This document shows positions 1-64,000 of a DNA stretch of 64,000 nucleotides, piece by piece. Numbering within the stretch: the first letter of the stretch is position 1; each line of letters starts with the position of its first letter. The stretch comes from Thermoanaerobaculia bacterium. GTDB taxonomy: Bacteria > Acidobacteriota > Thermoanaerobaculia > UBA5066. The stretch lies in assembly GCA_963719225.1 (NCBI GenBank), contig CAVRAY010000001.1:2912001-2976000 (forward strand), read 5' to 3'. A model generated the notes under the pieces. It was not told where the DNA came from, did no database searches, and saw only the letters and a program-made list of their open reading frames with translations. The position numbers were made by a program, and so were the translations under genes.

Positions 1-504
1 GCCGCCGTCGTCCTCGCCGCCACGGGTGAGGCCGTACTGCGGCTCGGCCGGGAGATCTCGTTCGGGAATCTCCTCTGCGGAGGCCCCGCCGGCATTCCGG
101 CAATCCTCTCGGACTCGAACGTGGACTGGGGTCAGGAGGAAGGGAAGATCTTCGAGCGCGTCCGGCAGGGCGACCTGGGGCGCGTCGGCCTCGCGTCGCT
201 CATGGTGGACGAGTCGGGCGCGCGTGCCGTGGGAATCGCGGGACAGGTCACGGCGCCGGACGCGCCGGTCGACACCGTCTTTTTCTCGCGTTTCCTCTGG
301 GACAACGCGGCCGCGATCGAGAAGAACACGGAAACCTGGTCGAAGTTCGTCTGGCTGCGCGGCTGGCTGCCGCCGCTCAGGCGGGGGCTCGAAGCACGCG
401 CGGTTTCGATCGAGCCCTTCGGGGATTCGCAGCTCCTGATCCGCCTCCGCCCCGAGACCCCGACTACGGCTTCCCCGTCCGTGCCGCCCGCGCCCACGCG
501 GTGA
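1..504 (+). CDS. 3' end of a GT-C/ArnT-PMT-like membrane glycosyltransferase (5'-truncated by window)
   Basis: Frame 1 is open from position 1 and reads ...LSDSNVDWGQ..., a motif typical of the C-terminal part of GT39/ArnT-like proteins. Confidence 0.6.
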   Translation, partial: AAVVLAATGEAVLRLGREISFGNLLCGGPAGIPAILSDSNVDWGQEEGKIFERVRQGDLGRVGLASLMVDESGARAVGIAGQVTAPDAPVDTVFFSRFLWDNAAAIEKNTETWSKFVWLRGWLPPLRRGLEARAVSIEPFGDSQLLIRLRPETPTTASPSVPPAPTR

Positions 505-2488
505 GCGGCCAGCCCTGCCGGCGCGCGAGCTCGAGTCCGCGCGCGAAGCCTTCGCGCTGACCCTCCGGCATGCACGAGAGGTCGCCGGGCGGAGCAGCCA
601 TCGAACGGACGAAGAGGATCCAGGGATGGCAGGAAAGCGAAGATGAGGAAGACGAAGAGGAAAAAAGAGTCTTCTTGGAAAGGAAAGAGAGGGCGGCCGC
701 GGCATCTGAATCGCCGGCGCCGCTGCTGGCGCCCGCGCCTCTGCCCCCGCCGAGGCGCAGCGATTCTGCGACCAGGGCCACCGCGCGAGGGTCATTCGAA
801 GAATCCGAATCCGAATCCTCGCCCTTCTTCCCGAGCAGCTCTTCTCCGAGTACCAGCGCCCGCGCGTACCTCTTCGTGTCGATCGCCCGGATCGTCTGGT
901 CACGCAGAGCTTCGGTCCAGGGATCCGAAGATCCCGTTCTCTCTTCCTCTTCCAAGAAATATTCTCTTCCCCACCCGACACGAACCGGCCGCAGCGCAAG
1001 GACGAGCGCGGGCGCAGGCTCCTTCGGCAACGTCGGTCTGAAGGGCGGATCGAGCTGCCGGAGTCCTTCACGTGCCAGGACTTCGGATGCCGCCCCCCGC
1101 AGCTTCGCGGCGAGGAGCAGAGCGTGGACGCGGATCGGCGACCAGGAAGGCGTGAGCGAGAGGTGATGGGGCCCCGTGGCGCGAAGGACGCCGTCGGCCC
1201 CGCGCTCGACCTCGTATTCGGTGCCTGCCGCACGGGCGTCGGAGATCGGCTGCGGCGGGACGACGGACGAGAGCGCGTAGACCGCGGGAAACGGAACGAG
1301 GGCGCCGAGAAGATTCACGCCGGCTCCGAGGACGAGCGCGAACGCTCCCGCGAGGCGCATGGGACGACCGGAGCCCGAGCACGCCAGACCTGCGAAGGCG
1401 AGGAGCGGAGGCAGCGCAGGCAGGAGGAGGCGCGGCCCCCATCCCGCCTGTCCGTCCCACGCCCACCAGGCGGACGCGGTGAGGAGAAGAGAAGCGGCCG
1501 AAGCGCAAAGGGCGGACGCGAGCCGCGCGTCGCGCCTGCGAAGCGCAAGAAACCCCAACGGCGCGAGAAGGACGATCGGCGCATACCAGAACAGCCCTTT
1601 GTTCGGGAGCACCGTGAGCCTGAGGAGTCCCGTGAAGAAGGGATACGTGAACGTCTCCCCGGCATACCCGCCGAAGAGCTTGCCGAAGCGAATGAGCTCG
1701 AAGAACGCCCAGAGAAGGAGAAGAGCTGAGAATGAAAAGAACATCGGCCATGGCGCCGCAGGACGGCGAGAGTCCGCCGCGGCCCGGCGCCTGTTTCTCT
1801 TCCCTTCTAGGAAATCTTTCTCTCCCTCTTTTCTTCTTCCGAAGAGTGCGCACGCGAGAAGCGGCGCGACCGCGACGAGCAGGAGGGTCTTCGTGAGAAT
1901 CGCGAAGCCCGCCGCGACCCCGAGGACGATCTGCCAGCGCCGCGAGGCGGGCTCCGCGCGCATCGTGACGACGGCGAGCACCGCGAGCGCGACGCACGCC
2001 GCCTGAAGAGGCTCGCCGTAATCGCTCGCCGCGTAGCCCCAGAGCGGCGTCGCGAGGACGAGGCCGGCTCCCGAGGCCGCGGCCCAGCCGGGCGTCGCAC
2101 CGAGAAGACTCACGGAACGCGCCGTGGCCCACGCGGCGGCGGCCAGGCACGCGATCGGGAGGAGGACGAAGAGGGGCGCCGAGGGCGTCGCGGGCGCCGT
2201 TGCGCGGACGAGGCGCGTCGCGGTCACGGGGACGGCCTCCGCGAGCGACAGCCCCATGCCGTAGCGCGAAACCGCGTCTCCCGCCGGCCGCCGCGGAGCG
2301 TTGGAGAACTCGCGGGAGACGCCGATCTCCAAAAAGCGTGCGACGGCGGCGGCGGCCGAGAGCATCTCCCTGCCGTCGGGGATGAGGCCGTAGGAGCGCG
2401 TGTCGACGGTCGCGGCGAGGACGAGGACGACGCCGAACGCCGCAGCCCGCGCGGCGCGCGGCACGGGCGGCGTTGCGGCGGCGCTCAT
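464..2488 (-). CDS. Multi-pass membrane protein, GT-C-fold glycosyltransferase-like
   Basis: 674 aa with many TM segments; motifs SRYGMG, LWGYA..YGEP, PNKGLFWYAP, WWAWDGQAGWGPRLLLP shared with ORFs at 46048 and 56738. Confidence 0.65.
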   Translation of the reverse strand: MSAAATPPVPRAARAAAFGVVLVLAATVDTRSYGLIPDGREMLSAAAAVARFLEIGVSREFSNAPRRPAGDAVSRYGMGLSLAEAVPVTATRLVRATAPATPSAPLFVLLPIACLAAAAWATARSVSLLGATPGWAAASGAGLVLATPLWGYAASDYGEPLQAACVALAVLAVVTMRAEPASRRWQIVLGVAAGFAILTKTLLLVAVAPLLACALFGRRKEGEKDFLEGKRNRRRAAADSRRPAAPWPMFFSFSALLLLWAFFELIRFGKLFGGYAGETFTYPFFTGLLRLTVLPNKGLFWYAPIVLLAPLGFLALRRRDARLASALCASAASLLLTASAWWAWDGQAGWGPRLLLPALPPLLAFAGLACSGSGRPMRLAGAFALVLGAGVNLLGALVPFPAVYALSSVVPPQPISDARAAGTEYEVERGADGVLRATGPHHLSLTPSWSPIRVHALLLAAKLRGAASEVLAREGLRQLDPPFRPTLPKEPAPALVLALRPVRVGWGREYFLEEEERTGSSDPWTEALRDQTIRAIDTKRYARALVLGEELLGKKGEDSDSDSSNDPRAVALVAESLRLGGGRGAGASSGAGDSDAAAALSFLSKKTLFSSSSSSSSLSCHPWILFVRSMAAPPGDLSCMPEGQREGFARGLELARRQGWPLTAWARAARTGKP

Positions 2489-2514
2489 GCCGCGATTATG
2501 CGAGAGGGCGGCCT

Positions 2515-4380
2515 TCAGGCCGCGCGGGGGATCGAGTCGAGCGCGGCCTTGGTCTCCTCACGGCCCGTGCGCCAGTGCCTCGCCCAGCGCGGAATCGCGT
2601 CGGCGAGGACCAGGAGGACGGACGCCATCATCACGGCCGTCAGACCCGAGTTCAGCCAGCCCTTGAACGCGTCCCCCGGGCGGACGGACCGTGCGAGAGG
2701 AAGAAAGATGTCGCGGATCGACAGCGCCCCGCCCGCGAGCGTCGTCGTCCCGACGAAGAGGAGTGGCACGATCGTCACCAGGGCGTAACGCGAGCGGCCT
2801 TCGTTCACGATCACGGTCGTGGCGACGGTGAGCGCCACGACCGCGAGGAGCTGGTTCGCGACGCCGAACATGGGCCAGAGCGACTGGATCGAACCGGTGA
2901 AGATGAACCAGCTCCAGCCGCCCACGATGAGAGCCGTCGCGAAAATGCTGCCCGGCAGCCAGTCCGTTCTCGCCATGCGCGGGAAGGCGCGCCCGGCGAG
3001 CTCCTGGACGAGGAAGCGGCCGATGCGCGTTCCCGTGTCGATCGTCGTGAGGACGAAGAGCGCCTCGAACATGATGACGAAGTGGTAGAAGTAGCTCATG
3101 AGGCTCTTGGCGCCGGGCAGATCGCCGAAGATCTGGGCGATCCCGACGGCGAGCGAGACCCCGCCCCCCGTTCGCCCGGCGAGGCGCGGCTCGCCCACGA
3201 GCGCCGCGAGCTCCGACAGGCGGCCGCCGTCGAGATTCATCTTTGCGGCGAGCGCCTCGAACGCCTGCGGCGAGAGGTTGATCCGGAAGTAGTCCGCCGG
3301 AAAGAGCGACGACGCGGCGACGAGCGCCGTCACGCCCACGAGGCTCTCCATGAGCATCGCCCCGTAGCCGATGGCCCGCGCGTGGCTCTCCTTGTCGAGC
3401 ATCTTGGACGTTGTTCCCGACGACACGAGCGCGTGAAAGCCCGAGATGGCGCCGCACGCGATCGTGATGAAGACGAACGGGAAGAGGGCGCCCGGCACGA
3501 GCGGCCCGCCGCCGGACGCGAACCCGCTGACGGCCGGCGCCTTCATCTCGGGGCGCACGAGGAACACCGTGACGACGATTACGGCGATCGTTCCGACCTT
3601 CATGTAGCTCGAGAGGTAGTCGCGGGGACAGAGGAGCATCCACACGGGCAGGACCGACGCGAGAAACCCGTACGCGGCGATGGCGGCCGTGAGCGACGTC
3701 TCCGAAAGCGTGAAAAGGTGCGACGCACCCGCCCACGGATGGCCCGGCGCGAAGAGTCCGCCGAGGACGACGCACGCCATGAGCAGCGACACGCCGATGG
3801 CCGACGCTTCGGCCACGCGGCCCGGCCTGATCCGGTACATGTAGAGGCCCATCAACAGCGCGATCGGGATCGACGCGGCGATCGCGAACGTGCCCCAGGC
3901 GCTTTCGGCGAGCGCCTTGACGACGATAAACCCGAGAACCGCCATCGCGACAACGACGATGAAGAGAATCGCGATCATCGCGACGATGCCGCTCAGGGGG
4001 CTGATCTCGTCGCGTGCGATCTCCGCGAGCGAACGGCCGCCGCGCCGAACGGAAGCCCCGAGGATGACGAAGTCCTGCACCGCACCCGCGAGGCAGACGC
4101 CGAACACGAGCCACAGGAGGCCGGGGAGCCATCCGAACTGGGCCGCGAGGACCGGCCCGATGAGCGGCCCGGCGCCCGAGATCGCGGCGAAGTGATGGCC
4201 CCAGAGGACCCAGCGGTTCGTGGGATGAAAATTCTGGCCGTCGCGGCGCGTGTGCGCCGGCGTCGGTCGCCGGTCGTCCAGGCCGATCACGCGACGCGCG
4301 AGGAATCCGCTGTAGAAGCGGTAGAAGATCGCGTAGACGCCGAGCGCTCCGAGGAGCAGCCAGAACGCGTTGACCGTCAC
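2515..4380 (-). CDS. cstA: Carbon starvation protein A (peptide/pyruvate transporter)
   Basis: Motifs TPAH..DG.NF.PT, GHHFAAISGAGPLIGP, GAVQDF, ITIACGAISGFH, LWPMFGVANQLLA. Confidence 0.95.
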   Translation of the reverse strand: MTVNAFWLLLGALGVYAIFYRFYSGFLARRVIGLDDRRPTPAHTRRDGQNFHPTNRWVLWGHHFAAISGAGPLIGPVLAAQFGWLPGLLWLVFGVCLAGAVQDFVILGASVRRGGRSLAEIARDEISPLSGIVAMIAILFIVVVAMAVLGFIVVKALAESAWGTFAIAASIPIALLMGLYMYRIRPGRVAEASAIGVSLLMACVVLGGLFAPGHPWAGASHLFTLSETSLTAAIAAYGFLASVLPVWMLLCPRDYLSSYMKVGTIAVIVVTVFLVRPEMKAPAVSGFASGGGPLVPGALFPFVFITIACGAISGFHALVSSGTTSKMLDKESHARAIGYGAMLMESLVGVTALVAASSLFPADYFRINLSPQAFEALAAKMNLDGGRLSELAALVGEPRLAGRTGGGVSLAVGIAQIFGDLPGAKSLMSYFYHFVIMFEALFVLTTIDTGTRIGRFLVQELAGRAFPRMARTDWLPGSIFATALIVGGWSWFIFTGSIQSLWPMFGVANQLLAVVALTVATTVIVNEGRSRYALVTIVPLLFVGTTTLAGGALSIRDIFLPLARSVRPGDAFKGWLNSGLTAVMMASVLLVLADAIPRWARHWRTGREETKAALDSIPRAA

Positions 4381-4425
4381 CGCCGCGAGTGTACCGTCGG
4401 CCGAAGGAGGCGGCCGTCTCTCCCT

Positions 4426-5055
4426 TTACTTCGTGCGCTCGAGCGTGCCCTCGATCCCGAGCGCGATCGGCAGCCGGACGTGCGCGACCTTGTTCTCCAT
4501 GACGAGCGTGTAGATCCCCGGCTCGAACCGGCCCTTCGGTGACTCGAAAAAGAGGTGCCCCCAGGCCAGCGTCTCGTGGTCGACCGTGACCTGGTCGAAA
4601 ACGATCCCTTCGCCCGGCATGGTGAAGAATCCGAGCCGTTCTTCCTTGATGCGTCCGGGGAAATACCCGTCGAGCGGATCGCGTATGACGCGCGCCTGAA
4701 GCAGCATGCGGCTCAGGTCGGGAATCCCGTGGGCCATCTTCTTCTGGCTCGGGAGGGGCATCCGCGTTCCGTCCGGCCCGAGCAGACTGACGTCCTCGCG
4801 ATAGATCTCGACCGGTTGGCTGCCCGTCGCGGAAATGCAGGTTTCGAGCAGGATCCAGCGGCTGTCGAGGTGAGTTTGCGCGTGCTTGTATCCCACGACG
4901 ACCTGGACCACCTCGTCCCGGTACCTCGAAACGGTACGACCCATCTTCTTCACGTTCGGGGACTCGAGGTCGGCGTGGAGACTCGCGACACTCGAGAGAA
5001 GAAGAGTGGCTGCCATCAGAAAGGCCGGACCCGACCGCCGCGGGAATGGATTCAA
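4426..5055 (-). CDS. Secreted hypothetical protein
   Basis: TTG start at 5055 preceded by GGAGG; signal-peptide-like N-terminus ending VASLHA; coding-like codon usage. Confidence 0.65.
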   Translation of the reverse strand: MNPFPRRSGPAFLMAATLLLSSVASLHADLESPNVKKMGRTVSRYRDEVVQVVVGYKHAQTHLDSRWILLETCISATGSQPVEIYREDVSLLGPDGTRMPLPSQKKMAHGIPDLSRMLLQARVIRDPLDGYFPGRIKEERLGFFTMPGEGIVFDQVTVDHETLAWGHLFFESPKGRFEPGIYTLVMENKVAHVRLPIALGIEGTLERTK

Positions 5056-5179
5056 GATGATTCCTCCGGTGCTCCTCGAAGAGGAGACCTCGATTGCCCC
5101 TTGCACGGAGCATACCGTCGGGAGGACACCTTTTCCGGACGCTTCGCCTCGGGCCAGCCGGAGTAGGATCGCCCCCGAC

Positions 5180-5626
5180 ATGGACGGCAATTCGCTCGCC
5201 GGGGCCTGGAAGCTGCTCGTTTTCGAGTTCCGCTCCGAAGGACAGGTCGTATTTCCATTCGGAACGAACGTCATCGGACTGTGCCTCTATGACGCGACCG
5301 GCCACATGGCATTGCAGATCATGCGCGGAGACCGCCCCCGATTCGCCGCGAACGACCAGCAGCTGGGCACGCCGGCCGAGGTCGCGGCCGCCTTCTTCGG
5401 ATGTCTCGCCTACGCGGGCACGTACGTCGCCGACGAGGTCCACGGCGTCGTCGTGCATCACGTCTCACAATCCCTCTTCCCGAACTGGGTCGGCACGGAT
5501 CAGATCCGCTTCTACCGGATCTCCGGAGACCGTCTCATCGTGAGCGCGCCGACGCAGCAGGTCGGGGGACACCTCATGGACGTGATGCTCGTGTGGGAGC
5601 GGCTCGCTCCCGTCGCGGGGGCCTGA
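5180..5626 (+). CDS. Lipocalin-like domain protein (Lipocalin_5 type)
   Basis: LAGAWKL, G...YDATGHMALQI, AYAGTY, SLFPNWVGT.Q.R, LVWER. Confidence 0.85.
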   Translation: MDGNSLAGAWKLLVFEFRSEGQVVFPFGTNVIGLCLYDATGHMALQIMRGDRPRFAANDQQLGTPAEVAAAFFGCLAYAGTYVADEVHGVVVHHVSQSLFPNWVGTDQIRFYRISGDRLIVSAPTQQVGGHLMDVMLVWERLAPVAGA

Positions 5627-5631
5627 CGCAC

Positions 5632-7293
5632 GTGCAGAGATTCGTCCTTCCCCGCCACGTCTCGCGACGACTGCCGCTCTGTCGCCGGACGGGTCCGTGT
5701 CCGCCGGACGAGGACATCCGCTTCACCGTACTCCTCCATGCCAAGGACATGCGCATGCTCCGGGAAGCGGCAGCTGCCGTCTCGGACCCGAAGAGCTCCG
5801 TCTATGGGCGCCACCTTTCCGCCGACGAGGTACGCACGCTCGTCGCGCCCGGGTATCAGGATCTCGACGCGGTGCTGGCCTTCCTCAGAGACGCCGGCCT
5901 CACCGTGGACGGCGTCGCCGGGGCGCGTACCGCGGTCCAGGGCCACGGCCCGGCGGAGAGGATCTCGCGCGCGTTCGACGTTCCCATCGGCACCTACGCG
6001 CCGCCGCGCACCGTATCGCCTCGCGTGCGGCGCGCGATCGCGGCCGAGCGGGACCCCACGATTCCGGCGTCGCTCGCGTCCGTGATTCGCGGCGTCGCGG
6101 GACTCAACACCCTTCCCGCGGCCCGGCGCTTCCCGCCGATCTTCGCCCCGCCCCGCTCCAAGGTACCGCGGCGCGGACCCGCCGCGGCTCGCGGGCCCGG
6201 CGGAGGCTTCACGCCCGACGAGATTCGCGCGGCGTACGCCCTCCCCGATCCGGCCACGGCGGGAGGCCGCGGTGAGCGCGTGGCCATCCTCGAGTTCGGA
6301 GGCGGATTCTCGGGTGACGACTTCGCGACGTTCTGCACGCACTACGGCCTGCCTGTGGGCGACGTCACGGACGTCTCGGTCTCGGGGGCCAAGAACGACT
6401 ATCAGGGCAGGACGGGCGACGCCGACGTGGAGGTCGCGCTCGACATGGACTGGGTGCGAGGCACGGCGCCGCAGGCGGACCTGGACCTGTGGTGGACGCC
6501 CAACACGGATACGGGCTGGGTCGATTTCCTCAACGCGCTCCTCGATGCGCCGGACGCCCGCCGCCCCTCGATCGTCTCGATCTCATGGGGAATGCCCGAG
6601 GACGGCTTCGCGACGTCCCGGAGGTACGACCAGACCCGCCAGCTCTTCCTTTCGTGTGCGCTCCTCGGCATCACATTCGTCTGCGCCTCGGGAGACGCCG
6701 GCGCCGGCGACATCCTTCCGGAGGACGCCGCCTTCGACGGCCAGCGCCACGTGGACTTTCCGAGCGTCGTCCCGGAGGTGACCGCGGTCGGGGGTACGAA
6801 GCTCGTCCCGAAGGGCAGCTCCTTCGCGGAGAGCGCCTGGAACGACGGCCCGAGTCGCGGCGCGACGGGCGGGGGCTTCTCGAGGTTCGTGGCGGTCCCC
6901 GCGTGGCAGAGGGCGGCTCTGGGCGCGCGCCGCGGGGTGACGGGTCGGGGCATTCCCGATGTCGCGGCGGTCGCGTCGCCCGATCCCGGCCTCTCGATCT
7001 TCGTGAGAAAAAAGTGGACCGCCGCCGGAGGAACCAGCGTGGCGGCGCCGATCTGGTCCGGAATCCTCGCGCACGTGAACGCCGCGCGCGCGGAGGCAGG
7101 GAAACCCCGCATGGGAGCCGCGAACGCGGCCCTCTACGACCTGGCTCGCGGCGTCTCGCCTTTCCGGGACGTCACGCAGGGTGACAATTCGTACGGCGGC
7201 GTTTCGGGATATCCGGCGACGAAAGGGTGGGACCCGACCACGGGCCTCGGTTCCGTCGATACCGGAAAGCTCGTGAAGAAGCTCCTCGCCTGA
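5632..7293 (+). CDS. S53 family peptidase (kumamolisin/sedolisin) with activation prodomain
   Basis: Catalytic motifs EVALD, SISWG, ASGDAGA, GGTS; C-terminal GWDPTTGLGS; GTG start just after upstream stop. Confidence 0.92.
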   Translation: MQRFVLPRHVSRRLPLCRRTGPCPPDEDIRFTVLLHAKDMRMLREAAAAVSDPKSSVYGRHLSADEVRTLVAPGYQDLDAVLAFLRDAGLTVDGVAGARTAVQGHGPAERISRAFDVPIGTYAPPRTVSPRVRRAIAAERDPTIPASLASVIRGVAGLNTLPAARRFPPIFAPPRSKVPRRGPAAARGPGGGFTPDEIRAAYALPDPATAGGRGERVAILEFGGGFSGDDFATFCTHYGLPVGDVTDVSVSGAKNDYQGRTGDADVEVALDMDWVRGTAPQADLDLWWTPNTDTGWVDFLNALLDAPDARRPSIVSISWGMPEDGFATSRRYDQTRQLFLSCALLGITFVCASGDAGAGDILPEDAAFDGQRHVDFPSVVPEVTAVGGTKLVPKGSSFAESAWNDGPSRGATGGGFSRFVAVPAWQRAALGARRGVTGRGIPDVAAVASPDPGLSIFVRKKWTAAGGTSVAAPIWSGILAHVNAARAEAGKPRMGAANAALYDLARGVSPFRDVTQGDNSYGGVSGYPATKGWDPTTGLGSVDTGKLVKKLLA

Positions 7294-7320
7294 GCGCACC
7301 AAGCCGCCTCGGGGAATTCT

Positions 7321-9803
7321 TCAGGGCGCGCTTCTCACGAAGGCGGCGTTGACGGGGGCCGGCATCGGGGAGTCGGCGCCGCGGACGCTCTTCCAGATCG
7401 CCTCGTTGAGGGGCACGTCGGGGGCGGCGTCTTCCCTCGAGAAGTCCCACGTGTCCGCAAGAGCCTGCATCGGCGCGCCGCGCGGATTCGTCTCGTAGAA
7501 CGGGATCGCCGTTTCGCGGTGGACGAAGGGCGCCGGGTCCGGCACGTCTGCGAACGCGGCCGTCATAGGCGTCGCGCCCGCGTCGTGCTGCGACATGGGC
7601 GGAAGCCCGAGGATGAGCTCCATCGTCCGGAGCATGGACGTCGTCGAATACATCGTCGAGTCCACGGCTCGGCGCCGCGTGTACGGCGACACGACGAGCG
7701 CGACCGTGCGATGCGCGTCGACGTGGTCGGGTCCGTTCTGGGCATCGTCCTCGACGACGAAGACCGCCGTCTCGCTCCAGAAGGGCGAGAGCGAGAGCGC
7801 CTCGACGAGGCGGCCCAGGGCGACGTCGTTCTCGGCCACCATCGCGCGCGGCGTCTTGCCGCCCTTCTTCGTCCCCACGGTGTGATCGTTGCCCAGCCGC
7901 ACGATCATGAGCCGCGGCATCTCCTTCTTCTTCACGTACTGGGCGAATTCCTTCAGCCAGATGTCGACGCGCGCGTTGTCGAGGATTTCCGTGTCGAATC
8001 CCGGGTAGTAGGGATTCGTGTTCGCCCTGAGCGCGCCCTCCTGACCCTGCGAGAGGCCCGCCTCGAGCGGCGTTTCGGATTCGGAGGCGATGCCCGTGAA
8101 CTCGCCGTAATTGCGCAGCGAGAGCCCGGCGCGCGCGGCCGCGTCCCAGAGGTAGCCGTTCGTCGGAAACGCCGCGGGATCGTTCCCTTCGAAGAGGTAG
8201 GAGAAGCCGTGGCTGCCGTAGCTCGGAGGCCAGACCTTCTCCACGAAATCCGTCGCGTACGCGCCCATGGACCAGTTGTGGCCGTCGGCGGAGACCTCGG
8301 CATCGCAGTAGAAGTTGTCGAGCGTGACGTACTCCTCGGCGAGCGCGTGCGCGTTCGGCGTCACGTCGCGCCCGAAGAGGACGAGCGACGGGTCGCCGTT
8401 GCCCTTCGGGAGGTCGCCGAGGACCTGGTCGTACGTGCGGTTCTCGCGGACGACGTAGACGACGTGCTTGATCGGCGACGTGCCGCCGGGCGCGGCCGGC
8501 ACGACGGCCGACGCGCGCACGGTGAGGGATCCCCGCGCGGCGGGCCGGCGGTTCGCGTACGCCCGCGTGGTGAGAGATGCGAGCTGGCGACCGTCGGGAA
8601 CCGGACGCGCGAGACGCTGCCGGGGATCGTCCGCGTGAGGCGCGTCGGGTCTCCGAGCTTCGGCTTCGTCGGATCCGGCCCGCCCTTCGAATTCTCCCAC
8701 GAGCCGCCGCCCTTCGCATTCGCGACCCAGAGGGTCCTCCCGTCGCGCGAGAGGGCGAGCGCGTCGGGATACCAGCCGGACGGGATGAATCCCTTCGCGC
8801 GTGCCTTCGCGGGACCGAGGGAAAGATCCACCACCGCCACGGCGTCGTCGTCGGCATTCGCGACGAAGAGCCTCTTCCCGTCGCGCGAAAGGGCCAGCGC
8901 GTTCGGCGTCGAGCCGTCGGGCATCGCGTCCGACGAGGGCGTCCCCGGCCCGTCCGGACCGAGCGCGACCGAGATCTGCCGCACGACTCCCCGCGACGCG
9001 ACGTCCACGGCTGCGACGAGGTTCCGGTTCGCCTGGGCGACGAAGAGCGTTCTTCCGTCGGGCGAAAAGACGAGATCTCCCGGATGGTCCGCCGTCTTCA
9101 CCGAGCCGGTCGCGATCGCCTTTTCCGGATCGACGAACGTCACGGCCGCTCCGCCCCATGCCGCGAGCGCGAGGATCTTTCCATCCGGGGAGAAGACCGG
9201 CCGGTAGGGATGGATGCCCGCGGAAACCCCCGCGACGACCTGCCTTGCGGCGAGATCGACCTTCACGACGTCGTTCGCGAGGATGCGCGCGGCCCAGAGA
9301 GTCTTGCCGTCCGGTGAGATGGCGAGCCCTCCCGGCGTCGCGTCGACTTTCGGCCCGTCCTCCTTGCGCTTCAGCGAGATCGGCTCCTCGGCGACGAAGC
9401 GGTCCCGTTCCAGGCGATAGACGAGGACGTTTCTCCCTTTGGCGCCGGCGACGTACGCCCGCGCGCCGTCCGGCGAGAGCGCCATGCCGAGCCACGAATG
9501 CGGCAGGGGCTGCTTGAAAAGGGACTTCCCCGAGGCGGCGTCCAGCAGGTGGAGCGACTGGTCATCCGCGCCGGTGCAAAGCGCGACGACCCGGCTTTCA
9601 TCGGGCGCGAGCGCGAGCGCGAACGGGTAAGGCGAAACCTCGGTCTGCGTGCCCGTCGGGGTCAGCAGGCGCCCGTTCGGGAGCTGGACCTCGCCGGTCG
9701 GCAGGCGCGACGGTACGACGCGGTCGGCTACGAGGAGCGAAGAAGAAAGAGAAAGAGAGAATGAGAATCTGCTTAGAAAGGAAAGAAAGAACGAGACGCG
9801 CAT
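7321..9803 (-). pseudogene. YncE beta-propeller / phosphoesterase (alkaline phosphatase superfamily) fusion, split by a 1-nt frameshift at ~8603 (probably a sequencing error)
   Basis: N-terminal ORF 8361-9803 carries YVTN-type repeats; C-terminal frame carries IKHVVYVVRENRTYDQVLGD, EVSADGHNW, GNDHT, EDDAQNGPDHVDAHR; adding one C restores ...SVSRVPVPDGRQL... Confidence 0.85.
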
Positions 9804-9839
9804 ATGGGGAAGACTAGCGCGCTCGACAGCTCATTCGCC

Positions 9840-10625
9840 CTAAATCGATATCCGCGCGACGCCCAGGACCTTCCGGCTCTTTCTCTCCTGAACGAAAGCC
9901 ACGGCGTGTAGCTCATTTCTCTTCCAGTCCGCTTTGAGGCGAAGCGGGCGCTCCGTCTCGAAAAGTCCTCCCGGTCGAACCGTGCTCACGACCGCGAGTT
10001 CGCGAACGACGGCGCCGTGCACGAGGCGCCGCCCCGCGTTCTCGCCCCGCGGCACGTCGCTCGCGAGCCCGTCCTCGGTGATCGCGAGGAGGAGCTCGGC
10101 CGTATCGCCAGGCGTGACGGGCGGCAACGCGCTGACCCGGACCCGCAGGGCGGCCCCCTGCCCGTTCGCCGACGGCAGGATCTCGATCGACGCCTTCGGC
10201 AGACGGGCGGCCTCCTCGACCGCGTGCCGCGCCTTCTTCTCGTCGCTCCCGACGAGCTCCGTGCGCCCATCCACGACGACCTGCGGCGTGTAGACGCGGC
10301 TTTCGCCCCAGGCGCGGCCGTAGTCGCTCTGGCGCGCGCTGAACGACTCGGAGGAGTAAGGATCGGCCCACCCGAGGCGGTTCCAGTAATCGACGTGCAA
10401 GGACAGTGGCACGACCTCGGCACCGGCGACCGGCTGGGTCCGCTCGAGGCGCACGAGCGCGAGGTCGGCCGGAGGGCAGCTCGAGCAACCCTCGGACGTG
10501 AACAGCTCCACGAGGACCGGAATGCGGGCGGATCGAGGTCCCTCGGCGCTCGTCGAGCCGGCGGCGAGTACGAGCACCGCCGTCAAGATGATTCTCTTGG
10601 AAAGGACTTCGAAGACAGAAGACAT
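9840..10625 (-). CDS. DUF1223 family secreted thioredoxin-like protein
   Basis: VLVELFTSEGCSSCPPAD, HVDYWN.LGW.DP, YTPQ, GEN.GR.L.H; signal peptide. Confidence 0.92.
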   Translation of the reverse strand: MSSVFEVLSKRIILTAVLVLAAGSTSAEGPRSARIPVLVELFTSEGCSSCPPADLALVRLERTQPVAGAEVVPLSLHVDYWNRLGWADPYSSESFSARQSDYGRAWGESRVYTPQVVVDGRTELVGSDEKKARHAVEEAARLPKASIEILPSANGQGAALRVRVSALPPVTPGDTAELLLAITEDGLASDVPRGENAGRRLVHGAVVRELAVVSTVRPGGLFETERPLRLKADWKRNELHAVAFVQERKSRKVLGVARISI

Positions 10626-10749
10626 CGGACCGCCTCGTTCAGGATATCTCGCGAGGCCATGCGTCTATTCCCACGCCCGGCGCGGCGATCACGTGCTCTC
10701 CGAGCGGGCCGAGAAATCGAGGTGGACCTCTCGGCCTGACGGCCGTTCG

Positions 10750-11280
10750 CTATCGCGTTCGAGACTCGGCGCCCGCGACCGCCCGCGCGATCTCCGAGTC
10801 TCCGGGGCGCTTGCGGTGATCGCTTTCCACGAAACGCCAGGCTTCTCGCCCTTCACGGTCGACGAGAACGAGGGAAGGCGGGAGCCGGGGAGCCGTTCCC
10901 CCGTTTCCGGCCGCCGGGCGGTTCAGGGTTCTCACGCGCGGCGAGGAGAGGAAGCGATGCGTGAGCCGAACCCGGCGCTGCTGTTCGACGGACGCGACGA
11001 GGGCGCGCGACTGTTCGGGAGAGTCCGGGGCGACGACGAGGACGGAAACGTCTTTCAACGCGGTCCCCTTCAGGCGCTCGAGCTGGAGCAACTGCTCCAG
11101 GCACGCCGGTCACCACGCGCCGCGCGTGAACGCGAGAAGGACGAGGCGCCCGCGGTACTCGTCGAGAGTGACCGTCTTTCCGTCCGCGTCGGGAAGAGAG
11201 ATCGCGGGCGCAGGCGGTCTCTCGGCAGCGGCCGAGAGCGCGAGGGCGATCGTGACCGCTCCCAGGACCAGTCTCGTCAC
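10750..11280 (-). CDS. Secreted AhpC/TSA (redoxin) family selenoprotein, UxxC motif (in-frame TGA at 11112-11110)
   Basis: GTG at 11280 overlaps the kinase stop; signal peptide, APAISLPDADGKTVTLDEYRG..VLLAFTRGAW-TGA-PAC continues in frame into ...PSLVLVDREG..WRFV..DHRKRP; SECIS hairpin follows the TGA. Confidence 0.88.
11083..11100 (-). promoter_or_regulatory. Bacterial SECIS element
   Basis: On the mRNA, CUGGAGCA-GU-UGCUCCAG is a perfect hairpin starting 9 nt after the UGA, with G in the apical loop. Confidence 0.8.
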
Positions 11281-13649
11281 GAGAGCAGTATAGATTCCGG
11301 CCGTGAGCTCTCGATCAGCCGGATGAACCGTGGCTCGCTCTTCAGGCTCTCGAAGTCCGGATCGAGGCGGGCGCGCTCCACGACGTAGACGCGGCGCATC
11401 GCCGCCGCGGCCTCGAGGACGTCGAGCGCCCGTTCCGCGTCGCCGAGGAGGGCCCAGGCCGCGGCGACGTAGTACCGCGTGAACGGCTCGTCCGCTCCCA
11501 ACCGCAGGCGGTCCTCGAAGGCTCCCACGGCGAGCGTGAGCGCCCGGTGCGCCTCCTCGGGATGTTCGAGCGCGAGGTGCGCGCTTCCGATCCGCGTGTG
11601 GAGCTCGATGACCGCGCGGTCCTTCAGCGCATGATCGACGCGCCGCAGGAAAGAGAGCTCCCGGTCGTAGGATTCGAGGGCCTCCGCTGGCCGGCCCTGG
11701 AGCGCTCGGATCTGACCGAGCTTCATGTAGGCCCCCACGATGACGATTCCTTCGCGGCCCGAGAGTCCCCTCTCCTGAAGCTCGATGGCCTGCCGCGCCG
11801 CGCGCTCGGCGCGCGGGAAGTCCCTCAGCAGGGCCGAGACGTGCGCGAGCTGGAGCGCGTACCAGCCTCCTTGCGGATTCAGGGCGAGGGCCCGCTCGAA
11901 GGAATCCACCGCGTTCTGAAACCGCCCGGTGCCGATGAAATGGGCGCGCGCCAGCGCCGCATGCGCCGCGGCGTCGTCCGGGTCCAGCTCCAGAGACCGG
12001 CGAATCGCCTCCAGCCCTTTGTCCGTGCTTCCGATGTCGACGAGCGTTCCGCCGAGCTCCTTCCACGCGCGCGCGAGGCGCGGCTGGAGGGCGAGGCATT
12101 TTCCGAAGCTCGTCATGGCTTTCTCGAGCAGCTCCGGCATCGCGAGATCCGTCGCCTTCACTTCGTAGGCTTCGCCGAGCGAGAGCCACGCGCGGGCATA
12201 GAGCGGATCGAGCGCCACGGCGCGCTCGAAGAAGAGGATCGCGCGGTCGACGGATTCCCGGCTCTCGGCGCGGAGGTTGATGAGACCCTTGGAATACGCC
12301 TCGTACGCGTCGATGACGTGCGTCTCCTCGGGCTCTTTCCCGGCAGGGCTCGAGGCGAGATGCATCGCCGCGGCGAGCTCCGCGACGACGCGGTCCTGCA
12401 AGGCGAAGAGGTCGCTGCGGCTGCCGTCCACCTTCACGGTCGTCACGACCTCGCCGGACTCCACGTCCGTCACGCGCGCCGTGATGCGCATGACGTCCCC
12501 GACGCCCTGGAATCCCCCCATCACGACGCGACGCGCGCCCACCTCGCGGCCGAGCCGGATGGCGAGCTCGCCCGCGCCCGACGCCGACTCGCCGGTCAGC
12601 CGCTTCTCGACCTCGCACACCCGCTCACAGCCGATCACGGAGAGCCCGGGCACGTTCTTCAGGTCGGCGGTGACGGTCTCCATGATGCCGGTCGAGAGCC
12701 AGTTGTCTTCGGGGTTCTTCGTGATGTTCGAGAACGCGAGAACGGCGATCACGCTTTCGGCCGGGGTCGAGGAAACCGAAGGCGCTCCCGATCGCGGCGC
12801 GCCGCCCGCCAGGGCCGAGAGCTCGTGCGCAACGTCGCGCATCGCCACGCGTCGGTCGCGGTCCTTCGCGATCATCTTCAGGACGAGGGCCTCCAGGTCC
12901 CGCGAAACGGCCGGATTGAGCCGCGTCAGGGAGGGCGGCTCCGCGTGGAGCAGCGCGTCGATGACGGCGACCGTGTTCGTGCCTTCGAAGGGCCGGCGGC
13001 GGGCGAGAAGCTCCCAGAGGAGCACGCCCAGCGAGAAAACGTCCGTCCGCGCGTCGACGTCGCGGCCCAGGGCCTGCTCGGGCGACATGTACGCCACGGT
13101 GCCGAGGACGGAGCCCGGCGTCGAGCGGGTCGGATCCGCGCCGATCGCGCTCCAGGTCTCGCTTCCCTCGCCCGGCACGGGCCGGAACGCGGCGAGGCCG
13201 AAGTCCAGGACCTTCACGCGTCCCCTTCCGTCCACCATGACGTTCCCGGGCTTGATGTCGCGGTGGACGACGCCGCGCGCATGGGCCGCCGCGAGCGCGT
13301 CAGCGACCTGATGGACGATGTCCACGGTCTCGCGGACCTCCGGCGGGCGCTCCTTGAGAATCGCAGAGAGCGTGCGCCCCGCGACGTACTCCATCGCGAT
13401 GAAGCTCTGCCTCCGCCCTTCGCGTTCCACCGTGTCGACGTCGTAGACGACGGCGATGTTCGGGTGGTTGAGCTGGGAGGCGAAGCGCGCCTCGCGCAGG
13501 AGGCGCCCTTCGTGGTCCTCCGCGCCCCGCAGCAGCTTCAGGGCGACGGGCCGCCGCAGCTTGAGGTCCTCGGCGCGGAAGACCTCTCCCATCCCGCCTT
13601 CGCCGAGGCGCTCCGCGATGCGGTAATGCGCGAGGACTTCGCCGACCAC
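11277..13649 (-). CDS. Hanks-type Ser/Thr protein kinase with TolB-like/FlgO domain and TPR repeats
   Basis: LGEGGMGEV, VALK, HRDIKPGN, DFGLA, GT.AYMSPEQ; then IAVLAF.N and TPR-like helices. Confidence 0.95.
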   Translation of the reverse strand: MVGEVLAHYRIAERLGEGGMGEVFRAEDLKLRRPVALKLLRGAEDHEGRLLREARFASQLNHPNIAVVYDVDTVEREGRRQSFIAMEYVAGRTLSAILKERPPEVRETVDIVHQVADALAAAHARGVVHRDIKPGNVMVDGRGRVKVLDFGLAAFRPVPGEGSETWSAIGADPTRSTPGSVLGTVAYMSPEQALGRDVDARTDVFSLGVLLWELLARRRPFEGTNTVAVIDALLHAEPPSLTRLNPAVSRDLEALVLKMIAKDRDRRVAMRDVAHELSALAGGAPRSGAPSVSSTPAESVIAVLAFSNITKNPEDNWLSTGIMETVTADLKNVPGLSVIGCERVCEVEKRLTGESASGAGELAIRLGREVGARRVVMGGFQGVGDVMRITARVTDVESGEVVTTVKVDGSRSDLFALQDRVVAELAAAMHLASSPAGKEPEETHVIDAYEAYSKGLINLRAESRESVDRAILFFERAVALDPLYARAWLSLGEAYEVKATDLAMPELLEKAMTSFGKCLALQPRLARAWKELGGTLVDIGSTDKGLEAIRRSLELDPDDAAAHAALARAHFIGTGRFQNAVDSFERALALNPQGGWYALQLAHVSALLRDFPRAERAARQAIELQERGLSGREGIVIVGAYMKLGQIRALQGRPAEALESYDRELSFLRRVDHALKDRAVIELHTRIGSAHLALEHPEEAHRALTLAVGAFEDRLRLGADEPFTRYYVAAAWALLGDAERALDVLEAAAAMRRVYVVERARLDPDFESLKSEPRFIRLIESSRPESILLS

Positions 13650-13709
13650 GGCGGCATCTTAGTGCGCAGGCGCGACCCGCGGCGTGCCGCCCGCCCATAA
13701 TCGGAGGCG

Positions 13710-14954
13710 ATGGCGAGAGGGGACCGCGCGGACTTGAAGGATCTCGCCATGCTCTTTCTCCGCCTCGGCGCCACGGCTTTCGGCGGCCCCGCGGCTCACA
13801 TCTCGATGATGGAGCACGAGGTCGTGACGCGGCGCGGCTGGATGACGCGCGAGGAGTTCCTCGACCTCCTCGGCGCGACGAATCTCGCGCCGGGGCCGAA
13901 CTCCACGAAGATGGCGCTCTTCATCGGCCACGCGCGCGGGGGCTGGCCGGGCTTTCTCCTCGCCGGCCTCGGCTTCGTCCTGCCCGCGACTCTCCTCGTC
14001 ACCGTCTTCGCGTGGGCCTACGTGCGCTTCGGCTCCCTTCCCGCGTTCCCGCATTTCTTCGAGGGCATCAAGCCCGTCGTCCTCGCGCTCATCGCGCACG
14101 CCCTCGTCAGCCTCGGACGCACGGCGGTGAAGAACAAATTCTTCCTGGCGCTCGGGCTCGCCGCGCTCGCTGCGAGTTTCTTCGTCCATGAGCTTCTGCT
14201 GTTGCTCGTTGCGGGTTGTCTCTCGACGGGGGTGATGGTGTTGGAAGATTTGCTTAGAAAGGGTAAGAGGAGCGGCAAAGCTCCGGCATCGTCGGAGCGC
14301 GTCGACGGCGTTGAAGGTGCAGGTGATGCCAAGCGCGGCGACGTGTCGGGAGGCGCGCCTGCCCACCCCCAACCCCCTTCTAAGAAATCTTCTCTTCTCT
14401 TCCTTCCCCTCTTCTCCCTCGGCGTCCCTCTCTCGTCTTTCTCCCTAACCAGCCTTCTCCTCTTCTTCCTGAAGACCGGTGCGGTGCTGTTCGGCAGCGG
14501 CTACGTGCTCCTCGCCTACCTGAAAGCGGATCTCGTCGAGCGCTGGCACTGGCTCACGAGCGCGCAGCTTCTGGATGCCGTCGCGGTAGGCCAGTTCACG
14601 CCGGGGCCGCTCTCGTCCACCGCGACGTTCATCGGCTACGTGCTCGGGGGCCTGCCGGGGGCGTCCGTCGCGACGCTCGGCATCTTCCTTCCCGCCTTCG
14701 TCCTCGTCGCGGTCATGGGGCCGTTCGTGCCCCGTTTGCGGCAGTCGAGACTCCTCGGCGCTTTCCTCGACGGCGTCAACGTCGCGGCGCTCGCGCTGAT
14801 GGGCTACGTCACTCTCCAGTTCGCGCGGCCCGCTCTGACGAACGGCCCGACGGTGGCCCTTTTCCTCGCCAGCGTGGCGCTTCTCTCGACCGTGAGGATC
14901 AACGCGGCCTGGCTCGTCCTCGCGGGCGGGATCCTCGGGGTCGTTTTCGGCTGA
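13710..14954 (+). CDS. chrA: Chromate efflux transporter (long-chain CHR family)
   Basis: FLRLGATAFGGPAAH, PGPNS, FGSGYVL, GQFTPGP; two homologous halves. Confidence 0.93.
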   Translation: MARGDRADLKDLAMLFLRLGATAFGGPAAHISMMEHEVVTRRGWMTREEFLDLLGATNLAPGPNSTKMALFIGHARGGWPGFLLAGLGFVLPATLLVTVFAWAYVRFGSLPAFPHFFEGIKPVVLALIAHALVSLGRTAVKNKFFLALGLAALAASFFVHELLLLLVAGCLSTGVMVLEDLLRKGKRSGKAPASSERVDGVEGAGDAKRGDVSGGAPAHPQPPSKKSSLLFLPLFSLGVPLSSFSLTSLLLFFLKTGAVLFGSGYVLLAYLKADLVERWHWLTSAQLLDAVAVGQFTPGPLSSTATFIGYVLGGLPGASVATLGIFLPAFVLVAVMGPFVPRLRQSRLLGAFLDGVNVAALALMGYVTLQFARPALTNGPTVALFLASVALLSTVRINAAWLVLAGGILGVVFG

Positions 14955-14967
14955 GCGGTTTCTCTTC

Positions 14968-16959
14968 CTACGGGCCGACCTCGAACGGCGCGCGCCGCAG
15001 ATCGAGCGCGGGATTGCGGTCGAAGAAATGGGCGGGCTTCAGCTCGAACGACAGTGATTCACGCGCCAGGACCGGAGAGTCCTCGGTCACCGGCACGTGG
15101 TGAAATCCAACGGTCAGCCAGAGCACGATGTCCGTGTCGACGAGCCCCTGGTTGTTCGCGATGTACTGAGGCAGCCCGGGCTCGCCGGGGTTCTGGTTCG
15201 GCGTGTCGCCGGCGGCGTAGCGCTCGTCCGGATCGAACGCGGTCACCCAGAGGTTGTGCTCGATGAACCGCGCGCGCCGGAAATCGTCCTTCTTCAGCAG
15301 CGGCTCGACGTTGGCCTGCGATTCGACAACGAAGCCCGTCTCGTAGCCGCGGGCGTTGTGCCGGTGCGGATTGACGACACGCCACAACGAGTTCTTCTCG
15401 TCGAGCTGGCCATCGGCCTCCCGTCGCAGCACCGTTTCGTCGAGGACCCAGACGCTCTTGCGCGGCCCCGGCGCCGGGCGCTCCTTGAGCTGGCCGAGCA
15501 CGAAGCTGTTGTTGCGGCCGTCGACGTCGACGTCCAGGCGGAAGTTGAAGTGGTGGCTGTGATTGATCGCGACGAGGTTCGGCGAGACGAGGGCCCCGAA
15601 CTCCGTCTCCGGCGCGCCGTCGCCGAGCGTCTCGGCCACGACGGCCCTCGGCGCGTCGATGCCCGTCAACCCGACTTCGACGCGGATCGAGCCGCGCTGC
15701 GTGAAGATCCAGTCGACCATGTAGTCGTAGTTGCCGAGCTGGGAGATGGACCGGACCACCAGCTCGACCTCGGCCCGCCCCTCGTACGCGCCGCCCGAGA
15801 ACAGCTCGAAGTGCCGCCACACCGGGCTCCCCGTCAGGCGCTCGAAGACGCCGACGACGTTCGGCAGAGGCAGCGGAATGACCGGCAGGACGGGATCGGG
15901 GATCGCCGCCGCGACGAGCGCGTCGCGCAGCACCGCGTTCGACGGCAGGTCCAGCCCGAGCGCGAGCGGGGACGAGAGCAGCCCGAAACCGAACTCGCCG
16001 GCGTCCATGTACGTGCGATAGAACCAGTTTGTTCCGGGGTCCTGGTACGGGACGAAGATCTCGGCAAGCGAGCCCTGGTAGAGCACGGGGCGGCCGTCGT
16101 AGTTCGCGAGGGAGATCACCGTCCCGGAACGGCGCTCGAAGCGAACGTGGAAACGCCACTTCTGCCACTCGATGAAATTGCCGTCGAACGCAAAGTTGAC
16201 GCCTTGCGGCTGCGCCATCGTGATCGGCTTGAGCGCGGGGCGCAGCCCATAACGCGAGGCGACGGTGGCCTCGTCGAAGTCCTGCGTGTTCGCCGGCAGC
16301 GGAATGACGCCGGTGTCGATCACCTTGATCACCTGCCGGTCGTCGAGGTCCATGATCGCCTGCATGCCCTCGATGGGCCTGGCGTACAGGTTGATGCCGG
16401 CGCCTTCGGTGTAATACATCTGCGCCTTGACGATGCGGCGGGCCTCTTCGGGCAGTCCGAACGAGCCGGGCGTCAGTGGCGTCACGAGGACGTGCGCGAG
16501 CTGGCTCGGCGTCGTGATGCCGCGCCGCGCGAGCGCGGCCAGAAAAGCCGGATTCTGGAATGCAAACGAGAAGTCGCTCACCTCGGTGATCGTCAGACCG
16601 AGCTGGCCGTCGCTCCCGGGTATGAGCTTCGGCGCCGTGAACGTTCCGTGGGTCAGGTCGACGAACGTCTTGTAGCTCTTTTTCTCCTGTCGAAAGAAGA
16701 CCGTTGCCGCGCGCGGGATCGGGTCGCCGGCGTGGAACGCGAGAACGGCGTCCTTCGCCGGCTCGCGCAAGTCGATGCTTTGGAAGATCGCGCCGGGCTT
16801 CGCGACGTGCGCCTGCAGCAGGATGTTCGCCGCGGCGAGGATTTCGCCGTCCTCCAGAGGATCGAGCGGATGCTGGACCGCCGCACGAACCGGTGCGCCT
16901 CCGATGAGAAACGCCCCGACGACGATGACTTTCGCGCCTGTTCTGACTCTTGTGAACAT
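14968..16959 (-). CDS. tynA: Copper-containing primary amine oxidase (TPQ-dependent), secreted
   Basis: HPLDPL N-terminus, catalytic Asp in YMDAGEFG, TPQ motif GNYDY, Cu ligands HSH and FHH; AGGAGG RBS before ATG. Confidence 0.92.
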   Translation of the reverse strand: MFTRVRTGAKVIVVGAFLIGGAPVRAAVQHPLDPLEDGEILAAANILLQAHVAKPGAIFQSIDLREPAKDAVLAFHAGDPIPRAATVFFRQEKKSYKTFVDLTHGTFTAPKLIPGSDGQLGLTITEVSDFSFAFQNPAFLAALARRGITTPSQLAHVLVTPLTPGSFGLPEEARRIVKAQMYYTEGAGINLYARPIEGMQAIMDLDDRQVIKVIDTGVIPLPANTQDFDEATVASRYGLRPALKPITMAQPQGVNFAFDGNFIEWQKWRFHVRFERRSGTVISLANYDGRPVLYQGSLAEIFVPYQDPGTNWFYRTYMDAGEFGFGLLSSPLALGLDLPSNAVLRDALVAAAIPDPVLPVIPLPLPNVVGVFERLTGSPVWRHFELFSGGAYEGRAEVELVVRSISQLGNYDYMVDWIFTQRGSIRVEVGLTGIDAPRAVVAETLGDGAPETEFGALVSPNLVAINHSHHFNFRLDVDVDGRNNSFVLGQLKERPAPGPRKSVWVLDETVLRREADGQLDEKNSLWRVVNPHRHNARGYETGFVVESQANVEPLLKKDDFRRARFIEHNLWVTAFDPDERYAAGDTPNQNPGEPGLPQYIANNQGLVDTDIVLWLTVGFHHVPVTEDSPVLARESLSFELKPAHFFDRNPALDLRRAPFEVGP

Positions 16960-17134
16960 CATCGGCCTCCTGACCACTCTCATACTCACAATCTCGTCAT
17001 TTCCGCGCTTCAGGGGACACGGCGCGGTCGTACGCGGGTCGAAACCCGAGCGGGCGCTTCGAAGCTATCATCGCCCCCTGAGGGGCGATCAAGCGGAATC
17101 GGACCGGTCCCGTCCGCTCAAAAAAGGAGAAATC

Positions 17135-18562
17135 TTGAGCCCGAACCCACCGTCCTACGACCTGGTCGTGATCGGCTCGGGGCCGGGAGGCTACGTCGCC
17201 GCCGTTCGGGCCTCCCAGCTCGGCCTCAAGACCGCGATCGTCGAGAAGGACGCGAAAGTGCCGAACGTCGGTCTCGGAGGCGTCTGCCTGCACCGCGGCT
17301 GCATCCCGACGAAGGCGATGCTCAAGTCGGCCTCTCTTTACGACGAGGCGAAGAACCACGCCGCCGATTTCGGGGTGAAGGTCGCCGGCGTCGAGCTCGA
17401 CTTTCCCGGCGTCGTGAAGTTTCGCGACAAGGTCGTCTCGCGGGGCGCCAAGGGCGTCGAATACCTCATGAAGAAGCACAAGGTCGACGTCCACGCGGGG
17501 CTCGGGCGGCTCGTCTCGCCGCAGAAGGTCGCCGTGAAGGGTGACGCGGGCGAAACGACCCTGGACACGAAGAACGTCCTCGTCGCGACGGGCTCGGTGC
17601 CGCGCGATCTGCCTTTCCTGAAGGCGGACGGCGAGAGCGTCCTGAACTCGGACCACATCCTGAAGTCGCAATCGATCCCGAAATCGCTCCTAGTGATCGG
17701 CTCGGGGGCCGTAGGTGCGGAGTTCGCGTCCTGCTTCTCGCGCTACGGCACGAAGACCGTCCTCGTCGAGGTCCTGCCGCGCGTCCTGCCCGTGGAGGAC
17801 GAGGAGATCTCGAAGGAGGTCGAGCGCGTCTTCAAGAAACGCGGCATCGAGGTGCGCACGAAGACGAGTGTCGAGTCCGTGGCGCCGAACGGGGACGGAA
17901 CGGTCACCGTGAAGGCGAAGGGGCCGGACGGCGGGCCGCTGTCGTGGTCCGTCGAGAAGGTGCTCCTCGCGGTCGGCAGGAAGCCCTTGTCCGAAGGCCT
18001 CGGCCTCGAGGCCGTGGGCGTCGCGACGGACCGCGGCTACGTGAAGGTGGACGCGAACCAGCGCACGAACGTGCCGGGCGTGTGGGCGATCGGCGACGTC
18101 ACGCCCACGATCTGGCTCGCGCACGTCGCATCCGCGGAAGGCATCGTGGCCGCCGAGACGATGGCCGGCCATCCGACGGTGCCCGTGAACCGCGACCAGG
18201 TCCCCGGCTGTACGTACTGCGATCCCGAGGTCGCGTCCATCGGGCTCAGCGAGGCGAAGGCGAAAGAGCGCGGCTACGTCGTGAAGACCGGAAAGTTCAA
18301 CTTCTCGGTCCTCGCCAAGACGATGATGGAGCACACGCAGGAGGGCTTCGTGAAGATCGTCTCCGACGCGAAGTACGACGAGATCCTCGGCGTCCACATC
18401 GTCGGCCCGCACGCCACCGAGCTCATCGCCGAGGGCGGAGCCCTCCTCAGGCTCGAGGCCACGACCGAAGAGATGATCCGGACGATCCACGCGCATCCGA
18501 CGCTGTCGGAGGCCATGCACGAGGCGGCGGAGGCCGTTCACGGCCACAACATCCACGGCTAG
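17135..18562 (+). CDS. lpdA: Dihydrolipoyl dehydrogenase
   Basis: YDLVVIGSGPGGYVAA, GGVCLHRGCIPTK, HAHPTLSE; TTG start with AGGAG RBS. Confidence 0.97.
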   Translation: MSPNPPSYDLVVIGSGPGGYVAAVRASQLGLKTAIVEKDAKVPNVGLGGVCLHRGCIPTKAMLKSASLYDEAKNHAADFGVKVAGVELDFPGVVKFRDKVVSRGAKGVEYLMKKHKVDVHAGLGRLVSPQKVAVKGDAGETTLDTKNVLVATGSVPRDLPFLKADGESVLNSDHILKSQSIPKSLLVIGSGAVGAEFASCFSRYGTKTVLVEVLPRVLPVEDEEISKEVERVFKKRGIEVRTKTSVESVAPNGDGTVTVKAKGPDGGPLSWSVEKVLLAVGRKPLSEGLGLEAVGVATDRGYVKVDANQRTNVPGVWAIGDVTPTIWLAHVASAEGIVAAETMAGHPTVPVNRDQVPGCTYCDPEVASIGLSEAKAKERGYVVKTGKFNFSVLAKTMMEHTQEGFVKIVSDAKYDEILGVHIVGPHATELIAEGGALLRLEATTEEMIRTIHAHPTLSEAMHEAAEAVHGHNIHG

Positions 18563-18566
18563 AGGC

Positions 18567-19637
18567 ATCGCGCGGGCGGTCGCGGCGCTCGCCGCCGTCG
18601 CCGTCACGACGGCGCTCGGGCAGGTCCTCCGGGCCAACGCGACGACGATCGGGTTCGTCTTCCTCGTCGTCGTCCTTCTGGCCGCGCTCAGGCTCGGCCT
18701 CGCCGCGGCGATGTTCGCGTCTCTCGCGGCGACTGCATGCTTCAACCATTTCTTCCTGCCCCCCGTCGGAACCTGGACGATCGCCGACCCGGCGAACTGG
18801 GTCGCGCTCGCGACGTTCCTTCTCGCCTCCGTCGTCGTGAGCCGCCTCGCGGCTCGTGAGAAGAGGCGCGCCGAAGTCGCGGAAGCGCGGCGGCGGGAGA
18901 TCGAGACCCTCTCGGCAGAACGCGAAAGACTGCTCGAGGACCGGGTTCACCTCGAGGCGCTGCGGGAGAGTGACGCGTTCAAGACCTCGCTCCTGCAAGC
19001 CGTGTCACACGACCTGAGGACGCCCATCACGTCCATTCGCCTCGGGCTCGACCGCCTGAGGCGCTCGCCGGGAACGAACGGGATCGTGGAGGACGTGGCG
19101 CGAGAGACGGAGCGGCTGTCGCGACGGATCGACAACCTCCTCGCGATGGCGCGACTCGACGCGGGTACGTTCGTGCCGCGACCGGAACCGACCCCGGCGG
19201 CGGACTTGTTCCGGGCGACGCTCGAGGCGCTTCCGCTCGCCCTCGCGGGCCGCGCCGTCGACGTTTCCGTGGCGCTCGAGACCCCGGATCTCTTCGTGGA
19301 TCCGGCCCTCACGGTCGAGATCCTCGCGAACCTCGTGGAGAATGCCTCACGAGCCGCTTCGTCCGGAGCGCTGGCCCTCTCGGCCGAGCCGAGCCGAAGC
19401 GCTGCCGGGCGGGTCTGTCTCGACGTGCTCGATCGCGGCTCCGGCGTCTCGCCGGACGTGAAACGGGCCGCTGCGGGTGGTGCGCCGGGTGACGCGGGCC
19501 GTGCCGGCCTGGGACTCACGATCTGCCAATCGCTCGCGCGCGCGATGGGAGGCAGCGTCGTCCTGCTGGACCGGCCGGGCGGCGGGACGATCGCGCGGCT
19601 GGACCTGCCCGCTGCGCAGATCGAGGCGGCCCTTTGA
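18567..19637 (+). CDS. Minimal KdpD-like sensor histidine kinase (DUF4118 + HisKA + HATPase); start codon uncertain
   Basis: NATTIGFVFL, FNHFFLPP..TWTIADP.NWVAL (DUF4118), VSHDLRTP, NLVENA, DRGSG, GLGLTIC; first canonical ATG is at 18711. Confidence 0.85.
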   Translation: MARAVAALAAVAVTTALGQVLRANATTIGFVFLVVVLLAALRLGLAAAMFASLAATACFNHFFLPPVGTWTIADPANWVALATFLLASVVVSRLAAREKRRAEVAEARRREIETLSAERERLLEDRVHLEALRESDAFKTSLLQAVSHDLRTPITSIRLGLDRLRRSPGTNGIVEDVARETERLSRRIDNLLAMARLDAGTFVPRPEPTPAADLFRATLEALPLALAGRAVDVSVALETPDLFVDPALTVEILANLVENASRAASSGALALSAEPSRSAAGRVCLDVLDRGSGVSPDVKRAAAGGAPGDAGRAGLGLTICQSLARAMGGSVVLLDRPGGGTIARLDLPAAQIEAAL

Positions 19638-20326
19638 TGGTGGCCCGCCCCGTCGTCCTGGTCGTCGACGACGATCCGTCCATCCGACGCGCGCTCGTCG
19701 CGGAGCTCGAGGCCGGCGGCTATGAGGCGACCGAGGCGGCCGACGGCGCCGAAGGAGAGAAGGTCTTCGTGGAGCGCGAGCCCGATCTCGTCCTCACGGA
19801 CCTGGCGATGCCGGTGAGGGACGGCTTCGAGCTCGTGAGGAGTATCCGACACCGCGGCGCGACGCCCGTCATCGTCCTGTCGGTGCGCGGCGGAGACGCG
19901 GACAAGATCCGCGCGCTCGACCTGGGCGCGGACGACTACGTCGTCAAGCCGTTCTCCGTACCGGAGCTCCTCGCGCGCGTGCGGGCACAGCTCCGGCGGC
20001 ACGCGGAGGAGGAGGTGGGCGTCCTCGAGTTCCCTGGCCTCACGCTGGACCGCGAGAGGCGGCGAGTCATCGTCGAGGGCAAGGAGGTACGGCTCACGCC
20101 GACCGAGCTCGCGATCCTCGACCTCCTCGCGTCCCAGGCGGGCAAGCCCGTCACGATCCGAAAGATCATCGGCCGGGTGTGGCATGGGGCCCCCGGAACC
20201 ACGCCCGACGCCGTCCGCGTCCACGTCGGCTCTCTGCGTAAGAAGATCGAGCCGGACCCCGCCCGCCCGCGCTACGTCGTGACGGAGCCCTGGGTGGGCT
20301 ACAGGTTCGTGGCTGAACCCATCTAG
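19637..20326 (+). CDS. kdpE: KdpE-like OmpR-family response regulator
   Basis: VLVVDDD, DLAMP..DG, ALDLGADDYVVKPF, LTPTE, LRKKIEPDPARPRY..TEPWVGYRF. Confidence 0.88.
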   Translation: MVARPVVLVVDDDPSIRRALVAELEAGGYEATEAADGAEGEKVFVEREPDLVLTDLAMPVRDGFELVRSIRHRGATPVIVLSVRGGDADKIRALDLGADDYVVKPFSVPELLARVRAQLRRHAEEEVGVLEFPGLTLDRERRRVIVEGKEVRLTPTELAILDLLASQAGKPVTIRKIIGRVWHGAPGTTPDAVRVHVGSLRKKIEPDPARPRYVVTEPWVGYRFVAEPI

Positions 20327-20330
20327 ACCC

Positions 20331-22307
20331 TCACACCGCGGCCCGCACCGGAAGCACGATCGCCTGGACCCCCTCGAACTGGAGTCGGCGCTGGATCGCC
20401 ATTGCGGTCTCGTTGTGGAGGAGGCGGTGGTACCAGTCCTCCTTCTTGAACACGAGCTTGCCGCTGAAGACGACGGAGCGCGGAAACTCCTCGCGCAGCT
20501 GCTTGCAGATCTTCACGACCTCGTCCACGGCTTCCGTCGCAATCGCCATCCGGTAGCCCGCGTTCCAGCCCTTCTCCCGGCACCACGCGACGTATTTCTC
20601 CAGGTTCTGCCGGGTATCCGCCTCGAGGTGGCCCATCTCGTCGCTGCCCTTGAAGTTGCCGGAGTCCACCACGGCCACAGACACGAAAATGAAGTTCTTG
20701 TAGTAGTTCGGGAACAGCATATGGATGCTCAGGATCTGATGGATCCCGTAACCGGAGAAGCGATCCACGGTGAGGACCGCGGTCGGCACCTTGTGGTCGA
20801 GCGCGGCCACGCAGTTGTCCGCGACCGGAACGGGAGCCACCGGCACGAGGACGTCGTCGAGACGCTTGAGGTCCTGTTTCACGCTCTCGTAGTGCCGCCG
20901 GATGAGAAAGCAGACGGCGATCGTCGCGCTCGTCACGAGCGAGGTCATCCAGCCCCCCTCCGCGAACTTCTCGTAGAGCGTGACGCAGAGGATCGTCACG
21001 CACATGACGAGCCCGGTGCCGTGAATCGCGAGAAGGCCCTTCCAGTGTGGCTCCTTGTGCCGCTCCACGATCCAGTGGCGGGACATGCCGAGCTCGGTGA
21101 GCGAGAACGTGATGAAGACGTTGATCGAGTACATGACGACGAGCATCGTGATGGCGCCGCGCGTGTAGAGGAGAGCCGCGATCGCCGCGAGGCCCATCAG
21201 GAAGACGCCGTTCTTCGTGACGAGGCGGTCGGAGAGCTGCGAGAAGCGGTGCGGGACCCACGAGTCGATCGCCATGTTGCCGAGGACGCGCGGCCCGTCC
21301 AGGAACCCTGCCTGGGCCGCGACGACGAGGAGAGCCGCCTCGGACGCGAGGAGGATCAGCACGAAAAGAGTGCCTGCGCCGAAACTGCCGATGTGCCAAT
21401 GTCCGAAGAGCGCGTCGAAGAGTACCCAGTTCATCGTCTTCCCTTCGGCGGGACGCGCGCCAACGAGGAGATAGCCGAACAGGATGCCGCCGGCCGTGAA
21501 GGCGAGCGAGGCGGCCATCATGGCCATGGTCCTTTTTCCGGTCCTGACGCGCGGCTCGCGCAGGATCGAGACGCCGTTCGAGACGGCTTCGATTCCCGTG
21601 TACGTGCCGCCTCCCAGCGAATAGGCCCGAAGGAGGACGAAGGCGAGCGGCCAGAAACCCATGGTCGATACCGACGCGTGGAAGTCGCGAGAGGCGCCCG
21701 CGAAGACGGTCGGAAGACCCGAAGCGTGGGTCGCGAGCGCGTAGAGGATCGAGAAGGCGTGCGTGCCGACGAAGACCAGGAAGATCGGCGCCAGGACCGT
21801 GACCGACTCCTTGACGCCCCGGAGGTTCAGGATGATGAGAAAGACGAGGACGACGATCTCGGCCGGCAGCTTGTAGCGAACCATTCCGGGTTCGAGGAAG
21901 TTCCAGACCTGGTCGCAGGCCGAGGCGATCGATACCGTGATCGTGAGGACGTAGTCGACGAGGAGGGCGCAGCCCGAAACAACACCCACCTTCGGTCCGA
22001 GGAGCTTGGTCGCGACGAGGTACCCGCCCCCTCCTCCCGGGAAGTGCTGAATGAGGTTCGAGTACGCGATGGAGATCACCGCAATCGTGAGGGCCGTCAT
22101 CGCGACGAGGACGATTGCCAGCGAGCGGTGGGTCCCGAGGGCCCGGAAAGCCTCGTCCGGGCCGTACGCAGAGGACGAGAGCCCGTCGGCCCCGAGGCCG
22201 ACCCACGCGAGGAAGGCCACCAGGGATACCCGATGGAAAACGTGCGGATCCTTGACGTCGCGAGGCTTGCCCAGGAGGACCTGGGAGATCTTGCTGGGCT
22301 CGGACAT
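20331..22307 (-). CDS. APC-family permease, KimA/YdaO-like putative K+ importer, copy 1
   Basis: ADGLSSSAYGPDE, PGGGGGY, LLVDYVLT..VSI, NLRGVKES, TGIEAVSNGV, LLHNETA. Confidence 0.88.
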   Translation of the reverse strand: MSEPSKISQVLLGKPRDVKDPHVFHRVSLVAFLAWVGLGADGLSSSAYGPDEAFRALGTHRSLAIVLVAMTALTIAVISIAYSNLIQHFPGGGGGYLVATKLLGPKVGVVSGCALLVDYVLTITVSIASACDQVWNFLEPGMVRYKLPAEIVVLVFLIILNLRGVKESVTVLAPIFLVFVGTHAFSILYALATHASGLPTVFAGASRDFHASVSTMGFWPLAFVLLRAYSLGGGTYTGIEAVSNGVSILREPRVRTGKRTMAMMAASLAFTAGGILFGYLLVGARPAEGKTMNWVLFDALFGHWHIGSFGAGTLFVLILLASEAALLVVAAQAGFLDGPRVLGNMAIDSWVPHRFSQLSDRLVTKNGVFLMGLAAIAALLYTRGAITMLVVMYSINVFITFSLTELGMSRHWIVERHKEPHWKGLLAIHGTGLVMCVTILCVTLYEKFAEGGWMTSLVTSATIAVCFLIRRHYESVKQDLKRLDDVLVPVAPVPVADNCVAALDHKVPTAVLTVDRFSGYGIHQILSIHMLFPNYYKNFIFVSVAVVDSGNFKGSDEMGHLEADTRQNLEKYVAWCREKGWNAGYRMAIATEAVDEVVKICKQLREEFPRSVVFSGKLVFKKEDWYHRLLHNETAMAIQRRLQFEGVQAIVLPVRAAV

Positions 22308-22333
22308 CGCGGGGGCGACTCGCGCCCATGGAA

Positions 22334-22384
22334 AGTCTAGAGATCGGGAAGCCTCGCCAGCGCGACCTTTAGAACTTCTTTAGG
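22334..22384 (-). promoter_or_regulatory. Promoter of permease copy 1 with KdpE-type tandem direct repeat
   Basis: -10 TAGACT (22339-22334); TTTAGA-ACTTC-TTTAGG at 22368-22384 has an 11-bp period like the E. coli KdpE box TTTATA-N5-TTTACA and lies just upstream of the -35 position. Confidence 0.6.
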
Positions 22385-22428
22385 TCTTTCTCCGGACTTC
22401 CTTGGCCGCCGGGTGCGAGGGTTCAAAT

Positions 22429-22839
22429 GTGGAAGAGCACCCGACCCCGCCGCGTTCCCTCGCCTCCTCTCTCGGGCTCCTCGCGACGTCGCTCCTCATC
22501 CTCTGCGGGGGCGCGCTCCTCGCGGTTTCCTTCGAGGGAACGCTCCGACCCGTGCTCGGAATCGCGGGTTTCGCGGTCTTCGTGCTCCTCTCCGCACGGG
22601 CACTGCGCGAGCTCGTTCTTCGGGGAGCGCTGATCGACGGGCCGCCGGGGCCCGCCGGCGAGCCCCTCCACGCATGGAGCGCGCTCCGGGTGCAGAGCCG
22701 CTCTACACCGCGGCGCGGACCGGCAGGACGATCGCCTGCACACCCTCGAACTGGAGCTTCCGCTGAATCGACATCGCCGTCTCGTTATGCAGAAGGCGGT
22801 GGTACCACTCCTCCTTCTCGAAGACGAGCTTCCCGCTGA
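22429..22839 (+). CDS. Possible small 2-TM membrane protein
   Basis: Two clear hydrophobic helices with coding-like codons fill the gap between the permeases; 3' end overlaps the convergent gene by ~137 nt. Confidence 0.4.
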   Translation: MEEHPTPPRSLASSLGLLATSLLILCGGALLAVSFEGTLRPVLGIAGFAVFVLLSARALRELVLRGALIDGPPGPAGEPLHAWSALRVQSRSTPRRGPAGRSPAHPRTGASAESTSPSRYAEGGGTTPPSRRRASR

Positions 22840-24679
22840 ACACGACCGATCGCGGGAACTCCTGGCGCAGCTCCTTGCAGATCTCGACGACCTTCTCGAC
22901 GGCTTCGGTCCCGATTGCGAGCTTGTATCCCGCGTTCCATCCCTGAGCGCGGCACCACGCGACGTATTTCTCCAGGTTCTCCCGGGCGTTCGCCTCGAGG
23001 TGCCCCATCTCGTCGCTTCCCTTGAAGTTGCCGGAGTCGACGACGGCCACCGACACGAAGACGAAGTTCTTGTAGTAGTTCGGGAACAGCGTGTGGATGC
23101 TCAGGATCTGGTGGATCCCGTAGCCTGAAAACCGGTCTACCGTGAGGATCGCGGTCGGCAGCTTGTGGTCCAGCTGTTCGAGGGCGTTCTCCGCGACCGG
23201 GACGGGCTGGACGGGCACGAGGACGTCGTCGAGACGCTTGAGGTCCCGCTGCACGCTCTCGTAGTGCCGCCGGATGAGGATGCAGATGAGGATCGTCACG
23301 CTCGTCACGAGCGTCGTCATCCAGCCCCCGTCCGCAAACTTCTCGTAGAGGGTGATGCAGAGAATCGTCACGCACATCACGAGTCCGGTGCTGTGGATCG
23401 CAAGCTGCTGCTTCCAGCCCGGCGTCCGGCGCTCCAGGATCCAATGACGCGTCATGCCGAGCTCGGTCAGCGAGAACGTGATGAAGACGTTGATCGAATA
23501 CATCACGACGAGCATCGTGATGTTGCCGCGCGTGTAGAGGAGCGCCGCGATCGCCGCGATGCCCATCAGGAAGACGCCGTTCTTGAAGACGAGACGGTCG
23601 GAAAGCTGCGAGAAGCGGTGCGGCACCCACGAGTCGATAGCCATGTTTCCGAGGACGCGCGGCCCGCCGAGCAGTCCCGCCTGGGCCGCCACGAAGAGGA
23701 GAGCCGCCTCCGCGAGAAGGAGAGTGAGAATGATCGCGGTCCCGATTGCGAGGCCTCCGATCTTCCAGTGTCCGAAGAGCGCGTCGAAGAGGACGAAGTT
23801 CATCGTCTTTCCCGGGTGCTCCCGCGCGCCGACGAGGAGATAGCCGAAGAGAATGCCTCCGGCGGTGAAGGCCAGCGATACGGCCATGAGCAGCATCGTC
23901 TTCTTCCCGGTCTTCACGCGCGGCTCGCGCAGCATCGTGACGCCGTTCGAAACCGCCTCGATGCCCGTGTACGTGCCACCTCCCAGCGAATAGGCCCTGA
24001 GGAGGATGAGCGCGAGCGGCCAGAAGCCCATCGTCGCCTTTGCGGAACGGTAATCCCCTGCCGCGCTCGTGAACACCGTCGGGAGCTCGGGCGCGTGGGC
24101 GCCGAAGGAATAGAGGATCGCGAACGCGTGCATCCCGATGAAGACGAGGAAGATCGGCACGAGGAACGTGACCGACTCCTTGACGCCCCTGAGGTTCAGG
24201 ACGACGAGGAAGACGAGGACGACGACCTCGGTCGACAGCTTGTACCGGATCATCCCGGGTCCGAGAAAGTTCCAGATCTGGTCGCACGCCGATGCGATGG
24301 ACACCGTGATCGTGAGGACATAATCCACGAGGAGGGCGCAGCCCGAGACGACGCCGGCTTTCCGTCCGAGGAGCTTCGTCGCGACGAGGTACCCGCCGCC
24401 GCCGCCTGGGAAGATCTCGATGACGTTCGCGTAGGCGGTGGAAATGACGGCGACCGTGATCGCGGTCATCGCGACGAGGATGATCGCGAGCGAATGGTGG
24501 CTGCCGAGCGCGCGGAACGCCTCGTCGGGCCCGTATGCCGACGAAGAGAGGCCGTCGGCACCCAGGCCCACCCATGCGAGAAACGCGACGAGCGAAATCC
24601 GGTGGAAGATCTTCGGATCGTTGACGTCCCGGGGCTTCCCCAGGACGAGGCGAGTCAGCGAGTTGCGTTCGGGTGACAA
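22703..24679 (-). CDS. APC-family permease, KimA/YdaO-like putative K+ importer, copy 2
   Basis: 658 aa, colinear with and highly similar to copy 1; same motifs. Confidence 0.88.
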   Translation of the reverse strand: MSPERNSLTRLVLGKPRDVNDPKIFHRISLVAFLAWVGLGADGLSSSAYGPDEAFRALGSHHSLAIILVAMTAITVAVISTAYANVIEIFPGGGGGYLVATKLLGRKAGVVSGCALLVDYVLTITVSIASACDQIWNFLGPGMIRYKLSTEVVVLVFLVVLNLRGVKESVTFLVPIFLVFIGMHAFAILYSFGAHAPELPTVFTSAAGDYRSAKATMGFWPLALILLRAYSLGGGTYTGIEAVSNGVTMLREPRVKTGKKTMLLMAVSLAFTAGGILFGYLLVGAREHPGKTMNFVLFDALFGHWKIGGLAIGTAIILTLLLAEAALLFVAAQAGLLGGPRVLGNMAIDSWVPHRFSQLSDRLVFKNGVFLMGIAAIAALLYTRGNITMLVVMYSINVFITFSLTELGMTRHWILERRTPGWKQQLAIHSTGLVMCVTILCITLYEKFADGGWMTTLVTSVTILICILIRRHYESVQRDLKRLDDVLVPVQPVPVAENALEQLDHKLPTAILTVDRFSGYGIHQILSIHTLFPNYYKNFVFVSVAVVDSGNFKGSDEMGHLEANARENLEKYVAWCRAQGWNAGYKLAIGTEAVEKVVEICKELRQEFPRSVVFSGKLVFEKEEWYHRLLHNETAMSIQRKLQFEGVQAIVLPVRAAV

Positions 24680-24794
24680 CTCACTTCACCTATCTGCGCG
24701 CGAGCACCGCGGGAGTTTAGTCTGAAAGCTTGATTTCCCGGTGTTCCCTGACTTAGGTTGGTCCCCGGGCGAACTCACCGGAAAGGAGTCGACT

Positions 24795-25241
24795 ATGGCC
24801 CTTACCGTCAAGAAGATCACGCTCTGGCGCCGTGAGTCCGGGGATCATCCCGGCCTCATGGCGGAAACGCTCAGGCCGCTCGCCGGGTACGGATTCAGCC
24901 TGAAGGTCGCGATGGGATACAGGCAACCCGGGGGCAGTACCGCCGTCATCGAGGTGTCGCCGGTCATCGGAAAGAAGGCCGTCGCCGCCGCGGATTCGGT
25001 GGGCCTCGGGGCCTCCAGAATCCCGACGCTTCTCGTCGAAGGAGACGACCGGCCGGGCCTCGGATACGCGCTCGCGCGCGGAATCGCGGACGCCGGGATC
25101 AACCTCGACTTCCTGATGGCGCAGGTCGTCGGCCGGAAGTTCTCGGCGGTCTTCGGCTTCGCGAACGAGGCCGACGCGAAGGCAGCGACGCGCCTCATCA
25201 AGAAGGCGGCACGCCCGGCAAAGAAAAAGAAGAGGAAGTAG
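24795..25241 (+). CDS. Tandem ACT-domain protein
   Basis: D.PG motifs twice (DHPG, DRPG), IADAGINL; AAGGAG RBS. Confidence 0.75.
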   Translation: MALTVKKITLWRRESGDHPGLMAETLRPLAGYGFSLKVAMGYRQPGGSTAVIEVSPVIGKKAVAAADSVGLGASRIPTLLVEGDDRPGLGYALARGIADAGINLDFLMAQVVGRKFSAVFGFANEADAKAATRLIKKAARPAKKKKRK

Positions 25242-25290
25242 CTCAGAAGAGAAACGATCCTCGTTCCTGTATATCCTGCGATCGATCAGG

Positions 25291-25989
25291 ATGAAGGAAG
25301 CTCTCGTTCTCGTCTTTGCCGCCGCGAGCCTGACGGACGCCTTGACGGCAATCGGGGCGGCCTGGGAGAAGGGCGGGGGCGGGAAGATCGCATTCAACTT
25401 CGCGTCCTCCAGCACGCTCGCCCGGCAGATCCGCGAAGGGGCCCCGGCGGATCTCTTCCTCTCGGCGGACGAGGACCAGATGGATGCGCTCGAGGAGGCC
25501 GGGCTCGTCGCGCCCGGAACCCGAAGGAGTGTTCTTTCGAACGCGCTCGTCGTCATCGTGCCGGAAGAGAGCCGGACGGAGATTTCCTCTGCAAGGGATC
25601 TGGCCGACGCGCGTGTCCGCCGCCTCGCTCTCGCGGAGCCGCACAGCGTGCCGGTGGGCGTCTATTCGAAGAAATTCTTCGAAAGCAGCGGACTCTGGTC
25701 CTCCGTCGCCGGCAAGGTGATCCCCACCGAGAACGCCCGCGCGACTCTGGCTGCCGTGGAGTCGGGCAACGTCGACGCGGGGGTCGTCTACCGCACGGAT
25801 GCCCTGATCTCCAGGAGGGTGCGGATCGCCTTCGAGGTCCCGGCGGCGTCCGGTCCCGCAATCTCGTATCCGTTCGCGCTCGTCCAGGGGGCGCCGCGCG
25901 AAAAGGAGGCGCGGAGATTCCTCGCGTATCTCGGCTCAGCCGCTGCCCGCGAGCTCTTCGTCCGTTACGGCTTCCTCGTGAAGAACTGA
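25291..25989 (+). CDS. modA: Molybdate ABC transporter substrate-binding protein
   Basis: VFAAASL, FASSSTLARQI..GAPADLFLSA, VPVG.Y, DAGVVY.TDA. Confidence 0.93.
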   Translation: MKEALVLVFAAASLTDALTAIGAAWEKGGGGKIAFNFASSSTLARQIREGAPADLFLSADEDQMDALEEAGLVAPGTRRSVLSNALVVIVPEESRTEISSARDLADARVRRLALAEPHSVPVGVYSKKFFESSGLWSSVAGKVIPTENARATLAAVESGNVDAGVVYRTDALISRRVRIAFEVPAASGPAISYPFALVQGAPREKEARRFLAYLGSAAARELFVRYGFLVKN

Positions 25990-25990
25990 C

Positions 25991-26668
25991 GTGTCCGAGC
26001 TCGCGGTGGACCTCCCGGTCGTCTGGTTCACGATGCGCGTGGCGGCACTGGCCGTCCTCCTCCTCGCTCCTTTCGGGCTCGCCCTCGCGCTGCTGCTCGC
26101 GCGGCGGCGCTTTCCGGGGAAAGCCCTCCTCGAGACGATCGTCTCTCTTCCGCTCGTCCTCCCTCCCGTCGCCACGGGACTCCTTCTGCTGAAGTTCCTG
26201 GGGCGCCGCGGCCCCGGCGGGCGCGCCGCACACGTCCTGTTCGGCGTGGACGTCGTGTTCACGTGGAAAGCCGTGGTCGTCGCGATGATGGTGATGTCTC
26301 TCCCCCTCCTCGTGCGCACGGCGCGCGTCGCCTTCGAGGAGGTGAACCCGCGCCTCGAAGCGGTCGCCCGGACGCTCGGGGCGAGCGAGGCGCGCCTCCT
26401 CTCGACGGTCACGTTTCCGCTCGCGTCCCGTGGCATCGCCGCGGGCCTCCTCCTCGCCTTCGCGCGCGCCCTCGGCGAGTTCGGCGCCACGATCCTCGTC
26501 GCCGGGAACATTCCGGGCCGCACGACGACGATCGCGACCGCGATCTACAACGACGTGCAGACGGGCGCGGACTCTCGCGCGTACGGCCTCCTCGCCGTCT
26601 CGGCGGCGCTCGCGTTCGGCGCGATCTTTCTCTCCGAGGCCTGGTTGAAGCGGCGGACGAACGCGTGA
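25991..26668 (+). CDS. modB: Molybdate ABC transporter permease
   Basis: LPLVLPPVATG, ARTLGAS, FARALGEFGAT...AGNIPG.T. Confidence 0.95.
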   Translation: MSELAVDLPVVWFTMRVAALAVLLLAPFGLALALLLARRRFPGKALLETIVSLPLVLPPVATGLLLLKFLGRRGPGGRAAHVLFGVDVVFTWKAVVVAMMVMSLPLLVRTARVAFEEVNPRLEAVARTLGASEARLLSTVTFPLASRGIAAGLLLAFARALGEFGATILVAGNIPGRTTTIATAIYNDVQTGADSRAYGLLAVSAALAFGAIFLSEAWLKRRTNA

Positions 26669-27372
26669 CTCTGTCCCTGGAAGGCGTCCGTCTGCCGCTC
26701 ACTCCTTTCGCGGTCGAGCTCGACGCCGTGCTGAGCGCCCACGTCACGGCCATCTTCGGACCGTCCGGCGCCGGCAAGACGTCACTCCTCGAGGCCGTCG
26801 CGGGCCTGAGGCATCCGGAGAGAGGGCGCATCGTCCTCTCGGGCCGCGTGCTCGACGACGCGGCCGCGGGAATCCGGGTTCCCCCGCGTCAGCGGGCCGT
26901 CGGCTACGTCACGCAGGACGATTCGCTGTTCCCCCATCTCTCCGTCGCCCGCAACCTCCGCTACGGGACGGGACGCGGCGCGCGCAAGGCTTTTCTCGGG
27001 GAGGATCGAATCGTCGAGACGCTGGGCCTTGCGTCTCTTCTCGACAGAAGTCCGTCGACGCTCTCCGGTGGTGAGAGGCGGCGCGTCGCTCTCGGCCGGG
27101 CCCTCCTGTCAGCGCCGGAGATCCTGCTTCTCGACGAGCCGCTCTCCGGTCTCGACCGTCCGCTCAAGGAGAGGGTCCTCGGGCACCTCCTGAAGATCAA
27201 GGCGGCCTTTCCGCTGCCGATCCTCTACGTCACGCACGAGGCTGGGGAAGTGGCCGCCCTCGCGGACGAGGTCGTCGTCCTCGCCGCCGGGCGGCTCGTC
27301 GCGCGTGGCTCTCCCGCGGACGTGCTGCGGGACGGCACTCCGGCTTTCGGCGACGTACCCATGACCGGCTGA
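26665..27372 (+). CDS. modC: Molybdate ABC transporter ATPase
   Basis: GPSGAGKT, LSGGE, LLLDEP, YVTH; GTGA overlap with modB. Confidence 0.92.
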   Translation: MTLSLEGVRLPLTPFAVELDAVLSAHVTAIFGPSGAGKTSLLEAVAGLRHPERGRIVLSGRVLDDAAAGIRVPPRQRAVGYVTQDDSLFPHLSVARNLRYGTGRGARKAFLGEDRIVETLGLASLLDRSPSTLSGGERRRVALGRALLSAPEILLLDEPLSGLDRPLKERVLGHLLKIKAAFPLPILYVTHEAGEVAALADEVVVLAAGRLVARGSPADVLRDGTPAFGDVPMTG

Positions 27373-27385
27373 AGATCTGCATGAC

Positions 27386-27434
27386 TTGACGTCCGTGCGG
27401 TCGTTCGCTACATTGCGATTGAGACTGAGTCGCA
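27386..27434 (+). promoter_or_regulatory. Sigma70 promoter plus Fur-like 7-1-7 operator
   Basis: TTGACG-17bp-TACATT; TGAGACT-G-AGTCGCA inverted repeat (27420-27434) overlaps the predicted TSS and abuts the ATG. Confidence 0.65.
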
Positions 27435-28414
27435 TGAGCAACGAGACGATCGTCCGCCACCTCGCGGCCATGGGCACCGCCCTTGCCCTGACGGTGTCGG
27501 CCCCGACGCGCGACACGGCGCTCGCCGCAAGCGAGGCGGGCGTGAGGGAAATCGAGCGGATCGAGGCGCTCCTCTCCACCTGGCGCGACGACACTCCCCT
27601 CGCCCGGCTGAACGCCGCCGCGCCCGGGACGGCGGTCGAGTTGCCGCCGGAGCTTTTCGCGCTGCTGAAAAGAGTCTTCGAATGGAGAGAGAGAACCGTC
27701 GGCGCGTTCGACCCGACGGTAGCGCCTCTCGTGAGGGCATGGGGGCTTCGCGGCGGGGGGCGCATTCCGGGCTTCGCGGAGCTGCGCGCCGCGCGCCGGG
27801 TCACCGGCCCTTCCCTCTTCTCATTCGAAGAATCCTCTTCGTCCATCTCGCGGCGCGACTCCGCCGCCGGCATCGACGAGGGCGCCTGGGGCAAGGGCTG
27901 GGCGCTCGACAGGGCGGCCGCCGCAATGCGTGACGCGGGTGCGGTCGCGGGAGTCGTGGACCTCGGCGGGCAGATTCTCTCGTTCGGGGAAGAGACGCCC
28001 ATCAGCGTCGCGTCTCCTGTCGACCGGAACCGAACCGTCGCCAGGCTGCTTTTGAAGGACTCCTCCGCGTCGACGTCGGGAAACTCCGAGCGCGGCCTCG
28101 CCTTGAACGGCCGGCGCATCGGCCACCTCCTGGATCCGCGCACCGGCGAGCCCGCGCCCGCTTTCGGCTCGGTGACCGTCGTCGCGCCAACGGGTTTCGT
28201 CGCGGACGTCCTTTCGACGGCGTTCTTCGTGCTGGGACCGAAAGACGGTTTGGTGCTCTCGGAGCGCCTTCGGGCGGCAGGCGTCGCTCATGAAACGCTG
28301 TTTTTCTTGGAAGGTGAAGAGGGGAAACGGCTGCGGGTCTCCGCGCGTAGCCCGCGCACCGGACCTTTTCCTCTTACCCATTCTAAGAAATCTTCCGAAG
28401 GAGTCCACCCATGA
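27434..28414 (+). CDS. apbE: FAD:protein FMN transferase
   Basis: MGT, GAFDPTV.PL..AWG, D.GAWGKGWALD, DLGG, STSG..ER, HLLDPRTG.P, AD.LSTA. Confidence 0.92.
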   Translation: MSNETIVRHLAAMGTALALTVSAPTRDTALAASEAGVREIERIEALLSTWRDDTPLARLNAAAPGTAVELPPELFALLKRVFEWRERTVGAFDPTVAPLVRAWGLRGGGRIPGFAELRAARRVTGPSLFSFEESSSSISRRDSAAGIDEGAWGKGWALDRAAAAMRDAGAVAGVVDLGGQILSFGEETPISVASPVDRNRTVARLLLKDSSASTSGNSERGLALNGRRIGHLLDPRTGEPAPAFGSVTVVAPTGFVADVLSTAFFVLGPKDGLVLSERLRAAGVAHETLFFLEGEEGKRLRVSARSPRTGPFPLTHSKKSSEGVHP

Positions 28415-29778
28415 ACAAACGTTCCTCGACGCGCTTCCGAGGTGCTGCCGCGATCGGCCTCTTTTTCTTTCTAAGCAGTCTTCTCTCCTCCCCCGCCATA
28501 TGCGACGAGCCCCCCCCGAAGGCCGAGGAGGAGCGCGAGCAGCGCCTGAAGGATCTCGAGGGAAAGGTCGACGTCCTCACGAAGGAGATCGAGGCCTTGC
28601 GTCTCGGCGAAGCGCCCGCCGTCCCGGCCGGCGCTCTGGCCACCCCGACGCCCGAAGCGTCCGCGTCGCGCTTCGGCCTCGGGCCTGCCGCGTCGCGCGT
28701 CTACTCGAGGAAAGGCGTCTCGATCGGCGGGTACGGGGAGGTCCTTTACCAGCGCTTCGCCGCGTCGAAGCAGGATGGATCGCCATCCGGCGTTTCGGAC
28801 ACGATCGACCTCTCCCGCGCCGTCCTCTACTTCGGCTACAAATTCGACGACCACTTCGTCTTCAACTCCGAGGTCGAGTACGAGCATGCCGTGGCCGCGT
28901 CCGACAAGGAAGGCGAGGTCGAAGTCGAGTTCGCTTACGTCGACTGGCTCAGCAGCTCGCGCGCCCTCCGCGCGCGGGCGGGCCTCATCCTGGTCCCGAT
29001 GGGTTTTCTCGACGAGCTGCACGAGCCGCCGACTTTCTTCGGCGCGCGCCGCAACGACGTCGAGACGCTGATCCTTCCGACGACCTGGCGCGAGCTCGGC
29101 CTCGGCGCCTACGGCGAGGCGGGACCTCTCGCCTACCGCCTCTTCCTCCTGAACGGTCTCAGCTCCGAGGGCTACACGGCCGAGGGCATCCGGGAGGGCC
29201 GGCAGGAAGGCTCGCTCGCGAAGGCACGCGACTTCGCCCTCACGGGCCGTCTCGATTTCGTCGGGACGAACGGCCTCGTTGCCGGCGCCTCGTTCTTCGC
29301 CGGCTGCTCGGGCCAGGGCCGGACGACGGCCTCCGGCGAGAACATCTGCGGCCAGACGACGGTGTGGGACGTCCATGCCGATTTCCGGTGGCGCGGGCTC
29401 TCGTTGCGGGCGATCGTCGCCGGTTCGACCATCTCGGACACCGCCGCCATCAACGAGCTGAACGGCCTCTCGGGCGACGAGGGAGTCGGAAGCCGGCAGC
29501 GAGGCTGGTACGGCGAGGCCGGGTTCGACGTTCTCGCTCTCGTTCCGCGCACGAAGCTCTCGCTCTCGCCGTTCGTGAGGTACGAGGAGTGGGACACACA
29601 GGCTTCCGTGGCGGACGGCTTCGAGCGGAACCCCGAGAACGACGTCACGCAGTGGACGGCGGGCGTCGTCTTCAAGCCCATTCCGCAGGTCGTGCTTAAA
29701 CTCGACGGTCAGTGGCGCCGCAACGCGGCGCGAACCGGCGTGAACCAGGTGAACATCGCATTGGGATATGAATTCTAA
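28411..29778 (+). CDS. Outer-membrane porin-like beta-barrel with N-terminal coiled coil
   Basis: Signal peptide, coiled coil, IGGYGE, R.VLYFGYKF, SEVEYEH, EVEFAYVD, HEP.TF, PTTWRELG; terminal Phe (LGYEF). Confidence 0.85.
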   Translation: MNKRSSTRFRGAAAIGLFFFLSSLLSSPAICDEPPPKAEEEREQRLKDLEGKVDVLTKEIEALRLGEAPAVPAGALATPTPEASASRFGLGPAASRVYSRKGVSIGGYGEVLYQRFAASKQDGSPSGVSDTIDLSRAVLYFGYKFDDHFVFNSEVEYEHAVAASDKEGEVEVEFAYVDWLSSSRALRARAGLILVPMGFLDELHEPPTFFGARRNDVETLILPTTWRELGLGAYGEAGPLAYRLFLLNGLSSEGYTAEGIREGRQEGSLAKARDFALTGRLDFVGTNGLVAGASFFAGCSGQGRTTASGENICGQTTVWDVHADFRWRGLSLRAIVAGSTISDTAAINELNGLSGDEGVGSRQRGWYGEAGFDVLALVPRTKLSLSPFVRYEEWDTQASVADGFERNPENDVTQWTAGVVFKPIPQVVLKLDGQWRRNAARTGVNQVNIALGYEF

Positions 29779-30304
29779 AGTCTTCCTCCTCCTTCTTCTC
29801 TCCTCTTGCTCACTTTCCCTCGCCAAGAGCTTCCTGACGCAGGAGGAGGCGCTGCGGCTCGCGTTCCCGAAGGGCGCGGTCGTGACGCGGAAGACCGTGT
29901 TTCTCTCGGAGGCCGATCGCGCGGACGTCGCGCGCCGTTCGGGCGGTGCTCCCCCGCCGCGCCTCGTCATTTATTACACGGCGACCGTCGAGGGGCGCGC
30001 AGCCGGGACCGCCTACTTCGACACGCACGTGGTGCGGACGCTGCCCGAAACGATTCTCGTGGCCGTGGATCCGAAAGGCGCGATCGCGCGGATCGAGGTC
30101 TTCTCCTTCTCCGAGCCCGAGGAGTACATGCCGCGCGAGGCGTGGTACGGCCAGTTTGCGGGGAGGACGCTGGGCGAGGAGCTTTCCGAGAGAAAGGGCA
30201 TCAGGCCCGTCACGGGCGCGACCATCACGGTGCGCGTCACCGTCGAGGCGGCGCGCCGCGTCCTCGCGCTGGACGCTTTCCTCGAGGAGAAGGGTCGGAA
30301 GTGA
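29768..30304 (+). CDS. Periplasmic FMN-binding (flavinylated) protein
   Basis: Signal peptide; W..QF.G; flavinylation motif VTGATIT. Confidence 0.85.
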   Translation: MNSKVFLLLLLSSCSLSLAKSFLTQEEALRLAFPKGAVVTRKTVFLSEADRADVARRSGGAPPPRLVIYYTATVEGRAAGTAYFDTHVVRTLPETILVAVDPKGAIARIEVFSFSEPEEYMPREAWYGQFAGRTLGEELSERKGIRPVTGATITVRVTVEAARRVLALDAFLEEKGRK

Positions 30305-30738
30305 AGCGCTGGGCCGTCGTCCTGAACCACCTCGCCTGCGTCTTCGTCGGGCTCTCCGGAATCGCGTACGGCGTCATGAAGTACTTCCTGGCGGGCTCGG
30401 ACCCGGATTCGCGCGTCGGGCATCCGTGGCAGCAGCCGATGCTCAAGGTCCACATCCTCGCGGCGCCCTTCCTCGTCTTCGCCCTCGGCCTCATCTTCAG
30501 CGGCCACGCTCTCGCGCGACTGAAGGGGGGCATGGATACGGGCCGCACGAGCGGCTCGGGCCTCCTCGGCCTCGCGGCGCCGATGATCCTCACAGGCGCG
30601 ATGATCCAGGTTCTCACCGGCGACGCGGCTCGGCAGTGGACCGGGTGGATCCACGCCGCGCTCGGGGTCGTCTACGTCCTCGCCTACGCCGCGCACCTCC
30701 TGAAGAAGCTGCCCCTGGACGAGATCTCCCCCGGCTAG
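30301..30738 (+). CDS. 4-TM inner-membrane protein with His residues (cytochrome b-like)
   Basis: GTG overlaps the upstream stop; His in or near TM helices (NH, KVH, GH, WIH, AH). Confidence 0.7.
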   Translation: MKRWAVVLNHLACVFVGLSGIAYGVMKYFLAGSDPDSRVGHPWQQPMLKVHILAAPFLVFALGLIFSGHALARLKGGMDTGRTSGSGLLGLAAPMILTGAMIQVLTGDAARQWTGWIHAALGVVYVLAYAAHLLKKLPLDEISPG

Positions 30739-31235
30739 GCGGCGGACGGGAGGGCTGGGAGCCAGCGGTTCGTCGCCCGTTTGTAAGCGAGATACGTCTC
30801 TCCGAAACGCGCCGCGAGGCCCGGCTCCTCGACGAAGATCACGAAGAGGTTCGAGAAGAAGAGCGCCGCGAGGGCGACGCCGAAAACGGACGGCGCGTCG
30901 AGGACGAGGCCGGAGCCGACCATCAGCGTGATCGCGCCGACGTACATGGGATTGCGCACGAAGCGGTAGGGCCCGACGGCGACGAAGCGCCTCGGCGCGT
31001 CGAACGGGGCCGGCGTTCCCTCTCCCCGCGCGACGAAAAGGACGACGCAGGTCAGCGCGAGGAGACCGCCGGCAACGGCGAGCGTCATACCGACCTCGGG
31101 CAGCCCCGCGATCGCCGGCAGCGCACGTCCGGCCGCCCGATCGAGGCGCGCGGCCTGCAACACGAGCCACCCCCACAGGGAAACGAAGCCTGTCGCATAC
31201 GCCAGCGCCCTGACCATCACGAAGAGCTGCCTCAC
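30735..31235 (-). CDS. Isoprenylcysteine carboxylmethyltransferase/PEMT family protein
   Basis: GEGTPAPFD.P, GPYRFVRNPMY, EE..L..RFG..Y..Y. Confidence 0.9.
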   Translation of the reverse strand: MRQLFVMVRALAYATGFVSLWGWLVLQAARLDRAAGRALPAIAGLPEVGMTLAVAGGLLALTCVVLFVARGEGTPAPFDAPRRFVAVGPYRFVRNPMYVGAITLMVGSGLVLDAPSVFGVALAALFFSNLFVIFVEEPGLAARFGETYLAYKRATNRWLPALPSAA

Positions 31236-31284
31236 AACGCCCTCCTCTCTCCGCTCTTCACCTTCTAAGAAAACTCCCCTCTTC

Positions 31285-32271
31285 TCACTCCCCCATCTTT
31301 TTCGGCTGGCCGAGCGCCGTCAACCCGGCGAGGCCGCCGAGACCCATCGTCTCGACTGCGCTCGACGGCACGATGACCATCGAGCCTTTCTCCTTGATCG
31401 CCTCGTAGAGCATGTTCATGGCGCGAAGATGGAGGGCGAGCGGGCGGTCCTTGTAGGCGTCCCCCGCCGCCACGAACCGCTCGGCGATCTCGGTCTCCGC
31501 GGTTCCGAGGATGATGCGGGCCTGGCGCTCGCGCTCGGCCTGGGCCTGACGCGACATCGCGTCCTCGAGCTCGGCCGGGATCTTCACGTCGCGGATCTCG
31601 ACGGATCCGACCGTGATGCCCCAGGGGTTCGTCTTCTCGTCGAGGATCGCCTGGAGCTGCTTGCCGAGCTGCTCGCGCTCGGTGATCATCTCGGCGAGCA
31701 TGTGCCGGCCGATCGTCTCGCGGAGGGCGGTCTGCGCCGAAAGCGCGATCGCGTCGAGGAAGTCAGCAACCTCGAGAACCGCCTTCTGCGCGTCCCACAC
31801 GGTCCAGAAGACGATCGCGTCCACGTTCACGGGGACCGTGTCCTTCGTGAGCGCGGACTCCGCGGACACGTCCGTCACGCGGACGCGCTGGTCCACGAGC
31901 TGCGAAATCTCGTCCACGACAGGGATGAGGAAGAACAGGCCGGGGCCCTTGAGCCCGACGAAGCGTCCGAACCTCAGCACGACGGCGCGCTCCCACTGGT
32001 TCGCGACCTTCAGGGAGAAGAGGAGGAAGAGTCCGACGAGAACCGCCGCCACGAACGGGATCGGAGAGCCGGCGACGCCCGCGAAGATGCCTCCGGCCGC
32101 GAGCGAGATGAAGAACGCGAGCAGGCTCACGCCGCTGACGTAACGGCGCGCCTGCAGGTCCTTCTCGCTTTCGCGATGCCGCCGGTCGGAAGCCGATCGC
32201 CGCGGCGACACGGTGGCGTTCGCGTCCGCCTTCGCCTTTTCGGCAAGCTGACGGATCGTTCTGACGAGCAT
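31285..32271 (-). CDS. SPFH/slipin (stomatin-like) protein
   Basis: QWERAVVLRFGR, LTKD.VPV.VDA, AQTALR..IG, AM.RQAQAERE. Confidence 0.92.
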   Translation of the reverse strand: MLVRTIRQLAEKAKADANATVSPRRSASDRRHRESEKDLQARRYVSGVSLLAFFISLAAGGIFAGVAGSPIPFVAAVLVGLFLLFSLKVANQWERAVVLRFGRFVGLKGPGLFFLIPVVDEISQLVDQRVRVTDVSAESALTKDTVPVNVDAIVFWTVWDAQKAVLEVADFLDAIALSAQTALRETIGRHMLAEMITEREQLGKQLQAILDEKTNPWGITVGSVEIRDVKIPAELEDAMSRQAQAERERQARIILGTAETEIAERFVAAGDAYKDRPLALHLRAMNMLYEAIKEKGSMVIVPSSAVETMGLGGLAGLTALGQPKKMGE

Positions 32272-32275
32272 GGCG

Positions 32276-32668
32276 CTACCTCCTGCCGGCTTCCTCGGTC
32301 TTCCCGAGGAGAGCGTCGGCGAACTCATCGGACGTGAATCCCTGCGCCGTCGCGAGGGACAGGAACTGGTCCACGAGGCGGTCGAGGGCCTTGCGGCGCT
32401 CGGCCGTGCGTTTCTCGGGCTTGCGGTGGGCGACGAACGTGCCCGTGCCCTGCTGCGTCTCCACGATCCCCCGGATCTCCATCTCCCGATAGGCCCGCGC
32501 GATCGTGTTCAGGTTGACGGAAAGGTCCACGGCGAGCTGTCGCACCGTCGGGAGCTGCGTCCCCGCCTTCAGGCGTCCGTCGGCCACGGCGAGGAGGACC
32601 TGGTCGATGATCTGCCGGTAGAACGGCACCCCGGAGCCGGTATCGAGGCGGAACGGCGGGCTCGCCAT
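32276..32668 (-). CDS. GntR-family (YtrA subfamily) transcriptional regulator
   Basis: PFYRQI, QLPTVRQLA..L.VN.NT..RAY, G.GTFV; short C-terminal domain. Confidence 0.93.
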   Translation of the reverse strand: MASPPFRLDTGSGVPFYRQIIDQVLLAVADGRLKAGTQLPTVRQLAVDLSVNLNTIARAYREMEIRGIVETQQGTGTFVAHRKPEKRTAERRKALDRLVDQFLSLATAQGFTSDEFADALLGKTEEAGRR

Positions 32669-32674
32669 GTCTCT

Positions 32675-32703
32675 AATATACTAGTCAACTAGTACAATGT
32701 CAA
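32675..32703 (-). promoter_or_regulatory. Leaderless sigma70 promoter with palindromic GntR/YtrA operator
   Basis: Minus strand TTGACA-17bp-TATATT-6nt-ATG; perfect palindrome TACTAGT-N2-ACTAGTA (32679-32694) in the spacer. Confidence 0.85.
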
Positions 32704-32718
32704 GGGCCGTCGGATCCC

Positions 32719-33120
32719 CTAGAGAACGTCGGCCAGGGTCGTCTTCTCGAGCCGGGAGGAAACCAGGTCCCGGATCTCCTTGAAGACGCGGAGGAGCCGC
32801 TTTTCCCTCTCGACGGGCGTCGGCTCGTAGAAATACGTGCTGACCGACTCGGTCGGCGCGAGAGCGCCATCCAGCAGCCGGATCACCTCGGCGAGCGAGA
32901 TCTTGCCGGCCGGCCGCGCGAGGCGGTACCCGCCGTGCGGCCCCTTCTGGCTCTGCACGAGCCGCGCACGCTTGAGGGCCATCAACAGCTGCTCGAGGAA
33001 CTTCGCGGGCAGCCCCTGCGCCTCGGCCATCGCCGCCACGGCCACGTAGCCCTCCCCTTTCGCGCGGGCGAGGTGAAGGAGCGCGAGGAGGGCGTACTCG
33101 CTGCGCCGCGTGAGCTTCAT
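32719..33120 (-). CDS. Rrf2-family regulator (CymR-like, no Fe-S cysteines)
   Basis: YALLAL, FLEQL...LK..LV.SQKG..GGY.LA; divergent from sulfate transport genes. Confidence 0.9.
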   Translation of the reverse strand: MKLTRRSEYALLALLHLARAKGEGYVAVAAMAEAQGLPAKFLEQLLMALKRARLVQSQKGPHGGYRLARPAGKISLAEVIRLLDGALAPTESVSTYFYEPTPVEREKRLLRVFKEIRDLVSSRLEKTTLADVL

Positions 33121-33142
33121 GGCCGATTTCTCCCGGCCGATA

Positions 33143-33174
33143 ATACTTGACTAGACCAGTGGGGTAAATAACAT
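33143..33174 (+). promoter_or_regulatory. Rrf2-type operator overlapping the sbp promoter
   Basis: ATACTTGACTAGACCAGTGGGGTAA resembles the IscR type-1 site ATASYYGACTRwwwYAGTCRRSTAT; promoter TTGACT-16bp-TAACAT-7nt-ATG. Confidence 0.7.
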
Positions 33175-33181
33175 AAGAAAA

Positions 33182-34138
33182 ATGCTCGCCACCCTCGCCG
33201 TGGTTACCCTCCTCAACGTCTCCTACGACCCCACGCGCGAGCTGTACGACGAGATCAACGCTGCGTTCGCGAGAGCGTGGCTGGCAGAGACCGGCCAGAA
33301 GGTCACGATCAATCAGTCGCACGGGGGCTCCGGCAAGCAGGCCCGGTCCGTCATCGACGGCCTCGAGGCCGACGTCGTGACGCTCGCCCTCTCCGGCGAC
33401 GTCGACGCGATCGCGACGCGGTCCGGCCTCCTGCCCGCGACGTGGCAGGCGCGCCTTCCGCGGAACAGCGCTCCCTTCACCTCCACGATCGTCTTCGTCG
33501 TCCGCGCGGGGAACCCGAAGGGGATCCGGGACTGGGACGACCTCCCGAAGCCCGGCGTCGCGGTCGTCACGCCGAATCCCAAGACGTCCGGCGGCGCCCG
33601 CTGGAATTACCTCGCGGCCTGGGGCTACGCTCTGAAGAGACCGGGCGGAAGCGCGAAGACCGCGCGCGACTTTCTGTCGGCTCTTTTCCGGAACGTTTCC
33701 GTTCTCGACGCCGGCGCCCGAGGCGCCACGACGACGTTCGCCGAGCGCGGTCTCGGGGACGTCCTCATCGCATGGGAGAGCGAGGCGCTCTTCCTGACGA
33801 AGGAAGTCGGCAAGGGCCGTTTCGAGATCGTCGTTCCGTCCGTCAGCATCCTCGCAGAGCCGCCGGTCGCCCTCGTGGACAGGAATGCCGACAAGCACGG
33901 CACCCGTGCAGCGGCACAGGCCTACCTCGAGTTCCTTTACACGGACGAGGCGCAGGCGATCGCCGCGAAGCACCACTTCAGGCCGGGGAGCGCGAGGGCC
34001 GCGGCCTCTCACGCGGGCGACTTCCCGAAGATCTCCCTCTTCACGATCGACGACGTCTTCGGCGGATGGGGGCGGGCCCAGAAGGCCCACTTCGACGACG
34101 GCGGCGCGTTCGACCAGATCTACCAGGCCGGCCGATGA
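33182..34138 (+). CDS. sbp: Sulfate ABC transporter substrate-binding protein
   Basis: [48 protein letters not shown]. Confidence 0.95.
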
Positions 34139-35808
34139 GAGGAGCCCGCCGGCACGGGGTTCTTCCCGGGTTCGGGCCCGCTTTCGGCGTCACCCTTCTC
34201 TACGTCGGCCTCCTGGTCCTCGTGCCCCTCGCCGCGCTTTTCGTGGAGACAGCGGGCCTTTCGCCCGCGGAGCTTCTCCGCGTCGTGACGGCGCCCCGCG
34301 CGCTCGCGGCCTACCGCCTGAGCTTCGGGGCCGCGCTCGCCGCCGCGCTCCTCAACGCGGTCTTCGGCCTCCTCCTCGCCTGGGTGCTGGCCCGCTACCG
34401 CTTCCGGGGGCGCGCGTTCGTGGACGCGATCGTGGATCTTCCCTTCGCGCTTCCGACGGCCGTCGCGGGTCTCACGCTCACGGCGCTGTACTCCAGCCAC
34501 GGCTGGATCGGCCGCATTCTCGAGCCGCTCGGACTCAAGGTCGCCTTCACGCCCGTCGGCGTGGTCCTCGCGCTCACGTTCGTCGGCCTGCCGTTCGTCG
34601 TCCGGACGGTCCAGCCGGTCCTCGAGGACCTCGACGCGGAGCTGGAGGAGGTCGCGGCCGTGCTCGGGGCCTCGCGCCTTCAGACGTTCGTCCGCATCGT
34701 GTTTCCGAACCTCCTCCCGCCGCTCCTGACGGGGTTCACGCTGGCCTTCGCGCGGGCGCTCGGGGAATACGGCTCGATCGTGTTCGTTTCGGGCAACATG
34801 CCGTTCCGCACCGAGATCGCGCCCCTTCTCATCGTGACGAAGCTCGAGCAGTACGACACGGCCGGAGCCGCGGCGATCGCGCTCGTCCTCCTCGTGACGT
34901 CGTTCGCCCTCGTGTTCACGATCAACGCGCTGCAGCGCTGGACGCGGCGCCGGGCGGGGGCGTCCACCGTGATCGGACGCGGCTTCCGGCTCGCTCCCGC
35001 GCTGGCGGACGCGCCGGCTCTGCGGCGGGGCCTCCTGGCCACGGCGATCCTCTTTCTCGGACTCTTCCTCTTCGCGCCGCTCGCGGCCGTCTTCGCGCAG
35101 GCGCTCGCCAAGGGTCCGGCGGCCTATCTGGCGGCGATCACCCGGCCCGCCGCCCTCGCGGCGATTCGTCTCACGCTCCTGACGGCCGCGATCGCGGTGC
35201 CGCTGCACCTCGTCTTCGGAGTGGTCGCGGCGTGGCTCGTCGCGAAGTTCCGATTTCGGGGAAAGGCTCTCCTCGTCTCGCTCATCGACCTTCCGTTCGC
35301 GGTCTCCCCGGTCATCGCCGGCCTCGTGTTCGTCCTGCTCTTCGGACGGCAGGGACTCCTGGGCCCCTTCCTCGCCGCGCACGACTGGAAAGTCATCTTC
35401 GCGGTCCCCGGGATCGTCCTCGCGACGGTCTTCGTGACGTTTCCGTTCGTCGCCCGAGAGGTTCTCGCCGTCCTCGAAGCGCAGGGAAACGAAGAGGAGG
35501 AGGCCGCTCTCACGCTCGGGGCGGGCGGCTGGCAGACGTTCTTCCGCGTGACGCTCCCGAAGGCGCGCTGGGGAATCCTCTACGGCGCCGTGCTGTGTAA
35601 CGCGCGCGCGATGGGAGAGTTCGGCGCGGTCTCGGTCGTGTCGGGGCACATCCGCGGCGTGACGAACACGATGCCGCTCCACGTCGAGATCCTCTACAAC
35701 GAGTACGACTTCACGGGCGCGTTCGCGGTTGCATCGCTTCTGACCTTCCTCGCTCTCGTCACGCTCGCGGCGCGGAAGCTGGCGGAGGCGCGGGTGAGAT
35801 CGGCATGA
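34135..35808 (+). CDS. cysTW: Sulfate ABC permeases CysT (34135-~34972) and CysW (34969-35808), one continuous ORF as assembled
   Basis: [12 protein letters not shown] / [10 protein letters not shown] (CysT) followed in frame by [12 protein letters not shown] / [15 protein letters not shown] (CysW). Confidence 0.9.
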
Positions 35809-36545
35809 GCGTCGTCGTGACGGATCTCAAGCGCCGCTTCACGCCGGACGGGCCGCCGGCCGTCGCGGGCGTCTCGTTCACCGCGCCCACGGGCGCGATC
35901 ACGGGCATCCTGGGCCCGTCCGGGGCCGGGAAGTCGACGGTCCTGCGCCTGATCGCCGGGCTCGAGGAACCGGACGAGGGCCGCGTCCTGCTGCACGGCG
36001 AGGACGTCACGGAAGTCCCGGTCCAGAAGCGCGGCGTCGGCTTCGTGTTCCAGGGCTATGCGCTCTTCGGACATCTCTCCGTGCGCGAGAACGTTCTCTT
36101 CGGCCTGCGCGTCCGGCACGTTCCGCGAAAGGAAGCGTCGGAGCGGGCAGACGACCTCCTCCACCGCGTCCAGCTCGACCGATTCGGCGAACGCCGCCCG
36201 TCGGAGCTCTCCGGCGGCCAGAGGCAGCGCGTGGCCTTCGCTCGGGCTCTCGCCGTGAACCCGCGCGTCCTCCTTCTCGACGAGCCGTTCGGCGCCCTCG
36301 ACGCGGGCGTGCGGCTCGAGCTCGGCGAGTGGCTCCTCAGGCTTCACGAAGAAACGGGCCTGACCACGCTCCTCGTCACGCACGACCAGCCGGAGGCGTT
36401 CGCGCTCGCCGAGCGCCTCGTCGTCCTTCTCGACGGGAAGGTCGCGCAGGCGGGCACGCCGGGGGAGCTGCGCGCGCATCCAGCCGACGGGCGCCTCGAG
36501 GCCTTCCTCAGGGTCGTCTCGCGCGGACCGAGTGGTTCTTCCTGA
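35805..36545 (+). CDS. cysA: Sulfate ABC transporter ATPase (short, no TOBE domain)
   Basis: GPSGAGKST, VFQ.YALF.H, LSGGQRQRVA, LLLDEPFGALD. Confidence 0.92.
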   Translation: MSVVVTDLKRRFTPDGPPAVAGVSFTAPTGAITGILGPSGAGKSTVLRLIAGLEEPDEGRVLLHGEDVTEVPVQKRGVGFVFQGYALFGHLSVRENVLFGLRVRHVPRKEASERADDLLHRVQLDRFGERRPSELSGGQRQRVAFARALAVNPRVLLLDEPFGALDAGVRLELGEWLLRLHEETGLTTLLVTHDQPEAFALAERLVVLLDGKVAQAGTPGELRAHPADGRLEAFLRVVSRGPSGSS

Positions 36546-36548
36546 CGA

Positions 36549-37724
36549 TCAGCCCCAGCGCGGCTGCTCGTCGGGGCTGATCCCGAGAGTCAGCTTTCCG
36601 ACGATCTCGTGGGTCAGCGCCGAGTTCGCCGGGTGGAAGCGGCCCGCACGGGCGTCGCGGAAGAGCCTTTCCAGCTCGCTCTTCTTGAACATGCCGAAGC
36701 CGCCGGACAGGTCGAGCGCGCGGTCCACGATCCGGAACGCGCCTTCGACCACGTGATACTTCATCGCGACGAGCCTGAGGAACCAGTCGGGACCGATGGC
36801 GCCCCGGGTCCAGTCCCGCGCGATCGCGTCGACGTGGGGACCCATCGACTCGAGCTCGATCGAGATCTCCGCGATGCCGTGCTGGATCTCCGGGTGATAG
36901 ATCATCGGCCGCGTGAGCCCGATCGACGTCTTCGTCTTCAGCTGTTCGACCAGGACGTCGCGCGTCCTGAGGCCGATCGCGTAGTAGACGTTCGCGAAGC
37001 CCACGAGGGCCCACGTGAAGAAGCCGAGGACGAACATGTCGACGCCCGCGACGCCCGCCGGGATCACGCGGGCGACGTACTTGTCGGGCACGAACGCCCC
37101 CTCGAGGATCGTGTCGTCGCTCCGCGTCGCCCGCATCCCGAGGACGTCCCAGGTCTCCTTGACGGTGACGCCTTTCGTGCCGCGCGGCAGGTACCCGTGA
37201 ACGATCTTCGGGGCGGTCGGGTCGCTCGTGTCCATCGCATGCAGTCCGAGACGCGTCCAGACGGGGGTCAGGCTGCCGAAGGCCTTGTGCCCCGTGAAGC
37301 GCCAGCCCCCGTCGGCGCGTTCCGCCTTCGCGGTGGAGAGGAGACCCGGGATGTCGTTGCCGTGCTCGGCGTGCCCGGCGGCGAACACCTCTCCAGCGGC
37401 GGCTTCCTTGAGGATCCACTCGAGGGACTTGTCGCCGCTCCGCCAGAGGTCGGCCGCGTCGCCGACCCAGTAGTTGTGCATGTTGATGCATAGCGCGGTG
37501 GCGGGCGCGTAGAGAGCGAGCTTGCGCGTCTCGAGGGCCACCTCCTCGAGCGTCATCCCCGCGCCGCCGAACTCCTTCGGCACCGCCATGAGGAGGTACC
37601 CAGCGGCCTTCAGGTCGTCGAAGTCCTCCTGGCAGAAGCGGTTCTCGCGGTCGTAGAGAGGGGCCCTCTCGCGGCACTTGGCGAGCAGAGTGTCCGTGAG
37701 CACGTGGTTCGTCGCAACGGACAT
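36549..37724 (-). CDS. Acyl-CoA dehydrogenase family flavoprotein
   Basis: VP.EFGG.G, G.K.FGS, W..LGMRAT.S, LERLFRDAR; GGAGG RBS. Confidence 0.9.
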   Translation of the reverse strand: MSVATNHVLTDTLLAKCRERAPLYDRENRFCQEDFDDLKAAGYLLMAVPKEFGGAGMTLEEVALETRKLALYAPATALCINMHNYWVGDAADLWRSGDKSLEWILKEAAAGEVFAAGHAEHGNDIPGLLSTAKAERADGGWRFTGHKAFGSLTPVWTRLGLHAMDTSDPTAPKIVHGYLPRGTKGVTVKETWDVLGMRATRSDDTILEGAFVPDKYVARVIPAGVAGVDMFVLGFFTWALVGFANVYYAIGLRTRDVLVEQLKTKTSIGLTRPMIYHPEIQHGIAEISIELESMGPHVDAIARDWTRGAIGPDWFLRLVAMKYHVVEGAFRIVDRALDLSGGFGMFKKSELERLFRDARAGRFHPANSALTHEIVGKLTLGISPDEQPRWG

Positions 37725-37822
37725 GACGTCACCTCCGGAATTCCCGTCTGAAGTTCCCTTGGAGCGCGCGGATTTTGACGCGTTTGCGATGAGAGTCAAT
37801 CTCAACCGTAAAATAGAGCCGC

Positions 37823-40477
37823 ATGATCGAGCCCAGCGCGTCCGATCCGGAGTCGCTGCGACTCGCGGAGGACCGTGTCCGGAAGAAGAACTGGAAGCGG
37901 TGGGGCCCGTATCTTTCCGAGCGTCAGTGGGGAACCGTCCGCGAGGACTACAGCCCGGACGGTGCGGCCTGGGACTACTTCCCCCACGACATCGCGCGCT
38001 CGCGGGCGTATCGCTGGGGCGAGGACGGCATCGCCGGCATTTCCGACCGGCACGGAAGCCTCTGCCTCGCGCTCGCGCTTTGGAACGGGGTGGACCCGTA
38101 CCTGAAGGAGCGCCTCTTCGGCCTCAGCGGCTCCGAAGGAAACCACGGCGAGGACGTCAAGGAGTATTACTTCTATCTCGACTCCACGCCGACGCACTCG
38201 TACATGCGGATGCTGTACAAGTACCCGCAGGCGGAGTTCCCGTACGCGAAGCTGCGCGAGGAGAACGCGCGTCGCGGCAGGCGGGAGCTGGAGTACGAGC
38301 TCCTCGACACCGGCGTCTTTTCGGAGAATCGTTACTTCGACGTCTTCGTGACGTATGCGAAGGTTTCGCCGGAGGACATCCTCGCGGAGATCGAGGTCGT
38401 CAACCGCGGGCCCCAGGCCGCGACGATTCACGTCCTTCCGACGCTCTGGTTCCGCAATACATGGTCGTGGGGCCTCAACGCGCGGAAGCCGCGCGCGCGG
38501 AAAGTCGAAGGCCCTGCGGGCGCGGCGGCGGTCGCGATCACGCACCCCGCTTACGGCGACCGCACGCTCTACGCCGAAGGAGCGCCGGAGCTCCTGTTCA
38601 CCGAGAACGAGACGAACCACCGGTTTCTCTACGGCACCGAGAACGACGGGCCGTACGTGAAGGACGCGTTCAACGAGCGCGTGGTCCACGGCGTGGAAGA
38701 GGCGGTGAACCCCGCGGGTTTCGGAACGAAAGCCGCAGCGTGGTATCGGCTCGAGATCCCGGCGGGCGGATCGATGAAGGTTCGGCTGCGCCTGACGGAC
38801 GTGAAGCCGGCGGATCCGCTCGGTCCCTCCTTCGATGCATCTCTCGCGGTCCGCCGCGCGGAGGCGGACGCGTTCTACGCAAACGTGATCCCGAACGACG
38901 TCTCGGACGACGCGAAGAGCGTCATGCGCCAGTCGTTCGGCGGCCTCCTGTGGAGCAAGCAGTATTACGGCTTCGAGATCGCGCGCTGGCTGAAGGGCGA
39001 TCCCGACCAGCCCCCGCCGCCGGCGCAGCGCCGGCACGGCCGCAACGCAGAGTGGGGGCACCTCTACAACGCCGACGTCATGTCGATGCCGGACAAGTGG
39101 GAGTACCCGTGGTACGCCGCGTGGGACCTCGCGTTCCACACGGTGCCGCTCGCGCTCGTGGATCCCGACTTCGCCAAGCAGCAGCTCATCCTCCTCCTGC
39201 GCGAGTGGTACATGCACCCGAACGGGCAGCTGCCCGCGTACGAGTGGAAGTTCAGCGACGTGAATCCTCCCGTCCACGCGTGGGCCGCGTGGCGCGTCTA
39301 CAAGATCGACGCGAAGCGCTCGGGGAAAGCAGACCGCAAGTTTCTCGAGCGGGTGTTCCACAAGCTGCTCCTGAACTTCACGTGGTGGGTGAACCGCAAG
39401 GACGAGGAGGGCCGGAACGTCTTCCAGGGAGGCTTTCTCGGCCTCGACAACATCGGCGTCTTCGACCGCAGCGCTCCGCTGCCCACCGGCGGCCACCTCG
39501 AGCAGTCGGACGGCACGAGCTGGATGGGCATGTATTGCCTCAACATGCTCGCGATCGCCCTCGAGCTTTCCCGCGGGGACGCCGCCTACGAAGACGTCGC
39601 GTCCAAGTTCTTCGAGCACTTCGTCTACATCGCGCGCGCCATGAACAACCTCGGCGGCGAAGGCATCGAGCTGTGGGACAAGCAGGACGGCTTCTATTAC
39701 GACGTCCTGCACCTTCCCGGCGGCGGCCGCCTCCCGATGCGCATTCGTTCGATGGTGGGCCTCATCCCCCTCTTCGCGGTGGAGACGCTGGAGCCCGACG
39801 TCGTGGACCGCCTGCCCGGCTTCAAGCGGCGCATGCAGTGGTTCATCGACAACCGGCCGGACTTCGCGAGCCACGTCGAGACGATCTCGACGGACGACGG
39901 CCCGCGCCGTTTCCTCTCTCTCGTGAACCGCCACCGGTTGCATTCGGTGTGCTCGTACCTCCTCGACCCCGAGGAGTTCCTCTCGGACTTCGGCATCCGC
40001 GCGCTCTCGCGTTTCCACAGGGAGCACCCGTACGTGATCGACGTCATGGGCATGGAGCACCGAGTGGATTACGAGCCGGCCGAGTCGTCCACCGGCCTCT
40101 TCGGCGGGAACTCGAACTGGCGAGGGCCGATCTGGTTTCCCGTGAACTACCTCATCATCGAGTCGCTCCAGAAGTTCCACCACTTCCTGGGAGATTCGTT
40201 CCAGGTCGAGTTCCCGACGCGCTCGGGAAAGAAGTCGACGCTGTGGGACGTCGCCGGCGAGCTCTCGCGCCGCCTCACGCGAATCTTCCTGAAGGACGAG
40301 AGCGGGAGGCGGCCCGTCTACGGAGGCACCGAGACGTTCCAGACCGATCCACATTGGCGCGACTACGTCCTCTTCTACGAGTATTTCCACGGCGATCTCG
40401 GCGCCGGGATCGGCGCGAGCCACCAGACCGGCTGGACGGGACTCGTCGCGAAGCTGATCCAGCAAAGCGGCGATTAG
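37823..40477 (+). CDS. GH63/MGH1-like glucosidase
   Basis: [57 protein letters not shown]. Confidence 0.93.
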
Positions 40478-40534
40478 CCGCGATGCGAACAGCGGAGCGC
40501 AAATGACAGATAAGCTCATTCAGCTTCGCGGTGA

Positions 40535-42505
40535 ATGATCGAGCCCGACAGGCGCGAGTGGCTCGAAACGAACGGCCTCGGCGGGTACGCGATGTCGACG
40601 GTCACCGGCGAAAACACGCGCAGGTATCACGGTCTCCTCGTGGCGGCGACGAAACCGCCCGTGGGCCGCGTCGTGCTTCTCTCGAAGCTCGAGGAGACGC
40701 TCGTCGTCGCCGGTCGGCGGATCGACCTCTCGACGAACCGCTTCCCCGGCGTCACACACCCCGAGGGCTATCGGTTCCTGGAGGACTTCCGGAAGCATCC
40801 GTTCCCGACGTTCACGTGGGACGTGGACGGCGTCGTCCTGGAGAAGGAAGTCTTCATGCCGCGCGGCGAGAACGCCGTGTGGGTGACGTGGCGGATTCTG
40901 GATCGTGGTACGCAGGAGCGGTCGATCGGCCTCGAGGTGCGCCCCCTCGTCGCTTTCCGCGACTTCCACGCGCTGACGCACGAGAACGACGGGCTTGACC
41001 GGACGGTCGAGATCGCCGAGGGGAAGATCAGAATTGCTCCATACGGAGGTCTCCCCGAGCTCTTCATCGCGCACGACGGCAGCGCGGAGCGAGCTGGAGA
41101 CTGGTACAGATCCTTCGAGTATGAAGAGGAGAGGGCTCGAGGGTTCGACTTCAGCGAGGATCTGTGGCATCCGGTGACCCTCTCTTACTCATTCGAAGAA
41201 ACTCCCGGACGCGCGACCGCTCGCAGGGCCGCCAACTTCGTCGCTTCCACCTCCCCCCGCTCCGCATCCGACATTCACCTTCTAAGAAAAAACGAGCTCA
41301 CCCGGCGCGAGAACATCGCTGCAAAGGGTGGGCGCAGCCCATTCGTGCGCGCGCTCTTGCGCGCTTCCGACCAGTTCCTCGTCGCCCGCGGCAACCTGAC
41401 GACGGTGATCGCCGGCTACCCGTGGTTCTCCGACTGGGGCCGCGACACGATGATCTCGCTGCCGGGCCTCACGCTGACGACCGGCCGGCCGGAGGTGGCG
41501 AAGGAGATCCTCCTCGCGTTTTCGGAACACGTGGATCAGGGGATGCTCCCGAACCGCTTCCCGGACGCCGGAGACGCGGAGGAGCCGGAATACAACACCG
41601 TCGACGCGACGCTCTGGTACTTCGAGGCCGTGCGGCAGTACGTGGAGGCGACGGGCGACCTCGCGCTCGTCCGCGACCGCCTCTTCGGCGTCCTCGCGGA
41701 CATCGTCTCCTGGCACGAGCGCGGCACGCGCTACGGAATCCGCGTGGACGAAGACGGCCTCCTCGAATGGCACGCCTCCGGCGAGGCGCTCACGTGGATG
41801 GATGCGCGGATTGGAGGCCGACCGGTCACGCCGCGCGAGGGCAAGCCGGTCGAGATCCAGGCCCTGTGGTTCAACGCCCTCCGCACGATGAGCGACTTCG
41901 CGAGGAAGATCGGGGAAGAAAATTCTTCGAATGATTATCGGGCTCGTGCGGAGGTGTGCCGCGCGAGCTTTCTCTCGGTCTTCCCCGACGAGGGCGAAGG
42001 CCGCGGCCTCGTCGACTGCATCGACGGGACCTTCCGCGACCGCTCCATCCGCCCAAACCAGCTCTTCGCCGTGAGCCTCCACCACTCGATGGTTCCGAAG
42101 CCCCTCGCCCGAGGCGTCCTCGCGGTCGTCGAGGAGCACCTCCTGACGCCGTACGGTCTCCGCACGCTCTCACCGAGGGACCCGGCGTACCGCGGTCGCT
42201 ACGAAGGGGGACCGGCGGAGCGCGACTCGGCGTATCACCAGGGCACGGTGTGGCCGTGGCTCCTCGGGGCCTACGCGACGGCGTTCCGCCGGCTACACGG
42301 CGAAGGATCGAAGACCAAGAACGCGATCCGCCGCCTCCTCGCGCCGCTCCGGGATTTCCTGGTCGGCGACGGACTCGGGCAGCTTCCGGAGATCTTCGAC
42401 GGCGATGCGCCCCACCGACCGCGCGGCTGCCCGGCGCAAGCCTGGAGCGTCGCCGAGCTCCTGCGCGCAGCCGTCGACGCGAAAGCCCTGAAAACCCGGG
42501 AATAA
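40535..42505 (+). CDS. Amylo-alpha-1,6-glucosidase (glycogen debranching enzyme, archaeal type)
   Basis: EWLETNGLGGYA, AGYPWFSDWGRDTMI, LTWMDA, YHQGTVWPW, QAWSVAE. Confidence 0.93.
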   Translation: MIEPDRREWLETNGLGGYAMSTVTGENTRRYHGLLVAATKPPVGRVVLLSKLEETLVVAGRRIDLSTNRFPGVTHPEGYRFLEDFRKHPFPTFTWDVDGVVLEKEVFMPRGENAVWVTWRILDRGTQERSIGLEVRPLVAFRDFHALTHENDGLDRTVEIAEGKIRIAPYGGLPELFIAHDGSAERAGDWYRSFEYEEERARGFDFSEDLWHPVTLSYSFEETPGRATARRAANFVASTSPRSASDIHLLRKNELTRRENIAAKGGRSPFVRALLRASDQFLVARGNLTTVIAGYPWFSDWGRDTMISLPGLTLTTGRPEVAKEILLAFSEHVDQGMLPNRFPDAGDAEEPEYNTVDATLWYFEAVRQYVEATGDLALVRDRLFGVLADIVSWHERGTRYGIRVDEDGLLEWHASGEALTWMDARIGGRPVTPREGKPVEIQALWFNALRTMSDFARKIGEENSSNDYRARAEVCRASFLSVFPDEGEGRGLVDCIDGTFRDRSIRPNQLFAVSLHHSMVPKPLARGVLAVVEEHLLTPYGLRTLSPRDPAYRGRYEGGPAERDSAYHQGTVWPWLLGAYATAFRRLHGEGSKTKNAIRRLLAPLRDFLVGDGLGQLPEIFDGDAPHRPRGCPAQAWSVAELLRAAVDAKALKTRE

Positions 42506-42554
42506 GACGGATCCCTTCCGGCATCCACCCCTTCGAAGCCGAAAGGAGAGCCCA

Positions 42555-43037
42555 TTGAAGCTGGCCCGGCTCGTTCTGGGGCTCGACGCTCGAATGGCGA
42601 AACTCCTCGCGCCACTTTCAGACGTCGTGCTGCTCGTCCTACGAGCCACATGGGGATGGCAGTTCTTCCAGACGGGCCTCGGAAAGCTCCGGAACATCGA
42701 GCGCGTCATCACGTTCTTCACGTCCCTCGGGATTCCGGCCCCGGCCCTGAGCGCGTATTTCGTCGGAACGCTCGAGATGGCCGGAGGTCTGCTCCTGCTC
42801 GTGGGCCTTTTCGCGCGCCCCGTCGCCCTTCTCCTCGCAGGGAACATGGTCGTGGCCTATCTCACCGCTGACCGCGGTGCGCTCTTCGGCGTTCTTTCCA
42901 ACCTCGAAGCCTTCCAGAAGGCGGATCCCTTCATGTTCCTCCTCGTCTCCGTGATCGTCCTCGCGTTCGGTGCGGGCGCCGTATCACTGGATCGCCTCAT
43001 GCAAAAGGCCGGAGCGGCTGATCCAGGTCCTCCGTGA
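42555..43037 (+). CDS. DoxX family membrane protein (BufD-like)
   Basis: LR...GW.FFQTGLGKL, E..GGLLLL.GL..R, GAG..SLD; TTG start with GGAG RBS. Confidence 0.9.
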   Translation: MKLARLVLGLDARMAKLLAPLSDVVLLVLRATWGWQFFQTGLGKLRNIERVITFFTSLGIPAPALSAYFVGTLEMAGGLLLLVGLFARPVALLLAGNMVVAYLTADRGALFGVLSNLEAFQKADPFMFLLVSVIVLAFGAGAVSLDRLMQKAGAADPGPP

Positions 43038-43163
43038 CGTCCGTATGGAATGGAGTCGATTTTGCGACATAATCTCGTTCTCATACACGCCGCAATGCTA
43101 CGCATCGCCGGAAAAGCAGAAGAATCACCCCCAAAACTGCAAAGGAACTCCAAGGAGGCACCC

Positions 43164-43547
43164 ATGAATCGTCGCCAGTTCGCCACCACCCTCGGAGCCG
43201 CGGTCGCGGGCATCGTCGCCGGGAAAGCCCTCCTCGCCGACGACAAGCCGGCCGAGTCCGCCAAACCCAAGGACCACGTTTGCGCGGGCAAGAACGGATG
43301 TAAGGGCCAGGGCGCCTGTACCACGAAGGACAACGCGTGCGCCGGCCAGAACGCCTGCAAGGGCAAGGGCGGCTGCGCCTCGGCGTCCATGAAACACGAC
43401 TGTTCCGGGAAGAACGAGTGCCATGGCGCGGGCGGCTGCGCCACGAAAGACCACAAGTGCGCCGGCCTGAACGACTGCAAGGGCAAGGGGGGCTGCGCGG
43501 TTCCGCTCAAGAAGAAGGCGGCTCCCGCGGCGCCGAAGGCAAGCTGA
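43164..43547 (+). CDS. Cys-rich RiPP/metallophore precursor (BufA2-like) with twin-arginine-like leader
   Basis: MNRRQF.. signal; 4 x CxGxNxCxGxGxC (12 Cys); AAGGAGG RBS; directly upstream of DUF692. Confidence 0.85.
   Translation: MNRRQFATTLGAAVAGIVAGKALLADDKPAESAKPKDHVCAGKNGCKGQGACTTKDNACAGQNACKGKGGCASASMKHDCSGKNECHGAGGCATKDHKCAGLNDCKGKGGCAVPLKKKAAPAAPKAS
43281..43496 (+). repeat. Four intragenic Cys-rich repeats (CAGKNGCKGQGAC, CAGQNACKGKGGC, CSGKNECHGAGGC, CAGLNDCKGKGGC)
   Basis: Read directly from the translation. Confidence 0.9.
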
Positions 43548-43558
43548 TTCTTCTTCCC

Positions 43559-44431
43559 ATGGGAGACCGGTTCGGATTGCCCGATCTCGGCGTGGGGGTC
43601 GGGCTCCGCACGGTCCACTTCGGACACGTCCTCTCGAAGGCGCCCGACGTGGACTTCTTCGAGGCCCTCACCGAGAACTTTCTCGATACGGGCGGGCGGC
43701 CGCGCTACGTGCTCGACCGCGTCGCTGAGCGCTATCCGATCGTCCTCCACGGCGTCTCGATGTCCATCGGGGGGGCGGACCCTCTCGACCTCGGTTACCT
43801 GAAGAAGGTCAAGGCGCTCGCCGCGCGCGTGAACGCGCAGTGGGTGTCGGATCACCTCTGCTTCACCGGAGTTTCGGGGCGCAACACACACGACCTGCTC
43901 CCCCTGCCGTACAACGAGGAGACTCTGCGCCACGTCGTGTCCCGCGTGAAGCAGGCCTCCGACGCCCTCGAGCAGCCCCTCGTCCTCGAGAACCCGTCCT
44001 CGTACCTGGAGTTCCGGTCCTCGACGATGTCCGAGGCCGCGTTCTTCGCGCGCCTCCTGGAGGACGCAGACTGCGGGATGCTGCTCGACGTGAACAACGT
44101 CTACGTGAGTTCCGTGAACCACGGGTTCGATCCCGTCGCCTATCTCGATGCGATTCCGGCGGACCGAGTCGTGCAGTACCACCTCGCCGGCCACACCGAC
44201 AAGGGCACTCACCTCCTCGACACGCACAGCGCGCGCATGAAGAGGGACGTCTGGAAGCTCTATGCGCACGCGATCGCCCGCACGGGGCCGCGCACCACGC
44301 TGTACGAATGGGACGAGGACATCCCGAGCTTCAAGACCCTCCACGGCGAGGCGAAGAAGGCCTTCAGGTATCGCCCGCCCTTCGTGCGCGAATCCCGCTT
44401 CGACGCTCCGCGGCGGGCTGCCCGTGCCTGA
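43559..44431 (+). CDS. MNIO (DUF692) multinuclear non-heme iron oxidative enzyme
   Basis: G.GLR..H, ENF, HGVSMSIGG, SDHLC, HDLLPLP, ENPS, LLDVNNVYV, HLAGH, DTH, EWD. Confidence 0.95.
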   Translation: MGDRFGLPDLGVGVGLRTVHFGHVLSKAPDVDFFEALTENFLDTGGRPRYVLDRVAERYPIVLHGVSMSIGGADPLDLGYLKKVKALAARVNAQWVSDHLCFTGVSGRNTHDLLPLPYNEETLRHVVSRVKQASDALEQPLVLENPSSYLEFRSSTMSEAAFFARLLEDADCGMLLDVNNVYVSSVNHGFDPVAYLDAIPADRVVQYHLAGHTDKGTHLLDTHSARMKRDVWKLYAHAIARTGPRTTLYEWDEDIPSFKTLHGEAKKAFRYRPPFVRESRFDAPRRAARA

Positions 44432-45254
44432 GCTGCCGCGTCTCGAGCGTTGGATGCAGGCTGTGATCGTGCACCCGGCCGGCGTCGAAAAAGCCGTCCG
44501 CGCCCCGTCCGCGACGCGCCACTTGAGAGTTGCCGAAGCGCGCCGGGCGATCCTCCCTTCCCGGACGATGGAGCCCCTCGAGCGGCTCGCGGTCTATCAG
44601 GGGATGTTCCCGCTGCGCATGCACGATGCGCTGGCGGCCGATTATCCCGGCGTCGCCGCCTTCCTCGGACCCGAACGCTTCTTCGAATTCGTCCTCGCCT
44701 ACGTGGCGGTCCATCCCTCCCGCAGCTACACGTTCGCCCACCTCGGCACCCACGTGCCTGAGTTCCTGAGGAGAACGCGTCGCTTCTACCCCGCTCCCTT
44801 CCTCCACGACCTCGCGCGTCTCGAGCGCGCGATCACCGAGGTGTTCGAAGTCGACGAAGAGGGCGCGCAGCACCCGGTGCGACCGCTCCGCCACGTCGCC
44901 GCGGATTGGGAGTCGCGGCGCTTCGCCACGCCCTCGACGCTTCGGCTTCTCGCATTCGACCACGCCGCGGGAGCCGCGCTCGACGCGCTGAAGGCGGGGA
45001 AGCGTCCGCAAACCCGCCCGCGCGCGACGTGGACGGCGCTGCACCGCCGCCGCTACGCGGTCTACCGTCTCGAGCTGACGCGGCAGGAATTCCATCTCCT
45101 CGGCGCCCTCGCGAAGGGACGGACGCTCGGGGCGGCGCTTCGCGCGGCGGCCCGCGCATTTGGGAAAACGCTCGAGCCGCGCGCCGTCACGCGCGCGTTT
45201 CGCACCTTCACCGCGGAAGGCCTGCTTGCGGGGGTTGAGGGAAATCGATCCTAG
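44424..45254 (+). CDS. DUF2063 (HvfC/BufC-like) MNIO partner protein
   Basis: RLAVY....R...AL..DYP.V...LG...F......Y...HPS.S, DLARLE.A. Confidence 0.88.
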   Translation: MPELPRLERWMQAVIVHPAGVEKAVRAPSATRHLRVAEARRAILPSRTMEPLERLAVYQGMFPLRMHDALAADYPGVAAFLGPERFFEFVLAYVAVHPSRSYTFAHLGTHVPEFLRRTRRFYPAPFLHDLARLERAITEVFEVDEEGAQHPVRPLRHVAADWESRRFATPSTLRLLAFDHAAGAALDALKAGKRPQTRPRATWTALHRRRYAVYRLELTRQEFHLLGALAKGRTLGAALRAAARAFGKTLEPRAVTRAFRTFTAEGLLAGVEGNRS

Positions 45255-45484
45255 GGCTTCGGTGCGCGCGGCGGCAGATCGCACGCCTGCGGATCCGACT
45301 GGAAGCCGATCTTGTTGTGGGTGCCGTCGCAGAACGGCTTGCTCGCGGACCCGCCGCAGCGGCAAAAGGCGATCGTCGTGCGGCCGCCGAGCCCGAACGC
45401 CTTCTCCGTGCCGTCCACGACGTTGACGTCCCCGGTCACGAGGAGCGGGCCGTTCGGCTTCACCAGAATCTTGACGTCGCTCAT
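45251..45484 (-). CDS. CDGSH iron-sulfur domain protein
   Basis: NGPLLV, CRCGGSASKPFCDGTH. Confidence 0.93.
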   Translation of the reverse strand: MSDVKILVKPNGPLLVTGDVNVVDGTEKAFGLGGRTTIAFCRCGGSASKPFCDGTHNKIGFQSDPQACDLPPRAPKP

Positions 45485-45493
45485 CTCATCACC

Positions 45494-46003
45494 TCAATGC
45501 GGCTTCTTCTCGAGATCGAGGAAGCGCTTCTTCGCGGTCTTCAGGAAATCGAACGCGCGTCCCTTGCCCGACCAGCCCTCGAGCGTCACGTTCGCGGCGA
45601 GGCCGGGGCGCGAGACGACGAGGGTCGGAAATCCGCGCAGCCGATAGCGCTCCGCGAGCGCGAGCATCTCCGGGGAGTTCTGCCCGGTTTCGCGCATGCG
45701 ATCCACTACCTCGATCGGGACGAAGTCCTTCTCGACCTGGGCCGCCGTCTCCGGTACCGCGAAGACCTGCCCTTGGAGCTGCCGGCAGGGCTCGCACCAT
45801 CCGGCCGTGAAGAAGTAGAGCGCGGGCTTTCCGCTCTTCTTCGCCTCGGCATCACCGGCGGTGATCGAGCGCCACTTGATCGGTTCCTTGCCATGCGCGG
45901 CCTTCCTGAAGCTCGTATCCGATCGTGAAGGACCGGGCACGGCCAGAACGATCGCGAGGAAGGCGCCGAGCAACGGGGGAAGGGGCCGGGGGACACGCAT
46001 CAT
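45494..46003 (-). CDS. Secreted thioredoxin family protein
   Basis: Signal peptide; KP.LYFFTAGWCEPC; GFPTLVV. Confidence 0.88.
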   Translation of the reverse strand: MMRVPRPLPPLLGAFLAIVLAVPGPSRSDTSFRKAAHGKEPIKWRSITAGDAEAKKSGKPALYFFTAGWCEPCRQLQGQVFAVPETAAQVEKDFVPIEVVDRMRETGQNSPEMLALAERYRLRGFPTLVVSRPGLAANVTLEGWSGKGRAFDFLKTAKKRFLDLEKKPH

Positions 46004-46047
46004 TTCGATCTTAACAGCGGCGAATCGCCGCCGCACGCCGACAGGTC

Positions 46048-48009
46048 TCACCGCGCTTCGGGAAGGTCGGAAAGGAACGCGCGCAGGGACCGCGGCCATT
46101 CCGAAGGCGGACGCGCGAGCGCCTGCCTCAGCGTGACCGTCCGGATCCCGCGCCCCGCTTGGGAGAGGAGGGCGGCGGCCACGGCGTCCTGACCCGCGTC
46201 GCGCGCCGCGAGCGCCCGGACGAGGGCGACGACCGGAGCGTTCAGGACCCGCTCGGGCAGAGAGTCGAGAAACGCCCGGGCGTCCTCCATCCGCCCCGAA
46301 AGTCTCAGCGCTTCCGCCCGGAGGGCGGCGGTGTACGCGGAGGGCGAAACTTCGAAGAGCTTCCTGGCGAGGCGGGAGGCGCGATCCGGACGCGCGATGT
46401 CCAGATTCCGCAGCGTCTGATCCGCGAGCCCCGCGATCCAGGCGGTGCTGTACGTGCCCGGCCGCTCACCGTCGGGTCGCCCGAAGCACATGAAGAGGTG
46501 CGGCCACCGGAACCTGGAGGCGAGGTACCGCACGAGCGGCGTCTGCGTCGTGATCTGCGGCGAGTCGGCCGGAAGGCGCGGAACGGCATCGGGGCTCGTC
46601 GCGAGCCACGGAGGCGAAGCGAGGCGGCGCCTGCGCTCGTCGTCGTCACGCTCGGCGATGCGGTTCGCGAGGAGAAACGGATGAACCCGGAACGCCGAGA
46701 AGGCGGGGTCTGAAGCCGCAGGCACGTAGCGAGGCAGCCAGTACGTCCCCTCACGGCTCTCCGGCGGCCGGAAGGAAACGGGGTACTCCTCGTACAGCGC
46801 ACGTGGGACGCGCGCGAGCCCCGTGGCCGAAACGTAGTAGAACGTGGCCGCCTCGGCCTGAAACGTCCCGAGTGCGTTCACCCCGATGCCGAGGACGACG
46901 AGCCCGACGCCGGCGGCGCGTCGCGCGGGCGTCCCGACGGCCGTGCCCGCCGCCGAGGCGAGAAGCGGGACGAGCGGGACCAGGAAGCGCGGTCCCCACC
47001 CCCCGCTGCCGTCCCAGGCCCACCAGCCCGAGTAGAGCGCGAGCGTTCCCGCCGTGAGAGCGAGCATCGAGGCCGCGGCGCCGCGCGTCTCCCGCCCGCG
47101 AACGAGGGAGACGAGGCCGACCGCGGCGAGGAGACCCAGCGGGAAATAGAGCAGGAGCCCCTTGTTCGGGCCGACCAGGAGGCGCCAGGCCCCGTCGAGG
47201 GGCGGATGTGAGAAGAACTGCCCGCGCGAGTAGGAAGAGAAAGGGCGGCCGAAGCGAACGAATTCGAACGTGAGCATGGCCGCGATCGGGACGGCGATGC
47301 CCGCGAGAGCCGCGGCCCAGGCCCTCGACTTCTCACGCGCCGGAGGCCACGCGCCGGCGAGAAGCGGCAGCAGCGGCAGCGGGACGAAGAGGAGGTTCAC
47401 GACCTTCGTAAGCGCGAGAAAACCGGCGCAGAAGCCCGCGGCGAAGCCGAGCTCGAGAGCCCGCTTTCCTTCCGTCCGGCTCGCGCGGACCGCGAGCATC
47501 ACGGCGAATACGAGACACACGGCCTGGAGCGGCTCGGTGAACCCGCAGGCCGTGTACGGCCAGAGAGGCGAGGCGAGGGCCGTCCCGAACACGGCTAGGC
47601 CCTGGCCGAAAAGGCCCGCGCCCAGCAGCTTTGCGAGGAGGCCGGCTCCGCCGGCCGCCGCCGTCACGAGGAGGACTTGCAGGAGAACGAAGAGAGTCTG
47701 CGAGGTCCGCGCTCCAAAACGTGCCTCCCACGGGCCCGCAGCGAGGGCGAAAGGCACCTCGAGCAGCGGCAGGCCCATGCCGTAGGGCGAAACCGCGTCG
47801 CCGGCCGGCCGCGGGATGGCGAACGTCTGCCCGCGGGCGATCCCGACCTCGAAGGTCTCGGCGATCGAGATCGCCGTATAGAGCATCTGCTGCTCGTCGG
47901 AGACCGTCCCGAAGGTCCGCTCTTCCGCCGTCCCGGCGAGCAGGAGGAAGACGGCGAGTACCGAAAGACCGAGCGCACGCGGCGCGCTCTTCAGGGACGG
48001 GAGGGCCAT
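46048..48009 (-). CDS. GT-C-fold glycosyltransferase-like membrane protein
   Basis: SPYGMG, LWPY...F.EP, GPNKGLLLYFP, WWAWDG..GWGPRFL.P; paralog of 464-2488. Confidence 0.65.
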   Translation of the reverse strand: MALPSLKSAPRALGLSVLAVFLLLAGTAEERTFGTVSDEQQMLYTAISIAETFEVGIARGQTFAIPRPAGDAVSPYGMGLPLLEVPFALAAGPWEARFGARTSQTLFVLLQVLLVTAAAGGAGLLAKLLGAGLFGQGLAVFGTALASPLWPYTACGFTEPLQAVCLVFAVMLAVRASRTEGKRALELGFAAGFCAGFLALTKVVNLLFVPLPLLPLLAGAWPPAREKSRAWAAALAGIAVPIAAMLTFEFVRFGRPFSSYSRGQFFSHPPLDGAWRLLVGPNKGLLLYFPLGLLAAVGLVSLVRGRETRGAAASMLALTAGTLALYSGWWAWDGSGGWGPRFLVPLVPLLASAAGTAVGTPARRAAGVGLVVLGIGVNALGTFQAEAATFYYVSATGLARVPRALYEEYPVSFRPPESREGTYWLPRYVPAASDPAFSAFRVHPFLLANRIAERDDDERRRRLASPPWLATSPDAVPRLPADSPQITTQTPLVRYLASRFRWPHLFMCFGRPDGERPGTYSTAWIAGLADQTLRNLDIARPDRASRLARKLFEVSPSAYTAALRAEALRLSGRMEDARAFLDSLPERVLNAPVVALVRALAARDAGQDAVAAALLSQAGRGIRTVTLRQALARPPSEWPRSLRAFLSDLPEAR

Positions 48010-48584
48010 CTCTCCGTCACCTTCCGCTCCGATCCGGCGAGAGCGCGCCTCACCGCGGCGTCGGGCTCGGTCTCCACCGCGAAGTACTCGGCTCCGTCGC
48101 GGGCGAATCCCTGATCCGCGACGTGCCGCAGGGCGGTGAGGAGAGGGTCGAAATAGCCGGAGCCGTTGAAGAGGACGATCGGCCGCGAATGGTGGCCGAG
48201 CTGGCGCCACGTCACGATCTCGAAGAACTCGTCGAGCGTCCCGAAGCCTCCGGCGAGGGCCAGGAAACCGGCCGCCACTTCCGACATCCGCGCCTTGCGC
48301 TCGTGCATCGTCGTCACGACGTCGAGATGCGTGAGGCCGCCGTGCGCGACCTCCTTTTCCGCGAGGCCCGCCGGGATCACGCCGTAGACGGGCGCGCCCT
48401 CCTCGAGGGCCGCGTCCGCGAGGATCCCCATGAGCCCGACGCGCCCGCCGCCGTAGACGAGGCCCGCGCCGGCGCGAGCGATCGCGCGCCCGACGGCCGC
48501 CGCGTCTTCGGCGTGCACAGGCGAAAGTCCGGTGCGCGCGCCGCAGAAGACCGCGAGCATGGGCCGGTCGAAAGTGCGTGGCAT
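47991..48584 (-). CDS. LOG family protein (TIGR00730)
   Basis: AVFCGA, LVYGGG..GLMG, MHERKA.M, GGFGTLDE. Confidence 0.92.
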   Translation of the reverse strand: MPRTFDRPMLAVFCGARTGLSPVHAEDAAAVGRAIARAGAGLVYGGGRVGLMGILADAALEEGAPVYGVIPAGLAEKEVAHGGLTHLDVVTTMHERKARMSEVAAGFLALAGGFGTLDEFFEIVTWRQLGHHSRPIVLFNGSGYFDPLLTALRHVADQGFARDGAEYFAVETEPDAAVRRALAGSERKVTERWPSRP

Positions 48585-48632
48585 TCCGGAATGATGCCCG
48601 AACGGCCCTCCCGGGCTGTTAAGGTCGCCCGC

Positions 48633-49205
48633 GTGAGCCGGCCCGCGCCGCTCGATCCCGCCCGCGCGGCACTTCGTGACGCGCTCCTGCGGCACACCCC
48701 TGTGGACGCCGAGGAGGCGGACGACCTGAAGGAGATCCTCCTCCTCGTTGAGCGCGAGCGGGCCTGCTTTTCGCGCCATACGTTTTCTCCCGGGCACGTC
48801 ACGGGCAGCGCGTTCGTGGCCTGCCGTTCGACGGGGAATGTCCTCCTCCACCATCACCGGAGGCTCGACGCGTGGCTCCAGCTCGGAGGGCACGACGACG
48901 GAGAGCACGACCCGCGTGCGACCGCGCTGAGGGAGGCGGAGGAGGAATCGGGATTGAAGGACCTCGTCCTCCTGTCAGACGAGATCCTCGACGTCGACGT
49001 GCACGACATCCCCGCCGCGAAGGGCGAACCGCCCCACAAACATCACGACGTTCGTTACGCGCTCGAGACGAGACGCCCGGACAAAATTCAACGCGACGCG
49101 GGAGAGTCGCTCGACCTGGCCTGGTTCACGCTGGAGGCGGCGGCGGAAAAGATGAACGAGCCTGGCGCGCGGCGGGCACTGGCCCGTTTGGCGAAGCTCC
49201 TCTAG
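48633..49205 (+). CDS. NUDIX hydrolase
   Basis: GHVTGSA, HH.RL..WLQLGGH, Nudix box ALREAEEESGL, H.HHDVRY. Confidence 0.9.
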   Translation: MSRPAPLDPARAALRDALLRHTPVDAEEADDLKEILLLVERERACFSRHTFSPGHVTGSAFVACRSTGNVLLHHHRRLDAWLQLGGHDDGEHDPRATALREAEEESGLKDLVLLSDEILDVDVHDIPAAKGEPPHKHHDVRYALETRRPDKIQRDAGESLDLAWFTLEAAAEKMNEPGARRALARLAKLL

Positions 49206-49216
49206 AACCGCCTGGA

Positions 49217-51085
49217 CTATTTCTTTCTAAGAGAATCTCCCGGTCTTTCCCCCGAGAGCGACTCTTCCGCGTCCGCGTACATCTTGTCGATGACGTCCCT
49301 GTACTTGTCGGCGATCACGCGGCGCTTGATCTTCATCGTGGGCGTCAGCTCGCCGCCCTCGATCGTGAAGTCGTTCGTGAGAAGGCTGAACGCGCGGATC
49401 TGACGCTCGTGAGGCTCGTCGCCGTTCAGGATGTCGATCGCCTGCTTCACGAGAGAGAGGACCTTAGGATTCTTCACGAGCGCGTCGCGGTCCCGGTACT
49501 TCACGCCGGTGGAGAGCGCCCAGGCCTCGAGCTTCTCGAAGTTCGGCACGATGAGCGCCGACAGGAACTTCCGTCGGTCCCCGATGAGGACCGCGGACGA
49601 GACGTACCGCACGGACCGAAGCGCGGCTTCGATCGGCGCCGGTGCGATGTTCTTGCCGTAGGCGTTGATGAGGATCTCTTTCTTGCGGTCGGTGAGAGTG
49701 AGGAACCCGTCCTCGTCGAAGGAGCCGATGTCGCCCGTCAGGAACCATCCATCCGCATCGAAGACGCTCGCGGTCTCTTCCGGCTTCCGCCAGTAGCCGC
49801 CCTCCATCACGTTCGGACCCTTCGCGAGGACCTCGCCGTCCGGGGCGATCTTCAACATGACACCGGGGATCGCGCGCCCGACCGTGCCGAGGCGCCACTC
49901 CCCCGGACGATTGCAGGCGAGAACGGGGCTCGTCTCCGTGAGGCCGTAGCCCTCGTACACCTCGATGCCCGCCGCCCAGAAGAATTCGGCGACGTCGCGC
50001 GAAAGCGGCGCGCCGCCCGAGATCGCAAAGAGAAACCGCCCGCCGAGCCTGGCTTTGATCTTCCCGAAGACGAGCCTGTCCGCGAGCGCGAACTTCGCCC
50101 TCAAGAAGAACCCCGGCGAATTCCCCGCCTCGACGGCCGCGAGACGGCGGAGGCCCGTCGAAACGCCCCAGTTGAAGATCGCCCGGCGCAGCGCCGGAGC
50201 GCTCTCCACCGCCGCCTGGACGCGCATGAGCATCTTTTCGTACACGCGCGGGACGGCGGCAAAGCAATCCGGCTTGATCTCGACGAAATTCTCCGAGAGC
50301 TTGTCGATCGACTCGGCGTACGTGATGGTCGCGGCCCGCGAAAAGAAGAGATAGTCGACCATTCGCTCGAAAACGTGCGAGAGAGGCAGGAAGGACAAGG
50401 CGCTCGTGTCGCCGGTCACGTCGAAGAGGGCGGAGCAGGCGGCGACGTTCGACACGAAGTTCTCGTGCGTCAGGATCGCGCCCTTCGGCTCGCCCGTCGT
50501 GCCCGACGTGTAGATCATCGTCGCGAGATCCCCTGGAAGGACCGAGGACGCGCGTTCCTCGAAAGCCTCCGGATCGGCGCGCAGAGCCGCGAGGCCCTTC
50601 TGGACCACGGTCGCGAAAGGCGTGGCCTTCCCGCCGCTCCAGGGCACGTGGTCGAGAACGATCACGTGCTTGAGCTCCGGGCACCGGTCCCGGACGTCGA
50701 CGACTTTCTGGAGCTCGACGGCGGTCGAGACGACGACGACTTTCGCGAGCGAGTCCCGGAGGATGTACTCGACCTGCGGCGCGAGGTAGCTCGTGTAGAT
50801 CGGCACGCTGAGCGCGCCGAGGGAAAGGGCCGCGAAGTCCGTCATCGGCCACTCGGGACGGTTCTCCGAGAGGATCGCGACGCGGTCGTCCCGGTCGACG
50901 CCGAGGAGCGCGAGCCCCAGCGCGAGGCCCCGGGTGCGCTCTCCGAAGTCCTCCGCCGAGAGGGACGTCCACGTCCCGCCGACCTTCGACACGAGGAGCT
51001 CCGCCTTCCCGCTCGAGGCGGCATATCGAAAATAGTCCAGCAGAGTTTGGGCGGGAAGCGGTTCGAGCACGATCTTCCGATCCAT
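49217..51085 (-). CDS. fadD: Long-chain fatty acid-CoA ligase
   Basis: IYTSGTTGEPKG, FLPLSHVFER, EGYGLTET, DGWFLTGDIG, ELTPTMKIKR. Confidence 0.93.
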   Translation of the reverse strand: MDRKIVLEPLPAQTLLDYFRYAASSGKAELLVSKVGGTWTSLSAEDFGERTRGLALGLALLGVDRDDRVAILSENRPEWPMTDFAALSLGALSVPIYTSYLAPQVEYILRDSLAKVVVVSTAVELQKVVDVRDRCPELKHVIVLDHVPWSGGKATPFATVVQKGLAALRADPEAFEERASSVLPGDLATMIYTSGTTGEPKGAILTHENFVSNVAACSALFDVTGDTSALSFLPLSHVFERMVDYLFFSRAATITYAESIDKLSENFVEIKPDCFAAVPRVYEKMLMRVQAAVESAPALRRAIFNWGVSTGLRRLAAVEAGNSPGFFLRAKFALADRLVFGKIKARLGGRFLFAISGGAPLSRDVAEFFWAAGIEVYEGYGLTETSPVLACNRPGEWRLGTVGRAIPGVMLKIAPDGEVLAKGPNVMEGGYWRKPEETASVFDADGWFLTGDIGSFDEDGFLTLTDRKKEILINAYGKNIAPAPIEAALRSVRYVSSAVLIGDRRKFLSALIVPNFEKLEAWALSTGVKYRDRDALVKNPKVLSLVKQAIDILNGDEPHERQIRAFSLLTNDFTIEGGELTPTMKIKRRVIADKYRDVIDKMYADAEESLSGERPGDSLRKK

Positions 51086-51123
51086 TATGCCGGAGAGGGT
51101 CGGCTCCGGCGGCAGGCGCGGCC

Positions 51124-52329
51124 CTAGAGCGGCCGCACCGAGATCGAGAGGACGTCGGCGCAGCCGCGCTGGATCTCCTCGAGCACCGACGCCTGCGGCG
51201 CCTGTCCCACCTGAATGCTGGCGCACGCGGCTTCCGCGCCCGCGAAGACGACGTTTTCCGTCTGCTCGACGTTGATCCCGGCCGCGCGGAGGACGCCGAA
51301 CACGTGCGCGAGGACGCCGACGCGGTCGCGATGCCGGACGGACAGGACGTGCGTCGCCGGCGTGCGGCTCGCGAGGTTGACGGCGTTCGGAACCTCCCCC
51401 GTCGAAGCGAAGGCGGCGACGATCCGCACGGCCTCGGCCGCGATTGCGTTCTGCGCCTGGTCCGTCGAGGCGCCCACGTGGTGCGTGCCGATGACGCCGG
51501 GGAGGAGCGCGATGGTGTCCTCGAACGGACCGGTGCCGCCCGCCGGCTCCTTCGCGAAGACGTCGAGTCCGGCTCGAAGCCCCTTCTCGGCGATCGCGGC
51601 CTCGAGGGCGGGCTGGTCGACGACCTCGCCGCGGCTCGTGTTCACGAAGAAGGAGCCCGGCTTCATCGCCGCGAAGAACTTCGCGTCGAGCATGCTTTTC
51701 GTCTCCTTCGTGAGCGCACAATGCACCGTGACGACATCGGACGCGGCCGCGAGCGCGTGAATCGAGTCGGCGCGCGCGATGCCGAGCCGGGAGGCGCGGT
51801 CGTCGTCCAGGGACCGGCTCCACGCGACGACCGGCATCCCGAACGCTTTCGCGCGCGTCACGACCTCGAGCCCGATCGATCCGAGGCCGATCACCCCGAG
51901 CGTGCGTCCGGCGAGACCCCGGGCCTTCTGGTACTCGGCCTTGTTCCACACTCTGTTGCGCAGGTCCACCGCTTCCTCGACGAGGCGCCGGTCGAGCGCG
52001 AGGATGAGGCCCCACGTCAGCTCGGCGACCGCGATCGCGTTCTTGCCCGGGCAGTTCGAGACCGCGATGGCCCGGGTGGAAGCCGCCGGAAGGTCGATCG
52101 TGTTCACGCCCGCGCCCGCGCGGACGATCAGCGCGAGACCGGAGGCCTTTTCCATCTCCTGGGCACCGACTTTCGTCGACCTCACGACAAGCACCTCGGC
52201 ACCGGTCTCGGCGAGTCGCGCGGCGAGAGAGGGACCCTCGAGCTTCGGCTCGTAGAGCACTTCGCAGCCGAGGGCTTTGAGGCCGGCGAGACCCGACTCC
52301 TCGAACTTGTCAGCGACGAGCACTTTCAT
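51124..52329 (-). CDS. serA: D-3-phosphoglycerate dehydrogenase-like with C-terminal ACT domain
   Basis: RAGAGVNTID, GVIGLGSIG, VNTSRG, DVF..EP, HVGAST..AQ, HRDRVGVL. Confidence 0.85.
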   Translation of the reverse strand: MKVLVADKFEESGLAGLKALGCEVLYEPKLEGPSLAARLAETGAEVLVVRSTKVGAQEMEKASGLALIVRAGAGVNTIDLPAASTRAIAVSNCPGKNAIAVAELTWGLILALDRRLVEEAVDLRNRVWNKAEYQKARGLAGRTLGVIGLGSIGLEVVTRAKAFGMPVVAWSRSLDDDRASRLGIARADSIHALAAASDVVTVHCALTKETKSMLDAKFFAAMKPGSFFVNTSRGEVVDQPALEAAIAEKGLRAGLDVFAKEPAGGTGPFEDTIALLPGVIGTHHVGASTDQAQNAIAAEAVRIVAAFASTGEVPNAVNLASRTPATHVLSVRHRDRVGVLAHVFGVLRAAGINVEQTENVVFAGAEAACASIQVGQAPQASVLEEIQRGCADVLSISVRPL

Positions 52330-52337
52330 GGCGGACC

Positions 52338-53567
52338 TCAGAATCGGTGAACGAACAGGCCGGAGCGCAGCTTCGGCTCGAACCACGTGGACTTCGGCGG
52401 CATCGTGACCCCTGCGTCCGCGATCGCCATGACCTCGGCGAGGGACGTCGGGAACATCGCGAACGCGACGGCTCCCCGCCCCGAGCGCACGCGCTCCTCG
52501 AGCTCCCCCGTGCCGCGGATCCCACCGACGAAGTCGACGCGCGGGTCGGTGCGGGGATCGCCGATGCCGAGGACGGGCCCGAGGAGACGGTCCTGGAGAA
52601 TCGAAACGTCCAGAGATTCAATGGGATCTGAAACCGCAATCGGCTCGCTCGGTGTCAGGGTCTGCCAATTTTCTTCGAAGAACATGGAGAACTCGCCTTT
52701 TCGCGACGGCGAAGCAGCAGAAGCGGGCGCAATCGAAAACCTCTTTCTCACACCTTCTAAGAAATCCCCGGTCGTCTTCCCCCCCAGGTCTTTCACGACC
52801 CGGTTGTACGGAAGGATGGCGAGCTGGTCGTCCGGGAAGATCGCCGCGGGAAACCAGTTGACCGGATGCTCGTCCGGAAGAGTCCCGACCTTTCCTTTCA
52901 CGGCCTGGCGTGCGCGCGCGGCCGACGCGCAGCGGTGATGGCCGTCGGCGACGTAGAGAAAGGGCACGGATGCGAAGGACGCGACGAAGAACGCGGCGTC
53001 GCCCTCCGGCACGATCCAGAGGGTGTGTCTCACGCCGTCCGGAGCCTCGAAGTCGAACTCGGGAGCCGCCGCGGTCACGCGGGCGACGCGGCCGTCGATC
53101 GAGTCCGCCGCCCGATAGGTCAGGAACACCGGCTCGGCGTGGGCCGACTGCGCGAGCAGATGCCGGACGCGGTCGTCTTCCTTGTCGGGACGCGTCTTCT
53201 CGTGCTTGCGGATGACGTCCGCGTCGTAGTCGTCCACCGAGCACGCGGCGACGACGCCGTCCTGAGTGCGCCCTCTCCACGTCTGGCGGTAGACGAGGAG
53301 ACGGGGGACGGCGTCGCTCTCGAGGGTGCCGTTCGCGTAAAAGGCGTCGAGGTTCTCGCGCCCCTTCGCGTAGACGGCGTCGGAATGGATGTCGACGTTC
53401 TCCGGCAGGTCGATCTCCGGGCGGCAGACGTGCAGGAACGACAACGGGTTTCCGGCCGCGAGCGCGCGGGCCTCGGGCGTGTCCACGACGTCGTAGGGGA
53501 CGGATGCGACGCGCGCCGCGAGCTTGCGGGGGGGCCGGCCGGAGGGGAAAGGACGGATGCGAGCCAT
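52338..53567 (-). CDS. DUF1015 family protein
   Basis: PYDV, HEKT...KE.DR, YVADGHHR, MPPKSTWFEPKLRSGL. Confidence 0.93.
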   Translation of the reverse strand: MARIRPFPSGRPPRKLAARVASVPYDVVDTPEARALAAGNPLSFLHVCRPEIDLPENVDIHSDAVYAKGRENLDAFYANGTLESDAVPRLLVYRQTWRGRTQDGVVAACSVDDYDADVIRKHEKTRPDKEDDRVRHLLAQSAHAEPVFLTYRAADSIDGRVARVTAAAPEFDFEAPDGVRHTLWIVPEGDAAFFVASFASVPFLYVADGHHRCASAARARQAVKGKVGTLPDEHPVNWFPAAIFPDDQLAILPYNRVVKDLGGKTTGDFLEGVRKRFSIAPASAASPSRKGEFSMFFEENWQTLTPSEPIAVSDPIESLDVSILQDRLLGPVLGIGDPRTDPRVDFVGGIRGTGELEERVRSGRGAVAFAMFPTSLAEVMAIADAGVTMPPKSTWFEPKLRSGLFVHRF

Positions 53568-53659
53568 GGGCGAAGTATCCCCCAGCCCGGGTCTTGCGCG
53601 GGGTGAGCGTGCTAGACTTTCCCATCGATCGGACCCGCCACTGAAAGGAAATTCCGGGA

Positions 53660-53932
53660 ATGAAACTGTACGTCGGCAATCTCTCTTACGGTGTGAACGA
53701 TGCCTCCCTCCGGGCCCTCTTCGAACCCCATGGAGCCGTCGAATCGGCCACGGTCGTCGCGGATCGCGAGTCGGGCCGCTCCAAGGGATTCGGCTTCGTC
53801 GAGATGAGCGACGCGGACGCCCAGAAGGCCATCCAGGCGCTCAACGGGTCGCAGCACGACGGTCGCACGATCCGCGTGAACGAGGCCCGTCCGAAGACCG
53901 ACGAGCCGCGCGGACCCCGCGGACCCCGCTGA
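53660..53932 (+). CDS. RNA-binding protein (single RRM)
   Basis: KLYVGNL (RNP2), SKGFGFVEM (RNP1), VNEAR. Confidence 0.95.
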   Translation: MKLYVGNLSYGVNDASLRALFEPHGAVESATVVADRESGRSKGFGFVEMSDADAQKAIQALNGSQHDGRTIRVNEARPKTDEPRGPRGPR

Positions 53933-53972
53933 GCAGGCGCGGGTTGCGGGTCCCCCGGAGGGCACCCGCGAC

Positions 53973-55679
53973 ATGACTCGTTTCTTTCGGGCTGCGGCCC
54001 TGCCGGCCGCGGCCCTTTTTCTTTTCGCCGGAGCCGCGCCTTCCGGGGACGACCTCGTGTTCACCGGCGGACGCGTCGTCGACGGATCGGGGAAAGCGGC
54101 ATTCCGGGGAGACGTCGCCGTAAGGGACGGCCGCATCTCCGGAGTCGGGAACCTCGCACCGGATCGGATCGCCCGTGCCCGCCGCCGGATCGATGCGACC
54201 GGCCTCGTCATCGCGCCGGGGTTCATCGACCTCCTCGGGCAGTCCGAATACAACGCCCTCGTCGACCGGCGCGCGGCCTCCAAGATCACACAGGGAATCA
54301 CCTCCGAGGTCACGGGAGAAGGCGAGTCCATCGCGCCCCTCGACGAAACGCTGCTCAAGTCCAATGAAGACACGTACCGCCATTACGGCCTCAGGCCGGA
54401 CTGGTCGTCGCTCCTCACGTACTTCATGAGGTTCCGTCGGACTCCGCCCACGATCAATCTCGGCACTTTCGTCGGCCTCGGGGGAATCCGGCGGATGGTC
54501 ATCGGGACCGACGACCGGCGAGCCGGCCCGAGCGAGCTCGAACGGATGAAGGCGCTCGTCGCACAGGCCATGGAAGACGGCGCGCTCGGAGTTTCCACGT
54601 CGCTTCAGTACGTGCCCGACCTCTACAACTCGACGGAGGAGATCATCGCCTGCGCGAAGGTCGCGGCCTCACGTGGAGGCGTGTACTTCACGCACCAGCG
54701 TTCCGAGGGAAACCGGATCGACACCTCGCTCGCCGAGGTGTTCCGAATCGCCCGCGAAGCCCGCATCCCGGCGAACGTGTGGCACCTGAAGACGGCCTAC
54801 CGGCGCAACTGGGGATCGATGCCGAGGATTCTCGCCGCGTTCAAGGCCGCGCGCGCCTCGGGGCTGGACGTCGCGGCGAATCAGTATCCCTGGAACGCGG
54901 GCTCGAACGGGTTGGACGCGTGCCTCCCGCCGTGGGTGCGCCAGGGCGGCCGCGAGAGGCTGCTGGCGCGCCTGCGCGACCCGGAGGCGCGTGTTCGCAT
55001 CCGGAACGAGATGGCCGAGGATGCCGAGTCCTGGGAGAACCAGTGGTTCGGCTCGGGCGGCGGGACCGGCGTCATGCTCGCCGCCGTTCTCAGCCCCGAG
55101 CTCAAGAAATACGAGGGCGGGACGCTCCAGGAAATCGGCGCGCTCATGAAGAAGGATCCGCGCGACGCGCTGATGGACATCGTGCTCGCCGATCGCGCGA
55201 ACGCGCAGTGCATCATCTTCATGATGCGAGAGGACGACGTGCGGGCTGCCTTGAAAGATCCTTTCGTCGGCTTCTGCACGGATTCCGGAGCGGCGGCCAT
55301 CGACGGGATTTACTCGGAAGAGAGGTCGCACCCCCGCGCCTGGGCATCCACGGCGCGCATCCTCGCCACGTACGTGCGCGACGAGAGGCTCATTCCGCTC
55401 GAAGAGGCGGTGAGGAAGATGACCTCGTTCTCCGCCGCTCGCGCCGGGCTCCGGAATCGCGGCCTTCTGAAGGCGGGGCTGGCCGGTGACGTCGTCGCCT
55501 TCGATCTCGGCCGCGTGAAGGCCGTCTCCACGTATGCCGACCCGCTGCACTATTCCGAGGGGTTCCCGTACGTCGCCGTCAACGGCGTCCTCGTCGTCGA
55601 CGCGGGGAAAATCACGGCGGAACGACCGGGCCAGCCGCTTCTCGGCCCGGGCGCGACGCGGGCTGCTACCGCGCGGTGA
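53973..55679 (+). CDS. N-acyl-D-amino-acid deacylase family amidohydrolase, secreted
   Basis: GG.VVDGSG, IDATGLVIAPGFID, HQRSE, HPRA, EEAVRKMTS. Confidence 0.9.
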   Translation: MTRFFRAAALPAAALFLFAGAAPSGDDLVFTGGRVVDGSGKAAFRGDVAVRDGRISGVGNLAPDRIARARRRIDATGLVIAPGFIDLLGQSEYNALVDRRAASKITQGITSEVTGEGESIAPLDETLLKSNEDTYRHYGLRPDWSSLLTYFMRFRRTPPTINLGTFVGLGGIRRMVIGTDDRRAGPSELERMKALVAQAMEDGALGVSTSLQYVPDLYNSTEEIIACAKVAASRGGVYFTHQRSEGNRIDTSLAEVFRIAREARIPANVWHLKTAYRRNWGSMPRILAAFKAARASGLDVAANQYPWNAGSNGLDACLPPWVRQGGRERLLARLRDPEARVRIRNEMAEDAESWENQWFGSGGGTGVMLAAVLSPELKKYEGGTLQEIGALMKKDPRDALMDIVLADRANAQCIIFMMREDDVRAALKDPFVGFCTDSGAAAIDGIYSEERSHPRAWASTARILATYVRDERLIPLEEAVRKMTSFSAARAGLRNRGLLKAGLAGDVVAFDLGRVKAVSTYADPLHYSEGFPYVAVNGVLVVDAGKITAERPGQPLLGPGATRAATAR

Positions 55680-56610
55680 TGACCGCGCCCTCGATCATGA
55701 GCGAGCCGAGGTCGGACACAGGGGATTCGGCGGGCGCCTTGCGCCACTTCCTGAGAAGCTCGACGACGCTGTCGCCGATCCTGAGGAGGTTCTCGCGGCT
55801 GGATCCGCCGAGGTGCGGCGTCATGAGGACGTTCGGCGCGGACAACAGCGGGCTGTTCGGATCTGGCGGATCGCTCAGGAAAACGTCCGTCGCGTAGGCG
55901 CGCACCTTCCCCGACGCGAGAGCCGCGGCGAGATCGGACTCCACGACGATCGAGCCGCGGGCGGTGTTCACGATCACGACGCCGCTCTTCATCCTGGCGA
56001 GCGTGTGCCCGTTCACGAGGCCGCGCGTCTCCGTCGTGGCCGGCACGTGGAAGCTGATGAAATCGGAGCGCAGGAAGAGCTCGTCGAGGTCGTCCACGAG
56101 CTCGGCGAGGGCATGATTCGCGATGTGCGGGTCGTAGGCGATGACCTTCATCCCGAAGGCCTGGGCCCGCCGCGCGACCTCCGTGCCGATCAGGCCGGCG
56201 CCGACGAGTCCGAGCGTCTTCCCGAAGAGCTCGGTGCGCTTGAGCTCCTTCTTGAGGAAGCGGCCCTGCTTGAGGCCGGTGTGTCCCTCGACGAGGCGGC
56301 TCGGAACCGCGAGAAGGAGCGCCATGGTGAGCTCCGCCACGGCGACCGACGATGCGCGCGGCGTGTTCTTCACGTCGATCCCGCGCTCGCGGCAGGCCTG
56401 GATATCGACGTTGTCGAGGCCGACCCCGCCGCGGATCACGAGCTTCAGGTTCGGCGCGCCGTTCAGGAACTCGTTCGTCACCTTCGTTTTCGACCGTACG
56501 AGGACGACTTCGGCATCCTTGAGACGCGCGGGGTCGGTCAGCACCTCCCCGAACGTGGCGAGGCGGCCGGGAAGTGACTCGTCGAAGGCGTCCGCAATCA
56601 GGATCTTCAT
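55666..56610 (-). CDS. D-2-hydroxyacid dehydrogenase (SerA-like, no ACT)
   Basis: RGGVGLDNVD, GLVGAGLIG, VNTARG, TPHLGGS. Confidence 0.9.
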   Translation of the reverse strand: MKILIADAFDESLPGRLATFGEVLTDPARLKDAEVVLVRSKTKVTNEFLNGAPNLKLVIRGGVGLDNVDIQACRERGIDVKNTPRASSVAVAELTMALLLAVPSRLVEGHTGLKQGRFLKKELKRTELFGKTLGLVGAGLIGTEVARRAQAFGMKVIAYDPHIANHALAELVDDLDELFLRSDFISFHVPATTETRGLVNGHTLARMKSGVVIVNTARGSIVVESDLAAALASGKVRAYATDVFLSDPPDPNSPLLSAPNVLMTPHLGGSSRENLLRIGDSVVELLRKWRKAPAESPVSDLGSLMIEGAVITAR

Positions 56611-56737
56611 GGAAATCCTCCCTTCGTGCAGGACGATCCTCGTCAGGCGGGCTGCGGGACCACCCCCTCACAAGCTGCAGGCAGCGACGGCGTCGAACCA
56701 TGATGCGCCGGTATCAGGCGGATCGAACGAGCGGCAC

Positions 56738-58260
56738 TCAGCGATTCGACGCGGCCCGAACGCGCGCTTCGGCGTACGCGAGGAGCCGGGCCGAGTCAGG
56801 GTCCGTGGGGGAAAGCCGCGCCGCTTCGCGCGCCCAGGAAAGGGCTTTCGCGGGTTCGTCGCGCGCGACGTACCCCGCCGCCGAACGGACGAGCAGTCGG
56901 GGAATCATCGGTGACAAGGGGGGAAGCCCCATCGCGCGCCGGAGGAGCCAGGGCGACACGGAAGCCGCGGCATCGGGAGGAGGCTCTCCTTCCACGACGC
57001 CGTGCCTCAGCCACGGCCGGCGCAGTTCGAGGGCGGCGATGTTGCGCGCGGCGAGCCACGCGTGGCCCACGATGGGACTGAGCGTGGGAATCGTCGAGAC
57101 CCGAACCGGCCCGGGCGCCGGCCACGAGATGCCGGGAGGAGGACGCAGGAGCTCCGCGTAGCCGATCCAGGCCCCCGGCGCGTGGAGTACGCCGAGGACG
57201 TTGACGGCAACACCCACCGCGAACGCAGCGGCCACCGCGCGGCGCGGCGCGTGAACGGCCGGCGCGCAGACGAGCGGCAGGACCGGCAGGAGAAGACGCG
57301 GGCCCCATGCGGTTCCTCCCTCCCACCACGACCAGCGGGCGACGACGAGAATGTGTGCGGTGGGAATGGCGAAGAGAAGAAGACGCGCGGGCAGCGCAAG
57401 TCGGCGCCATCCGAAGGCGGCGAGGACAACGACGGGCGCGTAGAAGACCAGGCCCTTCCCGGGCGAGACGAGAAGGCCGACAAGACCCGTCGCGAGAGGC
57501 GTCGAGAAGCGGAGGGCGAGGCCACCGTAGCCGACGTCCCACACGCTCCCGCGCAACGCGTTTGCGGCGAGCTGCAGCACAATCGCAGCGCCGAAGCACG
57601 AGACGATCCGCAACACGGGCGCCGCCTGGCGGCGCGGGCCGAGGGCAGCGGCCAGCACGAACAATGGCACGGTGAGCCACAGGACCGGCTTCAGGAGGCA
57701 GGCGCAGCTCCAGAGCGCGGCAGCCCTCACCCCCGCCCGGGTCCCTCCCCGGATCAGCACCGCAGCGCCGACGGCGAGCGCCGCTCCCGCGAACGGCTCC
57801 ATGAACGAGTCGGCGGCGTACGGCCAGAGGAAGGTGCCGGCGACGAAGGCCGGCGCCCAGAGGCGGGAAGCCGATGGCTCGAGCGCGCGCACGAGACGAC
57901 CGAAGGCCCAGCCGCAGAGGATGGCGCCCATCGTCCAGAGGAGAGCGGCCGCTGCGTCGAGCCCGCGGGCACCGAGCAGAGCCCTGAGGAGCCACGCGGG
58001 AGCCAAGACGACGAGCGCCAGGCACGTCGGGAAAATCCCGTACATCGAATGAGTCGCCGAGAGGCCCGCTGTTGCGGCTTCTCCGGAGGGCATCCGCCCG
58101 TATGCCGCCTCGCCGCGGATCAGGACCCCGAGCGCCTCGGAGATCACTTCAGCCCCGTCGGACGTATTGACGCTTCGAGCGACGAACGCACACATGCAGA
58201 CGAGCATCAGGAGCGCCAGGGCCGCGCCGCGGGACCTCAGCCCGTCCCGTAGGGCTTCCT

Positions 58261-58264
<4 letters not shown>
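56738..58264 (-). CDS. GT-C-fold glycosyltransferase-like membrane protein
   Basis: SMYG, LWPYA..F.EP, SPGKGLVFYAP, W.WWEGG.AWGPRLLLP. Confidence 0.62.
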
Positions 58265-60200
<1,936 letters not shown>

Positions 60201-60204
<4 letters not shown>

Positions 60205-61350
60205 CCCGGCCACGGGTCCTCCTCCGTCTCCTTGAACGAGACTCCCCGCGCCGCAAGCCCGTCCACGAAGGCGGCGAAGAGATCGGGCCTCGTGCCCAGC
60301 AACTCGAGCGGCAGGACGCCCGGATCGAGGAGCGAGCCCGATGCGAGGAGCTTCGCGGCGATGACGCACGGGAACCCCGTCGTCCGCGCCATCGAGGTGG
60401 CGCCCGTCTTCACGTCCGTCCGGTCGAAGAGGTCGTGCACGAGGCGGACCGGCCGGCCGGCGCGCGAGCCGCGAGACTCCACGCGGAGGACGGTGAACTC
60501 CTCCTCCCCGTCGGGTCTCTTCCACTGGGCGAAGAGCAGCGCCTCGGCGACCGCACGCGGTGCCACTCGCGCGCCGCCCGCCTCGACGGGCTCGTCGTGG
60601 AGAAAGCCGCTGTCGCGCAGGAGGCGCATCTTTTCGGCATGCCCCGGCCAGCGCAGCGTCTGCTCGCGCAGGTTTCGCGCCTTCACGGTCTTGAGGACGG
60701 TGCGAAGGCCGTCCGTCAGGAACCCCTCGAGCGTCCCGACGCCCGGCACGTCGAAGCGCGTCACCTCGGACAGCGCGGGCCTGGTGACGATCTGCCCGTC
60801 CTCGACGAGGCGCGCCGGGCGCGTGTACTCCTCGATGACGTCGGTCGCGGAGAACACGATGCGGTACTCCCACGGCGGCACGCGCCGGAACGGGAGTCCG
60901 CCGACCGAGATCACGATCGAGTCGACGACGTCGAGACGGCCGGCCGCGCGCCCGCACGCGAGGTTCGACAGGCCCGGGGAGACGCCGCAATCCACGATCG
61001 CGGCGACGCCCCTCTGCTTCGCGAGGGCGTCCAGCGGCATCGGGTCCTCGGGAGCGAAAGAAATGTCGGCGATGGGCTTGCCGGCATCGATCACCGTCCC
61101 CAGCATCGCGTGGCCGAGGAATCGCAGGCACCGCGCCGACCACGACGTCCGACGGCGCGACCGCCGCGGCGACCGCGGTCGGGCTCGCGAAGTCGAGGCG
61201 AGCCGTCGTGACGCGCGGCCGGCCCGCGAAGTAGCCGAGGGCGTCCTCGGAGCGATCGCAGACGAGAACCTCGAACCGCCCGTCGTCGGCGAGCGTCCGC
61301 GCGATGAGCGAGCCGACGAGTCCGGCTCCGAGGACGGTCACGTGCGTCAT
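60201..61350 (-). pseudogene. Saccharopine/lysine 6-dehydrogenase family, split by a 1-nt frameshift at ~61124 (probably a sequencing error)
   Basis: VLGAGLVG in one frame; DISF, DCGVSPGLSN, EYTRP, TDGLRT, TLRWPGH, SMARTTG in another; removing one base gives AVPGFLGHAML. Confidence 0.85.
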
Positions 61351-61356
61351 GAAGGC

Positions 61357-61689
61357 CTATTTCCGCCCGACGAGGAACATGCCGGCGACGATCAGGAGCG
61401 TCCCGACCCAGCGGTTCGGGCCGACGGACTCGCCGAGAACGAGGGAGGACGCGGCGAGCAGGAAGACGAAGTAGAGGCTCGCCATGACGGGCACCGCGAA
61501 GCTGATCTCGAACCGGGAGAGCGCCGCCAGCCAGACGAGGTTCGTCAAGGCACCTAGCGCATACCCCGCGAGGATCAGGGGCGTCGTGAAGATGCGGCGG
61601 ATGAGCGCGAGCAGCCCCTCGAAGCTGATGCCGATCGGCCCGCCCTTGGAGACGCCGGCCTTGAGGAAGAGCTGGTTCGCGCAGGTCAT
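61357..61689 (-). CDS. SMR/EamA-like (ArnE/ArnF-type) small membrane protein; true start probably further upstream
   Basis: QLFLK.G, WLAALSRFEISFA.P, LGE.V...W.G..LIVAG. Confidence 0.8.
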   Translation of the reverse strand: MTCANQLFLKAGVSKGGPIGISFEGLLALIRRIFTTPLILAGYALGALTNLVWLAALSRFEISFAVPVMASLYFVFLLAASSLVLGESVGPNRWVGTLLIVAGMFLVGRK

Positions 61690-61847
61690 TGCAGCGACCG
61701 CTACGAGGAGCAGGACGTGAACGCCGTAGCGAGAGAAAACTTCGCCGGTATGACTTCACCGTTCTTCCTCCTCCGCCCGCCGTCGAGGGGCCGGCATCAT
61801 CTTGCCACGGCGTGCCTGCGGGACCAGATGCGATACTGCGGCGCCGC

Positions 61848-62680
61848 ATGCACGAAACGGGCGTGTCGCGCGTTCCCGGGTGGCGGCGGCTCTTCCGCCA
61901 CAGCTCTCGCCTCGGACTTCGCTGGCTGCGTGGGGCCACGGGCTGGCGCGACGCACGGGGAGGTCTGGCGAGGCTTCTCGTGCCGCTGGACCCCTGGAGG
62001 TACTGGGAACTGGGACGTCTCGCCGACGTGCCGTTCTCGGGCCGCTGCCTCGACGTCTCGAGTCCGAAGCTCCTCCCGAGTCTCCTCGCCCGTGAGTGCA
62101 CGGGAGCGTGGGCGGCGGTCGACTTCTTCCATGAGGAGGTCGCGCGCTGGCGGCGCCTCGATCCGTCACTGGCGCTCGCGGTCTGCGACGGCCGCTCTCT
62201 CCCTTTCCCGGAGGCCACCTTCGAGCATGCCGTGTGCGTGTCCGTCGTCGAGCACATCGCAGGCGACGGCGATAAACGAACGATGGACGAGATCTGGCGT
62301 GTCCTGAAGCCCGGCGGCGTCCTCCACCTCACGACCAACGCCGCGCGTGAGCCGCGCGAGATCTGGGGCCGAAGGCGGCCTTGGGGTACGGTTCATGTCG
62401 AGCGTGACGGCCTCGCGTTCTTCGAGCGCCACTATGGTCCGGACGAGGTCGCGGCTCGCCTGCTGCGGCGCTCCTGGACGTCCTGACCTGGGAGTGGGTA
62501 ACGGAGTCTTCGCGCTGGATCGAGGACGCATTCGTCCGCCTGCTCCCGTTCTCGTACGTTCTGGGGAGGCTCCTTCGCTTCCTGTGCCCGCGGAACTTCC
62601 GAGTCTCCCAGACTCCTTTCCTCCCCGAAGACGGACGGTTCGGCGTGGTCTATCTCCGGCTGAGGAAGCCCGCAGCTTGA
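61848..62680 (+). pseudogene. Class I SAM-dependent methyltransferase, apparent frameshift at ~62477
   Basis: CLDVSS, DGRSLPF...FE...C.SVVEHI, E..RVLKPGG.L.LT; after W at 62475 the -1 frame continues as plausible protein ending GVVYLRLRKPAA. Confidence 0.7.
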
Positions 62681-62690
62681 TCTCCCGGCT

Positions 62691-63596
62691 TCACGGCCGG
62701 GCCCTCTTCGTGAGAAGAAGATTGATCCACGCCTGTGTTCGTCCGCGACATGTCTCGAGAATCTCCGCGGGGCGAAGTGGATGGCGCTCGGCTTCCGGCA
62801 CCTCGACGTCCTCGAACTGGAAGCCAAGGCTCTCGAGATCCGCGAGGAACGACGCGGCGTCGACGAGGGCCCGTGCGAGCCCCTCGGGCCAGATCTCCAT
62901 AAGGGCCGTGATTCGCGGCAGCCCGAAGAGGCGGCGCCCGCCATCAACGACGAGAGCTTCGGCGCCCTGAACGTCGACCTTCACGAGGATTCCCGCGTCG
63001 AAGGAACGGGCCTCGTCTCCGAAACTGTCGAGAGTCATCGCTTCGACTTCCACGAAGCGGCCCGACGACGTCCGGACCGAGCCTGGATGAAAGGAGTGCG
63101 CCCCGAAGTTCGCGTCATCGAGGTGCAGCCGTACGATGCCGGCCTTATCCGAGACGGCGACAGGAAGGGGTCGGATGTTCGTGAACCCGTTCTCCGCGAT
63201 GCTGCGCATCAGCAGACTGAAGTTCCGAGGCTCGGGCTCGAAGGCGTACACCCGGCCCGAAGGCCCGACCGCGCGCGCCGCGAGGAGCGTGTAATAGCCG
63301 ATGTTCGCTCCGACGTCGAAGACACACATCCCCGCGCGCACGTTGGCGAGGAAAGCCTCGGTCTCCGACCGCTCCCAGACCTCGTCTCCGAGAAGGTGTG
63401 TCGCGATGACGCGGTCGCGCGTGTCCACCCAGATAGGCATCCCGTTCACGACGACGCGTTGTTCGCCACCCGGGAAAACGAGGCGGTGGAGCAGCGCGTA
63501 GGCCTGCCGGGCGCCGGGCACGCGCTCAGCGCCCGCGCGGGAGAGTGCGGCGACCAGGCGTGAGAATGCCCGCTGGAGGCCGGCCCCCGCGCTCAC
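62691..63596 (-). CDS. FkbM family methyltransferase
   Basis: FDVGANIGYYT, VYAFEP, KVDVQGAE..V..G. Confidence 0.92.
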   Translation of the reverse strand: MSAGAGLQRAFSRLVAALSRAGAERVPGARQAYALLHRLVFPGGEQRVVVNGMPIWVDTRDRVIATHLLGDEVWERSETEAFLANVRAGMCVFDVGANIGYYTLLAARAVGPSGRVYAFEPEPRNFSLLMRSIAENGFTNIRPLPVAVSDKAGIVRLHLDDANFGAHSFHPGSVRTSSGRFVEVEAMTLDSFGDEARSFDAGILVKVDVQGAEALVVDGGRRLFGLPRITALMEIWPEGLARALVDAASFLADLESLGFQFEDVEVPEAERHPLRPAEILETCRGRTQAWINLLLTKRARP

Positions 63597-64000
63597 GCCG
63601 CGAGCTCTCCATAGACGGCGTCGTGAGCGCGCACGCACGCCTCGATCGTGAGTTGCGTCGCCCTCCGGCGGCCCGCCTCGACGAGGCCGGCGGGGTTCCG
63701 GAGCACGTCTTCGATCCCGCTCGCGATGTCACCGGGAGAGAGCGGATCCACGTACCGCGCCGCGTCGCCGCAGACCTCCGGGAGCGACGTGACGCGCGAG
63801 ACGACCACGGGGCAGCCACAGGCCATCGCCTCGACGGGAGGAAGTCCAAATCCTTCCCACAGGCTTGGGAAGACGGTCGCGGACGCGGTCTGATAAAGAC
63901 GGATCAGCTCGTCGTCGCTCACGAGGCCGCGGCTCACGACGCCGTCCGGCAGGGGGCGGCTGCCGTGGCCCGCCCCGGTCAGGACGAGCGTGACCTCCGG
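63593..64000 (-). CDS. Glycosyltransferase family 4, 3' part (5'-truncated by window)
   Basis: [24 protein letters not shown]...SLPEV. Confidence 0.92.

Follow-up and report, generated by a model that had tools for sequence, protein, structure and literature searches.

A predicted exported UxxC selenoprotein of the Redoxin/AhpC-TSA fold in Thermoanaerobaculia

Introduction

Bacterial selenoproteins with a UxxC motif in a peroxiredoxin-related domain have been predicted before. Table 1 of PMC13188914 lists both a Prx-like thiol:disulfide oxidoreductase (PF00578, UxxC) and a Redoxin family protein (PF08534, UxxC) as predicted selenoprotein families; in the accessible text of PMC1088965, the Prx-like family is the one in which UXXC replaces TXXU, and the same family is listed in the accessible part of PMC9312934. 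For peroxiredoxins themselves, the accessible text of PMC13188914 gives the motif PxxxT/SxxC, in which the redox residue comes last. Export of selenoproteins has precedent, since SaoB, SaoC, and SaoX, as described in the available portion of bioRxiv 10.1101/2022.07.06.499078, carry signal sequences; their folds (ABC substrate-binding, CC-COOH protein) are unrelated to the one discussed here, and they belong to an anaerobe gene cluster. A literature search pairing Thermoanaerobaculia with selenocysteine (Sec) returned no paper, no title or abstract opening from the related searches names the clade, and the accessible main texts of deep-Sep and BSepDB do not mention the family under the terms searched; the BSepDB database, with 57,630 entries from 16,621 species according to the accessible text of its paper, and the supplements may already hold members.

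The window analyzed here is a 64,000-nt stretch (G000:C1:2912001-2976000) of the genome of a Thermoanaerobaculia bacterium, designated G000. Thermoanaerobaculia is a class of Acidobacteriota. The window contains a selenoprotein gene that is real, well supported, and of an already known kind, and nothing in the finding overturns known biology. As far as the Prx-like and Redoxin UxxC families are characterized in the sources above, the predicted protein shares with them the Pfam domains, UxxC in place of TxxU/TxxC, a canonical bSECIS element, and Cys homologs, whereas its clade is distinguished by an N-terminal signal-like segment throughout and by its position in Thermoanaerobaculia. Placed by domains and motif rather than by representative sequences, the putative protein fits the stated definition of these families. 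The features of the locus and of its surroundings are collected in Table 1.

Table 1. Coordinates, strand, and basis of assignment of the features in the window.
Feature	Position	Strand	Basis or remark
Redoxin/AhpC-TSA-fold selenoprotein gene, 176 aa, GTG start, TAG stop	10750..11280	-	Frame, Pfam, and fold matches
Predicted Sec-pathway signal peptide, residues 1-19	11224..11280	-	Basic N-terminus, then a hydrophobic core and Ala-Ala-Ala ahead of Glu20
TGA codon 57, very likely decoded as Sec; opens the U-P-A-C motif	11110..11112	-	Cys in full-length close homologs, TGA in genus orthologs
Cys60, likely resolving cysteine of UxxC	11101..11103	-	Cys in 36/36 parsed loci (pattern allowed C, G, S)
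SECIS upper stem-loop, 7-bp stem, AGUU loop (11093-11090), G second, on rare TTG Leu codon	11083..11100	-	
Pro135 at thioredoxin cis-Pro site, peroxiredoxin catalytic Arg position	10876..10878	-	Alignment to 2ywn
Promoter-like site TCGAGA, 16 nt, TATACT; ends 6 nt before GTG	11287..11314	-	
DUF1223 gene, CxxC motif, N-terminal hydrophobic stretch	9840..10625	-	Pfam PF06764, 199 bits
CstA	2515-4380	-	Pfam
Kumamolisin-like protease	5401-7293	+	Pfam
TPR-containing Ser/Thr kinase	11277-13649	-	Pfam
Chromate transporter	13710-14954	+	Pfam
Copper amine oxidase	14968-16989	-	Pfam

Results and Discussion

Gene Structure and Selenocysteine Machinery

A single 176-codon frame runs on the minus strand from GTG (11280-11278) to TAG (10752-10750) with one internal TGA (11112-11110) in the context RGAW-U-PAC. 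As the initial annotation noted, the list of open reading frames splits this gene between a 502-aa shadow ORF, whose tail terminates in ...RGAW at 11110, and a 113-aa ORF with a TTG start (11091-10750); read-through of the TGA, as proposed there, does yield a 176-aa protein in an otherwise uninterrupted frame. Hexamer scores are of coding type on both sides of the TGA (0.62 and 0.39). A contig from another public run spans 11014-11182 with one difference, at 11029, and is identical over the TGA and the hairpin, which disposes of the earlier concern that reads might show TGC or TGT instead.

The machinery for Sec insertion, named beforehand as a check on the gene, was found in full: profile scores for selA (443 bits), selB (296 bits), and selD (335 bits; it carries a TGA of its own) are all above cut-off, and so is that for a tRNA-Sec with a TCA anticodon (59.9 bits; ARAGORN call SeC(tca)). 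This is the only tRNA of the genome with that anticodon, the tRNA-Trp having CCA. Among the 29 genomes of the genus, selA was found in 28 and selB in 26. An intact single gene in which UGA codon 57 is read as Sec is very likely, and the decoding as such, judged from the machinery together with the conservation of the hairpin described below, almost certainly takes place.

The SECIS Hairpin and Its Conservation

An inverted repeat, CTGGAGCA-GT-TGCTCCAG, begins 9 nt 3′ of the TGA, as originally described; the GT loop assigned to it was wrong because a loop of 2 nt cannot close, and the loop is instead the 4-nt AGUU. Folding gives a 7-bp Watson-Crick stem, with the loop starting 16 nt after the UGA, at -20.7 kcal/mol over 45 nt. 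The bSECIS model, as given in the accessible text of PMC13188914, calls for a loop of 3-9 nt, a stem of 4-16 bp, a G at loop position 1 or 2, and 16-37 nt from the UGA, with an MFE <= -7.5, and on comparison by hand the element agrees with all four of the model's criteria (loop 4, stem 7, G second, 16 nt, at the energy above). TTG, the leucine codon at the loop, accounts for 1.9% of Leu codons in the genome. Taken alone, the hairpin is moderately unusual: 1.5% of the 92,146 TGA triplets in the genome are followed by one as good under the same rule, and synonymous recoding of the same peptide gives seven Watson-Crick pairs in 3.1% of draws. The case for a putative SECIS element is stronger on its orthologs than on this single sequence.

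In total, 36 loci were read in detail, 11 from the genus and 25 from a draw of class genomes, comprising 28 TGA forms and eight Cys forms. A stem of 6-7 bp whose loop begins 16 nt past the TGA (at least six of the seven pairs at the fixed position) is kept in 26 of the 28 TGA forms and in none of the eight Cys forms; if five pairs are taken to suffice, the contrast shrinks to 28/28 against 5/8. The base at +19 is G or U in all 28 TGA forms and in none of the Cys forms, and it falls in a TTG codon in 19 of the 28. One TGA locus, L017, comes from an unpublished genome (G025), and without it the counts become 25/27 and 27/27. Two pairing registers occur among the loci, one with a 4-nt and the other with a 5-nt loop. 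In the 5-nt register, double-sided changes were observed in five of seven pairs of the ungapped alignment; its covariation score was reached by none of 500 shuffles and exceeds that of every slide, the runner-up being the 4-nt register of the window gene's own clade, with the proviso that a single-register count mixes two loop sizes and that, over the full set of loci, the 4-nt register taken by itself has a lower score. As related genomes are not independent, these hairpin and covariation counts are not probabilities. The close Sec/Cys pairs, with equal residues in different codons, are a clean natural test of SECIS needs in the phylum, the features concerned being the loop at +17, A-G-U/G, and the two pairing registers.

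Distribution of Orthologs and Database Records

Matches were obtained in nine of the 29 genus genomes. Of six close orthologs (73-100% identity), five, including the window gene, have TGA and an identical 18-nt hairpin. The sixth, in G004, is 73% identical and has TGC (Cys), and it retains the peptide LEQLLQ through synonymous codons that break the stem; its genome has selA and selB despite the Cys form. In the draw from the class, 52 of 401 genomes gave a total of 53 matches, 47 with one TGA and six with none; for 23 of the 53, for which no locus was obtained, the count covers the presence of a TGA and not its codon position. The gene is dispensable, being limited to those nine genus genomes and broken in one of them: in G003 (L042:5377-5700), TGA and hairpin are kept, but a frameshifting deletion follows soon after codon 77, and this copy is likely a pseudogene.

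A protein database search returned 44 matches, namely 10 full-length Cys forms at 73-82% identity, 26 C-terminal fragments, one N-terminal fragment ending in RGAW, and seven distant proteins. The proposed pairing of TGA with Cys is borne out by the full-length close homologs, all 10 of which have Cys at the TGA column. These 10 are also the only whole proteins among the 37 homologs with at least 70% identity, so that database surveys pick up the Cys form, which is in the minority, while the commoner Sec form escapes them. Because 23 of the 26 C-terminal fragments begin at a Leu within the hairpin, it is the SECIS codon that supplies the false start; the prediction that standard annotation would miss the gene is reflected in protein databases that hold mostly split fragments. 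A profile search against 1.84 billion representatives yielded only three matches at E 1e-30 or better, along with more fragments, which either begin close to profile position 62 or terminate at 56-57.

A quick, unrooted tree, built without L013 and L017, unites the 10 closest Cys forms with Sec forms and fragments in one group (88% support). Four changes of the Cys label are required on this tree, of which at least two are forced by well-supported branches. A repeated change from Sec to Cys is suggested, its direction being read from an unrooted tree.

Domain Assignment, Active Site, and Predicted Export

The identification as an AhpC/TSA-type redoxin holds, with both PF08534 Redoxin (62.6 bits, cut-off 26.6) and PF00578 AhpC-TSA (53.1 bits, cut-off 26) matched above threshold. 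Neither the window protein nor eight relatives reach the cut-off of any NCBIfam family. The best match is to the SelL-related family NF040769, with which the fold region and motif position are common but which scores 37.1 bits against a cut-off of 120 (32-56 bits in the eight relatives). Scores for NF047696 (30.2 of 230 bits) and NF002854 (25.2 of 170 bits), the TlpA and ResA families, are likewise below cut-off. The structure model has a pLDDT of 77, and Foldseek placed Bcp4, PrxQ, and AhpE first, with ResA after them; TM-scores by query length for the BCP/PrxQ/AhpE matches were 0.56-0.73.

Within this fold, the catalytic residues differ from those of peroxiredoxins. In an alignment to PrxQ (2ywn), Arg53, Sec57, Cys60, and Pro135 occupy the PrxQ Pro, Thr, Cys, and Arg positions, respectively; RGAWUPAC thus departs from PxxxT/SxxC, with Arg at the Pro site and Sec at the Thr site, and the catalytic Pro, Thr, and Arg of BCP/PrxQ/AhpE are all absent. 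The peroxiredoxin catalytic Arg is conserved and sits before a late beta strand. At the corresponding column of the 36 loci, Pro occurs in 32, Ala in two, and Arg in none, two loci being unparsed. That UxxC lies at the CxxC position, as first proposed, follows from U-P-A-C, with the TGA aligned to the Cys of homologs; the column of Cys60 holds Gly in one of the 10 Cys homologs (P0005). As the fold is peroxiredoxin-first while the peroxiredoxin catalytic residues are replaced, the predicted protein pairs the shape of a Prx-like protein with an active site of the thioredoxin type. Membership among peroxiredoxins, TlpA, ResA, or SelL-related proteins was ruled out by the motif, catalytic Arg, and cut-off tests. 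It resembles TlpA/ResA/DsbE in its WCxxC-type motif, the Pro at the cis-Pro site, a predicted extracytoplasmic location, and a likely supply of electrons from DsbD, but it has a likely cleaved signal peptide rather than a membrane anchor, Sec rather than Cys, and scores far below the family cut-offs. No cytochrome c maturation genes were present among the scanned neighbors.

The predicted signal peptide shows the Sec/SPI pattern, with A-x-A at the presumed cleavage site, and has no lipobox Cys, and a hydrophobic stretch precedes the domain in all 36 loci (by hydropathy, with no control set). From this sequence pattern and hydropathy we consider it quite probable that residues 1-19 direct export and are then cleaved, and the original description of the protein as secreted is accordingly narrowed to a most likely periplasmic location.

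Genomic Context

The promoter-like site upstream of the redoxin is the only one in 9700-11500, against a mean of 0.1 in shuffles. A TATACT/TATAAT box lies 6-9 nt before the start in five of the six close orthologs, two of which lack the upstream kinase gene, and this conserved -10 box makes a leaderless or near-leaderless transcript likely; the site supports the GTG start codon and a promoter belonging to the redoxin gene itself. Counted over the genome, -10-like hexamers are most frequent at a distance of 6 nt upstream of ATG, with 76 cases compared to 6-12 at 2-5 nt, which suggests many leaderless mRNAs in the lineage.

The next downstream gene in five of the six close orthologs encodes DUF1223, and the DUF1223 protein is a possible, if weakly supported, partner of the redoxin. 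In G023 (L040:5159-6361), the Sec redoxin is fused in frame to DUF1223, with TGG at the stop codon of its relatives and without the DUF1223 signal region; this is a single case and could be an assembly artefact. It remains the lone case, since a search for fusions (E <= 1e-10; 7,997 candidates) found no longer homolog, weak evidence according to the tool's own note. No DUF1223 match was found within about 1.5 kb of 29 more distant loci. The kinase gene, which overlaps the GTG by 4 nt, was also considered as a partner and rejected, being absent in G023 and G004.

Close kin share PKD, epimerase, and glycogen-debranching genes as repeated neighbors. Among the flanking ORFs of distant loci, 28 of 48 were scanned with Pfam, and no recurring redox partner was seen in these; outside the genus, no conserved neighbor points to a substrate. 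Copper amine oxidases produce H2O2, and one is encoded in the window, but an amine oxidase does not adjoin the redoxin in the relatives read. The genome has two matches to the PF00115 heme-copper oxidase family, at family level only. A 282-aa ORF at 4426-5274 on the minus strand has no Pfam match and occurs in G003 and G004 at 62-79% identity.

Proposed Mechanism and Alternatives

With the Pro, Thr, and Arg of peroxiredoxins missing and Pro135 at the cis-Pro site, the likeliest job of the protein is that of a periplasmic selenol-disulfide reductase. We lean toward a thioredoxin-fold Sec protein that would use Sec57, resolved by Cys60 and recharged by DsbD, to reduce oxidized cysteines in proteins of the envelope and thereby repair them. 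Judging from the conserved -10 box, a leaderless mRNA would start at the GTG; SelB and Sec-tRNA would bind the AGUU stem-loop 16 nt downstream of the UGA and insert Sec; and residues 1-19 would guide export before being cleaved. In the periplasm, the Sec57 selenolate would attack a disulfide or a sulfenic acid of the substrate, and the mixed bond would be resolved by Cys60 to give a Se-S ring, a chemistry rendered rather probable by analogy, from UxxC, the Pro at the cis-Pro site, and what thioredoxins do. Electrons from the cytoplasm would be passed on by DsbD, which is present in the genome and whose pairing with the redoxin is presumed. Against this reading as a reductase stand the peroxidases (Bcp4, PrxQ, AhpE) that precede ResA among the fold matches and the Cys homolog P0005, which has no second Cys. 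A periplasmic selenol would also be exposed to oxidation, which counts against it, and aerobic bacteria rarely retain selenoproteins according to the accessible text of PMC13188914. The dispensability of the gene, and the lack outside the genus of a conserved neighbor pointing to a substrate, weigh on the same side.

The same recoding and export could instead serve a peroxide scavenger, in which the selenol would reduce H2O2 or lipid peroxides and Cys60 would resolve. Selenols react fast with peroxides. The order of the Foldseek matches and the missing second Cys of P0005 favor such a role, as do the name 'peroxiredoxin' that two source databases give to the Cys homologs and the two PF00115 matches in the genome. 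It is nevertheless unlikely, as both the PxxxTxxC motif and the catalytic Arg are absent, Sec occupies the Thr position of peroxiredoxins rather than the peroxidatic one, and the genome encodes a separate BCP-type selenoprotein with TxxU.

The protein might also act as a reductase of the TlpA/ResA type dedicated to a single client, such as DUF1223, an apo-cytochrome, or a copper protein. The weak TlpA and ResA matches would fit, as would the adjacency of DUF1223 in close orthologs and its fusion in G023, but scores of 30 of 230 and 25 of 170 bits lie far under the cut-offs, DUF1223 was not matched near the 29 distant loci, longer fused forms are missing among the fusion candidates (a weak argument), and synteny within a genus is expected without any functional link; we regard a single client as distinctly improbable.

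Finally, it is scarcely credible that the TGA is a true stop (in a pseudogene or between two short genes), a sequencing error, or a codon read as Trp or Cys: gene callers do yield both fragments and the G003 ortholog is broken downstream, but a true stop is already contradicted by the retention of TGA at this codon, along with a covarying hairpin, in 28 loci spread over several families and by the coding-type hexamers on either side, an error by the same letters in the other run, and a Trp or Cys reading by the tRNAs, the sole TCA anticodon belonging to tRNA-Sec and tRNA-Trp reading through CCA.

As a small, soluble, putative member of the Prx-like UxxC group with natural Cys twins, the periplasmic reductase favored here is convenient for assay, and if it is exported and fed by DsbD, the envelope of common soil bacteria would be a site of selenium chemistry.

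A Permuted DsbD and Further UGA Genes

The DsbD of the genome (C1:1538236-1540044, minus strand; L086:1129-2940) is permuted, its thioredoxin domain being divided into two parts that flank the membrane domain in swapped order: residues 210-256, before the membrane domain, correspond to residues 78-125 of E. coli DsbD-gamma, whereas residues 551-602, with WCxxC, correspond to gamma 21-70 and lie at the end of the protein. This order was found in all 14 genus loci read and in G079, of another genus; five other genomes of the family and three of the order have the normal order. The structure model (mean pLDDT 46) is uninformative. A literature search on DsbD with circular permutation returned nothing related, as judged by title and abstract opening, and the permuted DsbD may be more novel than the redoxin itself.

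A second candidate selenoprotein, encoded at C1:208487 on the minus strand (L083:449-823), is a thioredoxin-like protein of 125 aa with PG-U-PVC and a signal-like N-terminus, and it has no NCBIfam match at E 1e-6. One could imagine an extracytoplasmic selenium-based redox relay in soil Thermoanaerobaculia, composed of a clade of exported UxxC redoxins found across the class, this second exported UxxC thioredoxin, and DUF1223 as a partner, and fed in the genus by the permuted DsbD. Such a relay is rather improbable as a whole; if true, it would join an unnamed selenoprotein subfamily to an unusual DsbD architecture in what are likely oxygen-respiring bacteria.

A de novo scan of the selenoproteome gave 201 candidates, of which the best 120 were read by eye; the scan is incomplete, since it missed selD. 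Candidates at C1:3414587, C1:3420652, C2:692034, and C1:3613144 were dropped as gene boundaries or non-coding frames. UGA genes of the genome include those for a BCP-type peroxiredoxin with TxxU (C1:116472, plus strand), a PrdB/GrdB-like protein with UxxC that scores below cut-offs (C2:437698, minus strand), a formate dehydrogenase alpha subunit named from its UHG motif (C1:736134, minus strand), and SelD (C1:3642345, minus strand). The BCP-type, PrdB/GrdB-like, and formate dehydrogenase genes have hairpins of 6-7 bp located 18-21 nt after the UGA.

Follow-up and report, generated by a model that had tools for sequence, protein, structure and literature searches.

Genes and features of the locus

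The window analysed here, a stretch of 64,000 nt from a Thermoanaerobaculia bacterium (Acidobacteriota), carries four genes on the + strand: those of a DoxX protein, a cysteine-rich precursor, an MNIO (DUF692) enzyme and a DUF2063 protein, all in one orientation as the initial annotation had described them. The genes and the elements associated with them are the following.

42555..43037, + strand: DoxX-family membrane protein (BufD-like), accessory; Pfam DoxX, 73.4 bits (cut-off 23.6)
43019..43046, + strand: putative ECF-type promoter element TGATCC-N17-CGTAT, conserved across genomes, overlapping the 3' end of the DoxX gene
43063..43082, + strand: second non-coding motif TGCGACA..TCTCGTTCTC, kept in an alignment of 15 upstream regions
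43164..43547, + strand: BufA2-family precursor of 127 aa with 12 Cys; NF050166, 61.3 bits (cut-off 60)
43164..43238, + strand: twin-arginine-type leader (residues 1-25), with RRQF, a Gly/Ala h-region, Lys21 and predicted cleavage after ALLA
43275..43376, + strand: six-Cys module 1 (sequence), His38 and Cys40-Cys71, spacing 6,6,7,6,6
43395..43496, + strand: six-Cys module 2 (sequence), His78 and Cys80-Cys111
43559..44431, + strand: MNIO (DUF692) bufferin maturase BufB; NF050167, 349.4 bits (cut-off 310)
44424..45254, + strand: DUF2063 partner (BufC / PME1 type); PF09836, 51.9 bits (cut-off 27.2)

The ATG start of the precursor is preceded by AAGGAGG; a start at 43050 was rejected, the longer reading frame being a mere in-frame upstream extension. 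The DoxX gene starts with TTG behind the ribosome site AGGAG, in a context that is the same in a relative (locus L007), and the start of the DUF2063 reading frame overlaps the MNIO stop by 8 nt. A terminator scan gave counts at chance level. The genes identified on the flanks of the cluster encode glycoside hydrolases, a CDGSH protein and a thioredoxin-like protein; none of them is copper-related.

Homologues of the precursor are present in 26 of the 29 genomes of the genus, and the order precursor-MNIO-DUF2063 is repeated across related loci. DoxX had been taken at the outset as part of the cluster architecture, but it occurs in only 2 of the 26 genus loci: it is an accessory gene, not a core part of the cluster in this genus.

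Assignment to the bufferin-2 family

Judged by its profile matches, the locus is a bufferin-2 (Buf2 / BUF_6/12Cys) cluster, because the precursor passes the BufA2 cut-off and the MNIO passes the BufB cut-off. The initial annotation had suggested such a profile comparison; for the precursor the outcome is positive but narrow, 1.3 bits above the threshold (59.3 bits with the wrong start), and each of the 47 precursors in the alignment has a BufA2 match at E<=1. The annotation's reading of the genes as a bufferin/oxazolin architecture thus stands for the bufferins and falls for the oxazolins. Oxazolin (HvfA-D) and EGKCG bufferins also combine an MNIO, DUF2063, DoxX and an exported Cys-rich repeat precursor, but the window precursor has no EGKCG repeat, and the oxazolin profiles all remain below their cut-offs (HvfB 258.7 < 360, HvfC 44.9 < 142, HvfX 52.6 < 80). 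Membership in bufferin 1, with its four-Cys DUF2282 precursor and adjacent SigF-NrsF, was likewise rejected: the precursor has no Pfam match at E<=0.1 and NrsF was not found in the window genome.

The MNIO (PF05114, 352.8 bits) has 3BWW as its closest solved chain (E 4e-52) and an EWDE motif at residues 250-253. The residue after its presumed catalytic Asp, placed by alignment with 3BWW, is acidic (Glu253), as reported for the Cys-Lys group of captophorins (Gadgil et al., PMC13097082), in which an MNIO and a PME1 (DUF2063) protein also accompany a multi-Cys-Lys precursor. Characterised captophorins such as fontiphorin, oxazolin and gonophorin are of the EGKCG / Lys-Cys type, unlike the present precursor (PMC13097082). 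Data set S2 of that study already lists CKGKGGC-type and RRDF-leader precursors, and the terms 'Tat', 'twin' and 'signal peptide' are absent from its main text in the version available to us. The DUF2063 protein shows a weak NGO1945_C match at its C-terminus.

Caulobacter vibrioides bufferin 2 (bufA2B2C2, CCNA_03001-02999; BufA2 YP_002518374.2) has the same gene order, a six-Cys module and a cluster described as lacking protease, transporter and sigma genes, as here; its N-terminal signal peptide has a signal-like leader as its counterpart in the window precursor. Its product carries four -4 Da Cys and one disulfide (CysI-CysVI), has an absorbance near 305 nm and confers protection against copper, according to the Buf2 papers (Leprevost et al., bioRxiv 10.1101/2024.03.18.585515; PMC11626156; PMC12452194). 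The product had initially been called uncharacterised: this does not apply to bufferin 2 itself, although a chemically characterised 12-Cys member was not found in the literature searched. Nor are 12 Cys the novelty they had been taken for, since the family is already named BUF_6/12Cys and about 10% of its members are described as having 12 Cys in duplicated six-Cys domains (PMC12452194). A cultured planctomycete also carries a Buf2 cluster.

Two compact six-Cys modules

The Cys of the precursor lie at positions 40, 46, 52, 59, 65, 71, 80, 86, 92, 99, 105 and 111, and form four CxGxNxCxGxGxC units. The motif occurs four times in the six frames of the window, always in the precursor, against a single occurrence in total in 30 base-shuffled windows; elsewhere in the genome none was found. 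At -2, units 1, 3 and 4 have His (H38, H78, H97) and unit 2 has Asn. The four units and three His of the initial annotation are therefore real, but the three-His pattern is not conserved: among 104 four-unit proteins, His is found at -2 of unit 1 in 102 and of unit 3 in 103, and in just 27 for unit 4. Two six-Cys modules, both headed by a conserved His, describe the chain better than a three-Cys repeat does. Cys-Lys-Gly motifs are nearly invariant among the precursors of relatives; in module 2 the nearly invariant Lys after Cys86 is replaced by His87.

On present comparisons, the Cys spacing defines a subtype distinct from the proteobacterial one. The spacing of 6,6,7,6,6 with His at -2 is found in 10/10 six-Cys members of the subtype, while the proteobacterial type has 6,6,7-9,6,13-14 with Val, Gly or Ile at -2 (21/21, covering all Pseudomonadota matches examined, a set to which Caulobacter BufA2 does not belong); as relatives, these proteins are not independent samples for spacing, nor for the leader and motif counts below. 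A description of this subtype was not found in the literature searched.

This compactness bears on a very doubtful alternative, in which the peptide would resemble a metallothionein, with few or no Cys modified (or all 12, with no disulfide) and metals held on an intrinsically unstructured chain. The fifth and sixth Cys are 6 residues apart, against 13-14 in the proteobacterial type, whose CysVI segment is therefore missing here; the number of units varies among relatives, odd numbers included; and EGKCG-type relatives have all their Cys modified. There is also no confident AlphaFold fold (mean pLDDT 43 for the full precursor, with 47 sequences, and for the core, with 121), but a low pLDDT is uninformative. 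Published AlphaFold models of bufferin 2 show a small folded domain; the window precursor matches no solved structure at E<=1, and in the ESM Atlas it matches unnamed clusters only, with a recognition below the Atlas reliability mark. Against a metallothionein-like chain speak the near invariance of the Cys-Lys-Gly motifs, the tight linkage between MNIO and precursor, and the score of the MNIO above the BufB cut-off.

A conserved twin-arginine leader

The precursor starts with MNRRQF. Tat signals follow the consensus S/T-R-R-x-F-L-K, with Leu at +4, and are recognised by an invariant twin Arg, Phe at +3, a weakly hydrophobic h-region and a basic residue in the c-region. The window leader has these four traits (its cleavage site after ALLA was assigned by eye). 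RRxF is found in 34 of 48 distinct precursors (from an MNIO-based scan plus the window's own). Among the leaders with Phe that could be anchored on the h-region, 36/37 have RR, and KR, RK or KK never occurs, 30 of 97 leaders having been left out of these counts for want of an anchor. The codons of the twin Arg show synonymous variation, with 4 and 6 codon types across 40 sequences. A basic c-region residue accompanies 31/34 RR leaders and 0/23 Sec-type leaders of the same Cys-spacing subtype. The genome encodes a Tat translocase, with TatC at 1447071-1447703 of contig C1 and two TatA/B/E genes, and its other RRxF N-termini include those of a molybdopterin/Fe4S4 protein and a 4Fe-4S protein. 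These comparisons favour the twin-arginine-like leader noted initially. The peptide is likely exported through the route of folded proteins (Tat) instead of the reported Sec route: the signals described in the Buf2 papers are Sec and lipoprotein signals, and an RRxF leader of bufferins was not found described in the literature searched.

We consider it quite unlikely that the precursor is an ordinary Sec-exported bufferin 2, its Arg serving as n-region charge or as part of the sequence recognised by BufB-BufC. Several observations would fit such a Sec-exported peptide. Neither TIGR01409 nor PF10518 matches the window precursor; among the 47 precursors TIGR01409 matches 3 weakly (best E 0.015) and Pfam TAT_signal is absent from the matches. 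The residue at +4 of RR leaders is Ala, Thr, Ser or Asn (Ala in the window precursor) and not the hydrophobic Leu. The h-region AxAGxxAG is common to RR, Sec and lipoprotein leaders, with nearly equal hydrophobicity in RR (1.94) and Sec-type (2.02) ones. Preliminary evidence reported in PMC12452194 makes the signal peptide part of the recognition sequence. However, the failure of the Tat profiles is weak evidence, because TAT_signal matches only 1 of the 11 other RRxF proteins of the genome, some of which share the atypical Ala or Thr at +4. A role as mere charge fits poorly with leaders in which Lys never replaces Arg and a basic c-region residue covaries with RR. In a quick tree of the MNIOs (without L065, L075 and the rows with a short MNIO or no N-terminus), precursors of the same subtype without RR adjoin closely related MNIOs, which means that recognition by the enzyme does not generally depend on RR; the tree requires three changes of the Tat label and is compatible with one origin. 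Nor does the subtype call for export by Tat: in the Acidobacteriota sample, leaders other than RR were found in 22 of the 30 subtype-B precursors that have an N-terminus. Loci without a precursor (10 of 58 MNIO loci by the Cys motif, 17 weak Pseudomonadota loci, L097 and L113) were left out, and the lipoprotein label of L020 is a regex artefact.

A promoter-like motif upstream of the operon

TGATCC-N17-CGTA lies upstream of 23/26 precursors in the genus, for a background of 0.0049 per 260 nt, and is likely a promoter for a sigma factor of the oxidative-stress type, to judge from its conservation. Its -35 and -10 words are the same as those of RpoE-ChrR (ECF11) promoters, TGATCC-N16-CGTA, whose spacer is of 16 nt versus 17 at the bufferin operon (PMC5507510, PMC4336711, PMC6852236). 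As described for those systems, the motif also precedes a sigma gene with a ChrR cupin-like gene after it: in the window genome it stands upstream of its ECF sigma/ChrR-cupin pair with an N16 spacer, and across genomes the exact TGATCC-N16-CGTA is found at 7/10 sigma/ChrR-cupin loci versus 0/20 other sigma loci. It differs from the bufferin SigF promoter, published as GTAACC-N16-CGAA. A report of TGATCC-N17-CGTA upstream of bufferin precursors was not found in the literature searched, and Buf2 clusters are described as carrying no sigma genes of their own (PMC12452194).

The case for a promoter is built on the motif's conservation among genomes and not on counts in one genome, since exact matches are equally frequent at other spacers (0-4 each). 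With one mismatch, the genome-wide scan gave 82, 30, 17, 89 and 25 matches for spacers 15-19, with no separation from background, and a scan for sigma-70 promoters gave 0 sites. The second motif, TGCGACA..TCTCGTTCTC, occurs once in the genome.

These observations feed an unlikely alternative: that chemistry and export are as proposed, but that the peptide protects from oxidative or envelope stress, or binds another metal (Zn, Cd, Ag, Hg), instead of detoxifying copper. In its favour are the match with the promoters of oxidative-stress systems, the motif's presence ahead of the sigma/ChrR-cupin pair and of DUF4331 (5 genomes) and DUF2064 genes, the failure to find NrsF in the genome, and flanks whose identified genes are unrelated to copper; in the window genome itself, however, the DUF4331 gene is not preceded by an exact site. 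Yet the thiooxazole peptides tested in the published work available to us bind copper, and the cognate sigma factor is uncertain: the one paired with the ChrR-cupin, whose gene is at 2793838 of contig C1 and has a paralogue at 1026892, has SigK as its best NCBIfam match, below cut-off, and the motif is present in 12 of the 14 genus genomes in which a close ChrR-cupin homologue was not found. The anti-sigma candidate (Cupin_7, 61.2 bits) has no Cys in its N-terminal domain, unlike the ChrR anti-sigma domain, which binds zinc through His and Cys ligands (PMC6852236); its signal could therefore be a metal.

Proposed function and evolutionary setting

We favour, with a probability of roughly 0.6, a bufferin-2 cluster whose 12-Cys precursor would be mostly modified to thiooxazoles, then exported by Tat and, once past the inner membrane, able to bind copper or a comparable soft metal. 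The MNIO and its DUF2063 partner would convert most Cys to 5-thiooxazoles in the cytoplasm. On the model of Caulobacter Buf2, four Cys of each module would be modified at -4.03 Da apiece, and CysI would form a disulfide with CysVI. If the leader is removed after residue 25, the core has 102 aa and a monoisotopic mass of 9967.6 Da, and the expected shift is about -36 Da, although the Caulobacter pattern may not transfer because the Cys spacing differs from the proteobacterial type. Each module would probably hold one metal site, for which His38 and His78 are candidate ligands. Tat would retain the precursor in the cytoplasm up to its modification and let the heavily modified chain cross. The initial annotation had put metal loading ahead of export, for which we found no support; holding the peptide until it is modified would be a more economical reason for Tat. 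Transcription would depend, as the promoter motif suggests, on a SigK/RpoE-like ECF sigma factor, the best candidate in the genome being the one paired with the ChrR-like cupin gene and not SigF-NrsF. A point against this reading is that a related MNIO cluster in Microbulbifer was not copper-induced.

The less ordinary traits of the locus are its conserved twin-arginine leader and its conserved upstream motif. They lead us to a broader and tentative picture, possible but short of probable, of a distinct bufferin branch in Acidobacteriota, Planctomycetota and Myxococcota. A compact, His-capped six-Cys module would have multiplied there in tandem, with leaders switched between Sec, Tat and lipoprotein types around one shared h-region, giving a natural family of Tat-exported RiPPs; in this genus, an RpoE/ChrR-like oxidative-stress promoter would replace the copper-sensing SigF-NrsF. 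Such a branch would represent a multi-site buffer of metals or oxidants with a different trigger, and the upstream motif provides a specific hypothesis for the inducer of Buf2 clusters. Unless these traits are borne out, the locus is one further member of a very large family.

The authors of the bufferin studies raise as an open problem how a Sec-targeted precursor escapes export while its cytoplasmic enzymes are still at work (PMC12452194). The natural occurrence of both Tat and Sec versions, alike in h-region and served by closely related enzymes, means that leader swaps can address this problem, and it also bears on the published proposal of copper loading during the exit of the unfolded chain from Sec. 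A natural Tat-exported RiPP, if confirmed, would be of interest to peptide engineers; in a study of lanthipeptide display, preliminary attempts with Tat failed (PMC5686179).

The cluster is a variant of bufferin-2

The gene cluster is real and belongs to the known bufferin-2 (Buf2) family, of which it is a variant: its leader is of the Tat type, its module is compact and His-capped, and its probable promoter is unexpected. Its four genes share one orientation, as the initial annotation had it:

42555-43037, + strand: DoxX
43164-43547, + strand: precursor, 12 Cys
43559-44431, + strand: MNIO
44424-45254, + strand: DUF2063

In the proposed comparison with the BufA family, the precursor, read from its correct start, passes the NCBIfam model BufA2 (61.3 bits, cut-off 60), and the MNIO passes BufB (349.4 bits, cut-off 310). 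Every score of the window genes against the oxazolin models HvfB, HvfC and HvfX was under cut-off, so that of the suggested bufferin/oxazolin architecture only the bufferin part stands. The family has been named BUF_6/12Cys (bioRxiv 10.1101/2024.03.18.585515). The same work reports that the Caulobacter Buf2 product is 18 Da lighter (four central Cys at -4.03 Da and a likely CysI-CysVI disulfide), absorbs at ~305 nm, is induced by copper and protects against it. In the accessible text of PMC12452194, Buf2 chemistry is described as not directly identified, lipoprotein signals occur in ~16% of members, and 90% of members have 6 Cys and the rest 12, modelled as duplicated domains; a 12-Cys precursor is therefore already known.

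A precursor homologue is present in 26 of 29 genus genomes, and the nearest relatives of the MNIO (83-94% identity) for the most part carry the label Thermoanaerobaculia, Acidobacteriota. The inclusion of DoxX in the cluster holds less well: the gene is accessory (2 of 26 genus loci), although doxX also lies upstream in other lineages. BufD1 is dispensable in Caulobacter (bioRxiv 10.1101/2024.03.18.585515). Directly 3' of the cluster (45251-46099, - strand, convergent) are CDGSH iron-sulfur and thioredoxin-like proteins, with synteny kept in close relatives, and 5' a glycogen debranching enzyme is encoded along with a GH63-like hydrolase; none of these neighbours showed signs of belonging to the bufferin cluster. 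The genome has a second MNIO locus, on contig C1:

G000:C1:1465792-1467841, - strand: TIGR04222 membrane protein, split MNIO and short ORF, in this order

The TIGR04222 protein (99.2 bits, cut-off 43) ends in a Gly/Ser/Cys tail. The MNIO is split across two frames near 1466440, beside a purine-rich run, by either an assembly error or a real frameshift.

The precursor consists of two six-Cys modules

The four CxGxNxCxGxGxC units, with 12 Cys, are present as described, and units 1, 3 and 4 have the His at -2. The motif occurs four times in the window, against once across 30 shuffles, and was not found elsewhere in the genome. Among 214 proteins examined, 104 have four units; His precedes unit 1 in 102 and unit 3 in 103 of these, and unit 2 in only 15 and unit 4 in 27. 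Since His is conserved at units 1 and 3 only, the repeat is better parsed as two six-Cys modules, each opened by His, than as four separate 3-Cys repeats.

By Cys spacing, the six-Cys members split into two types. In type A (21 proteins) the gaps are 6,6,7-9,6,13-14 with Val/Gly/Ile at -2, and every one of the 7 Pseudomonadota precursors obtained from a sample of 201 genomes belongs here; type B (10 proteins) has gaps of 6,6,7,6,6 with His at -2. Judged by its sequence, the window peptide is a doubled type B. In a quick MNIO tree (80 rows), type B forms one side of a branch with modest support (SH-aLRT 83). Type-B sequences are already in captophorin Data set S2 (PMC13097082; 116 occurrences of CKGKGGC). 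We did not see this split discussed in the accessible main texts of the bufferin and captophorin literature, whose supplementary figures may show it. The AlphaFold model of the precursor was uninformative.

His87 (43422-43424) replaces a nearly invariant Lys after Cys86; this Cys may be less efficiently modified, or His87 may add a ligand. Other precursors have 6 to 20 Cys (20 at locus L103), and module number is therefore labile. Planctomycete-type RR-leader precursors (L018, L020, L021, P0106, P0114, P0122, P0123) carry 9-10 Cys plus an additional segment at the C-terminus. Several genus members encode a second precursor (L109, L239-L241) with 8 Cys and a non-RR leader, with doxX adjacent in two cases; the flanks retrieved contained no MNIO, and the promoter motif was absent.

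The leader points to export by Tat

The RRQF-type start was borne out (N-terminus MNRRQF). In the set of 48 distinct precursors from an MNIO-based scan, biased towards close relatives, plus the window's own, RRxF occurs in 34. When 401 Acidobacteriota genomes were sampled evenly, 41 gave a BufA2 match, and among precursors having an N-terminus, RRxF is in 8/30 of type B and 0/13 of type A. One genome flagged as unpublished (G024) enters tallies only, and none of the claims depends on its sequence. To avoid circularity, leaders were anchored on the h-region (67/97 precursors): 37 have the Phe, and 36 of these have RR, with no KR, RK or KK. An independent feature varies along with RR: a basic residue directly after the h-region, a Sec-avoidance feature of Tat signals, is found in 31/34 RR leaders versus 0/23 Sec-type leaders, both type B. 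The genome encodes TatC and two TatA/B/E genes, and 18 of its 2543 crude gene calls have RRxF plus an h-region, versus 4 with KR, 1 with RK and 2 with KK; 11 of the 17 other RRxF proteins were annotated here, molybdopterin/Fe4S4 and 4Fe-4S proteins among them. Against Tat count the residue at +4 of RR leaders, which is not hydrophobic, the nearly equal h-region hydrophobicity of RR and Sec-type leaders, and TIGR01409, which weakly matched only 3/47 precursors, the window's not among them. We give Tat export of the window precursor, suggested earlier as possible, a probability of roughly 0.8. The accompanying suggestion of metal loading before export found no support in anything seen here.

Further points against Tat are the quick MNIO tree, on which the Tat label needs 3 changes and is compatible with a single origin, and the presence of RRxF together with a lipobox in some relatives. 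A literature search with most subscription journals outside its scope returned nothing for DUF692 with twin-arginine or MNIO with Tat, and "Tat" is absent from the accessible main text of the published bufferin, landscape, captophorin and Microbulbifer papers; a use of Tat found in RiPP literature, in the available part of PMC5686179, is in engineering only. RR leaders are present without comment in captophorin Data set S2 (PMC13097082), where WP_068583901.1, an EGKCG-type precursor, has a TRRDFLK leader; twin-arginine leaders therefore also occur in the oxazolin-like group.

A probable ECF-type promoter motif precedes the precursor

Alignment of 15 upstream regions revealed two conserved motifs, the first of which recurs in the genome:

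43019-43046: TGATCC-N17-CGTAT
43063-43082: second non-coding motif, between the first and the precursor
G000:C1:375911, - strand: motif, spacer 17, before a DUF2064/TIGR04282-like gene
G000:C1:3189475, + strand: motif, spacer 17, one mismatch, before a 491-aa ORF
G000:C1:2793735-2794934: ECF sigma and 168-aa ChrR-cupin protein (locus L149), preceded by TGATCC-N16-CGTAT

The first motif lies 5' of 23/26 genus precursors (spacer 17 in 22, 18 in 1; background 0.0049 per 260 nt) and of 0/3 second paralogues. Across 29 genus genomes the pattern matches 66 times, against 2 for a reversed control. Among 30 motif loci examined, five precede DUF4331, three DUF2064 and at least three a bufferin precursor, the remainder lying before unrelated genes or no clear ORF. 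Its TGATCC and CGTA words are those of the RpoE-ChrR-type promoter TGATCC-N16-CGTA described, in the accessible parts of PMC5507510, PMC4336711 and PMC6852236, in Shewanella and Pseudomonas, with a spacer of 16 there and 17 here; it is unlike the SigF promoter GTAACC-N16-CGAA. We consider it probably an ECF promoter. A search of the genome for NrsF found none, and the literature search for ChrR together with DUF692 led to the SigF paper alone. The second motif, unique in the genome, is possibly an operator. In one genus subclade its TGCGACA word is found 5' of the promoter-like element instead. By eye, the 491-aa ORF resembles a pyridine nucleotide-disulfide oxidoreductase.

Exact sites in the genome number three (bufferin, the DUF2064 gene and, with N16, the ECF sigma gene). 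The sigma factor best matches SigK, below cut-off. Its ChrR-cupin neighbour, the anti-sigma candidate, lacks the N-terminal Cys ligands, whereas the ChrR anti-sigma domain has zinc ligands there (PMC6852236, in the part available). The exact motif precedes 7/10 sigma loci with a cupin neighbour versus 0/20 without. The bufferin spacer differs from that of the sigma gene's own site, and the motif occurs in 11/12 genus genomes with a close cupin homologue and in 12/14 without; another SigK-like paralogue may therefore read it. That the cupin-linked sigma reads the bufferin promoter is a tentative assignment, with odds slightly against it. The L149 pair comes after a gene for an ABC-3 metal-transporter permease; a DUF4331 gene lies ~7 kb off.

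A proposed mechanism

Joining the observed genes, motifs and their conservation to a chemistry, route, metal and trigger that we infer, the ECF promoter would most likely drive the precursor gene together with those for MNIO and DUF2063. In the cytoplasm these two proteins would jointly oxidise the inner Cys residues of both modules to 5-thiooxazoles; the RR leader would delay export and then send the modified chain via Tat. Signal peptidase would cleave near residue 25. In the periplasm the two modules would take up copper or a comparable metal, and His38 and His78 are candidates for its ligands. In the window MNIO, Glu253 follows the presumed catalytic Asp252, and an acidic residue occupies this position in 48/57 type-B, 15/17 type-A and 0/6 outgroup enzymes, which fits the Cys-Lys specificity site reported in the accessible text of PMC13097082, its position being mapped by inference via 3BWW.
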